Source: Azolla caroliniana (lineage: Eukaryota > Plantae > Polypodiophyta). From it: DNA of 64,000 bases. Under the pieces are notes generated by a model. That model did no database searches. It was not told the DNA's origin and saw only the letters and a list, made by a program, of their open reading frames with translations. The translations under genes were made by a program, and so were the position numbers. Location: contig JBHGNT010000022.1 in the NCBI GenBank assembly GCA_043228905.1, forward strand, positions 6,944,001 through 7,008,000, in the 5' to 3' direction. This document shows, piece by piece, positions 1 through 64,000 of the stretch (position 1 is the stretch's first letter; every line of letters begins with the position of its first letter).

Positions 1-1005
1 GCAATTGGGTTCTGTTATATGACAACAGCCTCGACAACCAGCACAAGGCGATGCGGAAGTTCGCAAGGAGGTGGTTCGGGCCTTACCTGGTGACAAGCGG
101 CAACGACAACGGGACCTACCATCTCACGGACCTTGACGGGATGAGGATGACAGTGCCGGTGGCCGGGAAAAGGATCAAAGCGTTCAAAAAGCAGCACGAG
201 GATGAACCGGACCCGGGCGGCTTGGATAGCGAGGACGACCGGTTCGGAGTGAATGGTGATCCTGAGGATGAAGGGTAAGCGCAGGCTGGTCTTCTCTGAC
301 AAGAGTCTATTTTGGCGCATACCGGTGGATGCGCGGTTAGGTGGGGGCGGATGTCGTGGAGAAAACCGTTCCTAGGTAGAACCGGAGAATAATGTGCACG
401 AACCGGCCCTTACACGTGGGCACAAGTTTTGTTGTAATATATATATTTAGGTACAAGTCAGCAGATGTGAATATCCTAGGTAACACACATTTGTTAGGTA
501 GAAAATCGAGGCATATCTTTGTCTGAAAGGACAGAGAATAAAGATGATGTAACGGGTTGTGACGGCCTCCCTCCTTGGGCTATAAAAGAGAGGGAGAGGA
601 ATCGTAATGGGGATCTCTTTTGTTGAGGACGAAGTGCTATCGGACTGGGACCAGGCTCTTCTCCTTCGTCTTTCTCTGTATTTGCTCTGTGGAGGTTTTC
701 GGGAGGCTGACTCTGCTCCGCGGAACACCCGAGTGCTTCCGACCGAGTCTCAATCTCGTGTATGTGCGTGTAGGCGTCAGAGCTTGTCGCTCACCGGCCC
801 GCCGGTTGTAACCCCTTTTATCTGATATATATATACATACACATACACACATTCATCTTGCTTCAATCAGTTGCGTTTTTGTGTATTTGTGCGTCTGCGA
901 AGCACGGCCATTGTCTTTCTTGCTCCCCGCCTGCTCTCTTGTTCCTCGGACCAAGACCCCCGCGGTCCCGCCTCGTTCTACACGCACGTGCGTAATAACG
1001 CGACA
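1..1005 (+). mobile_element. 3' end of a Ty3/gypsy (Tat/Athila-like) LTR retrotransposon: integrase C-terminus, PPT and 3' LTR
   Basis: ORF 51-278 (RKFARRWFGPYLV...GTYHLTDLDG...VAGKRIKAF) matches the GPY/F integrase C-terminal motif. A purine tract GGTGGGGGCGGA ends at 351, directly before the LTR. Confidence 0.85.
352..1005 (+). repeat. Gypsy 3' LTR (654 bp)
   Basis: Termini TGTCGTG...CGCGACA form an imperfect inverted repeat. TATA-like CTATAAAAG at ~580. Preceded by a PPT. Confidence 0.8.
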
Positions 1006-3123
1006 ACGTGTAGTTGGTTGATGGAAGAGTGCAATGCACTAACAGAATGATTCACTCACTAGTAATTTTACATTAATAATTTGTAGACAAAGTAGATTTC
1101 CATGCAATTAATGTTTATGCCCCTAATTGTTAAGTGTTTTCAATCCATAACAAGAACCATGAAGAAATTGGCACCAAAAATGTAAATAAAGCTCAAGGAG
1201 ATATTAGAAAAAGGGGGTAGAGTAAATCTCACTAAAAAGCTTGTCATCAAATGGCCACCCTAATGTGAAAGGAACCCAATTTCATTGTAAAAAGCTATAA
1301 AAGTGATTCTTTAGTAGCTCTTTAGCCTCCTTGGGTTCTGTCCTTTCACTTAGTTATATTAGAGCTCTAGAGCTCTAAATCTTTCATCTCAAACTTCCAT
1401 TTGAGCTTAAGCGTGGTTAAGGTTAATGTTGAAAGTTCAAGTTTCTGGAACTTGTTGAGGACTTGTGATTGAGTCAAGCAAGACAACAGAGATAACTAGA
1501 AAGAAGGAGGCTCATGTACTATTACAGAGGAGAACAAGATTCAAGAACAAGGGCAAGCTCAACCGGATTCGGATCGGCTGAATAAGCCAGAGCTGGATCA
1601 GTATCTGGAACGGAACCGGATTGTACTCCGGAATAGTGAGAATCGGTAGGCCGTTGGAACTTACGGTCCGAGCCTAGTACGAAGACATATTCCTTGGAGT
1701 TAGTGTCAGTCACTCGTATGAGCATTGAAGTACATGTCAGTACTTCTCTCAATCCTTTTAAGGACTTGTATAAAAAATGTTTTGTAGGACATCTTGTACA
1801 CATAGAGTGTTATTATTTTGAATTGAGTTTATGCTATTCTATTCTCTATGTCTCTCCCGTGTACCGTGTATCTTAAGTTTCTATTAAACCTTCATTTCTG
1901 TTTTACTGTTGTTATTCGGCTAAGCTGGTTTATCTAAGCTTTCGCATATTAACTTTTACATGGTATGAGAGCACGAGGGTTGAGAATCCTCTGACGCTGG
2001 CGAGTGACGCTCACATACAAAACCTAACACCCGATAAAGAACAGGAAGGAGAGAATGGACGGAGGAATGGCTAGCTCGCTCCCGACAGAGAAGCTCGACC
2101 GATTTAACTATGCATCCTAGTCGTACAAGATGCACCAGTACCTGCTTGGGCATGGCTACTAGAGTTATGTCGACGGAGCTAATGATATGGCACCTGATGC
2201 GACACACAGGGAATTCTTGGCTTGGGAACAAGCGGCAAGCAGGGTAATGTACTGCTTCGCGTCTAGTGTCGGTGATTAGTTGTTCAGCCATATCCGGGAC
2301 GCCAAGACGCCAAGATGCCAAAGGAAGCTTGAGGAAACCTGAAAAAGGTCTTCACTGCAAGCACCACGGCCTGGAAGCTGCAACTCGGATCCATTAAGAA
2401 ATGTCCAACAAAAGGACATGTTCGTGGCCGATTACACGGCTCGGATCAAAGGCATTTGTGATTCACTTGCTTCCATCAACGTGACCTTCGAGGAGGATGA
2501 GATTGTGAATGTAAATGTCCGGAAGCATTAGATAGAACCGGCTCAGCCGGATAGCAACAAAGAATAAGAGGTTTAATGGAAAAGCTTAATACATAGAGGA
2601 GACAGAGAGAGCAGAACGTAAAACGTTTATTCAAAATAACTCTCCAACTCTGTACATACAACCTGCTAAACAACACTATTTATACAAGTCCATAAAGGAC
2701 TGACAGAAGTACTGACAGGTACTTAAATATTCCTACGTGCAACTGACACTAACTACGAGACAATGATTACCTAGTAGTTTAGGCTACTACTAGGCTTCCG
2801 GTTCCCGCTCAAATCTGGCTCTCCGATCCGTCTCCCCGATCCGGCCAGTTGTTTCCGGATACCGATCCAACTCATCCTTTCGGATGCCTATTCGGCTCAG
2901 GCTGCTTTAGCCGATCCGGATCCGGTTGAGCTTTCTCGCTGAACACTCCCCCTCAAGCTCAACTTGGTGTCCGTGGCAGCCGGTTCCTCTACGCGGCTCC
3001 GTCTGGTGTTGCTCTGCCTTGCTTGTGCTCCTTGTCCGGTTCGGTCCAGTTTTCCGCGACCCTTTTGGTTCTGCGCACTTCGACCTCCTGGGTCGGCTTG
3101 TCTGCTCAACAGGCCCATTTAAG

Positions 3124-3854
3124 TGTTAGGAAACAGGTTCCTCCGGATGGGAAGTGAGAAGAAAAGTACTGATGAGCAAACCGGATGTGGAGTACCAGGC
3201 AACAAAAGGACCCGATGAGAACCGGATGAAGAGTACCTGACTACGAAAGACCCAGTGCGAACCGGATGAAGAGTTCCCGACTTCGGAAGACCCGGTGAGA
3301 ACCGGATGAAGAGTACCCCACTACGGAAGGCCCGGTGAGAACCGGATGACAAGTGCCCAGCAAGAGCTGGATGATGCAGGCCCGGTGAGGAGTGCTCACC
3401 GGATGAAGGGACATATTCGTAAATATGTTTTCTGAGAGTCCATCGGGGCTATATTTGTAAATAGCCGAAAAATCATATTAGTATAAATATGACTTAAGGC
3501 AAACTTAGATAAGTTGTTGTCATTCTTGTTGGCGTAAGACTAGAGAGAGCGCGTAACAGTGTACATAGAGAGAGAGAGAGGAAGAGGTCGTTGCCTCTGT
3601 TGTAACCACCGCCTGTGGCGAAGATCGTGAGCGCGGGGTCGTTGCCTCCGTGAGCTCACTGTTGTAATAATTGGGATATAGTGATAGTTTGGAGTCTATG
3701 GACTCTCGTGGTTTTTCCCTCTCAAGGTTTTCCACGTTAAACATCCTGTGTACTCTTCTCTCCTTTGTGTCGTGCGTTCATTATCCGTTTTCTGTGTTTG
3801 ATCTTAGACTCGGTTGTGGCCGAGCGTTGTTATCGGAGCGTGTAGTTCCTGTCA
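3124..3854 (+). mobile_element. Solo LTR (family C type) inside A2
   Basis: TG...CA ends and TSD TTAAG (3119-3123 and 3855-3859). Internal 40-bp tandem repeats. Shares GGTTGTGGCCG and TTTTCCACGT motifs with the LTRs at 29.5, 44.6 and 62.9 kb. Confidence 0.88.
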
Positions 3855-6800
3855 TTAAGCTCCCTCGCTGCTGCGACTCCGTTGCTTGTCTACCCATCGG
3901 TTCCTTCGTGTTGGCGTCGACTTCTGCTGCATCCGTGTCCGTTTGACCTTTAGTTGATCCGGCTTCTCCGAATCTTGAACCGAATCAGTTTCCTTCGATT
4001 CGTTCCAGCTCTTGTTTGAATCGGTTCCTCCCGATTCGTTCCGGCTCTTGTCCGAGTCGGTGTTCTCCAACTCATCTTCCGGTTTCAGGCCCTTCACCAT
4101 ATCAGACCATGTCTGGGTCTTGGCCTTCTTGTTCCGGTCGGCTCTGTCCTTTTAGTCTATCGCCGCTGCCACTCGTTCCAACTTGTTTGGATGTGCCGAC
4201 TTCCTTCGTCGACTCGGCTTCCTTTTTCCCTTTGTCTCCCCCTTTGTTAGTTCTTTCTTCCTCTCCGGCTCCTTGTCCGGTGCCCTCTATTCCCTTTACT
4301 TTTCTCCCCCTCAAGTGCAGCACATCGAGATGCTGAACACCAAGCATTTCGGTGAACTGCTGCAACTTGTCCGATCTGAGCAGTTTGGTGAAGTTATCGG
4401 CAACTTGCCGATCCGTCTGAACATACCGAAGTTCAACTTCACCGCTCAAAACCCGCTCACGCACGAAGTGATAATGCACTTCTATGTGCTTTGTCCGAGC
4501 ATGGAACACGGGGTTCTTGGCGAGTTGAATGCTACTCATCTTGTCATAGTAGATCAGGATCGGGGTCTGTACCTCAATCCGCGGGTCTTGCAGCAGCCAC
4601 CAAAGCCAGATGGCTTCACAGGTGGCATTGGTAGTGCCCCGGTATTCAGCCTCAGTGCTCGACAGAGCCACTGTTGGCTGCTTTTTGTTGCTCCACGCAA
4701 CAACCACGCTACCTAGAGAAAACATGTAATCGGAGGTGGATCAATGATCCAATGCATCACTAGCCCAATCGGCATCGGTATATCCGACTAGCTTCCCAGC
4801 TATACTGCGTCGGTATAACAGTCCCTAATCCTTTGTGCCGCTAACATACTGGAGTATCTGATGTGCGCACTGAAGGTGCTCGATTGTCGGCTTCTGTATG
4901 AATTGGTTGATCACTCCGACCGGGTAATTGAGGTCGGGTCGAGTGATTGTCAAGTATATGAGGCTTTCGACGAATTGTCAGAACCGTTTCTCATCATAGG
5001 CCGGTTCGGAGTTGGGATAGAGCTTCTGGTTCCGGTTTAGGGGTGTGGAGACAAGTTGGCATTCTGTCATGCCGAACTTGTATAACATATTCAACACATA
5101 GTGTCGTTGTGAGAGCAATATGCCGTCGGGGTTTCGGATCACCCTGATCCCTAAAAAATAATGAAGGTCCCCCAGGTCCTTCATTTCAAATACGTCTGAC
5201 AGTTGGCACTTTACTCGACCGATTTCATTGAGTCCGGGTCCGGTGATGACCAAATCATCTACATAAAGCAAGATGCAAAGCGGACCGTCCAGACCTTGCC
5301 GAATGAACAATGATGAGTCAGATTTAGAGGTCACAAACCCCATCTTATGCAACTGGTGCGTAATCTTCGAATTCCAAGCTCAGGGGCTTGTTTCAGACTG
5401 TAAAACGACTTCTTAAGCTGGCACACCATCGACTTGTTCATCTCTGACTGAAAACCGGGAGGTTGGATCATATAGACCCATTCTTCAAGGTCACCTTGAA
5501 GAAACACATTCTTCACGTCCATTTGGTGAAGATCCCACCCCCTTGCTACAACAACCGCCAGTACCACACAAACAATCGTAATCTTCGCTACCGGGGCGAA
5601 GGTCTCGTCGTAATTGATTCTGTGGGTTTGTGCGTATCCCTTCACCACTAACCGAGCCTTGTACCGGTTAACTGAACCGTCGGCATTGTACTTTACCTTG
5701 TACACCCATTTGCAACTGATCGGTTTACAGTGTCGGGGAGGGTCAATGAGGTCCCATGCGTCGTTGGCATCGAGTGCCCGCGTTCTTCTTCCATAGCGGC
5801 ACACCAATTTGTGTCCTTTGCCGCTTGTGCGTAGCTCTCCGGCTCACGCACTTCCGCCACTTGGTCATGTACGCATAGTGATGCGCCATGTACTCATTGT
5901 AGTCGTACCACGTAACGGGGTTCTTCAGGCGGGAAGACCGGCGTAACTTGGTATCACCCGGTTTGGGGTCCTTCTTAGCCAGTTCGGACTTCATTCCCGA
6001 AGATCCTCCTTCATCCTTTCCGGAGTCGGATGCATTCCAATCCGACTCAACGTTGCCGGCTTCGTATTCCGGCATCTTCTTATTCCCCTTCTCTTTGCAC
6101 GTGAACCGTCTCTTCGGTTCCTTGCGCGGGGAGAGCACGATAGAATCTCCATTACTCGCAGGTTCTTCATCCGACTGGTAACTTTGACCAAGTCGCTCAT
6201 TCGGTCCGCTCAGCCGAAACGATTCCGGACTCTCTTCTAGAGTCTCCAGGTCGTCATCTTCTATCTAGACCTCCTCGGACTCACTAGCCTCATCTTCCAG
6301 AATCGGGTCTTCCTCGGGAGTTGGAGTCGGTAAGGAGTACCATGATGCCGTCTCATCAAACTCGACATCTCGGCTTACTCGGACATGCTTAGTCCGAGGG
6401 TTATAACACTTATACCCCTTCTTCTCATGAGAGTAACCGACTAGGATGCACTTCTCCGACTTCAGATTTAGCTTTTTCCGCTTCTCATATGGTACATGCA
6501 CATATGTTATGCTACCGAATATTCGAAGGTGTCTCAAATTCGGCTTGCGCCCGAAATACAGCTCGTGTGTTGACACCTTGTCACCAATCCGGTTTTGGAT
6601 GTAGACAGTCGTCCGGACCTCCTCAGCCCTGTAGAAATGGGGCATGCTCTTCTCCTCCAACATTTCCCTTTCCGCGTCGACAATCAACCGGTTCTTCCTT
6701 TCGGCCACACCGTTTTGCTTCGGTGTGTACTTGCAGCTGAATTCTCTCTGAATTCCGTTCTACTACAGATAACTATTGAATTGGCTGGAAAAATATTCTT

Positions 6801-8513
6801 TCCTGCCATTTGACCACAGGCACTTGATCTTCCTCTCCGTTTCCCGTTCAACCATGCTTTGAAGGTTCCGGAAACACTAGAAGACTTTGCTCTTCCTCTC
6901 GATGAGCTAGATCCACGTGTGCCGGTTGTAGTCATCGATGAAGGAGACCAAATTCCGACTCCCACCAAGACTAACGTTTTGTGCCGGTCCCCATACATCC
7001 GAATGGATTAAATTGAGCTTGTTATGGCTTAGGTTTCGATCGGTGGGGAATGGAATCCGGTGTTGCTTCCCGAGTTGGCAGGCTTCACAAATTTTGGCCT
7101 TCCGACCGCTAAATTTCGGCAAACCAAAGACAACCTGTTTCGATTGGGGGTCTTGAAGCCTCCGGTAGTTGATGTGGCCGATCCGTTTGTGCCACAGGTC
7201 AATGTTCGACTCAACCTTCTGCCCTTTGGCAAACATGGAGGTGCCAACGTCATTGGTGTTAAGGATGAACATCCTCCCTTCTCTGCACCCTTGCACAAGT
7301 ATCCGACCTTCTTCCTCGATGAAGCACCCTAGGTGCGTAAACTGCAACTGCATCAGCTGGTCGACGATTTGTCCAACTGACACCAGGTTCTTTGTGATAG
7401 TCGGAGCGTGTAGTACGTTCATCAACTTCCCCTTTTGTCCGACATGGCTTAAAGGGAATTCTCCGACATGCACAATCGGGTGAGGGATGTCGTCTCCAGT
7501 TTCGACAATCTCTGGTTGTTCCAGCTTCTCCAAAAAGGAGAACCACTCTTCATGGCTCGTCATGTGGTTGGACGCTCCGGAATCAAAATACCATACGTCC
7601 TCCGATTTGGAAGTAGTTTTCTTCATCGAGTTAGCCTTGTGTTTCATCATGAAGGCTGGCCCTTTACCGGTTTTCCCGGTTTCGGATCCTTCCGATCCTT
7701 CCACGTAGTGCGAGATTTGCTGGTTCTCCCGACCAGTTTTGCCATATCCGGATTTGTCTGAATCGACGCGCTTCTTCCAGCACTCGCTTTCCCTGTGTCC
7801 CTTTTTGCCACAGTACCAACATTCCGTGTCAGCCTTTCCTTGTCGGCTCCCAGTGCCACTTTGACTCCCCTTGCTTGTGGAGGGTCCAGAACTGCTGTCG
7901 GCACCTCCTTTGTGCCTCTGGTTCTGCACTTGCCGACCACCTCCATTGCATGCTGACCCACCTCGTCCACCACGTCCATGGGGCCGATCTATGTCCGTGT
8001 ACAACATCCGACCGTCCGATTGAGTGGTCCTTGACCCACGCGTGTGGTTTTCTTCGACCATCAACATCGATTGCAAGTCGAAGAAAGATGGTAGTTTCTC
8101 CCGACTGCAGATCATTGTCCGGATTGGCCCGTACCTTTGCACTAGACTACCGAGGCAGATTTGTACCATCTTGTCTTTGTTTACCGTCACGTTGATGGAC
8201 CCGAGTGTGTCGCAAATCTCCTTTATCTTGGTGGTGTAATCCGTAATTGACATGTCTCTTTGCAGAATATTGTTTAGCTCTTGCCGGAGCTGCAACTTAC
8301 GGGTTGTGGTACTCGTGGTGAAAATCTTCCTCATATTTCCCCAGGCCTCCTTTGGCATCTTTGCATCCTTGATCTAGCCGAGCATCTGATCATGCACAAA
8401 GGACGCGAGGCAGTACAATACTTTGCTCACTCCTTGCTCCCATACCGGGAAGTCCTTGTGTGACGACTCTGGTGCTACTTCATTTGTTCCTTTCACGAAG
8501 CTCCAATATCCAT

Positions 8514-8859
8514 TGTTGTTGGGGTGGGGGGTGAAACCTAGAATGGCTTCACCCGCCTCCCAAGGGGGTTACGTTAGAGAGAGAGAAAGAGAGAAAGAAA
8601 AATAGAGAATGACACAAATGTGAGAGGGGAAAAAAGGTTATCTCATTACATACCCCATAGGGGTTTATATAATACATCCAATGTAACGGTTACATGACCG
8701 TTATAAATGAGACCGTTACACATTCTTGTACACATGCACATAATTGTGCATGTGTCCATACACATACTCATCCTCACACACTCATTTACTTTACACATAC
8801 ACATCAACCACATCATTACACATACCCTTATGCCTCCTCGTATATTCTTACGGGTAACA
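8514..8859. mobile_element. Short solo LTR (346 bp) inserted in the A2 gag
   Basis: TGTTG...TAACA ends and TSD TCCAT (8509-8513 and 8860-8864). The gag sequence resumes across it. Confidence 0.85.
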
Positions 8860-11800
8860 TCCATGCCCCAGCAGTACTGGTGCATTTTATATGACCAGGA
8901 CGCGTAGTTGTTCCGGTCGAGCTTCTCTATTGGAAGTGAACTCGCCATTCCTCTGTCCATATCTTCTTTGTATCTGTTGTTACCGGGCAATTGACACTAA
9001 CTACGAGACAATGATTACCTAGTAGTCTAGGCTACTACTAGGCTTCTGGTTCCTGCTCGAATCCGGCTCTCCGATCCGTCTCCCCGATCCGGCTGGTTGT
9101 TTCCGGATACCATCCAGATACTGATCCGGATCTGGTTGAGCTTGCTCGCTCAACAGAGATGATGCAGGTCTGTCTCGGGGGCCTAGCGTCGAAGTTCAGA
9201 GCATTCCAGACTACAGTATGTACAAGGGAGAATACGCCCTTCTTTTTCGACTTACAATCGATGCTCCTTGTAGAGGAGAACCACACGGGTGCGTCGACGA
9301 GCACGCACATTGACATCAAGATGTTGTACATGGAGGAAGAGAGGTCCCGTGCTCGTGGTGGACGAGGCGGAAGGACGCGCAATGCAAGCGGCCGACATGA
9401 GCACAATCGGAGGCACAAAGATGGTGATGACAACAATTTTGGACCCTCCGGGGAAAGGTCAAAACAGAATGCTAGTATTGTGGCTGGAAGGACAATAGAG
9501 AAAGCGAGTGTTGGAAGAAGAGAGTTGGTTCGGACAAAGCCAGATCGAGCTAGAAAGACGCTGACATGCGTCATCGATCCCAGTCCGCTGGAGGCTCGAA
9601 GAGAGTCGGGTCGGAACTAGTCCTCTTAATGAAGCATAAGGCCAACTTAATGGGATTATTCGAGTCGAAGTTGGAAGAAGTTTGCTACGTAGACTCCAGA
9701 GCTTCAAACCTCATGACAAACCATAAATAGTGGTTCTCCTTTCTCGAGAAGCCAGAGAAGCTTAGGGTAGTCAAAACCAGTGATGACACCCCACATCCCA
9801 TCGTGCACATTAGAGATGTCCCTTTGAGCCATGTCGGTCAAAAGGGAATCATGAGGAACGTCTTGCATGTACCGACAATCACTAAGAACTTGGTGTTGGT
9901 CGGTCAGATCATAGATCAAGGTATGCAAGTCAGGTTCACTCACCATGGATGCTTCATCGAGGAGGAAGGCCATATTATCGCGCAAGGCCGCCGGGATGGA
10001 AGAATTTTCATTGTCGAAACTAATGATGTTGGCACCGCTATGTTCGCAAAAGGGCAAAAGGTCGAGTCAGACCGGCACAAAATGTGAGCATCGACGGGAG
10101 TCGGTATTTCATCTCCTTCATCGACAATTTCAGTTGACACACTTGAATCTATTTGATCGAGAAGAAGAGCAAAGTATTCCCTTGCTTCGAAGACCAAAAG
10201 AGTCATGTAGAGCGAGAAACCAGAAGGAAGATCAAGTGTTTGAGATTGGGTGGCGGAAAAGAGTACTTTTCCGGCGAAGCGGCAAGAGCGATGCTAGAAG
10301 AGAAATGCATGCCCCAGATTTATTGGGCCGAAGCAATTCGGACAACCATCTACATACAGAATCAGATATCTACCGTAGGGACAAAGGTGTCACCGCACAA
10401 ATTGTATTTTGAGCAGAAAACAAATTTGGCGCACCTTCGGGTATTCGACAACATTGCCTATGTTCATGTGCCGTATGAGAAGCAGAAGAAACTGGATGCA
10501 AAATCCGAGAAATGCATCCTAGTTGGCTACTCCGATGAACAAAAGGGGTACAAGTGCTACATCCCCTGTTCAAAACAAGTCCGAGTTAGCCCTGATATTG
10601 TCTTCGACGAATCAACATCTTGGTACTTCTCATCACCCGAACCCAAAACTATTGCTATGGATTATAGAACTGATTCTAGAATAGAAGGAAGCATAGCAGA
10701 ATCTGAACCGGATAGTCCGACTTCTCTCCGGATCAATGGACCAAATCCGGACTGGTTGAGCCGGAACGGTCAACCAAATGATGAGTCGGCGAGTAGTGAA
10801 GACTCGGCCGTGCTCACCCCGCGCACGGAACCAAGGAGACGTTTCACGCACAAAGAGAAAGGAAAAAAGAAGATGTCGTAATATGACACTGACGAATCTG
10901 ACTCCGGAAAGCAAGAAGACGGACCTCTGGAGAAGAGGTCGGAGTCGGCCAAGAGGGCCATCAAATCTGTAGTGCAGAAATTGCGCCGATCTACCCGCCA
11001 GAAGCACCCCGTAGTTCGATACGGATATAACGTGTATATGGCGCATCATTATGTGTACATGACAAAGGTAGCAACCGTGCATGAGCTGGAGAGCTATGCC
11101 GAAGCAACTAAGATCCTAACTGGCAGAAAACCATGGAGGAAGACATGCACACACTCATGGAGAATGAGACATGGGACTTGGTGGACATATCGAAAGGAGT
11201 GAAGACGATCGGTTGTCAATGGGTATACAAAGTTAAATACAACACCAATGGCTTCGTCAACAAGTACAAAGCCTGACTAGTGGCAAAGGGCTACGCGTAG
11301 TAGCACGACATCGACTACGATGAGACGTTCATGCTAATCGCAAAGATGACGACCATCCGCATCTTGGTTGCGGTGGCAGTGGCAAAGGGGTAGCATCTAC
11401 ATCAAATGGATGTGAAAAATGCATTCTTGCAGAGTGACCTTGAGGAACAAGTATACATGGTTCAACCCCCCAGATTTCAATCTGGAATGAACATGTTGGT
11501 AGTTTGCCGATTGAAGAAGTCCCTTTACGGACTCAAGCAAGCCCCGTGTGCCTGGAACTCGAAAATAACGCAAAAACTACATTTGGATGGGGTTTGCCGC
11601 GTAAAAGCCGGATTCTTCACTCTTCATCCGATAAGGTCGGAACAGACCGGTTAGTATTTTACTTTATATTGATGATTTAGTCATCGACCCGACCTGGATG
11701 AAATCAACCGCGTCAAGTCTAAACTCGCAGCATCGTTCGACATGAAAAATCTTGGGGACCTTCATTACTTCCTCGGGATCGAAGTGATCCACACCCCGGA

Positions 11801-12665
11801 AGGCATATTGATCAGTCAACGCAACTATGTGTTGAGTATGCTCTTGAAATTGGGTATGAAGGAATGCAAATCTATCTCAACTCCTTTGGATCGGAATGTG
11901 AAGCTCCGCCCCGACTCCGGAATGGCACGTGACTCGAAAAGATTCCGACAAATAGTCAGAAGCCTCATATATCTGACCATCACCAGGCGGGACCTCAGTT
12001 ATCCAGTCGGATTGATTAGTCAATTTATGACGCATCCAACCGTGGACCACCTTCAGTGCGACCGAATACTTAGGTACGTCGGCGACACTAAGGACAAGGG
12101 GTTGCTTTATCAGATCTATGTAGCTGGACAACTTGTCGGCTACACGGATGCTAATTGGGCCAGAAATGCCAGTGACCGTAGGTCTACATCCGGATATGCA
12201 TTTTCACTTTGAAGCACCACGGTCGCCTGGAACAGTAAGAAGCAACTGACAGTAGCACTGTCAAGCACCGAGGCCGAGTACCGAGGAGTGTCTATCGCGA
12301 CATGCGAAGCCATATGGCTCAAGAGGATCGTGAAGGATCTGCAGTTGGAGGTGTCCAAGTCGACAACGATCTAGTGTGACAACCTCAGCAACATCCAGTT
12401 GGCGAAGAACCCCATTTTTCATGCCCGGACCAAGCACATTGAGGTGCACAACCATTTTGTCCGTGACTGTGTCCTCTTCGGTGAACTCGAACTTGTGTAT
12501 AATTCGACGGATCGACAGATTGCCGACATCTTCACCAAACCTGTCGGCTTGGACTAGTTGCAACATTTTTCGGAGATGCTTGGTCTTCAACATCTCAACA
12601 TGCCGCACTTGAGGGGGAGAAAGGAAACCGCAATGGGAACTGGGAAAAAAGGTAAAGGTAGCCGG

Positions 12666-13762
12666 TGTCGTGAAGATCCGTCACTAAGTGCGGATCGTGA
12701 TGCGGAACCACCGGGGTCCTGGACCGGAAGGATTCGAAGTTTGCACTAACTTTAGCGAGAAAGTATTTAAGATAGATTGAGAGAGATTGATATGATGAAA
12801 GAGAGATATTGAGATAAAGATTGAAATTTTAACTTTTAGATTTAAGAGAGAAGATACATCAACAATAGGATTAGAAGTCTCTTATTTTTCCCAAATTTTT
12901 CATTTGTTTGATTCCTCCACTCTTTTATAGATGTCCCCATGCATATGGTGCATGTGAGGGTGTAAGACATGCACATAATGCATGCTTGCTATGTCATCAT
13001 CTAAGCTCTCATGTATGAGAATTTACATGTAAAAGCATAATGATAAAAATATACCTTTTAAGGAAATGAGTTAGCTTAGTGGTAAGTATATTGCTTCCTA
13101 TCTTGGAGGTGTAAGGTTCAATCCTTGCTCACATCCCTTTTAAAACACAAAATACTACTAGGCTTTTGGTCTTGTATTTACAGCAAAAATCTTCAAAACA
13201 CCATGCACCGCGATCAACCGACTGATTCGTCTGTCCGGTCCTGTCTGTCCCGACCGGTTCAATCTGATCCCGATCTGATCCTCTTCGTCACCATCCGGTC
13301 CTGGTCTCGGTCGCCGGTTGCCGTCTCGTCGCCTCCGTCCGGTCGCCGTTGGCCAAAACCTTTACAAGTAGTTAGGCCACACCCATTCATCTAGTTAGTT
13401 TAGCTCAAGTCACCTTGAACATTCTATGATCCACTCATAAACACAAAGTAATAGATTTTGACCCTGCTTATATACTCTGGGATCCTTATTTGTCCTTTCT
13501 ATGTGGGATAGCTCGTAGTTTTGTTTTTTCTCTTCTTCTTCACAAACTTCATACCCACATAACTTGCCACTTAGTGGTCCGTTTCTTATGTGGTAAAGTG
13601 TATTCGAAAGCTCTTGAAAACCTCCATCTTTTTGTACCAAGATATTAAGATAGTATAAAATAATATCTTCAATATTATTGTTTTATATTGTATGTGAAGA
13701 ACCACACTCGATTTTGTACATTCCATACAATTTTCTCACCGTTGCCGAAAATCTTCATGACA
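12666..13762 (-). mobile_element. Gypsy-type solo LTR (1.1 kb) containing a tRNA-like cassette
   Basis: 12-bp terminal inverted repeat TGTCGTGAAGAT/ATCTTCATGACA. Flanks CCGG/TCGG. The minus-strand end resembles the U5 end of LTR 352-1005. Minus-strand CTATAAAAG at ~12922-12930. Confidence 0.75.
13066..13135 (+). ncRNA. tRNA-like (Pol III A/B-box) cassette, not a functional tRNA
   Basis: TAGCTTAGTGGTAAG (A box with D-stem GCTT/AAGT) ... GGTTCAATCC (B box, stem GTAAG/CTTGC), followed by a T run. Confidence 0.6.
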
Positions 13763-14284
13763 TCGGAGAGAAGGAAACAACTGAAGCCGGGGGAGGCAAG
13801 AAGAAAACGAAAGCCGAGTCGATTGAAGAAGTTGGCACATCCAATAAAGTTGGAACAAGTGGTGATGACGGCAGAGTCCAAAAGGATAGAGCCGATTGGT
13901 ATGAGAAGGCCAAGACTCGGACTTGGTCTGACGTGGTGATGGGCCTGAAGGTTGAAGAAGAATTGGAGATAACCAACTCAGACAAGAGCTGGAACGAATC
14001 GGAGGCAAACAATTATGAAGAGGAGTTCGATTCAGAGGAGCCGAATCAATAGAAGGCCAAGCGGACGAGGAAACTACGAAAGTCGATACCAACATGGAGG
14101 GACAGACAGGTCGAGGAGCACCGAAGTCGCAACAACAAAGGAGCTAAGAAGGGTCTTATGAGCAAACAAGTCGACTGAGAAGGTCGAGGTGAGCGGTACC
14201 AGACGGGTCGTTGGAAGCAGAACCGGACAGGTCAAGGAGCGCGAGCAAGGTGGGAAAATACTAGGAGGAGCTGGAGGAAAGGAG

Positions 14285-15345
14285 CCGGTTCAGTCCGGCT
14301 TGGAACAAATGGCTGAGTCGGCCTTGCCATAAGTTCGAATCCGGTAATTCAACTACATTCACTATGCCCTCTGGATTGGTAACCATAAGTGGATACAAGT
14401 TGTTGTACTTGTATCCGCATCGGATTTTCATGATTCCTCGACCAATCATCCATGAAGACTCACGAAGAGTTGTTCGATACCCGGTTTCGGCTAGCATGCT
14501 GATGGAGACCAAATTCCTTCTTAGCTCGGGTATGTGCCGGACTTGGTCTAGGTGATTGAATTGTCATTCGAGAATTGAATGGGGACCTCACCAATCCCCG
14601 CGATTATGCACTCCTGCACGTTGCCAAGTCGGACTATGTCATCGGAGTCCAACAACCACATTCGTGCATATTGCGCGTTGTAGAGGACTTGGTTGACACT
14701 AGGAGAACAAATCAAATCGGATTGTCCTTGTGTTCGATTGAATCACTGACCATTCTCCTTTCTTTTTATTGACCAATAGTGAGAAATGTTGTGGTTGACC
14801 TTTCTACAATGTGTGCAACATGCATTCGCCTGACCATTCCTTGATTTTGACCTTTTCCGATCATCCCTCCTCTTTGGCCGATTCTTTCAGTTGGCTCGTT
14901 TGAGTGGTGAGCTTTTGCCGAATCTTCGAAGGTGAGATTCATCGATCGTCGTCGAATGTCTTCCGATAGGATTTGTCCGACCGTTTTGTCCAAATTGAGA
15001 TTTAGACATCTGTTGGCAAACGTCGTACAGACGACCTCCTAGCTCTCTAGAAAGCTCGAAAGGAGGGCAAGGGCCTTAATTTCTTCTTCAAAGTTAATCC
15101 CTTAGGAGGAGAGTTTGGACAACACCCGACTGAAGGTGTTGATGTGGGATGTTGCCAGATCCGACCCTCTCATCTTCATATTGAACAATTGTTTGATCAA
15201 TATGAGTTTCGACTTGTAACTTCTCCCACATGGAGAATGCCGCTGTCTCCTTTGCCATGCTGAAATAGACATTTTTTGTTAGGTGCATCTGTATAGTGGA
15301 GCGTGTGATTTCGTCCATAGATCTCCATTCTTCAGCAAACATCAA
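14285..15345 (-). mobile_element. Copia family B gag-protease fragment
   Basis: Degenerate ORFs (EITRSTIQMHL..VYFSMAKET, DQVRHIPELRRNLVSISML, LWQGRLSHL) are homologous to the + strand element at 15.9-17.2 kb. Confidence 0.8.
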
Positions 15346-15395
15346 TGTTGGCCAAGTGTTGTGTTGGATGGGTTCAACTTGTCTTCAATTATTAG

Positions 15396-15650
15396 TGTTG
15401 GCATAAAAGGCCGACTCCTTCCACTTTGTATCCAAGTGTGAACTCGTCCAAAGAATTAGGACGTAGTATATAAATGATAACCTAACGTTGTAAAGGTGCT
15501 TCACCTTCTTGATCATCTTTTATTGAGCCTCGGAGAGAGAGTGTGAGAATGAATGCAATAACAGAGCTTCCATTAAAGCTTAAACCATGTCTATCTTCTG
15601 TAATATCTTCTTGTCTCCATTCTGTGTAGTTTGCTGAACACATACGAAAG

Positions 15651-15732
<82 letters not shown>

Positions 15733-18700
15733 GTTTATGCGCATATTCCATCAATAACTGGTATCAGAGCAACTTGCGGTTCAACAGCAACAAACAACAG
15801 AAACACCGAAAAGAAGAACAAGAAAAAAATAGGTCAAAAAAATCTTACTTTTGAAGAAGAACATGGCTTCAACATCTCGAACAGGAGTTGAAATCAGAAA
15901 ATTCGACGACAAAACTTTGCCCTATGGAAGGAGATGATGTAGGATGTGTTGATCATCAGAAGACAAGTCAAAGCCATTCGACACAGTGAAAAACCTGCCT
16001 CGATGACAGCCGAAGAATGAACATCTACAGACAAAATCGCACTCTCCACCATCATAATGCATCTGGCCGAAAACGTCTACTTCAGCATGGCAAAAGAGAC
16101 AACAACATTCTCACTATGGGAGAAGCTACAAGCCGTGTACAAGAAAAAGTCCTCATGAAGATGAGAGAGACCGGTCTGCCTACATCTCACATCAACACCT
16201 TCAGCCGGGTGTTGTTAGAACTCTCTTCAAAAGGGATTAACTTGCCCTCCTATCGAGCTTGCCGACAAGTTGGGAGGTATTCTGCACGACATATGCCAAT
16301 AGCTGACCAATCCTAAATCTAGATGAGACGATCGACCAAGTCCTCACTAAGGACATTCGGCGAAAATCGATGGGAATCACCATTGATGAGTCAGCAAAAG
16401 CCCACCACTTGAGTGAGTCGGTCAACCGATTAAATCGATCAGAAGAACAAGCTGACAGAGTCGATTGACACCATCGTTGATCGAAAACGAGGGGAGACCA
16501 ACAGTGGTCGAAGTCGAGAACGAGCTGATCAGGCGAATTCTACACACATTGCAGAAAAGCTAGCCATAATGTTTCTGACTACTAGCCGATCAAGAGGAAA
16601 GAAAGTGGTCGGCGATCCGAGAGAAATCAAGGATGAACCGACTCGGACCACTCTTCGGTCTGCAACCAAATCAACGTTGTCGACACTCGATCTGGAGAAA
16701 TTCTCTCCTTAGAGGATTCAATGATCGAAGAATTCCTCTAGAGTGCACAAGAAGCACACACGTGGTTACTAGATTCTGGTGCCACATTCCACGTGACCCC
16801 CAACATCGAATGGTTTTCAAACTATTCGGCTGACGCCATCGACACAGTTTGACTAGGCAACGGGCAAGAGTGCAGAATAGCAAGAGTTGGAAAAGTACCA
16901 ATTCAACTGCCAAACAATAACACAATAATCATGCACCAAGTTCGACAAGTACCCGATCTGAAAAGGAGTCGGGTCTCCATCAGCATGCAAGCCGAAGACA
17001 GGCATCGAATGACTCTAAGTCAGTCGGTATGGGTGATCAGCAGAGGAAATCTCAAAATAGGTAGCGGGCACAAGTACAATAACTTGTATCCATTAATGGC
17101 GATCAATCCAGAAGGGGTCGTGAACGTAGCTGAAAAGACTGACCCAAAACTATGGCATGGCCAACTTGGCCATATGTCTCAAGCCAGACTCGATCGGCTA
17201 ATGGCGGTGGGCTACATCCGGAAACGTCAAGCAAAGACAGACTTCTACAACTATTGTCGATACGGGAAACAGACCCGAAGTCCGCATTCTCTCCCATATG
17301 AGATGGTACGACAACCCCTAGAGCTCGTGCACACAAATATATATGGGCCCATGCCAGAGCGATCACTAGGAGACTCCTGGTTCATCACTTTTATAGATGA
17401 CTGTACACGGAAGGTTTGGGCCTACTCCATCAAGTCCAAAGACGAAGCACTCAAGGTCTTCACTCAGTGGATATCCGAAGTGGAGAACCGGTCGGGGATC
17501 CGAAGTGGTGAAGACACTCCAATCCAACAACGGAGGTGAGTACACCTCTAGAGTTTTCAAACAATAATTGTTTGAAAAAGGGATCCGACATCAAAAGACC
17601 GTTCCCTACACACCATGCAGAATGGGGTAGCCGAATGGATCAACCGAATCATCCAAGAGAGGGTGACAACAATGTTGCAGCAAGCCGAACTGAAGCTGGA
17701 GTTCTGGGCCGAGGCATTACAGACGACAGTATACCTAGTAAATCTATCACCGTTGAAAGGAATCAGGCTCAAAGTGCGATAGAAACTATGGTCAGACACA
17801 CAACCAGCCTATGATAGGCTCCGTATATTTGAATGCGAAGCCTACGCATTTATCCCCAGGGAGAAAAGGACCAAGTTGGCACCCCATGTGACGAAACTTG
17901 CATATTTCTCGCCTATGGAACCGATGGGGATTTCGGCTATAGGCTATGGGACCTAGAGAATCGGAAACTGATCCAGAGCAGTGATGTAGTCTTCAATGAA
18001 GAATCAATCTTCTCTTAACGGAACCATTAGAAAATAGTTGGTAAAAAGATATCCTTCAAAGCCGACTATATCCGAAAGGTGCTGAAGCGCTTCAACATGG
18101 AGAATGCGAAGCCAACACTAACACCGATTCCGACGTCGATCCGACTATCAGACAGAGACTCTCCTTCAACGGACAAGGAGAGAGAGCTTAATGCAAAGAT
18201 GCCCTACGCATCGGACGTAGGAAGTATCATGACACAATGGTGACGACCTAACCCGACCTAGCCTATGGTGTAGGGGTGGTCAGCCGGTACATGTCAAATC
18301 CATGACGGAAGCATTGGGAAGCCGACAAGCACATGTTCATGTAACTGAGAGCAACCGAAGACACATAGTAGACCTTCGGTTTGACAACCTCAGCCGAAGT
18401 CAAAGGCTACACTGACGCCGACTATGCCAGCAATACGGACAATTGGAAGTCAACATTAGGCTATATTTTCACCTATGGTGGAAGTGCTATATCATGGAGG
18501 TCGAAGCTTTAAGAGTGCACGACCTTGTCGACCACAAAGGCCGAGTACATAGCAAAATCGGAGGCAGCAAAAGAAACGATATGGTTGCATCGACTAACTG
18601 CCGATTTCTTAGCTACAAGACGAAATGACCAACCCGCGTCGACGATTTATTGCGACTCACAGAGTGCAATACACCTTATAATTAATCCTATCTATCATGC

Positions 18701-19103
18701 GAAGAAAAAGCATATTGAGGTGCGATATCATCACATTCGAGAGCTCATAATCGAGAAAAAGCTCGAAGTCCCAAAGATCGACATCGAGGTGAATATCTCT
18801 GATTGCCTGATGAAGCCACTCCCTGATCAACGCTTCGGAACACTAAGGACAAAGATGGGATTGCGACAAGAACTGAGCAGAAGAAGGCCGAACGAGGAGC
18901 AAAAGGTAAGTCGAACCGATCGACTCAGACAAGTCAATCTGACTAACTAGCCGAACCAAGCTAGACATTGAACACATCTCTGCCAACTCAGTCACATGCC
19001 GACTGACTTGTAAATATAAATTTAGATTAATTTTGTAATCTAGGTTTATGGGGGAGATAACCCCAAACACTTGTACATGACGGAAAGAGTAGTCCTTTTA
19101 CAA
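15396..19103 (+). mobile_element. Decayed Ty1/copia family B (Tork/Tnt1-like) element, with most of RT deleted
   Basis: 5' LTR 15396-15753 (TGTTGG...CCATCA). PBS TGGTATCAGAGC at 15759. Gag MASTSRTGVEIRKFD, integrase (LELVHTNIYGPM, FIDDCTRKVW) and RNase H (YCDSQSAIHL, KHIEVRYHHIRE). Confidence 0.88.
15653..15732. repeat. (TC)n(AC)n compound microsatellite inside an LTR
   Basis: Directly visible dinucleotide runs. Confidence 0.95.
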
Positions 19104-19330
19104 TGTCGCGAAAATACGACAAGAATACGTGAACTTGAGGCAGGACCCCGGGGCCTGTGACCAGAGGATATCAAATTCGTATGTTATGTATTAAGAATTA
19201 ACGAAAATCAGAAATATTAATATTTTTCATTACCAAAGGAAAAGAAAGATTACAACCAATCCCAAGATTGGGAATACAGAAGTTTAGATTTAGTGAGATA
19301 TGGGTTGATAAGAAAATTAACATTTTTTTT

Positions 19331-19605
19331 CTTCAATGAGAGATGGATTCGATAAGATAATTAGGATTTTCAGCTTCGATGAGAGATGGATTCGATAAGA
19401 TAATTAGGATTTTCAGATTCGATGAGAGATGGATTCGATAAGATAATTAGGATTTTCAACTTCGATGAGAGATGGATTCGATAAAATAATTAGGATTTTC
19501 AGCTTCGATGAGAGATGGATTTGATAAGATAATTAGGATTCTTGGCTTTGATGAGAGATGGTTTTTATAAGATAATTAGGATTCTTGGCTTCGATGAGAG
19601 ATGAA
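19331..19605. repeat. 43-bp minisatellite, about 6.3 copies
   Basis: Unit GATGAGAGATGGATTCGATAAGATAATTAGGATTTTCAGCTTC. ATGAG recurs at 19336, 19379, 19422, 19465, 19508, 19551 and 19594. Confidence 0.95.
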
Positions 19606-19916
19606 TTCCTTTTTCTTCCCCCCCGAAAAAAAATACTTGCATGAAGGAACTTTAGTTTTTGCCTCTACCTTTCCATTGCATGCGTCCACATGGCATTTAC
19701 TTTAGTTGTATGGCCTCCACATTCAGTTGCATGCGTCCACATGACATTTACTTTAGTGGCATGGTCTCCACACTTAGTTGCATGCGTTCATAAAACGTAA
19801 TATTCGTGTTCGTGCAAGCATTCAAACGTTTGGAAACGTTTGGAAACGAACACGTTTGAAATGGGAAAAATATGTGCTCCTTTTTATTTTCGTTTTTTTC
19901 ATTTACTATCATTACA

Positions 19917-20510
19917 ATTTAGCTCACCCTAGTGGTAAGGAGTCATGCCATTTGTTGTTTGTGTCTTGGGTTCGATTCCCAATTTTCCCATCTCTTTCTC
20001 TCTCTAGCAAAATTTTATGTTAGTGTTATAATAGTTTTTATTCTTTTATTTTTTTAATTATTAGAACTAAGCATAACCTAGTGGTAAGTTGTTGTGCTAC
20101 TATTACTTGTGTCTTGGGTTCAATTCCCAACTTTCTCTCATATTCTCTTGTTACTGTCATGGCAAAATTTTATGTTAGTGTCATGTTCCTTTTTCTTTCT
20201 TTCTTTGTTATTAGAAATTAGCTCACCCAAGTGGTAAGTTGTTATGCTACTACTGCCTATGTCATGGCAAAAATTTATGTTAGTGTCATGTTCCTTTTTC
20301 TTTCTTTCTTTCTTTCTTTCTTTCTTATTTGAAATTAGGTCACCCTAGTGGTAAGTTGTTATACTAGTATTGCCTATGTCATGTTTTCTTCATATTCTCG
20401 AATATACGTTTTATGAGTTTTTGATTTTTTCTTTTTTTCTTTCTTTGTTATTAGACATTAGGTCACCCTCGTGGTAAGTTGTTATGCTACTACTGCCTAT
20501 ATCATGTTTT
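19917..20510 (+). repeat. Tandem array of five tRNA-like A-box/B-box units
   Basis: Heads TTAG(C/G)TCACCCTAGTGGTAAG at about 19919, 20067, 20218, 20335 and 20458. The first two keep the T-arm TTGGG-TTCRATT-CCCAA. Confidence 0.75.
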
Positions 20511-21078
20511 CTTCATATTCTCAAATATACATTTTATGAGTTTTTGAATGTTTGATTATAATTTATAATGACATATTTTGATTCAATCTCTATATTTTTT
20601 GTAAAGTTCTAAAGTGAGGATGATAAAGATGTCTTGATTCACATCCCAAAAGTTTGCATGTGATACAATGCAAATATTGCAACCATACTTATGTTGGTGG
20701 TTCACAATGGATTAGAGTCCACTTATTGGGATTGAGAGTGAATCAATTATTAATATAGACCCTAGTAAATCCAATCCAATCCAACTTTGAGATGATTTAC
20801 CCGTTTGATTGAATCATTCTCGAATGCGAATGCACGTATGATACGTATGCTTCATTCTATGCATGTGTTCACATGACCTTTACTTTAGTTTATTTTACTT
20901 TACTTTAGGTCGTCGCATGATCCGTAATGTTCGGCCTGTGCATGATCCGTCTGTCTCGACCGACGCCCATCCGATCCGGTTTCGTCACTGTCCGGTTCAA
21001 TCATCTGGTTCCGTAAAAAACCATTAGGATTAATTAAGCTTAGTTCTTGCTATTCGTTGCCGTCGGACAACAAGGTCG

Positions 21079-21494
21079 CTTTGATACCACTTGATGGAAA
21101 TTGTTACCTAGTGACACAAGTGGGACAAGTGTGAAACAAACCAAAGGGAGCCGAGCACTAACGGCTGAATAAGGGAAGTCCAACATCAAGGAGGGAGTGG
21201 GTGGAAAGCGCCGAGTAGAATGAAGCTATATATCGGGGAGTAACGAACACAAGGGGGCGCAAAAGAATCTAGAAAACTACGTTAGTATAGACTAAGAGAG
21301 AGTGAGTGAGTGTTCACCAATTATACTCGATGCTTGTATATGTACTTGTATACTAAAGTTAATTGAATATACATGTATGCTTTGTGGGTAATTTCCGTGT
21401 CTCATCTCTATACGCATATCTATACAACGTTTGGTCTGTGTGAGTGTTAGTCGGTCGGCTACCTACAGTCCAAGGGTCAGAGTCACAGTTGACA
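21079..21494. mobile_element. Copia PBS (minus strand) plus an LTR-like segment
   Basis: CTTTGATACCA at 21079-21089 is the reverse complement of a tRNA-iMet PBS. A TGTTA...TTGACA segment (~21102-21494) contains a TATA-like motif. No clean TSD. Confidence 0.45.
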
Positions 21495-22134
21495 ATGTAA
21501 ACAATAGTTGGAAGGTCGGAAGGACAAAGCCAAAATTGAAATATGGAAAGGACGGAAATTAATATAATGAATTTTGCGAAGTATAAAATATAGTAAGTTA
21601 GTTAGGATAGTTTTTTTTCATAACAAAATATGCTTGATTAGTCAAATTCTGCATACATGACGACCTGAATAGGCTAACAACATTACAATGGGTGTAGCCA
21701 TGACAACCTATGAAAACCACAAATACCACAATCTAAGATTATTTCGACCTTGTCACCCAACATTTTTGCCAAAACTTCAAGGCACAAATCTATTACCACT
21801 GTTTGCATAGCATGTAATCAATGCATTCATTGGTGCCCTACCTATTACATCTTTCATAAAATAGTGTGTTACACCTTCAATTTCCAAACTCTACTCTTTT
21901 CTTTGTTGCTTCTGCACCATAACTCCAATGAATCCTCCAAATTTCTTGCACCTCACCAAACTTGGTTCGTAAACATGAACTCCACAATCGATGAACACCA
22001 ATTCCATCGTATTCAACATGTTGTAGTGATATATCTTCTTTCACAATGATTCCTAGATCGATGCTACACCTGAGAGTTCATCATATCCATATGAACCTAC
22101 CATATTAAAATACTAGTTCTCTACTACAATCCAA

Positions 22135-23225
22135 TCTCCTCAGACCCTCATGAAAATTTGCTTCTGCCTCTGCCACCATCTTCACTCATTGTTGTATAAA
22201 CTAAAAATAAATCAATCTTCTTCAAAATATTTCCACATCAACCATCTCACCATTTTCCATCAAATTCCTATATAGACAACAAAGAAAACGAATAAGTTGT
22301 CCTCATCCACTCATGAAATCTTGCTTCAACCCTCGACAACATCCTCACTCATCCTTTCAAAAATAAATTAGCTTCATTTTCCACAACATCCATTATGCCA
22401 TTCATTCCCGAGTCCTGTATATCTCTATTTTCAGCAATTTCCTTTACATACACAAAATAGAATGAATCCACTCTCCTCAAACCCTCATGAAACCTTGATT
22501 CTGCCTCCGCCACCATCGTCACTCATCGTTCTTAAAACTGAAAATAAATAAGTATGCTTCAAAGAAACTTCCACATCAACCATCTCACCATTTTCCATCA
22601 AAATCCTATATAGACAACAAGGAAAACAAATCAGTTGTTCTCATCCACTCATGAAATGCTACTTCAACCCTCTACAACATCCTCACTCATCCTTTCAAAA
22701 TTAAATCAGCTTCATTTTCCACTACAACCATCTTGTCATTCATTGCCCGATTCCTCCACCTACAAAAACCAAAATGATTCTATTGTTCTTATACCGTAAT
22801 GAAAGGATGGTTTAATGCCTAATGAAAAGATTCTTCACCCCCCCACACCATCCTTATCAAATAAAAACATAAGCTTCATTTTACACATCCATCATCTCGT
22901 CAATTAAGACTATAGTAATTTCTTGTATATACACACTCCTCAGACCCTCATGAAAATTTGTTTCTGCCTCCGTCACCATCTTCACTCATCGTTCTAAAAC
23001 TAAAAATAAATAAATCTGCTTCAAAATATTTCCTCATCAACCATCTCACCATTTTCCACCAAATTCCTGTATAGACAACAAACAAAATGAATCAGTTATC
23101 CTCATCCCCTCATGAAATTCTACTTCAACCGTCAACAACATCCTCACTCATTCTTCTAGCAATAAATCATCTTCACTTTCCACATCAACTATCTTGCCAT
23201 TCATCGCTCGTGTCCTGTACCTAAA
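22135..23225. repeat. Higher-order tandem repeat of ~165-bp alternating A/B monomers
   Basis: CTCATGAAA anchors at 22147, 22310, 22484, 22648, 22947 and 23109. A monomers (CAGACCCTCATG) alternate with B monomers (CATCCACTCATG). Confidence 0.85.
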
Positions 23226-23599
23226 AATATGCTACAGCCCCTGACATCATCTTCAATCATTAAAGATAGAAAAACTTCTTCTTTTTTCCCCGTCCACCCT
23301 CTTGTCGATTAACAACAAAGGCCTGTACATAAGAAAAAAGGAAAAAAAAGACAAAATGAGTATACTATTCTATAACTCCCGCCACTATTTTCGCCACCAA
23401 AATCCTTGAATAACCATCTCGCTGAATCCAACAATCTACTTCCACGAACGGAGTAAGTCACCTATGCCTCAACCACCTCCTCCATCTTGAGTTAGAATAG
23501 TTTTGTTGTAGTTCTTGCTGAATAAGTCAAGTGTATTCTTGTTATAGGAACTCTCGAATCACCTATAAAAAGGAACCGAGAACAATGTAATTATATCAG

Positions 23600-25397
23600 T
23601 CTATTTTGAGTAATATAAGTTTAGTAGTTAGAGTATCTACTATGTCGACTACATTGTGTCGTCAGTTTTCTAACTGTCTTAGTGTCGAATTATTCAAATA
23701 CAGTCTCTACTGCACAAGTTGTATTGCATCTAATAGTTGATCATAAGTATATCATAGTAACTAGTCTACGTGAAAGACTAGCATCGATCAATCCATCTCT
23801 TCACCACAATCTTTTGACAGAATGTTCAGAGTCAAACGTTCAACCTATTGTGTTTGTTGGTTGTCGGCAAGTTAACACAATATTTTGGCATGCCCGGTTA
23901 CATCTGCTATATGCGGAGAACAAGCAGAATGGATGTCGTCTAGTCGACTGATTACAGATCAACCTATAAAAAGTAGAAGACCACGCACAAGATCAGAGAG
24001 TTGACATGCAGAAGGTGGTATTTTCGATAGTTCAGAGATTGCCGAACAAGTCCAACAAGAAGCTGAAGGGGAACTAAGAGGACTTCCCAATTTACGTAAT
24101 GAGGAGCAGTCCGACCAAAGTTACGTAATCACATTTTGTGAGGATACAATGCCGTATCCCTATCCTAGTATAATGATGAAGTCGACACGGAAGCGCATGT
24201 GCGCGCTTTTCTCATGAGATGGCAAGCGAACCATGTATCACAACGGTTGTCGGAAGCAGATGCCCACAAATCTAAGACAGTAGAATTTGGATTATCGCTT
24301 GACCGGCAATCGACGAATTGGTACTCACAGCATGAGGCAGATGAGTTTGAGTCTTTCAAGCAATTAAGGACTAAATTTATTAGGCTATTTCATCGACAAG
24401 TTCCAAAGACGGAACTAAAATGCGGCGTATCAAGAAGTCCATGAAACTATGCCGCAATTCATTATTCGGTTTCGAAACCTTAGGTGACAGTTACCAACAC
24501 CTCTTCTGGAAGAGGATGTGAAGGAAACTTTCTTGTCGGCTTTACGAGAGCCCCTTCGAACAATGATAGTTGTGTTTGATTTCAAGGATCAATCACTAGA
24601 GCAAGTGATTGACAAAGCACTTTTCATGGACAAGACACAGACCAATAATAGTGTGTCTATGGCATCCTTACAAAGATCTTTACCGACGTCGGAAGAAATA
24701 CGGTTCCGACAAGCAATCCAATGTATGACTTGTCTGAATCCAACCATTTTATGGTCGAATACACATTACGCACTCACTGTCCGATCTACCATTCCAAAGC
24801 GCATACGATCGACAAGTGTGAATACAATCTGCTTAATAAAGTTGCAACATTGGTCAGACAGCTACAACCCCAAGTTGATTGCTTTGAGGACCGTAATCAG
24901 TCAGTCCCATTTCAGGACGACGATTGGCCACAATACGATGATTGGTATCGGTCGGATAATAATTGGTAAGGTGATAATTGTAGAGATGATTATTGATGAA
25001 ACGATCGATACAATGACTATCGACGAGGAGATGATCGACAAGATGACTATGGACGAGATAGTAGGAACAATTATGACCGGGATTATTCACCTCGGCAAGT
25101 TAGAAATAATCGACAACCTTACAGGGGTAGTAGAGATCATGAAGAGAGAAGGTCCTATGACCAGAGGAGGAATGAAGTTAATTGACCACTGAATCATCTG
25201 TTCCATGAAAACAAAAGAACAATACACAAGAAGTTGTATGTAAAGCAACGAAGGAATGGGTTGAAACGGAAAACAACAATGTTGCTCCAATGCTATAGGA
25301 AAATAACCTATCAGCCGACAAGTTGGAAAGTAGACAACAGGAAATGTCGACGGTTACACCGGAAGAAGATGAAGCATGGAAGGTCTTGGCAGATTGT
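23600..25397 (+). mobile_element. Decayed gypsy (Tat-like) 5' end: LTR remnant, PBS and gag
   Basis: PBS-like TGGCATGCCCGG at ~23886 resembles tRNA-Arg PBSs. Gag-like ORFs (AHVRAFLMRW...FGLSL..STNWY..F.QLRTKFIRLF), Cys/His knuckle remnants and a repetitive RDD(Y)R tract. The start coordinate is approximate. Confidence 0.7.
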
Positions 25398-28300
25398 TGT
25401 TGAGCGGACAAGCTCAACCGGGTCTGGATCAGCTGAATAAGCCAAAGCCAGATCAGAGAACTGGGTCGGTGTCCGGATGGTATCCAAAACTAGGAGGCGG
25501 ATCGGATTATAATTGGTAGGCCGTTAGAGGCGTACGAATCTAGCCTAGTACGTAGGCATATTTTTGGGAGTTAGTGTCAATCTCTCGTATGAGCATTGAA
25601 GTACCTGTCCATACTTCTGTAAATACTCCTGTTAGTCCTTTCATGGACTTGTATAAAAGTGCTCACGGAGCACATTGTATGTACACAATGTTATTATTTT
25701 GAATTGATTTTATGCTTTTTGCTCTCTCTATCTCTCCCGTATACTGTGTATTCTAAGCTTCCATTAAACCTGTATTTATTCTCTGTTGCTATTTAGTGTA
25801 ACTAGTTTTATCTACAAGATTCTGCACATGATCTTTTACATGGTGTGAGAGCATGAGGGTTGAGAACCTTTGTAACTGACGAACAATTTCTGAAGACAAA
25901 CTCTAACACCCAATAGAGAACAGACAGAAGGGAAATATGGATCGAGGCATGGGTAGCTCACTCCCGATGGAGAAGCTCGACAGATCCAACTATGCATCTT
26001 GGTCGTACAAGATGCACCAATCAACACTTGCTCTGGCACGATTACTAGAGTTATGTTGACAGAGCTAATGATACAACACCTGATGGGGCACAGAGGGACT
26101 TCCAAACTTTGGAACAAGAGGCAAGCAGAGTTATGTACTGCTTTGCGTCCAATGTCGGCGATCAACTACTAAGCCATATCCGGGATGCCAAGATGCCGAA
26201 GGAAGCTTGGGGAAACCTGAAGAAGGTCTTCTCCGCAAACACCAGGGCCCGGAAGCTGCAACTCCCACAGGAGTTGAGCAATGTCTAACAGAAGGACATG
26301 TCGGTGGCCGACTACACGACCCGGATCAAAGACATCTGCAACATACTTGCCTCAATCAATGTGACTATCGAGGAAGATGAGATGGTGCAGGTTTGTCTCA
26401 GGGGATTGGCGTCAAAGTTCGAAGCATTTCGGACAACATCTATACAAGGGAGAATACGCCCTCGTTTTTCGACTTATAGTCGATGCTCCTAGTAGAGGAG
26501 AACCACGTGGCTGCGTCAATGAGCATGGACACCGACAACAGGATGTTGTACATGGAGCCGGATTGGCACACGATGGAAGCGGCCGACAAGAGAAAAATCG
26601 GAGGCACAATGATGGTGCTGACAAAAGTTCCGGACCCTCCAAAAGCAGGGGGAGTCTAGGTAGTGCTGGGAGAAGACTGCGACGAACTGTTGGTATTATA
26701 GTAGGAAGGGCCATAGAGAGAGTGAGTGTTGGAAGAAGTGCGCCGATTCGGACAAATCCGAATCTGGCAAGACCGATCAGGGAAATCGGAAAGGCTCGCA
26801 CTACACGGAAGGATCGGAAGGATCCGGTTCCGGAGATGGATCGGGCCCAACCCTTGTGATGAAACACAAGGCCAATTCGATGAAGACAAGCACATCGAAA
26901 CCAAATGAGGTATGGTATGTTGATTCCAGAGCATCAAACCATATGACAAGCCACGTGGACTGGTTTGCTTATCTAGAAAAACCGGAACAATCGGGGGTGG
27001 TCGCATACCATCGAGCACATCGGAGAGTTTCCCCTCAACCATGTCAGACAGAAGGGAATGATTATGAACATCCTACACATTTCGACAATCACAAAGAATC
27101 TAGTGTTGGTCGGACAAATTGTCTATCAAGGAATCCAGGCTTAGTTCACGCACTTGGGGTGCTTCATCAAGGAAAAGGGCAAAGTCATCACACAAGGGCA
27201 CCGAGACGAGAGGATGTTTATCCTCGAAACCAACGACGTCGGCACTACCTTGTTTGCCAAAGGACAGAAGATTGAATCAGACATCAATCTCTGGCACAAG
27301 CGGATCGGCGACGTCAATTACCAGAGGCTTCAAGACCTGCAATCGAAATAGGTTGTTTCTAGATTGCCAAAATTCAGTGGCCGGAAGGCCCAAATATGTG
27401 AAGCAACACTGGCTTCCATTCCCTACCAAAAGAAACCAGAGCCGTAACAAGCTTGATCTAAAACATTCGGATGTATGGGGACTAACAAAGAATGTTTGTC
27501 TTAGCAGGAGCCGATATTTCGTCTCCCTCATTGACGACTATAGCTGGCACACGTGGATCTACCTTATCGAGAAGAAAAGTGAAGTCTTTGACTATTTCCG
27601 GAACCTGCAAAGTCTTGTCGAATGGGAAACAGAGAGGAAGATCAAGTGCCTACAGTCAAATGCCGGAAAAGAATATTTTTCTGGCCAATTCAACAGTTAT
27701 CTGCAACAGAAGGGAATTTGGAGAGAATTCAGTTGCAAATACACACATAATCAAAACGGTGTGGCCGAAAGGAAGAACCAGTCAATTGTGGAGGTGGCAT
27801 GGCAATGCTGGAAGAGAAGAGCATGCCCAAGTTCTACTAGGCCGAAGTGGTCCCGACGGCTGTCTACAGCCAAAACCGAATTGGGGATAAGGCAACAACA
27901 CATGAGCTATATTTCGGGCGAAAGCCAAATTTAAGGGACCTTAAGATATTCGGTAGCATTGCATATGTGCATGTGCCAGATGAGAAGCGGAGAAAGCTGG
28001 ACCCAAAGTCAGAGAAGTACATCCTTGTCGGCTACTCACATGAGCAAAAGGGTTATAAGTGCTATAACCCCTGAACATAACAAGTTTGAGTGAACCGAGA
28101 TGTCGAATTTGATGAGTCAGCATCATGGTACTCTCTCCCAACTCCGATGTCTGACTTCGACACGATTAAGGAGGATGAAGCCAGTGAGCCCGAAACGATC
28201 CGAGTAGAAGGTGAAGAAGGATTTGGTACTCTAGATGAGAGTCCGACCTCATTTCGGCTATGTGGACCGCATGAGCGATTGTGTTAGAATGACCAGTATG

Positions 28301-29070
28301 GGGTTTGTTCTGTCTAAATCATAACTCTTCACTTTTTATCCGGCAAGGTTGGAACGGGCCGATTAGTATTTTACTTTATGTTGATGATTTAGTCCTTGTC
28401 GGCGCCGACCTAGACGAAATCGACCGCGTCAAGTTTGAACTCGCGGCATCGTTTGACATGAAGGATCTTGGGGACCTTCATTACTTCCTCGGGATCAAAG
28501 TTATCCACACTCCGGAGGGCATGTAATGATTAGTCAGCGACATTATGTGCTGAATATGCTCTTCAAATTCGGTATGACGGAATGAAAATCCGTCTCGACT
28601 CCTTGGGACCGAAATGTGAAGCTTTGCCCCAACTTCGAAATAACATGAGACCCATAAAGGTTCCGATAGATAGTCGGAAGCCTTATCTATATGACCATCA
28701 CCCGGTCGGACCTCAGTTATCCGGTCAGATTGATCATTCAATTTATGGCGCATCCGACCGTGGACCACCTTCAGTGCATGCACCGAATCATACGATACGT
28801 TACGGCCTAAGGAAAAGGGGGTTTTTGTATCGCACTGAATCCTAAGATACATTAGAGTCCTAAGGACAAGCTGGACATCTTGTCAGCTACACGTATGCTG
28901 ATTGGGCCAGAAATGCGAGCGATTGCAAGTCTACATCCAGACATGCGTTTTCATTTGGAAGCGCCGCATTCGCCTAGAGCAATAAAAAGTAGCCGGCAAT
29001 AGCACTAGTGAGAAAGGTGGCTGAGTACCGAGGAGCGGTTGCAACATGCGAAGCCATATGGCTCAAGAGG
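25398..29070 (+). mobile_element. Decayed copia family A element (A3), with the 5' part of RT deleted and the 3' end truncated
   Basis: LTR 25398-25840. PBS TGGTGTGAGAGC. Gag, PR (WYVDSRASNHM), IN and RT (YVDDL) fragments. Confidence 0.88.
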
Positions 29071-29074
29071 TTAT

Positions 29075-30132
29075 CGACAACCCACGTTGTCTCGTCGCTG
29101 ACAAGGTTTAACTCATTCTCCACCGTCCTTGTATCGGAGCCTCACTAGCTTCCAGAATACCGAAACCCAATTAACAACATTCTTGTTCTGGAACATGATG
29201 TTGATCTTCTCTCATACTTCATGATCCTTGCTCTCTTCATTGAAATTGTTGTACAGGCTCATGTCGATGAAGCACCGGATGTATGTCGTCGTCTTCATGT
29301 GCATCACCTCCCACACTGTGGCCTTGATCTTATCCGGTCTCTTGTCCCCAAACTGAACCGCCAACCAAAGATCTTTAACCACCAACATATCCCTCATCTT
29401 CGACTTCCACATTAAGTAGTTGGAGCCAGTGGGCTTGAACATACCACCGAACGATTCTTCCATTTCCTGTGTTGCTCATTCAGATACCAGTTTAAAGAGA
29501 AATAGCGTGGAATACTACTCGGCCACAACCGAGTAATGAGTCACTTCAATGAGAATGAAACACAGAAATGGGAAATAGAGAGTGAACGCACATACACACA
29601 CACCGATAGAGAGTACACAAGATGTTTACGTGGAAAACCCTGAATGGGAAAAACCACGGGAGCCCACAGACTCCATCTATCACTATGAAGAAAAGGGTAC
29701 AATAAAAAACTTGGAGGCAAGACCTCGACCTCTGTATGTTCGCCAAGCGGCGGTTATAACAAAGTATCGTTCTGTATCTCTCTCTATATATACAACAGTT
29801 ATGCACCTACAACAATATGACAACCACACATTTTTGTGATTGCCCTAGGTCATATTTATACTCATATGAACTTAAGGTTATTTACAAATATAGCCTCAAT
29901 AGGCTTACTCAAAACATATTTACAAATATGTCTTTTCTTCCGGTTCTCACCAGGTCCATCCGATCCGGTTTCCGGATCTCTTCCGGTTCTCACCGGGTCC
30001 TCTTCATTCATAACCGGATCCCATCCGGAGGGACCGACTTCCCAATAGTATCATACTCTACTCGCTACTTGCTCCGAAATCGGGAAGTCCTTTTGTGTTG
30101 TCTTCGACGCTAGTTCATTCACTCCCTCAACA
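29075..30132 (-). mobile_element. Copia family C 5' end (LTR, PBS, gag start)
   Basis: Gag MEESFGGMFKPTGSNYLMWKSKMRDML (29212-29463). PBS complement TCAGATACCA at ~29480. LTR ~29492-30132. Confidence 0.8.
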
Positions 30133-30795
30133 TAGCTCTAGTATCCGTGTTCGAGCAGGTACTGGTGCATCTTGTATGACCAAGATGCGTAGTTATTTCT
30201 GTCGAGCTTCTGAGTTGGTAACGAGCTAGCCATGCCTCTGTTCATTCTTTTTATTTATTTTTTTCGGCCTGTTCTTTTCGGAAGTTAGACTTTCTTGTCT
30301 ACTTAGCGCTTTTTGTCGGAAGTAGAGGATTTTCAACCCTGGCACTCTGATACCATGAAAAGAGTGACATGTGGAAGCTTGTAAATAGAATTGACTTCAT
30401 TGAATATTAACAGAAAATATGTGCAAGTTTAATGGAAGCTACAAGAATAAACAGAGAGAGCAGGAGAGGTAGAGAGAGTGCAGAATGTAAACTATATTAA
30501 AAAATAACCTCAATACTCTGTACATACAATGAGTGCTCAGTGAGCACTTTTATACAAGTCCTTAAAAGGATTGACAGAAGTACTGACATGTACTTAAATG
30601 CTCGTACCGAGCGACTCAGACTAACTCCTAAGAATATGCCTACGTACTAGGTTAGGATCGTAGGCCTCTAACGGCCTACAAGTTACACCAATTCGTATTA
30701 CGATCTAGCCCTTGGTTCTGGTTACCAATCTAGACACCGATCCGGCTTTGGCTTTCTCAGCCAATCCGGATCCGATTGAGCTTGTCCGCTCAACA
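30133..30795 (-). mobile_element. Copia family A 5' end (A4): LTR 30356-30795, PBS and gag start
   Basis: CTCTGATACCA at 30345-30355. The LTR ends GCTCAACA. Gag GMASSLPTQKLDRNNYASWSYKM on the minus strand. Confidence 0.85.
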
Positions 30796-32530
30796 GGGGG
30801 AGGAAAGTCACCTACTATGGCAGCTGAAGAAAATTCTTTATGGCTTAAAGCAAGCTTCGAGGATGTGGTACTAGAAGTTAGACTCATACATCTGGTAGCT
30901 TCGATACAACCGGTCCAACTCCGACCCATGCATGTACCTTCGGGAACCATCTAACGAGTCCAGGATATATGTGATCCTATACATGGACGATATGCTCAAC
31001 GTAGGAAGCAACAAAAATTGAGAAATGGAAGCGACAACTTCATGAGAAACTCTTGATGAAGGAACTCAGTGAAGCTCGACATATTTTGGGCATGATGATA
31101 GAGAGAGATATGAAGAAGAGGATCTTAAGGCTCTCCCAATCTAAATATATCGAAAAGGTGTTGAGGTGGTTCAATATGGACAAGTCTAAGTCGGCACTAA
31201 CACTACTTCCGACATTGATCCGACTATCAGACACAGAGTCTCCCTCCACTAAGGTAGAAACCAAGTAAATGAGAAAGATACCTATGCATCGGCCATAGGA
31301 AGTCTCATATATGCAATGGTGGCCACTCGACCCGGCCTTGCATATGGCGTACACACCACTGGTCACAACATGTATTATCTTGGAAAGAAGCACTAGGAAG
31401 CACATATTCTGATACCTTCGGAGAACCGAGGATCATCCGACCGAAGTCAAAGGCTTCACCGTCTCCGATTATGCCGGCCATCCCGACAATCGGAAGTCGA
31501 CATCAGGCTACGTCTTCACCTCTGGAGGCAGAGCAATTTCATGGGGGTTGAAGCTCCAAGAATGTATGGCACTCTCTACCATAGAGGATGGGTACATTGC
31601 CGCGTCAGAGGCAGTAAAGGAAGTTATTTGAATACAACAATTGTTGGCTGATTTTTCAGCCAAGAGCCGAAACGACCATCCTGCTCCATCTTTATATTGT
31701 GACTCATAGGGTGCAATTCACCGCATATGGAATCCTTTCTATCACACAAAGACAAAACATATAGAGGTGAGGTATCACCATATCCAGAAGCTCATCAACG
31801 ACAAGAAGCTCGAAGTCCGGAAGGTCGATACAGAGGTAAACATCATTTATAGCTTGATGAACCCGCTCCCAGATCACCGGTTCAAAACACTAAGGAGAAA
31901 ATTGGGACTATAGTAAGCTGAAGGGAATGAGAAAGCCGAATTTGAGGAAGTACCAAAAGAGTCGAAGGTTGAAAAGGGTTAAAAGGCTGGAAAACATCAT
32001 AGGGATTGAAAGAGCCAAAAAGAACGAAAGGTGATCGAAGGGTCGATAGAGCCAAAATCCGATCGAAGGGCCGTAGGGCTAGAGGAGCCGACTAAGCCGA
32101 TTTTACCACTCCCGATTTGAGAACTAGCTCTAAGCTTGTAATTTCTAATTGTAACTTTTCGAATTCAAATTGTATTTAAGTTTATGGGGGAGACAAGCCC
32201 TAATCCATTGTAACAATTAGAGTAGACCTTTCCCGAGGGAGTTTGTTGAACCAAAAGACCCACTCTACCCATTTGCATCCTAGTGTGAACACTCCAGTTG
32301 GAGTTAGATCTTGGTTACCCCAACTATAAATAAGGGGAACTAACCCTTGTCATACAATTTGGCGGGATTTAAAAAGTAACAGTCCCTTCTTGCTCTAAAC
32401 TGTGTAACTATCTCTCACCCTCTTGTGTATTTTCTTGTTGTTATTGAACAATGCACTATTCTTTCACTCTACTTGTTTCATGCTTGCTCATTCCTTTAAG
32501 AAGATCCATATAAACATCCTGCATAAGTTG
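30796..32530 (+). mobile_element. Copia family B RT/RNase H remnant, PPT and 3' LTR
   Basis: YMDDML, ILRLSQSKYIEKVL and TKHIEVRYHHI motifs. PPT GAGGGAG before TGTTGAA at 32244. The LTR end is approximate. Confidence 0.75.
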
Positions 32531-32991
32531 ACTTAAGGTATACATCTATGATAGTAGACTGTGAAGTAAAAGAACTTACAGGTCTTCAATCTACATCTAC
32601 CAATATGTTCCAAAGTTGTTTTGCGACAATAACATGTTTCATCATGTATGAACAGATTGGATAAATAGTCCCATCAAGCTTATCATCAACTTCAAGCATG
32701 CCAAACAAGCCATTGTTTCCCACCATTTCGTTAAACAAGAATGTAGCAAGATACTAACTTCGACAAAGGTTGAAATGGGTGCAAAAATATTACCTCACAC
32801 TCTATAACTTTGATGGTGATTTGGGCTACATGAATGGATTTGAAATGGGGAAAAAACCATAGTAGAACTACTAGGAATGCTTCTTCAAAAGGCTGAGATT
32901 CACTGTTCAAGACTTCAAAGTCAATTTCCACTCTTGAAGATTTGTGCGGGCCGCAAGGCAAAAATTAAAACTAGAGAACAAGGTGAACTTG

Positions 32992-35423
32992 CTTTGATAC
33001 CACTATTGGTCCTTCTTTTAAGAGTAGAACAAGCAAGAGAAGCACACATAAGAAGCCCTGAGGATGGCAAGATAGAAGACATACGGAAGATGAAGTCTAG
33101 GAGTGCTTTCCCTATCCATGTTCTCTACTAAAGAAGAAGCTAAATAATAATCCATAAGTACTAAGTACCACCACATATATGAGGGAATCCAATATGTGGT
33201 AACATGGGGTAAAAACTTCTAACCAACTCTAAAGCAAAAAGTGCCCATGTATAGGGAAAGAGTTCACATCAAAGCTACTTGAGGGAACAAGTAAGTGTAA
33301 CATCTTGTATAACAAATGATGAATATTGAAGTTTACACTCTACTTGTTGTGGGATCAAGAGGTCATGCCTCATTTGTTGCTTAGGGGATCACAAAAAACC
33401 AAGTGAACATAAAAAAAATTGATATGCTTTCATACGAATTGTTAGAGTCTAACTAATTAATTAAGCAAAACATAAGGAATTATAGACCAAAGAAAGGAAA
33501 GAGGGGTGCCAAATCACCCGACCATCCCCAAGCAACAATGTGAGATAGACCGGAACCTCCTCAAATTCCCATATGATCAAGGGTTGATGCAAGTCATACC
33601 TTGGGTCCTAAGAGGATCACACGTGCTTTGCTAGCAGGTACCATAACCACATTGTGGTAGTCGCAACATGAGTCAAGCCCCCTAAAAAGATGGTAGCTAG
33701 CCTTCCTATAAAGGTCAAATTAAAACCTAGGACTTAGTGTGTTCAAATTGGATTCCTTTTTATGAAGTGGTCACGTGATAACACAATATTTATCCCACAC
33801 TATACAATTGAATATTACAATTCATACCCTCGTGCCTTTTAGAAATAACCGGCACATACGCATTGTAAGATTAGGGAAAACTATGAAAAACCTATCCCAT
33901 GATCAATTATGGTTATGGATGTAACAATTATGCCTATATAATGTAAATGAGGGTAGGGCACTAATATTTACAAAACAATCAAGGGTATGTTCACTAATGT
34001 TAGAAAGGGACCAACGTAATCAGATAGAATCAATGATACAAGCATGCATTATCATCATCATGACAACCAACGAATGTAGAGTCTTTTAGAAAAGCTCATC
34101 AATTCAAGGGACCAATATGAGGCACCAATGGTGTGCACTAGGCTATCGTCGTGTGGATCATGTTACCTCTTCTAAGGTACGAGGCATCCTAATATCAAAC
34201 AACATTGTACATTGATCATAAGCAGGTTATGTCTTGATCATAGCTTGGGGATGGTCAAAAGGAGAAAAATACATAAAACGCAAGCTTTATAATAGGCTCT
34301 GAATCTAGTTTGAGTGATCATCGCAAAAAATTCAAAACAAGATTACTTAATCAACAAAGAGTTAGTCATTGGTAACAAGTTAGGAATGAAGGATGAGGGC
34401 AACAGTCGTCACCATTTTAGGACTCGGAAGACATAAGTACAATAAAGTCGTTTACACCCCTTTAACACAATATACTGAGATGATGAACAACATAGTACCA
34501 ATAGAAAACATCAACCACCCTTGTATAAATGACTAGAGAATTATGTAATGTACAGGGTGAACCCAAATATATCTCTTAGTATTCCTATTACCATAATATG
34601 GTAGAGTGCGTCACTCTAAATAACTTGATTTTAACAACATTACCTATTTTCATTAAGCTAATTTGGTTTTTCTAATTCGTGTTATTCCTCTACTATTTTC
34701 TAAGTATACATTAGGTATTGTTATGGTATTTTCTAAAGAAACCTACGACCTTTATCACACAAAGTCTAGTTGATGCGTGTCCAGGCTATTAGAAATAATC
34801 AATTATCAACCCCAAGATGTAAATCTATCCCCATATGTGCTCTTAGAGTGCACATTTTGAGGTAGCGGCCCAAATGAGGAACGACTAGTGTGCAACTCGA
34901 CCATATAGGTCAATAAGGTGTTAATCTAGGAAACCATAGATGCGTAGGACACAATGTATTTAGGAAAGAGTGAGATAGGTAATAGGATTGGCTAATCAAG
35001 TCAACTAGCATATTTTGTTGGAAAGTTACGATGTACTTAGTCTTGAACTATGTGCCATTGACTTCAAGATAAGTACTATCTAGCACTAGCTTGTATCTAG
35101 GGAGTTGTGTCATATTAAATGACAGGTCAGTTGACAGAAAAGGAATATCTCCACTGTTATCAATTGACTTGCACATTTAATGTTATACTTAGACCAAACA
35201 TAGAATATAATCCACTTTCTTACACAGTAGTTGGATTGATCATCAGTCTCCACTAATTTTGTAGTGAGCTGGTCCAGATCTCATCTAAGCTCTAAGGTGT
35301 GAGCGCATGGGTGAACGGCCATTGTGAGCTACTCTCATATGTAATAGAAGTTTTGTTTTCATATATCCATCTTTGTGGTTGTAACTCTATATACCTATCT
35401 AATCAATTCTCAATATTTCTAAC
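32992..35423 (-). mobile_element. Probable long LTR next to a tRNA-iMet PBS
   Basis: CTTTGATACCA at 32992-33002 is followed by ~2.4 kb of non-coding sequence ending ...CTAACA. Boundaries are uncertain. Confidence 0.35.
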
Positions 35424-35746
35424 ACTTGCAACCACCCTGTTGGTCGTCTATCGATGAGGGTCGATTCCATCTTCCCCATGGGATGTACATTCCCTGGTAA
35501 TTGAGCCGCTATTAAAACCAATTCAATAGCCCGACGGTCCGCACTAAAGGAAGTTAGTGGACATCATTGGACAACTAACAACAAACACCTAACTAACAAA
35601 CTTGGACGTCTGTATGTCACGCATGACCAACAAGAGCTACATGACAACAATGTAGACAACTAACCTGAGGCATCTCACCCCTAGAAAAACAAGCAAACGA
35701 ATGAATGAGAGCACTCTCCACTTGGGATGTGTGTGTGTGTGTGTGT

Positions 35747-35781
<35 letters not shown>

Positions 35782-36099
35782 TGAAAGATATATTAACGTC
35801 TTCTAAGACCAAAATTGACCCATGAAACAAATGGTTTACAACAAAAATGGGGTATTTACCCATTCATCGAAAGTAAAACTTAAAATAAAATAAAATAAAA
35901 CTTAAGCTAAAGAGTTCTAGTAAAAAACATGTTCTAGAAAGGAAATGACTTTATACTAGGCCTAGTTTCATTTACATCCAAGTCTTTCAAAAAGAAGCGG
36001 GAGGTGAAAGGGTTTCAATGTGGATGTGGCCCATGGTCCCAATGTAAAACGTACCCCAACCATAGCTTCTAGGTAGCACAACTCACATTCCCTTATTTT

Positions 36100-37800
36100 C
36101 TTAATTGTTTCTACCCCACGTCGAGTTTCTTTGAAACCCAACATCCAAGGGCTTTTGGTTGTTCTTTGCTTATCTGCTTTAACAAGGGAGAGGCCGAGTG
36201 GTGTAGGTGTGTCTAGATTCCTGATCTCCCCTTGTTCCTGAAAAGTTTCATTAGTTACATGTTGGTGAATACATATAGGGATTGGGATGCCTCAAAAGCT
36301 TGACGAGATATCCTATCTTGTGGTTGGCTATGTATCCTATAAATAAAAACTACAATTTGGAAAAGTGCTTCTACTAACATCGGGGGAAAACTAAAGTATG
36401 CTCTAATAATGTCATGTGGTACTATCGATTTGTTTTAGAGTTGGCGTGATAACATCGTCACCAAAGGTCTCTCTAATTGCGTCATGAAAGATGGTAGGCC
36501 TAGAGGCCAAACTACTAGTGCATACATGAGGGAAGGGGTTCCTAATTAGTCAAAGAGACATCCCTTAGTCCGTGGCTCTTGAAAGTATGCCTAGTAGGAT
36601 TGTCTCTCTAAGAGTGACAAGGATGCATACCCTGTCGTTAGCCTATCTTTGGCTGCCTGGTTTATTGAGAATTTACCTAAGCGAGCACTAAAAGTGACTC
36701 CGAAATATACATATGATCCAACTACCTCAACTAGTTTATGAGAGAGCATTAGGTAACATTTACTCCTAACTTGAGATGATGTATGACTAATAAGGACTTT
36801 AGTTTTCGCTAAATTCACTACCAATCCTCGTTGTGTGCAAAAGTCATGTAGGGCATTAAGTTGGTTCCGTAGGTCGTGTTCAGACTCCGAGAGCAAAACA
36901 ATGTCGTCTGCATAGAGTAAGAGACTAACTTATGTACCCCGAATGACTACTCCGTTGCTTCCTTACGAGCAATAAAATCAGTGATCTCATCAATGTAGAT
37001 CCCAAAAAGAGTCTGTGATAGGGGGCAACATTGTTTTTACACTAATGGTGCTCATGAAGCAATCAGATAAGCCACATGGGCATCTTACGCACTTAGAGAC
37101 TTGCTCATATAGAGCATATTAGATGGCCCAGATAATGTCATTTTGTATCTCCAGGCTTTTAAGCCTATCAAACAACTGCTCCCTAGGAATTGTGTCAAAG
37201 GTTTTGCGGAAGTCCACAAAGCAACAATATAGTTTCTTCTTGCGAGTCTTTGTTTGGTCAATTAAGCATCTAAGTGTGAAGATATGGTCAATAGTGGAGA
37301 AGGCTCGTCTAAAGCCAGCCTGTTGAGGTGCTCGAAGACTTAAGGTTTCCATATAATAGTTGAGCTCTACTTCCATTACTGCACCATATAATTCTGCGAG
37401 CGTATGACCTATCATAATGGTCCTATATGTATTTGGGTCTATCGGGTCCCCTCCTTAATGTATAGGGGCCATTGTGTGCATGGTCCCTTGTGGTGGAAAA
37501 CCCTCAGCAAAACCCTCGGTGAGGGCGCAGCTGAAGATTAGAGTAAGAAAGGAGCTAGGCACTCTTGAGCATATATGATGTGCTTGGCTCGCAATCCTGT
37601 GTGGTCCATGGACTTCCTATGTTGTAATTTTTTTATGACCTTGGTGACCCTAGAGGTCGTGAAAAGTGTCCCCATGGTAGGTCGAGGTGTGGAAGGCATT
37701 GGAATGGGTGGCTGGTTTGGGACTTGTAAAGTCTCTATGTATATGTGTGCCAAGTGTTAGGATCCTCGATGGGTGTCTGTGGTCTCCGTTCCCGTAGTCT
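36100..37800 (-). mobile_element. 5'-truncated, decayed LINE (RTE-like) reverse transcriptase
   Basis: Non-LTR RT motifs QAGFRRAFSTIDHIFTLR, YCCFVDFRKTFDTI, LLYADDIVLLSES, VNLAKTKVL and YVYFGVTF, with stops and frameshifts. Ends are approximate. Confidence 0.85.
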
Positions 37801-37939
37801 CTTCTATGCATGGGCGGAATCCCTACCCATGAGGATGTGGTAGAGTTCCCAATATTGAGAGGGAGGGAGAGAGAGAGAGGCTAGGCCTAAGGTTATTAGG
37901 CGTATATGTGGCCCACCCAAATGCCCTTGGGAATGGAAT

Positions 37940-38065
37940 GGGATTGTGACGTTGGACAGGCCGCCAGCTTTGTGCATGGCATACATGGCATACATATGTG
38001 TTGCGCTGCATTGCATTGCATGCCTTCACAGATTCATATACATATATATATATATGTATATATAC
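37940..38065 (+). promoter_or_regulatory. Putative storage-protein promoter (RY and ACGT motifs, TA-rich TATA region)
   Basis: TGACGT at ~37947. TGCATG (RY core) at ~37973 and ~38017. A (TA)n tract lies ~90 bp upstream of the ATG. Confidence 0.5.
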
Positions 38066-38109
38066 GTACTCATCTGTCGCAGATATGACGAAACAGGGGT
38101 TTATTTACT

Positions 38110-38144
<35 letters not shown>

Positions 38145-40716
38145 ATGGCTGCTTATGTTCTCATGTTCCTCCTCCTCCTCATCCTGCTCCTTTTGTCTTC
38201 TGCCCCCCTAGTTATCATATGCCAACAACAGACATTCGCAGCAGCGACTGCTCTTAATGATCCATGGAAACATGAGGGAAGACGTAACGCATTGTATGAT
38301 GATGATGATGATGATGAAGAAGAAGCTGGAGAAGAGAGTTATGCAAAATCTTATCGACATGGGTATGATGATGAAGATGAGAAGCAATATCAGGCTCCTC
38401 CTTCTGCAAGGCATCATGATGATCGGGATGGTGATGGTGATGGTACAAGAAGCCATCGTGGAGGACATCGGCATAGTTTTGTGCTGGATATTGATGATGA
38501 CAGATCATCGTCTCTCTTCCACACAACAGTCTTCAGCACGGAGGCCGGAGAAACGAAGTTCCTTTTGCCACGAGATTCCACTGATGATCATGACAATCAC
38601 GATAACGAGCTCGCAAGGCAGAGGATCGGCTTAAGCTTCCTAACATTAGAGCCTAACGCCCTGTTGTTGCCACACTATACAGATTCAGACTGCCTCTTTG
38701 TGATCAACAAAGGTTTTCTCCCTTTTTGTTTTTCAGTGTAATATATATATATCTGTGGTGCTAGGCTGAGCATGAAGATGTTTGAATGATTTAATAGTAT
38801 TGCATGATAAGCATGGCCCATATTCTATGAGTATATTATATATGTATGTTCCCTTCATTCTTGTGTGCATATATGTAAATGTTCAAATGATGATGATTGA
38901 TGATGATTACTATTACTACAGGCAGAGGCCTCTTTTCATGGATTGATGGGGAGGATCTTCAAAAGTTGCAGTTGGAGGAAGGAGATGTGTATAGGATAGA
39001 GAGTGGCACTGTCTTCTATTTCCTCAATGACGATCAAAATCGAAAGATGCATGTCTTTGGCATCCATGATTTGGCAGCTGGAGGATCTACACGATCTGTG
39101 ATCAGAGACGGGGTGCGATTCCAAATTCTGTGTGTTTTTATAATATATGGCCATACCCATTGATTTGAGCAACCGATGCCTTTTCTCTTTGATGTTTTGA
39201 ATGAGATCCATTAGTCAATGTTTTGTTTTTGTGTTTAATAATGTATTCAGGGTTTCTTTAACGTGGCGGGGGCAGAGACCATTCTATCTGGGTTTGATGA
39301 GGATGTGCTTTCAACCGCCTTCAATGTATGTTGTATGGTTACACAACACAAGGATTTAGGTTTTGGTTACACTCTATGGATAATTTAAGCTAAATAATTG
39401 CGCGCATAATTATTTGGAAATAGGATGCGGCTTAATGAAAAGATATATGTTTTTTATGATTTTGCAGGTATCTGGTGACGAAGTCTATGATCTGCTGAGC
39501 TCTGGAAGGGAAGAAGGACCCATCATCATCTATCATGCGTCGAAGGAGCGCAACCAATCATCAAGTTCTGTTCCTTCAACAACAACAACAACAGAAAAGC
39601 CTCTCGTGAATGTGGTGGCAGAAGTTTTGCTTGAAGACACGAGTGCCCTTCTCCTGCACAGCATACTGAAGAAAGAAGGAGAAGGAGAAGGAGCTCCTGC
39701 CAAGAAGCCACTCAACATATTCCAGAAGAAGCCCATGTTCATGAACGAGTATGGATCCACGAGCGTGGCGGACGAGACCGATTCCGAGCTCCTCAAGCAT
39801 GCCAACAAGGGAGTCTTTTCAGTGAAATTGAAACCTGTGAGTGGTAATCGTAGTAGTAGTAATAATTATTGGGTCATGGTGGAAAATGCCAGGCATTTTA
39901 TCAAGCATGCATCATGGATTCAGTGTTTAGAAAGTTTGAATGAAATTTATAATAAGCAATTATTATTCACATTAACACAATGCATCATGAAAAGAGTGTT
40001 AGAAAGTTTTAATGATTGTATTTTGAGGAATTATGATCGGACAAAAAAATAGAGTATAGAGAGATGTGAATTTTCGATTGAATGAATTGAGTGATGATTG
40101 ATGTACGTACACACACACAGAGTGCAATGTTGGTGCCCCATTGGAACCCGAGGGGCATGGAGATCGCGTTAGTGACGAAGGGGGAGGGAGACATTCAGGT
40201 GGTGGTGCATTCGGATAGTGTTAGTAGAAGTAATGGCGATCTCGAGAGGAGGGTGAGGGAGAGGGTGAGGGAAGGCAGCGTCTTCTACGTCCCTCGGAAC
40301 TTTGGCATGTGTCAGGTGGCATCTACCAATGAACCACTGGAGTTCCTGGGATTCTCAACGTCCTCCAGGCCCAACCATCCCCAGTTCCTTGCAGGTAATA
40401 TATGATATGAAACACACAAAAATTCATATCATATCATATTGTATGAGATGATGATGATGATGATATATATATATATATATATATATATAATGTACATGTA
40501 TTTTATCTCTTGTTTTTAAATTATTTACTACATACTCTGCTAGGATGGAGCTCGGTGCTGAAGAAGGTGGAGGCCGATGTGGTGGCATCGGCATTCAATG
40601 TGCCGGCCGATTACGTGCAGGGATTCTTGGGAAGGCAGGCTCAGGCCGTCATTGTGCCAGGTGTGGTCCCTAAGGCTGAACGAGGAGACAGAAAGCAAAA
40701 TAGCAGCAGCAGCTAA
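38145..40716 (+). CDS. Vicilin/7S globulin-like bicupin storage protein, 6 exons, about 549 aa
   Basis: Exons 38145-38712, 38922-39112, 39251-39325, 39468-39836, 40121-40394 and 40544-40716. All introns are GT-AG and phase-consistent (1650 nt in total). Signal peptide MAAYVLMFLLLLILLLLSSA. Cupin motifs LEPNALLLPHYTDSD, GDVYRIESG, ILSGFDEDVLSTAFN, AMLVPHWNPR, GSVFYVP and PQFLAG. Confidence 0.92.
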
Positions 40717-41389
40717 TTTTCACCTTGTTTGTTCCTAAGCTTGTATATACATGTAGCTCCCATCAGTCAGTAAAGAAAAGAGCTACTAAAATTATCGTTA
40801 TAGAAGTGTCATTTTTGCACGCAGAAAAATAACATAATAAAATATCTTTTTTAGTCTTGTTTTGGACAAAAGAGTCTTCCTTCTCCTCTCTATTTGGCAG
40901 GTAATTTCTATTTAGTAACTATGTCCCAATTAATTTGTCCTCTCTCTATCTCATGGTTTAAGCATTTTTTCGAGTGGAAGTTAGTATCTCTAGTCACTAT
41001 CTACGGCATTTGTACCGTTCTTTTCTGAAGGCCTCGTCACTATTTGATATATAAGAATCATAAATGCGCTCTTAACTTGTGAATCTTCTAGGGATGGAAC
41101 TGCCTTGAACTTGTCTTGGGAATCTCAAATTATCAGGGCCGTCCATTTTATTATGATCTGCATAAAAGAAAAATAATTAAAAAAAGAAATAATAATAATA
41201 ATAAAATAGGGAAGAACGCGATCGAGGTTTGTCTCTTTGTGCGTTGGGTGAAGCTTTATGTGTTAGAAATTAGGGTTTTTGTTTTTCCCAAGCTTTTTGT
41301 GGGAGTTTGTTTGATGAATAGAACTGGAAGATTAGGATTTTTTCTCTCTTTTTGTTTGGGTAATGAATATGCTATACCAACAATGTTGG

Positions 41390-41799
41390 ATGTGTAAGCT
41401 ACAAAAGAATCATAAGAGTTATATCATCCGGTTGGGTTGTTGACATAAGGAAATGGTTTTGAAGATGGGGTGTGGATGATCTTTCAGAGCTTTTGAGCGA
41501 TGCTATATATATTTAATAATCGAGGAAAGGTTGGTGGAATCATAAAAGGATGAAGTGGGAAGATGCTTAACCTTAAATGTTGGTCTCAATATAAAGCAAG
41601 AATGCCTATTGATCATATCCAACCTTATCTCATTACCAATATGAGTTGTAATGCTTGTAGAGCCCTTACATTACTTCGCACTTGATCTCGCCAGTTAGGT
41701 ATTGAAGTTGCATCATGGTATCAAAATGTAATGAATTTGAAGACATGTAAAGTATGCAATGGTAGAGGATGAATGTCACTTGCTCTTCACATGCTCGAC
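41390..41799 (+). mobile_element. LINE ORF2 C-terminal zinc-finger remnant
   Basis: Translates with a frameshift as LLRT*SRQLGIEVASWY...TCKVCN..EDECHLLFTC, typical of the C-terminus of non-LTR elements. Confidence 0.6.
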
Positions 41800-42730
41800 T
41801 ATAAAGATTTTTACGCAGAAGCTAAATAGATCTCAACTGGCTCAGTCGGATAGCAACAAAAGCCATAGAGAATAGAATACATAGTGTAGGTGAGAGAGAG
41901 CGCAATGCAATGAATCTCTATTGCAAAAAAAGGCTCTGTAAAAACTTTGTACATACAAATGTGCATCATAGCACTTTTAATATTTCAATGCTCGTATTAA
42001 GCTATGACACTAACTCCTGAAAATATGCCTATCTACTAGGCTAGGGCCTACCAGTTACACCGATACGGCCCTCCTTTCTAGACACCAATTCGGACACTGA
42101 TCCGGCTCTTGGCTTATTCAGCCGATCCGGATCATGTTGAGCTTGCCCACTCAACACTCCCCCTCAAGTTCCATTTGAGGTCAAATCATGGTGTTTGACT
42201 TTGTCAGTCCTTGCTTCCGGCTACTCCTAGCATCTCCACACCTCGCTCGCGCTCCTAAACCCGTCCGGTCCCGCTTTCCACGACCCGTCTAGTTCCACGC
42301 ACCTCTTGTCCCACCTGGCCTTCACAGGATCTGTCTCGTCCAGATCACTCTTTTCTTCTAAATCAGTTGTCTCTGATTCATCTTCTTCAAGGACCTTAAC
42401 CACATTTGACCATGTCTTGGTCCTACCCTTCTTGGCATTACCTCCCCCTTCTTCGGTCAGCTTTAGCTTAGGTCCGTTCCTTTGGTCACTCTACCTGTAT
42501 CTGTCATTGGCTTCTTTAGTTGTCCTGAAGTCAAATTCTTCATCCGATTCGGTTTTCCAGACTTCTACTTCTTGTTGTCTTCCACTCCTTGTCCCCCTCA
42601 AGGTCAGCATGTCGAGGTGCTGCAAACCAAGTGCTCCCGAGAATTGCCGCAACTTGTCTAGGCGAAGGGGTTTGGTGACGATATCAACAGTTTTGCCGAT
42701 CTGCAGGAACATACACAAGTTCCACTTCAT
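41800..42730 (-). mobile_element. Copia family A-related 3' end (RNase H tail, Pol extension, PPT, LTR 41800-42156)
   Basis: DIVTKPLRLDKLRQFSGALGLQHLDMLTLRG. PPT complement CTCCCCCTCAAG at 42157. The LTR is homologous to other family A LTRs. Confidence 0.85.
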
Positions 42731-43061
42731 GTCATGGACACACCAAGTGCAGACTAGGACAGAGTACAGATGATGGGGCTACGAGCGACAGATGAACTTG
42801 GAGCTAGATGTGACAAGGCTTGGAATTCTAGATGTTATGAGCGACATGAGGGCATGAAGACAGAAATAAAGATCAAGGAGACAAAGATGAGGCGAAACGA
42901 GAATACTAGATTGATGTGTCGATGACTGGTGTTGAATCCCCTGAAAGGGACCAAGGAGGTTACAAGTATAAATACTGTGAGTTGAAGTACATGCATTAGA
43001 ATATTCTAGAACCCTCTAGAACCTTTTGGTTCTATAACTTTCTAAAAACTCCTAGAACATG

Positions 43062-44575
43062 TGTAAAAGTTAGCGTGCAGAAGCTTATGCCAAACCGGCT
43101 CTGCCGGATAGTAACAATAAAGAGAAGAAAGCTTAATGGAAGCTTAACACACAGAGAATAAACATACACAGGAGAGAGAGAGAGAGAGTCGAACATAAAA
43201 ATCTATTCAAAATAATACTCTCAATATTTTGTGTACATAGAATATGCTCAGAGAGCACTTTTATACAAGTCCATAAGGGACTGACAAAAGTACTGATAGG
43301 TACTTCAATATTCCTACGTGCGACTGACACTAACTACTAGACAATGATTACCTAGTAGTCTAGGCTACAACTAGGCTTCCAATTCGCACTCGAATCCGGC
43401 TCTCTGATCCGTCTCCCCGATCCGGCTGGTTGTATCCGGATATCGATCTGGCTCTTGTTTCCGGAGTACACCTCCTCTTCTAACTCGCTTTGGAGAAAGG
43501 TGTTCTTTACATCCATTTGGTGGAGGTGCTACCCTTTTGCTGCTGCAGGCGTGATCATTGTTGGGATGGTTGTCATCTTTTCCATCGGGGCAAAGGTCTC
43601 TTCATAATCGACATTGTGAGACTGCACATACCCTTTTGCAACAAGCCGAGCCTTATACCGATTGACAGTGTCGTCCGCATTGTGGCTCACCTTGAATATC
43701 CATTGGCATCTGATTGCCTTTTGATGGGGTGAAGATGGAAAGAGATACCATGTCTCATTTTTGGAGAGTGCTTGTGTCTCCTCGTTCATCGCTTTGACCC
43801 ATCGTGGGTCCTTCGTGGCTTCGGAAAATGTTTCCGGCTCTCGGGTTGTCACCACCTTCATCATGAATGCATAATGGTATGCCATGTCGTCATTGCAGCC
43901 GAATCGGCTGACTACGTTCTTTTCTCTAGTGGAGCGACGAGGTGCCCCTGGTGTCCTCATGCTAGGTAAATCCAATCCACCATACTCATTGTCAGGTGAG
44001 TGATCCGATTCGTTTTCATCTGGGTCTTCGTACTCAAGCATTTTGGACTTTCTTTTGTCCTACTTCAAACTCGGTGGCAACATGCTTTGGTCGCTCAGGG
44101 GCTCTTGTGGTTCACTCAATCTAGTTCCGGTTGAGATTGGACTTTCCTCAGTTTTGAGCCTTAGTCGATCATTCTCCTACGAGTCAATTATATCAAAATC
44201 GGTTTCGATTAGGTCGGATGGAGGCGAATCGACCATGTACCAGGATGCCGACTTGTCGAATACGACATCCCTACTCACTTGTACCTTCTTGGTTGAGGGG
44301 TTGAAGCACTTATACCCCTTTTGTTTCGAGCGAGTACCACACAAGTATACACTTGTCCCATTTCGGATCGAGGTTTTGCCGCTTTTCATAGGGAATGTGT
44401 ACAAATGCGATAAAGCCGAATATTCGTACATGGGATAGATCTGGCTTCTTCCCATAGAACTTCTCATGGGGGGTGACATTGTGCACTCTGGATGTTGTGC
44501 AACGATTCATTAGATAGATGGTCGTGTTCGCTGCTTCAGCCTAGTAAGGTTTCGGCAAACGTTTCTCGTTCATCA
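43062..44575 (-). mobile_element. Family A LTR (43062-~43465) joined to a copia integrase/RT remnant
   Basis: The LTR closely resembles 2510-2870. ORFs with [19 protein letters not shown] and KQKGYKCFNP..VSRDVVFD. Confidence 0.8.
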
Positions 44576-44964
44576 TGTTAAGAATCGACCGGCCACAACC
44601 CGTTACACGTTCATATTCATTCGTAAACGTGAAGATACAAAGACACCGATATTTTACGTGGAAAACCCGAAATGGGAAAAAACACAACTACAGAACTTGG
44701 AGACAACGATCTCCAGTTCTTCTTTGTCTGACAGATGGCTACAGAGTTACACTCTCACTCATGGTTACAAAGGCAATTACCTTGTTCTAACTTTACAATA
44801 ATGATCAACTACACTTACTAAAGTTTGCCCTACTTTCTGGCTATTTACAAGTATAGCCCACAAGGGCATTTTAGACTATTTACAATTATAGTCTTCTTAA
44901 ACGATTTCGAAAATGGTTTCCGTTTCCATTTCCGTTTCGGCCTCGGCTAAGATACTCACCAACA
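44576..44964 (-). mobile_element. Family C-type LTR without matching TSD
   Basis: TGTTA...CAACA ends. CGGCCACAACC and ACGTGGAAAA motifs as in the 29.5-kb LTR. Flanks CATCA and CGGAA differ. Confidence 0.7.
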
Positions 44965-45217
44965 CGGAAAATTTTCTAACTAAACCTCTCCAACATTCTG
45001 AACACATTATTTGTTGCAAGCAAGTTGGATTAATCGATGTAATTGAAGACAAAGATAAAAATCTACACTTCTAGAAAACTGCCTCATGAGGTTTCCCTCA
45101 TGAGAAGGAAACTGCCTTGGTGATGGTCTTTTATAGCCACCACCATTGTTAATAGTTAGGGTGTTATGTCATACTAAAACTTTTGTTCCCTCATTCTCTC
45201 TCTTTTTTTTATCGTAA

Positions 45218-45283
45218 TTAGCTTACCCTAGTGGTAAGTCGATAACACTACAAGCACTGTGTCTTGGGTTCGAAACCCAATTT
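45218..45283 (+). ncRNA. tRNA-like A/B-box cassette of the same type as the 19.9-kb array
   Basis: TTAGCTTACCCTAGTGGTAAG-20 nt-GTGTCTTGGGTTCGAAACCCAA. Confidence 0.6.
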
Positions 45284-45337
45284 CCTTACCTCTCTATTAT
45301 ATACTTCATATATATCTCTATTTCACTAGATGCCACT

Positions 45338-45409
45338 ATGGAATGTAGGGGTTGAACCCATGACCACCTAGTCTCCACTGGGCAACCTTACCAACTAAGC
45401 TACATCCAT
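45338..45409 (-). ncRNA. tRNA-derived 72-nt near-cloverleaf (pseudo-tRNA)
   Basis: The minus strand reads ATGGATG TA GCTTAGTTGGTAAGG TTG CCCAG TGGAGA CTAGG TGGTC ATGGG TTCAACC CCTAC ATTCCAT. Acceptor, D, anticodon-like and T arms are present but imperfect. Confidence 0.6.
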
Positions 45410-45786
45410 CTGGGCTTCCCTCGTTCTCTCTCTCTATCTCTATCTCTCTCTCTCCCTTCTTTTTCCTACAAAGTAGTTATACCTTATACACTCCTTGTAT
45501 GTGTATTGTAAGGTCTTTTATTAATCGGTTGACATTAATATACACATTGTTTGTCTTTGTTATTATGTGTATGTTTCCTCCCTGTTAGTCTTAAGACTTA
45601 ATTAGTCTCTGAATCAAGGTCAGAGAATCAAGGTTTAACGTGAGGAAGTGAGAGTGAGAGCGTTTGTAACTTGTTCGCAAAGTTACGATAGTGTAAATAT
45701 AGTAGCTCAAGAATGATTGACAATCATTGTTGCCCATTTTGTTACCAATAGGGTATACAAACCTCCTTTTGTTTTTTCATTATATT

Positions 45787-48700
45787 TGTTGAGCGACAAG
45801 CTCAACCGGATCTAGATCGGCTGAATAAGCCTGAGCCGGTTTGCCTGACGCTTCCGCACCTTCGTTTTTACATGGTATCAAAGCGCGAGGGTTGAGAACC
45901 TCTACGGCCGACATCAGCATCAGAAGACAAACCCTAAGACTCGGTAAGAACAGAAAGAGAAGTGATGGATAGAGGAATGGCTAGCTCGCTTCTGGTGGAG
46001 AAGCTCGACAGATCCAACTACGCATCTTGGTCATACAAGATGCACCAACACCTGCTTGGGCATGGTTACTAGAGCTATGTCAACGAAACTAATGACACAG
46101 CACCTGATGCGGCACACAAGGACTTCCCAGTGTGGGAACAAGCAGCAAGCAGAGTGATGTACTGCTTTGCGTCCAGTGTCGGAGACCAGCTGCTGAGCCA
46201 TGTCCGAGATGCCAAGACACCAAAAGTTGCTTGGGGAAACCTGAAGAAGGTTTTCGCGGCAAGCACTACGACCCAGAAGCTGCAACTCCAATAGGAGTTG
46301 AGCAATGTCCAATAGAAGGACATGTCAGTAGCCGATTACACAGCCTGAATCAAAGAGATCTACGACTCACTTGCCTCTATCAACGTCACTATAGAGGAAG
46401 ATGAGATGGTGCAGATCTATCTAGGGGGCCTAGCATCTAAGTTCAGAGCGTTATGAATGGTTGTATGTACAAGGGAGAATACGCCGTCATTTTTTGACCT
46501 ACAATCAATGCTCCTTGTAGACGAGAACCACGCCGGTGCATCAACAAGTGCACCCACCGACAGTTGGATGCTGTACACGGAGGTGGATCGGCCCTGTGGG
46601 TGTGGTGGACGAGGCGGGTCAGCTCACAATGGTAGCGGCCGGCAAGAGCAGGACCAAAGGCACAAAGAACGTGCCGACAATAGTTCCGGACCCTCCACAA
46701 GCAAGGGGAGTCAAGGCGGTGCCGGAGGCCGGCAAGCAAAGGCCAACACGAAATGTTGGTATTGTGGTAAAAAGGGCCACAGAGAAAGCGAGTGCTGGAA
46801 GAAGCGCGCCGATTCGGACAGATCCGGATCTGGCAAGGTTGGCAGAGACAACCGACAATACTCGCACTATGCAGAAGGATCGAGAGGATCCAAAACCCAA
46901 AAAGTCGGTAAAGGGCCAGCCTTGGTGATTAAACACGAGGCTAACTCAATGAAGAAGACCACTTCCAAATCGGAGGAAGTGTGGTATGTTGACTCCGGTG
47001 CGTCGAATCACATGACGAGCCACAAAGAGTGGTTCTCTTTCCTAGAGAAACCGGGACAACCGGGAGTTTTCGAAACCGGAGACGACACTCCTCACCGAAT
47101 CGTGCATGTTGGAGAAGTCCCTTTGAGCCACGTTGGACAGAGGGGGAAGCAGATGAACGTATTACACGTTCCGACTATCACGAAGAACCTGGTGTCTGTT
47201 GGACAGATTGTTGACCAGGGGATGCAGGTGCGGTTTACGCACCTCGAGTGCTTCATCGAGGAAGAGGGCCAAATCATTGTGCAAGGGCGCAGAGACGAGA
47301 GGATGTTTATCCTCAACACCAATGACGTCAGCACCGCTTTGTTCGCCAAAGGACAGAAGATTGAATTGGATATTGATCTCTGGCACAAGCAGATCGACCA
47401 CGTCAATTATCGGAGGCTTCTAGACCTGCAATCGAAACAAGTCATTTTCGGTTTCCTAAAATTTAGCAACTGGAAGGCCGAAATTTGTGAAGCCTACCAA
47501 CTCGGGAAGTAACACCGGCTTCCATTCCCCACCGAATGAAACCGTAGCCATAACAAGCTCAACCTTATTCATTCGGATGTATGGGCACCGGCACAGAACG
47601 TTAGTCTTGGCGGGAGTCGATACTTCGTCTCCTTCATTGACGACTACAGCCGGCACACATGGATCTACCTCATTGAGCAGAAGAGCAAAGTCTTCGAGTG
47701 TTTCCGGAACGTGCAAAGCCTAGTTGAACGGGAAACGGAGAGGAAGATCAAGTGCCTGCGGTCGAATGGCGGAAAAGAATATTTTCCCGGTCAATTCAAC
47801 AGTTATCTACAGCAAAAAGGAATTCAAAGAGAGTTCAATTGCAGTGGCCAAGAGGAGGAACCAATCTCTTATCGACGTGGCAAGGGCGATGCTGGAGGAG
47901 AAGAGCATGCCCAAATTCTACTGGGCTGAGGCGGTCTGGATGGCCATCTATATCCAAAACCGGATCGATGACAAGGTGTCCACGCATGAGCTATATTTTG
48001 GGCGCAAGCCGAATTTGCGACACCTTCAGATATTCAATAGCATTGCTTATGTGCATGTGCCGGATGAGAAGCGGAGGAAGTTGGATGCAAAGTCGGAAAA
48101 ATGCATCCTGGTCGGTTACTCGCATGAGCAAAAGGGGTATAAGTGTTATAACCCCCTGACGAAGCAGGTCTGAGTTAGCCGGGATGTTAATTTTGATGAG
48201 ACGGCATCATGGTATGCCTTACCGGCTCCGACTTCCAACCTCGACCCGATACCAGAGGATGAGGCTAGTGAGCCTGAACTGGTCCAGTTAGAAGATGAAG
48301 GGTTCAAGACTCTAGATGAGAGTCCGGAATCGTTTCGGTTAAGTGGACCGAATGAGTGGTTGAGTCGGGATAACCAGTCGAATGAGGAACCGGTGAGTAG
48401 TGGAGACTCTGTCGTGCTCTCCCTACGCAAAGAACCGAGGAGACAATTCACGCGCAAAGAGAAGGGGAAGAAGAACATGCCGGAATACGAAACCGGCAAC
48501 GTTGAGTCGGATCGGAGCGAATCCGACTCTGGTAAGGAAGAAGGTGGATCTTCGGGAACAAAGTCCGAATCGGCCAAGAACGGCCTCAAACTAGGTAACG
48601 GTAGATTACACCAATCTTCCCGCCAGAAGAACCCCGTGAAGCGGTACGGGTACAATGAGTACATGGCGCATCACTAAAGCGTACATGACCAAGGTGGCGG

Positions 48701-50885
48701 AAGTGCGTGAGCCGGAGAGCTACGTAGAAGCGGCAAAGGACGCAAATTGGCGTGCCGCTATGGAGGAAGAAATGCGAGCACTTGATGCCAACGACACATG
48801 GGACCTAGTTGACCCTCCCCGACACTTTAAACCGATCAAATGTAAGTGGGTGTACAAGGTAAAGTACAATGCCGACGGTTCGGTTAACTGGTACAAGGCC
48901 CGGTTAGTGGCGAAGGTATATGTGCAGACCCGCGGAATCGACTACGACGAGACCTTCGCTCCGGTAGCAAAGATGACGATGGTTCGTGTGGTGTTGGCGG
49001 TTGTTGCGGCAAGGGGGTGGCATCATCACCAGATGGATGTGAAGAATGCATTTCTTCAAGGCGATCTTGAAGAAGAGGTCTTTATGACCCAACCCCCCGG
49101 TTTCCAGTCGGAGATGAACAAGTCGATTGTATGCCGGCTGAAGAAGTCACTTTATGGCCTGAAGCAAGCCCCCTGATCTTGGAATGCGAAGATCACTCAC
49201 CGGTTGCGTAAGATGGGGTTTGCGGCCTCCAAGTCTGACTCTTCGTTGTTCATCCGGCAAGGTCCGGACGGTCCCGTTTGCATTTTGTTGTATGTTGATG
49301 ATCTAGTTATCACCGGACCCAAACTTGATGAAATCAACGGAGTCAAGTCCCAACTATCGGACGCATTTGAGATGAAGGACCTAGGGGACCTTCACTATTT
49401 CCTTGGGATCGAGGTGATCCGAACCCCTGACGGCATATTGCTCTCACAAAGACACTATGTGTTGAATATGTTGTACAAGTTCGGCATGACGGAATGCCGA
49501 CCGATCTCCACACCCCTAGACCGGAACCAGAAGCTCTGTCCCGACTCAGGACCGGCGTGCGATGAGAAGCAGTTCCGACAAATCGTCGGAAGCCTTATAT
49601 ATTGGACAATCACCCAACCCGACATTAGTTATCCGATTGGCATGATCAGCCAATATATGCAGAAGCCAACCGTGGAGCACCTTCTGTGCGCGCATCGAAT
49701 TTTGTGATATGTGAGCAACACGAAGGACCGAGGATTGTTATACCAGCATGGTATAACCAAAGAGCTAGTCGGCTACACCGATGCCGACTGGGCCGGCGAT
49801 GCATTAGATCGTCGATCCACCTCCGGCTATATGTTTTCCCTTGGTAGTGCGGTTGTTACGTGGAGCAGCAAAAAGCAGCCAACAGTGGCCCTTTCGAGCA
49901 CTGAGGTTGAATATCAGGGCGCTACCATTGCCACCTGTGAAGCCATTTGGCTTCGGCGATTGCTGCAAAACCTGTGGATCGAGGTGCCGACCCCGATCCT
50001 GATCTATTGCGACAACATAAGTAGCATGCAGCCCGCCAAGAACCCCGTATTCCATGCTTGCACAAAGCACATAGAAGTGCACTACCACTTCGTGCGTGAG
50101 TGTGTTCTGAGCGGTGAAGTTGAACTTCGGTATGTTCATACGAATCGGCAAGTTGCCGACATCTTCACCAAACCGCTCAGATCGGACAAGTTGCAGCACT
50201 TCAACGAAATGCTTGGTGTTCAGCATCTCGATGTGCCACACTTCAGGGGGAGAACAGGCAAAGACACCGGAATGGGCAAAGGCAAAGAAATTGCCAATTG
50301 CGTCGGTGAGAGAAGAATTGACAAAGGGGGAGACAAGAAGAAGGCCAAGACCCGGACATGGTCCGATGTGGCGAAGGGCCTGGAACCAGAAGACGAATCA
50401 GAGACAGTCGATTCGGTTCAACAAACGGATTCGGAAGAACTAGATCAACTGAAGGGTAAGCGGGCGAGAAGGCAGTGGAAGTCGACACCAACACGAAGGA
50501 ACCGGCGGATCGACAAGCGCCGAAGTCACAGCAGCGAGGGAGCTGAATTGGGCCTGTTGAGCAAACAAGCCGACCGAGGAGGTCGAGGTGCGCAGAATCA
50601 AAAGGGCCGGTGAGCTGGGGAGACGGTTAGCCGGATCTAGCAGTAACCGGAAGCCTAGTAGTAGCCTAGACTACTAGGTAGTTAGTGACTCGCAGTTAGT
50701 GCCAGACGCTCGTGTGAGCATTGAAGTACACCGTACTTCTGTCAGTCCTCTTAGGAATTTTATAAATAGTGTTGTTGAGCACGTTGTAAGTAGACAGTAT
50801 TTTCGTACAGAGAACTATTATTGTTTTGTAATAAATTTTTAACATTCTGCTCATTCTTTGTCTCTCCTATGTACACTCTGTGTGT

Positions 50886-50921
<36 letters not shown>

Positions 50922-50971
50922 CTATCCGGCTAAGCCGGTTTGTCTAACACTTCCGCACCTTCGTTTTTACA
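45787..50971 (+). mobile_element. Near full-length copia family A element (A6) with TSD; both LTRs partly deleted
   Basis: TSD ATATT (45782-45786 and 50972-50976). 86-bp 5' LTR. PBS TGGTATCAAAGC at 45873. Gag-PR-IN-RT-RH with scattered stops. 3' LTR ~50612-50971. Confidence 0.93.
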
Positions 50972-51310
50972 ATATTGTATGTACAGGTAAAATGTGTGTG
51001 CCACTCTTGTGTAATTTGAGTAAGAGAATCAAGGTTTAACGTGAGGAACTGAGAGTGAGAGCGTTTGTAACTTGTTCGCAAACCTCTTGTGTACAGGTCA
51101 GAGAATCAAGGTTTAACATGAGGAAGTGAGAGTGAGAGCGTTTGTAACTTGTTCACAAAGTTACGATAGTGTAAATATAGTGGCTCAAGAATGATTGGCA
51201 ATCATTGTTGCCCATTTTGTTACCAATATGGTATACAAACCTCCTTTTATTTTTTCGTTATATTGTATGTACAAGTAAAATGTGTGTGCCACTCTTGTGT
51301 AATGTGAGTA
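50972..51310. repeat. Tandem duplication of the host sequence into which A6 inserted (other copy at 45610-45786)
   Basis: AGAATCAAGGTTTAAC(G/A)TGAGGAA...GTATACAAACCTCC...TTATATTGTATGTACA is repeated on both sides of A6. Confidence 0.85.
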
Positions 51311-53321
51311 TTCCTAATTTGTTTGAGGTAAATTTATGGGTTGGAAGTTCTTTGAAATTTAATGTGGGTTTATAAAAGTGAGAGGGAAGGTGAATTACCA
51401 TGGTGTGTAATATAGAAGCTAGGCTCAAACCAAGTATAAGTTCAATTGGTCAAACCCAATGCTCAAGGTCCCCCCTCCTTTTGTGTTTGGGTAAAGTTCT
51501 TGGGGGAATGGGTTTTTACGATAAGTGGGAGGGAATGGGTGACTTGATGTAGTGTCTACTAATGTGGAACCAAGTCTAGGTCCCTCCTATGTTTGGGTAA
51601 AGTTCTTGGGGGAATGGGTTTTTATGATAAGTGAGAGGGAATGGTGAGTTGTAGTGTCTACTAATGTGGAACCTAGTCTAGGTTTGGCACAAACGATGTC
51701 CCATAGCAAAGGATAAGAGGAATAGCCAATGGGTTGTTGCATCGACATAGCACATAGCAACAACGCAAGAAATTGGCTTTAGCCATAGCCAATCTCCTAA
51801 ATTGTCCTGGGATTGATATAGGAAGGTCATAAAGGTTGGTTTAGGAAGGCCTTTGGGCCAAATTTGAAAATCAACCAACAGCCAATTAGATGCTAGGGTG
51901 GCTTATTGCACTCACTTTTGATTTAGATTTTCAGCATATTGCCCAGCATCCAACACACTTCTGATTTAGGTTTCAGCATATTGCCGAGCATCTAATGCAC
52001 TTATGGACTTTAACTAGAAATACATGGGCAGCCCTACACTGCGTACAATTACCACAGTTACAGGCTAAAATATTTGAGTAGCCAACCTACTTAGCAACAC
52101 AAGGTCGTTAAAATTTTATACGCAAGTCTCCACAACACAAATACAGTGCTCAAGGAATGCCACTTGGTATGTTGATTTTCCCTTAAACCTCAGAACATAT
52201 CTAATGTCATGGTAGTAAGAGCCTCGTTGCACACAATAAAATCTACACCTAAGACTGGACTAGTTTTCAATCACTAGTAAAAACGGGATACCATATATTT
52301 GAGCTCAAATATGTATAGCACCTGTAACTCCTAGAGAGGAGCAGAGCGATAACAAATAGGATTTGGGGCGTATTGCATTATATACAAATTTCCATCACAC
52401 GACTGAGAGATGGCCCCCATTCAGATACTGCAAGCTCACCACTACAAATTTCGCAGAAGACAGCGGAGAGAGATAACTAGAGCAAACCATATTCCAAAAT
52501 GAACCCATTCGGATATTGCAGAGACCAAACTCACCACAACAAATTTCCAGAAGACAGCATGAAGACAACTCGATCAAACCATATTCCACGGTTACATCTG
52601 ACACTTTTCAAATGACAGCTATCAGCCATGGCAATAAACCAATCTCATTCTACACCCAAAACACAAAGATGCACCCAAGGAAATGTGAAGAAAATTACAG
52701 TATTACAACCAAAAAACCACAGAACACTTCCATTTTCCTTTAAATGCCTCCACATTTACAACTTTGTTTCAGCCCCCTGATCGAACACATACAGAACAAT
52801 AGAACAAATCACCATATTATTGCTCAAAAGGTATTGTTGGGAGAAAAAGTTACAAAATGTGTAAAATGAGGAGATTTTAAACAGATGAAAATACACGATC
52901 ATTAGTAGTTCCCATAGATGGAATCATATGAGAAACGAACAAACAACTATTATCCCTGATGCAAGTACCTGACTATGTGCGGGACAATAGAAGAGCATAC
53001 ACATAGATTTATGTCTTCAAGATTCCGACAAACACAAAAAACTGTGAAGATCATATAAATGAGACAGGTGCGAGATAGGCAAGAGAACTTTGGTGATCCA
53101 AAATTCATGAGTGATCAAGAACGAAGCACACACACACATATACATTTTTTGAAATATGTCAAAATTCTGTAAGAATGCATGAAGAAAAGTAGGGAGCAGG
53201 AAAGAAAGAAAGAGAACAATTGCTACAACAAAAGTCAAGCAGTGAAACATCCATATGTGGTAAAAAGAAAAGAAAAAAAAGAAGAGAGAAAGAACTATAG
53301 AATAGAGCACGCATTCATTGC

Positions 53322-53759
53322 TCAGATCTTGTCGATGTCCTCATCCTCAAACTCGAGGTAGTCATCGGCGCCTCCTTCGTCCTCCTCATCCATGCCACCG
53401 GCGATACCCTCGTTGAGCCTGACGTTATCCGGGAGCTCACCGTAGGCTTTCAGGAGGCGGGCTTCATCGGGCATGTATTTGAGGATGACGTCCGCCTTGT
53501 CGTCCTGGTAGTCTCGGAGGCCGACCAGGACGATGTCGCCTGATGCGATCCACACCTTCTTGTGCATCTTCCCACGGATGTGGCACAGCCGCTTGGTGCC
53601 GTCGATGCACAGCGCCTCGCACCGTCCGTTCCCCAGCATCCTCAGCACCTGCGCGTACTCCTGCCCATCCTCCTTGAACACGAGCTCCCGCTTCTCGTCG
53701 TCCGCCTCATTCTTCCCACGCTTCCTGTTCTTCCCTCCCTTACCTTTGTTCTTCGGCAT
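53322..53759 (-). CDS. eIF1A: Eukaryotic translation initiation factor 1A
   Basis: 145-aa intronless [20 protein letters not shown]...[15 protein letters not shown]...[15 protein letters not shown]...[13 protein letters not shown] with an acidic tail. TATA-like ATTATAAAAA on the minus strand at ~54080. Confidence 0.98.
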
Positions 53760-55714
53760 ACTACACTACTCTACCTCCCTATCTCTGCCTCTGCCTCTGC
53801 CTCTGCCTCAGGAGGAGGATGAACCTCTCTGCTCTGATCTCTACTGCCCCTCCCTGCCTGCCTGCTTCACAAGAAAAAGTAAAGACAGATCAACCTCCTA
53901 ACCTTTCTTTTCTCCCCTGCTATACATATATGTACATATATGTATGTATAAAGAAGAGAGGAGGAAATCCGGGGCTTTGCTTGCTCCCTGTCTCCTTCTC
54001 AGTTTCTCCTTCCCCTGCGTTCTTCGTTGCTGTCTCTTCTGACTAGTCTGAGAGAGGAGGGAATCAGGAAACCCTGCTTTTTATAATGCTGCAGTGTGAG
54101 TGAGTGAGTGAGTCGGTCGATCAGTCAAGTCAGTCGGTGGACACACGCAAAGGTACTCCTCCTCTCTGCTTCTGCTTCTGCTTCTTCTTCTTCTTCTTCT
54201 TCTTCTTCTAGGCTATGGCTATGGCTAGATACTACATCTAGCGATTCACACCATAATAAATATATTTATGTAATTACTAATGGCCATGGTTGGGCGTGCT
54301 CAATTTCTATATGTACATAGTGTTGTCGTTTCATCTCGTTTTCTGCCCGCAAACTCGAGTATGTAATGTCTCTCACGGACCAGCAGAACCCGGCCTCCTT
54401 CTGCACACCGTACGTATGTCTGCGAATAAAGTCATAGCACTCCGAAGGTGGAGCTCTGTAGGCAGAGAAGAGAGAGAGCGAGAGCGTACGAGGGGCTTAA
54501 CTTCGCGATGATGTTGGACATGTGCTAAGTTCTCGAAAATGTGTAGCACTACGATGCAATCTTAGCCCTCATCTCATCAACATTTGGTGGAAAACCATGA
54601 AACAACTTTAACCATTTACCATTGCACCACCAACATTAGAAGCATTCAATGGGCGTTTTTATTTACAATTGAAACAAGGTGACGTAGGTTTTAATGGTTG
54701 GACTATCCGCTCATAACATTGAGATATTGCCTCGTTCTCCTCGTTGGGTACAAACTCATGGACATTCTTTATGGAAAAATCACTAGGTAGGATGCATGGT
54801 GAAAGGAAAAACTTATCAACATTTGGACTCTAGCTATACTACTTCAATGAAGCATATGACAGTGTGGAAATATTTGTTGGGTATGCTTCCATTGGGATCT
54901 CAACTAGATAAATAAAAAAGGAGGTAATGGAGGATCGGAAACAATTATTCATTTGTAATGTACGTGTACATAAAAAATAGCTTTTATCCATCAAGAATCG
55001 AATAGAGAAAGGGATCTTTATTTATTATAAGAATAACAAGGGATCTTTGAATGCATACCGGTGCCCTTCCATAAATTTAATACCTCTAGTTTTTTGCATC
55101 TTCACACCTCGCCTTAATATTGACTAGCCACTTGACTAATGTACAAATTTGTCGCTTGTCCATTATGCAAGATGCTACCACAATTATCGTGTGAATAGTA
55201 ACATTTCATGTTGGTTAAAAATCTAGGTCATGCCTCAAGATGCACATGTTTCAATTCACAAAGTGATGAGAAATGCTACATAGAGTTGGGACATAACTCA
55301 ACAAATTGACAAGGTATATGCCTTGTTAGTTATACACGATCTTATAGCTCATCAACTTTGTATTTGTCCATTAACAAGCTAAATTAGGGAGGGCTGGAAC
55401 AACTCGATATGAAGTGGAACTAATAATATAGGGATTCAAAAATGAGATGTTGAACACTAGTTGAAGATGCATATGAAGAGGGAGTGGTAGGAAACAAGAT
55501 ATGGGAAGAGATCACAAATGGACCATGATGTTAATGATCTACCTTGCTACAGGCCTAGTAATTTTAGATTAAGTTGAAAGAAACACATGTGATCCCGTCT
55601 TGTGAGACGAAGGTCAGCTCAAGGTTGTGACCTTGATAAACTTGAAATTCCCCTACTGAGGTAGGGAAAAGAAAACAGTTGTACACACTCATATAGTGAT
55701 TTGTTTTGGATTTG

Positions 55715-55812
55715 TGTAAAGGTTTACATGTGTGGAAGCTTGTAAGACAACATACACAGCTGGCTCAACCGGACACCAAAAGACACTTAGGTAAACACAG
55801 AGATGGATAATA

Positions 55813-55849
<37 letters not shown>

Positions 55850-56108
55850 GTGAGCAGACAACAAACTCTATATTAAAAAATAAAACTCAATACAGACAAT
55901 GTGCTCACAGAGCACTTTATATACAAGCCCTGACAATGGGCGGACACGAGTCCTTTAATGCTCATAAGTGAGCATCTAACATCAACTGCCTATTATACTC
56001 CCATTGATAAAAATAGGAGTATAGGCGTCAAACGACGTGTCGACTCCAAGTCGATCTAGCCTTTTGGCTTCTTCAGCCGATTCAGCATGTTGAGCTTGTC
56101 ACTCAACA
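55715..56108 (-). mobile_element. Old solo LTR related to copia family A
   Basis: TGTAAA...GAGCTTGTCACTCAACA. Flanks ATTTG and ATATG form a TSD with one mismatch. Confidence 0.75.
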
Positions 56109-58374
56109 ATATGGAATGTCTAGGATGGTAAGGATCTATGATTGTAAAATACTCTATGTCGACATTTGTGACACCCATCATGAATGATTGTTATGAATGG
56201 CCAATTAATTGAATGGATGAGCAGCAGGTTAAGGAATAATTTCACGTACTCAAAGAAAAAAATCATGGTCATTTTGTGTGTGCCTTGAAGTTGTAATGTA
56301 CTATGGAACTCATGATACAATATTTTTTGTCATTGCTACCTTGGACCAAGAAGGCTTTGCGTTTCGTTTTACAAGCTCTTCAATGTTTGTTGTGGAGAAA
56401 GAGGGATAAGATCGAGATGATATGGGTTGTGCAAAACCATCACACAACTCATAAGCACTTGGAAGGAGTTGCATTATTGGACTTACAGACAAATAATATA
56501 GCTTGTAGATTTCATTTTTGCAAGACATGTATTTGCATTCACAACCATGTATATCTATTGTCCAATACTTCATTGAGAAGGAGGGTGTAACACATAGGAG
56601 GAAAATGGTTTTAGGCATAGTGGTGGCAATTACTTAACGGATGCATTCCACTTAAATGTGCAAGATGTACTCGAGGCCCATGGTTGATGATTTTTTTATT
56701 TTGTTGAGGTGTAACAAATATTATGCATCTTGGCCAACTATGGATGGGTTTGTTTGGTTTTAGCTACAAGTGTAAGTACTGTGTAACATAGATATCAGAT
56801 CTTTTACTTATTTAAAATGAAGAGAAATCATGAATTGATTGATGTTTACAAGGTGAAGCTCAACTTTTTCAAGTACGTACTAATTAATCTCTTGTACCAG
56901 TACTCTATTGGGTGTCTTTGATGACTACAACTAAGGTTAAACAATAATGGAAAGTAAATACATAACTTGCAAACTTAGTTGGCATTCGAACAAGCACTTA
57001 TTTCTTTTGCACTATCCAAGTAGTATTCATTGATTCATATATGTAGTGTCCTATTGTTGTTCAGATTTGGTATAACATTTCTTAGATTTGGCAAGTTTTG
57101 TCACATTGTCATTTGATGCCAAGACGATGGGTGTTTGAACAATTTACACAGCTTGAGTCAAGATTAGAGATGGAGATTGTTTTCTTGTTTTTGAATATTG
57201 GGAATTGTGTCATGAATCATGATTAGGATATCCCACAATAATTTTATATTTTATGGTAGACATTGAGCTAGGCATAACTAGAAAAGTTAGTATTGATGTG
57301 ACAATTTTGTTTCTTGGAACAAGTCAAAATTCTTTTCTTAGTGGATTGTGGAATCTTCATCTTGCCTAATGTTGATTATGCATGTCCCTACACTACCCAT
57401 GTAGAAGTGACACCAATTTAATTGTGGTAGCATTGTATGTTTTTCGCACAAATGTATTGATATAATTGTGTTTTCACCATCAAAAGAGAGATTTTATTGT
57501 TGTCCTTGGGAATTAAAATTGACTTGTTTTTCATGAATAGAGAGAATGAGAGAGCTCCGTGAAGTAGGTTTCATATATCTTTGGGGGATGACCATATTTG
57601 GTGCTCATTATCTACTTTGTTGATTCTTTTATATGATTGAATTACCCTCATCAAGTAATGGGTAGACTTGGGAAATAAATATGGACACTGAAATAAAATG
57701 CCAATGCATGTTGAATTGCTTGTCAATAGAGAAATTTTAATAGTTTGGCATTTGAAATGAGTCACACTATTAAAATTTTAAGTGAATATTGGAGAAATCC
57801 TAAATCTACACCTTCATTAGTCTTCTCCTATAGTAAAGCAAAAGTTGATAATATTCGTCTTGTTGCTTCTTAACAGGATCCCTCCTTTGATGAAATTCAA
57901 AGTATTTTTTGTTAGTTCTCACTTATTTATCATACACATTTCGACCTAGTGTCAATCATTGAACGTTTCAGGTCTCAAACCAAAAACATTACACTGCTAG
58001 GAGCTCCAATTATTCCTCTTTGAAACAATTGGGCACTAGATTCCTCCATCCCGCATTGATGCAAATTTGGTTCAATTCTTTTTATTTCAAATGTTGAGGT
58101 TGCTGATATGCTCCTTAAGATGGTTCAATATGGTACTTTTTGAGTGGATTTTTACACATTTCTGAGGTCAAACACATCCTTTGGAGTGTTTGGCATTTTT
58201 TTGAAGTTAATCTTGTCGATCATAAGCTTGCTCATGTTTTTCCTCATAATTCATAATGTCGCTCATGTTTTCCTTCACAATTCGTAATCTTGCTTATGTT
58301 TCCTCATTTTCTAGCAGAAATTGTGAAACAAAATGAATAGATGCTTGTGCTAAATCTTTACGCTTATCCCAACT

Positions 58375-61242
58375 CTATGAGACATTAGGTTGTACATCTG
58401 CATAAACATGAGACATTAGAATATAAGCAACTGAATCTTTTTCATCCAATTGTAGCGCATGTTCAAATGCTTCCCTTGCTAAATTTACATCACCCCATTT
58501 TCTACATGCACCTAAAATCGCATGGCACGCCACAAGATTGGTATAATGGAATGGATTTTCTTTGAGAACATTTACTGCTTTATCCAATTGGCCTGCCTTC
58601 CCAAGAAGATCAATGACACAATTATGATGCTTATTAGATGGAACAATTCCATAATCTTTACTCATAGCTTCCAAGTATGACTGGCTCATGCTATATAAAC
58701 CTCGACGATTGCAAGCACTAAGAATAACAATGAAAGTCACCATATTAGGGGCAGTACCCTCTCCCACCATTCTATCAAAAATATCAAAAACATTCTCACT
58801 TTGTCCTCGTTGAGCATATCCTGCCATCAGTACCGTCCACGAGACTACATCTCGATCACAAAGCTTTTCAAACACTTGTTGTGCCATTGGAAGTGAACCG
58901 CATTTGACATACATATCAACTAAGGTGTTCCCGATAATAATATCTCCTTCAAGCAACCCTTGCCTTTCAATATTGGCGTGTATTTCTTGGCCTTTTTTTA
59001 TAGCTCCTATGCTTCCACAGGCTTTCAAGCTGCTAACAAATGTAATTGAATTTGGAGGTATAAGTGCAAGTTGCATATGCTCGTAGCATTCCAATGCTTC
59101 TTCATTGTGCTCATTTTCAATATATCCTTCCATCAATGTGCTCCAGATGACTACGTCTTGAGCCAAAAGATTGTCAAATACTTCCCTTGCTCTGTGAGAC
59201 AAACCACATTTGGCATACATTTCGATCAAAGCACTACCAATAGAAAGATGCCCTTTGAGATGTCCATATCTCTCGATTTCTGAATGTATTTCTTGACCCT
59301 TATTTAGGTCTCCTAAGGTACCACAAATTTTCAACATAGAAACTAATGTGGCACCATCTGATGAGATCCCTTCAAGCTGCATTCTCTCAAAATACTCGAT
59401 TGCTTTCTCACTGTGACCATGCTCAGCAAATCCCACAATAAGTGCAGTCCATGAAATGACATTTCTCATTGGAAGTTTATGAAACACTGCTTGTGCTATG
59501 ACAAGAGAACCGCATTTGACATACATATCCACAATTGCACTACCAACCACAACATCGCTTTGCATCAATCCTTGTCTTTCAGCCTTAGCATGTATCTTTT
59601 GCCCAATATCAATGGCCTTCAAAATGCTACAAGCTTTTAGGCTTGATGCAAATGTGATTGCATCAGCATAGAAGCCCTCACGTTGCATTTGTTCATATCG
59701 ACTGAGTGCTTCCTCAGCATGTCCATGTTCCACATATCCTGTTATGATGGCATTCCACGAGACCACATTCCGGTATGGAATCTTCCCAAACACTTCTTGT
59801 GACATATAAATCAACCCACACCTCGCATACATATCTACCAATGCATTTCCAATGATGATTTCCTTCTCTAGTAAACCTTGTCTCTCAATCTCGGCATGCA
59901 ATCCCTTCCCTTTACTGACATCTTGTAAACTACTGCAAGATTTCAAGATGCAAACAAATGTCACAACGTTAGGGGTGACACCTTTCAGTTGCATTTGCTC
60001 AAAGTAGTGAAGTGCACTAACATTATGACCATTTTCAACATATCCAGTGATCAAAGTGGTCCATGAGATAACATTTGGGGTCTTTATCTTATCAAAAACC
60101 TTTTGTGCTTTGATAATATTACCACATTTACCATACATATCAATCAATGCATTTCCAAGTACAATGTCTCGTTTATGCCTGACATTTTTATTGATCTCAA
60201 TATGTATTTTTTCACCCTTTTGAATATCCCCAACCCCAGAGCAAGCTTTCAAGATAGACACATACGTGACCACATTCACAAGCACACCCTCAATTTGCAT
60301 TTCTTCATACAGTTTAAGTGCTTCTTCACTATAGCCATGCTCAACATAACTCAAAATCAATGCCGTCCATGATACCACATCGCGCTGAACAAGGTTATCA
60401 AAAACAATCTTTGATTTCGTGATGAAACCACATTTTCCATACATATCGATCAAAGTATTCCCAAGAGCAACATTTCTCTCAAGCAAACCTTGCGTCTCTA
60501 TCTCATTATGTATACATTCACCTAGAGTAAGGTCACCCATATTGCCACATGCTTTCAAGATGCAAAGATAAGTAACTTCATTAGGCACAACACCCTCTTG
60601 AATCATATCATTGTATAGACCTATGGCTTCTTTGCAACATCCATGGTATATGTAACCTGAGATAAGACCCGTCCACGACACGATATTGCGACTTTGGAGG
60701 TTATCGAACACTTGTCGGGCACAAGAAATGGAGCCACATTTCGCATACATATCGATCAGCGTGCTTCCCACAAACACATTGTGGTCGAGAAAACCAAGCA
60801 TTTTGATTCTTATATGAATTTCTATGCCTTTCGAAATGTCTTTTAGATGGGCACAAGCCTTCAACAAAGACACAAATATTCTCCCACCATCATCATGATA
60901 GCTTATACATCCCATTTGCTTCATTTTTTCATACAAATTCAGAGCTTCTTGTGGTTTCCCATATTCGACATAACCAATAATGAGTGAATTGGAGGCAGTT
61001 TCCGGAAACCATTCAAAAACAAACTGAGCATCATCTATACTCACAGATTCAACCATTATGAATACCAGGTGGTTTTGGAGTATTCTTTCTTGCCCTGCTT
61101 CTGTTAGGTATGACAGCAGGGTTAGTGCATATTTCGGGTTTCTGGATCTTCTGTAGTTTTCCAAGAGACCTTTGAGTTCTCTGATGAAGCATTGAGGAAG
61201 CAGAGAACTAATGGGACATAGAGAGAGGGAATTGTAAAACAT
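58375..61242 (-). CDS. PLS-class pentatricopeptide repeat protein (E subgroup, no DYW), putative organellar RNA editing specificity factor
   Basis: 955-aa uninterrupted ORF with about eight S-P-L triplets (LIDMYAKCG / VVSWTALI / TFVCILKAC). These are followed by L2 (TFIVILSAC), S2 (CVIDLLGKAG), E1 (AILGACRKWG) and partial E2 (AYILMSHVYA). The start codon is uncertain. Confidence 0.93.
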   Translation of the reverse strand: MFYNSLSLCPISSLLPQCFIRELKGLLENYRRSRNPKYALTLLSYLTEAGQERILQNHLVFIMVESVSIDDAQFVFEWFPETASNSLIIGYVEYGKPQEALNLYEKMKQMGCISYHDDGGRIFVSLLKACAHLKDISKGIEIHIRIKMLGFLDHNVFVGSTLIDMYAKCGSISCARQVFDNLQSRNIVSWTGLISGYIYHGCCKEAIGLYNDMIQEGVVPNEVTYLCILKACGNMGDLTLGECIHNEIETQGLLERNVALGNTLIDMYGKCGFITKSKIVFDNLVQRDVVSWTALILSYVEHGYSEEALKLYEEMQIEGVLVNVVTYVSILKACSGVGDIQKGEKIHIEINKNVRHKRDIVLGNALIDMYGKCGNIIKAQKVFDKIKTPNVISWTTLITGYVENGHNVSALHYFEQMQLKGVTPNVVTFVCILKSCSSLQDVSKGKGLHAEIERQGLLEKEIIIGNALVDMYARCGLIYMSQEVFGKIPYRNVVSWNAIITGYVEHGHAEEALSRYEQMQREGFYADAITFASSLKACSILKAIDIGQKIHAKAERQGLMQSDVVVGSAIVDMYVKCGSLVIAQAVFHKLPMRNVISWTALIVGFAEHGHSEKAIEYFERMQLEGISSDGATLVSMLKICGTLGDLNKGQEIHSEIERYGHLKGHLSIGSALIEMYAKCGLSHRAREVFDNLLAQDVVIWSTLMEGYIENEHNEEALECYEHMQLALIPPNSITFVSSLKACGSIGAIKKGQEIHANIERQGLLEGDIIIGNTLVDMYVKCGSLPMAQQVFEKLCDRDVVSWTVLMAGYAQRGQSENVFDIFDRMVGEGTAPNMVTFIVILSACNRRGLYSMSQSYLEAMSKDYGIVPSNKHHNCVIDLLGKAGQLDKAVNVLKENPFHYTNLVACHAILGACRKWGDVNLAREAFEHALQLDEKDSVAYILMSHVYADVQPNVS

Positions 61243-62283
61243 GCTTCATGGCGATTCTACCATGATACAAAGACAGAGACAAAGACTGACAGAGATAGGT
61301 TTCTTTTCGTTCTCCAACTGCCCCACAGTTTTCGTTATTTCCCCGAAAAGCACCTGGCCGTCCTTGAGAAGAGAGAAAAAAGCGATGAATAGACAATACA
61401 TATTATAACCGCTCAAATAGCAAAGAAAATTAGGAAATTGGGGATACGGATTGACCATATAAATTGCTCACAGACCACGCAGAATTGCTCTTGTGGGGCT
61501 TGAACAAGGGCAGTTTGGAAATAAGGTAGAAACTGAGGACTATTACGGAAATTTCCCCGACAAAACACCAAGAAAAAACGCAGGTATTGACAACACCATC
61601 TACCCAAGTCGTTAGTGCACCTGACCTCGCTGGACAACAGCGAGAATCCAGTAGAAAAGTTGGGCATTAGAGTTAATAACCTAATTATAGTACATACATA
61701 CTAGGAACCTTGGTGAGAAAAGAATAGCTATGGAGGCGCGTTACAAGAGTTGGAACAATTGAAGTCGTCCGACAGCAAGAAAGATGGATGTGAAATCCGC
61801 CTTTCTGAATGGCATTCAAGGAGGATTTACTGTTGCACAAAGCCTTCAATGGCAGTAAAGGCAGGTATTCTGGCAGTAGTAGATGGATGGACTCCTCATC
61901 AAAGGAGATGTTGATTTCTTTCTTGGTCAGAGCAGGCGGAACCTAAAGTCCCGAGTTCAAGATTGACGGATTATGGGTCTGATGGACTCAATATAAATTT
62001 GGGGTTGCAGGTGTAATCAAATCCAAAAAGGGGCGTGGAGAGATAGATAGAGATGGGTAGAGATCTAAGATCTAATCTATCCTCTGAATTCTGACTAAAG
62101 GGAAGGGGGGGGAGGAAGAAGAAATGCGTGGCGTGAGAGGAGGTCGCAAGGAAATTCGAGTGCACTGTTCAGCAGTCGTTGCTTTGTTCTACCATAGAAA
62201 ACGAGAAAGAAAGACAGACACGACACACACACACATGCTGCGTATTCAGGGATTTGAACTTAGTGACTGACCTTCGCGTAGAC

Positions 62284-62534
62284 CTCCATTATAGGCTTGA
62301 GCTTTGTTAACCGGTTTGAACTCGGTTGGGATGGCTCAAGCCGAACCGGACCGATTTGGGCCAAACCGGTTAAGGCTTAATCAGCTAGGCTAAACCGGTT
62401 CTTAAATAGGTTTAGGCTTACGCGGTTTAGGAACCAGTTCGGTTCAAGTTTTGAAACTCTCAAACCGGTTAAGGCTTATATCGGTTTGGTTTGGACAAGG
62501 CCAAATCGGTTAAGCCGAAACCCAAACGTTGGAG
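62284..62534. mobile_element. MITE-like element rich in AACCGGTT palindromes
   Basis: CTCCA...TGGAG termini and repeated AAACCGGTT(AAGGCTT) motifs. Flanked by a ~90-bp direct repeat (62196-62288 and 62544-62627). Confidence 0.45.
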
Positions 62535-62777
62535 ATTCGTAATAGAAAGCAAGAAAGAGAGAAGAAAAACAAACACACGTGTTCGGTCTTCTAGGATTTG
62601 AACTTGTGACCTTCGTGTAGACCTCCAAGGACTTATATACAGGATGAGTTAATCATGATTGGTAGAATATAAACAACTATTCCATAGTGATCAACATCAA
62701 GCTTAGGGTTCTTTGCAATCACTTTCTTGGATTTTTACCTTGGAATGTTGATGGTCATCATCATCCATTATCATTGT

Positions 62778-64000
62778 TGTTGGAATAAAAGGCCGACTCC
62801 TTCCACTATGTATCCTTAGTGTGAACACACACGTTCACAAGTTAGGGCTTGAGTATATAAGCCCAACTGCATCATTGTAGAGAGTGAGAGTTTTATAGAA
62901 GAGAATAACAAAGTTGTTAGGAAACATGTCCCTCTGGAATGGGAAGAGGAGCACGAGTCGAAGAAAGGACCGAATCGGTTGACAACAACTCAGCTGAGAC
63001 CGAAAAATCAAATCGATTGTTTGATTCGGTTGTGGCCGAATAATCGAATCCGAATCGATTTGGCCAATAGTCGAATCGGTCGAAGCTGACTCGGGGCTAT
63101 ATCTGTAAATAGAGTTAATGTGCCCCTATGGGTTATATTTGTAAATAGCCCGGAATGTTGTATTAGTACAAATACACCTAGGGCAATCATAATGTTATCA
63201 TCAGAATACTAGTTGATCATTGTTGAGAAAGTCGTAGTTGGTTGTTGCCACTGTAACCAAGTGAGTGAGTGAGAGTTGTAACTCTACCGCCGACAAAGAC
63301 GTGCTTGAGGTCGGTGCCTATGAGTCTCCTTGTATTCCCCTCTCTATATAGTGATTTGTTTCTTGGGGTTTGTGGACCCCCATGGTTTTTCCCTTTCAGG
63401 TTTTCCATGTAAAAACACTTGGGTCTCTGTATTTCTGTTTTTGGCATGTCTGCATATTGTCATTCTCGATATGCATACTTGACAATCAGTTGTGGCCGGT
63501 TGATTCTCGACAAAAACTTCCATTAGAGCAGGCTACACTATCTATCTTGCTTCTTACTTCTTGTCTATTGTGCATACTTTGTCTTCCTGTCGTGTCAATG
63601 TTGTTTGCTTGACACATTAACTTGCAGGTCCTCACATCTTCTTATATATATATTTTATACAAGTGGTATTAGAGTGATCTTGCTGTCCAACAACAACGAA
63701 CGGTAGAAAGATGAAAAAGAAGCTATCTGGTTGAGAGAAAAGACTAGGTCAACAACATCTACTTTCAAAAAAAGGCGACACAATCCGGCACGAATGTGGA
63801 AATCCGGAAGTTCGATGGGAAGAACTTCGCCCTCTAGAAAGAGATGATGCAGGATGTTCTTAACATCCGACGACAAGTTGAAGCCATTCGGCATAATACC
63901 AAGCCGGCTTCAATGTCTACTGAAGAATGACAATCTATGGAGGAGATAGCCAGATTGACCATTTAGATGCATTTGGCCGAGAACCTCTATGTCAGCATGG
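62778..64000 (+). mobile_element. Copia family B 5' end (LTR, PBS, gag start), running off the window
   Basis: LTR start TGTTGGAATAAAAGGCCGACTCC matches 15396. PBS TGGTATTAGAG at ~63664. Gag NVEIRKFDGKNFAL*KEMMQDVL. Confidence 0.85.
62915..63512 (+). mobile_element. Family C-type solo LTR inserted in the family B LTR
   Basis: Start TGTTAGGAAACA matches 3124. Ends CTCGACA. Degraded TSD AAAGT/AAAAC, with the host LTR sequence resuming afterwards. Confidence 0.65.

What the first reader, a model, noticed from the sequence alone, without database searches (positions are those of the whole stretch)
12666..21050. Gypsy-type LTRs that carry tRNA-derived Pol III cassettes (a possible tRNA analogue of Cassandra's 5S LTR)
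Seen: three LTRs (352-1005, 12666-13762 and 19104-~21050) share a U5-like 3' end and TGTC(G/A)...CGACA-type termini where these are preserved. The first follows a gypsy integrase and PPT and has no cassette (654 bp). The second has one tRNA-like A/B-box unit (13066-13135) on the U3 side of its TATA. The third has five units. In both, the unit points antisense to the LTR, and no poly(A) tail or TSD is visible around it. Established: Cassandra TRIM LTRs carry 5S-derived Pol III promoters, and TFIIIC-bound tDNAs can act as chromatin barriers. Inference: this lineage captured and amplified tRNA-like promoters as a heritable LTR module. It might serve as an anti-silencing barrier, a source of antisense small RNA, or a decoy.
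Basis: partly seen in the sequence, partly recalled or inferred. Interest (0 to 1): 0.8.

Follow-up and report, generated by a model that had tools for sequence, protein, structure and literature searches.

The report
Backwards tRNA-like unit in fern LTR
The five tRNA-like repeats are not part of the retrotransposon end but cargo of a small DNA transposon that jumped into it, each copied from the tail of a common short repeat; only the single, intact, backwards tRNA-like unit in the other end is shared across its family, most likely as a passenger.

Summary
The finding splits into three things. (1) The five units in 'LTR3' lie inside a 1,073-bp insert (19789-20861) with short inverted ends and an 8-bp target duplication, likely a hAT MITE. 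Eight other loci share its left end, each with a different non-LTR flank. LTR3's own backbone has no cassette. (2) Each unit is the 3' part, read backwards, of a free ~210-bp SINE-like repeat with tRNA-like head, A-tail, 5' truncations and (GA)n targets. Of 112 distinct loci, 104 are free copies. (3) The unit in LTR2 is different. It has strict A and B boxes, a predicted cloverleaf and a T4 run, points antisense in U3, and is shared by 82-88%-identical contigs of a Phygy-like Gypsy LTR family in two coded organisms. A tRNA analogue of Cassandra is already published (Helenus, PMC10886601), but there the unit is sense and in small TRIMs. Amplification as an LTR module is refuted; a fixed single unit in one family stands; function is untested. 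The scan noted antisense tRNA-like passengers in retrotransposons of other genomes.

The parts
3..278 (+). C-terminal end of a Gypsy-order pol (integrase region), open at the window edge
   Evidence: 59 relatives; six full-length ones carry RT, RNase H-like, integrase-Zn and rve domains and list no chromodomain
352..1005 (+). LTR1, 3' LTR without any cassette; PPT just upstream; 3' flank ACGT (NCGN)
12666..13762 (-). LTR2, Phygy-like Gypsy solo LTR (1,097 bp) inserted in the 3' non-coding part of a copia element; 4-bp TSD CCGG/TCGG
   Evidence: empty-site copies in the window; contigs skip it (table 5); varied flanks ending in ACGT (table 7)
12920..12930 (-). TATA-like motif of LTR2, same 11-mer as in LTR1
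13066..13141 (+). Single tRNA-like unit in U3 of LTR2: strict A box, B box, predicted cloverleaf, T4 run 13 nt after the B box; antisense to the LTR and pointing away from the TATA
   Evidence: bridged to both LTR flanks by divergent contigs (table 8)
19104..19788 (-). LTR3 backbone, left part (U5-like end, 43-bp and 51-bp tandem repeats); no A or B box
19789..20861 (.). 1,073-bp non-coding insert, likely a hAT MITE: 7-bp inverted ends (CATAGAA, one mismatch at the left end here), 8-bp TSD at 19781-19788 and 20862-20869; interrupts a 51-bp tandem unit of LTR3
   Evidence: same left end with 8 different flanks in L013, L021, L023, L042, L060, L082, L113, L119; 98 contigs with loose ends behind 20861 in run X12 (table 7)
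19917..20493 (-).
   Evidence: profile of free copies hits all five, E 1e-12 to 3e-5; 0 of 5 strict A box, 2 of 5 B box
20870..21069 (-). LTR3 backbone, right part; exact end uncertain
   Evidence: flanks ACAA/ACAA, but the left flank belongs to one copia and the right flank runs into the PBS of another
45204..45415 (-).

Best explanation
The five-unit array is cargo of a 1,073-bp insert with an 8-bp target duplication (likely a hAT MITE) that landed in LTR3, each unit being the backwards-read 3' end of a free SINE-like repeat, while the single intact unit in LTR2 is a separate tRNA-shaped sequence shared across a Phygy-like Gypsy LTR family, most likely a captured SINE or tRNA relic carried as a passenger. 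Mechanism, SINE: the sense head, with A and B boxes (shown), would give a Pol III transcript (inferred). A LINE would copy it into (GA)n tracts by target-primed reverse transcription (inferred from A-tails, 5' truncation and TSDs; partner not found). MITE: one truncated copy entered the MITE and was duplicated in tandem there (shared sequence shown, order inferred), and a hAT transposase would move the MITE (inferred). LTR2: a unit captured once in U3 of a 3' LTR is copied to both LTRs in every later round of retrotransposition (established LTR biology), so it becomes fixed without needing a function. Being antisense and upstream of the TATA, it cannot produce the element's genomic RNA.
For: MITE: 8-bp TSD and interrupted 51-bp unit; 8 of 8 array-type loci start at the same terminus with different flanks and no LTR3 sequence beyond it; no A or B box in the LTR3 backbone; hAT elements have 8-bp TSDs and 5-27-bp TIRs (PMC3517528, passages). 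SINE: 104 of 112 distinct loci are free. A stands at tail positions 9-13 in 70-84 of 102. 44 of 71 are 5'-truncated. (GA)4 lies at the 5' flank in 35 and at the 3' flank in 34 of 67, against 6 of 2,019 background windows. The window copy has an 18-bp TSD, and L014 and L017 have ~14-bp TSDs. LTR2: 4 of 32 listed contig pieces (runs X3 and X12, coded organisms B and C; 23-30 differences in 168-197 bp) bridge both edges of the unit, and 4 more bridge the right edge. 4-bp NCGN TSD as in Phygy (PMC6317226, supplement row).
Against: The overall TSD signal in free copies is weak: 7 of 66 non-simple repeats of 10 nt or more, against a null mean of 1.8 and a maximum of 6 in 30 permutations. The loci were picked by a motif near the 3' end, so a constant 3' end and the broken A box are partly built in. 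No second MITE copy with both ends and no transposase or LINE partner was found. The LTR2 unit is intact (A box, B box, cloverleaf, T4), which a pure passenger need not be. Some contigs leave LTR2 near the unit (12 and 7 at 13076 with agreement 0.96-0.97; 7 at 13129 with agreement 0.62), and single contigs skip it (13043 to 13187). No intact two-LTR element was seen.
Confidence: 0.72

Rival explanations
1. The LTR2-family unit is a working, selected Pol III gene placed back-to-back with the LTR's Pol II promoter. TFIIIC binding would shield the promoter from silencing, or the ~80-nt RNA antisense to U3 would regulate the element.
For: Strict A and B boxes and a T4 run; minimum-energy fold is a cloverleaf, z -1.87, with 8 of 200 shuffles as good; the two listed family variants inside the boxes (13073, 13122) fall on degenerate positions (40 of 161 variants shown); present in divergent copies in two coded organisms.
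Against: Related LTR1 and the LTR3 backbone lack it; U3 hitchhiking explains fixation; no Rfam or ARAGORN tRNA call; the fold z is modest; no conservation test across whole copies was possible.
Confidence: 0.2
2. One reading: one Gypsy lineage captured a tRNA-like promoter and amplified it from zero to one to five copies as a heritable LTR module.
For: All three LTRs share a U5-like end motif; the LTR2 unit is the best non-family hit of the array-unit profile (E 0.3).
Against: The array lies in a TSD-flanked insert that occurs elsewhere without LTR3; 0 of 112 distinct loci place the unit in an LTR2 or LTR3 backbone; 0 of 5 units keep a strict A box.
Confidence: 0.03
3. The LTR2 unit is the head of a second free SINE family, and the contigs laid on it partly come from copies outside LTRs, so its fixation in the LTR family is overstated.
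For: Loose ends near both edges of the unit and rare joints that skip it; 14,037 pieces were not shown.
Against: Four listed divergent pieces bridge both edges; the largest loose-end groups agree at 0.95-0.97, which fits LTR subfamilies rather than random flanks.
Confidence: 0.1

Closest known systems
Helenus TRIMs / TRIMp3 (Kojima 2024, PMC10886601; parts 1-5 of 6 of the text read, supplement passages seen)
   Same: tRNA-like sequence with A and B boxes inside an LTR; solo LTRs occur; SINE insertion into an LTR proposed as origin; one seed-free plant family is known (Selaginella). The paper also says that 'not a few' Repbase LTRs hold tRNA-like parts.
   Different: Helenus are 311-1,263-bp non-autonomous elements. 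The longest LTR named is 323 bp, and the Selaginella LTR is 120 bp with a 5-bp TSD and a sense unit. LTR2 alone is 1,097 bp with a 4-bp NCGN TSD and its own TATA-like motif, and its unit is antisense in U3.
Cassandra TRIMs (PMC7215508, passages seen; PMC10886601)
   Same: Pol III promoter sequence carried in an LTR; occurs in ferns.
   Different: 5S-derived, in a TRIM, and drives the element's own transcript; none of this applies here.
Phygy non-chromovirus Gypsy lineage (Neumann 2019, PMC6317226; passages and one supplement row seen)
   Same: 4-bp NCGN TSD, TG..CA ends, Gypsy-order pol without a chromodomain next to LTR1; a PBS-like motif beside some LTR2-family copies.
   Different: Described from Physcomitrella; no tRNA-like LTR unit appears in the passages seen; lineage not confirmed by an RT tree.
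tRNA-derived SINEs (SINE2)
   Same: A/B-box head, A-rich tail, variable TSD, 5' truncation, dispersed copies.
   Different: The 3' half is itself an inverted tRNA-like sequence, and copies favour (GA)n tracts. No description of this family turned up in my searches, which do not cover Repbase or most subscription journals.
hAT MITEs (e.g. Mar, PMC3517528; passages seen)
   Same: Non-coding, AT-rich, short TIRs, 8-bp TSD.
   Different: Carries a tandem array of SINE 3' ends; autonomous partner not found.

Membership tests
Helenus | tRNA-like sequence with A and B boxes in the LTR | tested here: met
   LTR2 unit; tRNA ancestry not confirmed by Rfam or ARAGORN
Helenus | TRIM size (short LTRs, whole element about 0.3-1.3 kb) | tested here: not met
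   LTR2 alone is 1,097 bp; Helenus sizes
Helenus | unit oriented to transcribe the element (sense) | tested here: not met
   antisense to LTR2 by U5 end, TATA and PBS side; sense in Helenus-1_SMo
Helenus | short non-coding internal part between two LTRs | not testable with these tools
   LTR2 is a solo LTR; no genome held; no family copy in viral contigs
Cassandra | 5S rRNA-derived domain in the LTR | tested here: not met
   no 5S hit in Rfam scans
Phygy | 4-bp TSD with NCGN preference | tested here: met
   LTR2 CCGG/TCGG, LTR1 flank ACGT; loose ends at 12666 end in ACGT
Phygy | tRNA-Trp primer-binding site | tested here: inconclusive
   the loose-end cell at 12666 (53 contigs, agreement 0.4) reads in reverse as a TGG-starting motif; its match to tRNA-Trp is recalled; no such motif in the window or the 120 loci
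Phygy | RT/INT phylogeny places it in the clade | not tested
   only the pol C-terminus beside LTR1 is in the window; no coding part is linked to LTR2
SINE2 | 5' head with A and B boxes | tested here: met
   strict A box in 12 and B box in 17 of 21 near-full heads
SINE2 | A-rich or simple-repeat tail, 5' truncation, dispersed copies | tested here: met
SINE2 | variable-length TSDs | tested here: inconclusive
   clear in the window copy, L014 and L017; overall 7 of 66 against a null maximum of 6; many flanks are (GA)n and cannot be scored
SINE2 | Pol III transcription and a LINE partner | not testable with these tools
   no LINE 3' end shared with the SINE in the window; no RNA data
hAT MITE | 8-bp TSD | tested here: met
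   CATGCGTT/CATGTGTT; one copy only
hAT MITE | short TIRs and sharp ends shared by dispersed copies | tested here: met
   left end in 8 of 8 loci; right end from 98 loose-ended contigs at 20861
hAT MITE | related autonomous hAT transposase element | not tested
   no genome held

The most novel reading that the evidence does not exclude
A very abundant Phygy-like Gypsy family of ferns keeps, under selection, a complete antisense tRNA-like Pol III gene back-to-back with its LTR promoter, and uses it as a TFIIIC barrier against silencing or as a source of a self-regulating small RNA. This would be a role for captured Pol III units other than making the element's own RNA.
Probability: 0.2. Interest if true: 0.65.

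Novelty: new variant of a known kind. Interest (0 to 1): 0.33.

Why it matters
It shows how a striking 'cassette amplification' can be three ordinary mobile elements nested in each other. It adds two elements I found no description of: a (GA)n-favouring fern SINE with an inverted tRNA-like 3' half, and a MITE carrying its tail. The remaining live question is the intact antisense unit fixed in one large Gypsy LTR family. If it is bound by TFIIIC or transcribed, it would extend the Cassandra/Helenus idea from small non-autonomous elements to a barrier or antisense role in a long LTR, which can be tested on any assembled genome of this fern group.

Tried and rejected
No whole genome is held for the window, and the metagenome records behind five loci were not held for further reading. 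Three pattern scans of viral contigs found nothing. No RNA holder was listed for the LTR3 stretch; this is no evidence on expression. ARAGORN and Rfam gave no tRNA call on the window, on 24 loci and on 12 loci. I tested whether the SINE RNA folds back on its inverted halves. The window copy gives z -0.64 and ten copies give z -0.3 to -2.4 against mononucleotide shuffles, so this was rejected as a strong feature. I first took the region around 45200 for a fourth LTR carrying the cassette; the TSD and the 104 free copies show that it is a SINE insertion. A Helitron end was considered for the insert and dropped once the inverted ends and 8-bp TSD appeared. No LINE partner was found: L105 joins the SINE 3' end to mid-RT sequence, and in L072 the SINE lies antisense behind an RT frame. 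The pairwise score of the LTR2 unit against SINE parts exceeds shuffles, but any two A/B-box units would, so I did not count it as descent. Summed contig depths were not used as copy numbers. The ESM Atlas gave no answer, and the original Cassandra paper was not held. Eight duplicate loci were dropped before counting (L052, L074, L096, L099, L110, L112, L115, L116).
Full report
Setting. The window is repeat-rich DNA of a seed-free vascular plant, most likely a fern: the nearest named relatives of its PPR frame are mostly from Ceratopteris, Adiantum and Diphasiastrum, at 32-52% identity. No own genome is held.

The LTRs. LTR1 (352-1005) follows a PPT and the C-terminus of a Gypsy-order pol. Six full-length relatives carry RT, RNase H-like and integrase domains and list no chromodomain. 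LTR2 (12666-13762, minus) interrupts a copia 3' region that is continuous in two other window copies and is skipped by contigs in at least three runs. Its flanks are CCGG/TCGG, and LTR1's 3' flank is ACGT. Family copies end at 12666 with varied flanks that end in ACGT (53 contigs in X1, 32 in X12). A 4-bp NCGN duplication is the mark of Phygy elements (PMC6317226, passage and supplement row). The same row gives tRNA-Trp as the main primer. The loose-end cell beside LTR2 resembles such a site by my recall only, and no such motif is in the window or loci. The three LTRs align only over their last 65-130 bp (z 1.7-3.7), so they are at most related families.

The five-unit array is not LTR. It lies in an insert at 19789-20861 (1,073 bp). 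The insert has short inverted ends and an 8-bp duplication with one CpG-type mismatch, and it splits one unit of LTR3's own 51-bp tandem repeat. All 8 loci of the array type begin at the same left terminus, each with a different flank and no LTR3 sequence beyond it. At the right end, 98 contigs of run X12 leave the sequence behind 20861 with low agreement (0.4). An 8-bp TSD with 5-27-bp TIRs is the hAT signature (PMC3517528, passages), so I call it a likely hAT MITE. No second two-ended copy and no transposase was seen. Outside the insert, the 886-bp LTR3 backbone has no A or B box on either strand, and neither does LTR1.

The units are SINE tails. After dropping 8 duplicates, 112 loci remain: 104 free and 8 in the MITE. 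On the minus strand this repeat reads: tRNA-like head, body, inverted tRNA-like segment, then an A-run. The head has a strict A box in 12 and a B box in 17 of 21 near-full copies. The tail has A at positions 9-13 in 70-84 of 102 copies. Of 71 copies with a readable 5' side, 27 are near full length and 44 are truncated. (GA)4 flanks the 5' side in 35 and the 3' side in 34 of 67, against 6 of 2,019 background windows. The window copy has an 18-bp TSD, and L014 and L017 have ~14-bp ones. The overall TSD count is weak (7 of 66; null mean 1.8, maximum 6), partly because microsatellite flanks cannot be scored. Only 1 of 104 free loci (L102) had any of the three LTRs nearby, an LTR1-like end outside the repeat; many loci have short flanks. 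A profile from 83 of the 104 copies hits all five array units (E 1e-12 to 3e-5). The T-rich runs in front of each unit are the tail. None of the five keeps a strict A box and two keep a B box. The search motif fixes the A-box region, so its broken state in free copies is built in.

The LTR2 unit is real and different. It has strict A and B boxes, a T4 run 13 nt after the B box, and a cloverleaf as its minimum-energy fold (z -1.87; 8 of 200 shuffles as good). It is one of three A+B pairs in the window, where 0.17 are expected. The array-unit profile scores it at only E 0.3 and the head profile does not hit it, so descent from this SINE is not shown. Neither ARAGORN nor Rfam calls it a tRNA. Of 32 listed contig pieces, 4 bridge both edges of the unit, with 23-30 differences over 168-197 bp, in coded organisms B and C. 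Four more bridge the right edge, and 14,037 pieces were not shown. Against full fixation: groups of 5-12 contigs leave the sequence near the unit's edges, mostly in agreement with each other, and single contigs skip it. I read this as a family feature with subfamily variation. It lies about 135 bp upstream of the TATA-like motif and points away from it, so it cannot start the element's genomic RNA. Its transcript, if any, would be antisense to U3.

How it most likely works. The SINE would be transcribed from its head and copied by a LINE into (GA)n tracts (inferred). A truncated copy was taken up and tandemly duplicated in the MITE, which then moved into LTR3 (nesting shown, order inferred). 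The LTR2 unit was captured once into U3 and is copied to both LTRs in each round, so it needs no function to be fixed (inferred; confidence 0.72 for the whole account). The strongest rival is that it is a kept Pol III gene acting as barrier or antisense source (0.2), which its intact state allows.

Comparison with what is known. The tRNA analogue of Cassandra was published as Helenus (PMC10886601; parts 1-5 of 6 read; supplement passages). It includes a Selaginella family and a proposed origin by SINE insertion into an LTR. LTR2 fails two Helenus features, size and sense orientation, so it is not a member. Cassandra itself is 5S-derived (PMC7215508, passages). Searches for an antisense tRNA-like unit in Gypsy LTRs (no paper) and for this SINE or MITE (listings only) found no description. 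The library lacks Repbase and most subscription journals, and supplements I did not open may list such families. Earlier notes of this scan report antisense tRNA-like passengers in retrotransposons of other genomes (unchecked) and none on look-alike DNA.

Verdict. Observation partly confirmed, interpretation partly supported. New variant of a known kind; interest 0.33.

Noticed in passing
window 45204-45415 (-): Full-length copy of an abundant SINE-like repeat with a sense tRNA-like head and an inverted tRNA-like 3' half, in a (GA)n tract with an 18-bp TSD.
   Followed up: yes
window 19040-19103 and 21070-21092: LTR3's left flank is the end of a plus-strand copia whose 3' LTR is missing here (other copies join 19101 to the LTR at 15396), and its right flank runs into the PBS of a minus-strand copia. 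This suggests a deletion or recombination at LTR3.
   Followed up: partly
L072:311-4104 (-): Two overlapping frames of 609 and 660 aa on a contig of higher coverage, the second with a weak RVT_1 hit (E 1e-6); retroelement type not classified.
   Followed up: no
L113: An LTR1-like 3' end abuts the MITE array at an ATGT site, another nested insertion that fits the NCGN preference.
   Followed up: no
window 22128-23227: Three dispersed ~290-bp direct repeats, 84-87% alike, of unknown kind.
   Followed up: no
window 53322-53759 (-): Intronless eIF-1A reading frame (Pfam E 3e-24).
   Followed up: no
window 58375-61245 (-): PPR protein frame with an E motif; nearest named relatives are mostly from ferns and a lycophyte, 32-52% identical.
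   Followed up: partly
window 38146-40720 (+): Multi-exon gene that by eye resembles a cupin/vicilin storage protein (recalled); two raw frames gave no Pfam hit.
   Followed up: no
window 62363 (-): A third A+B box pattern match, not examined, probably chance.
   Followed up: no
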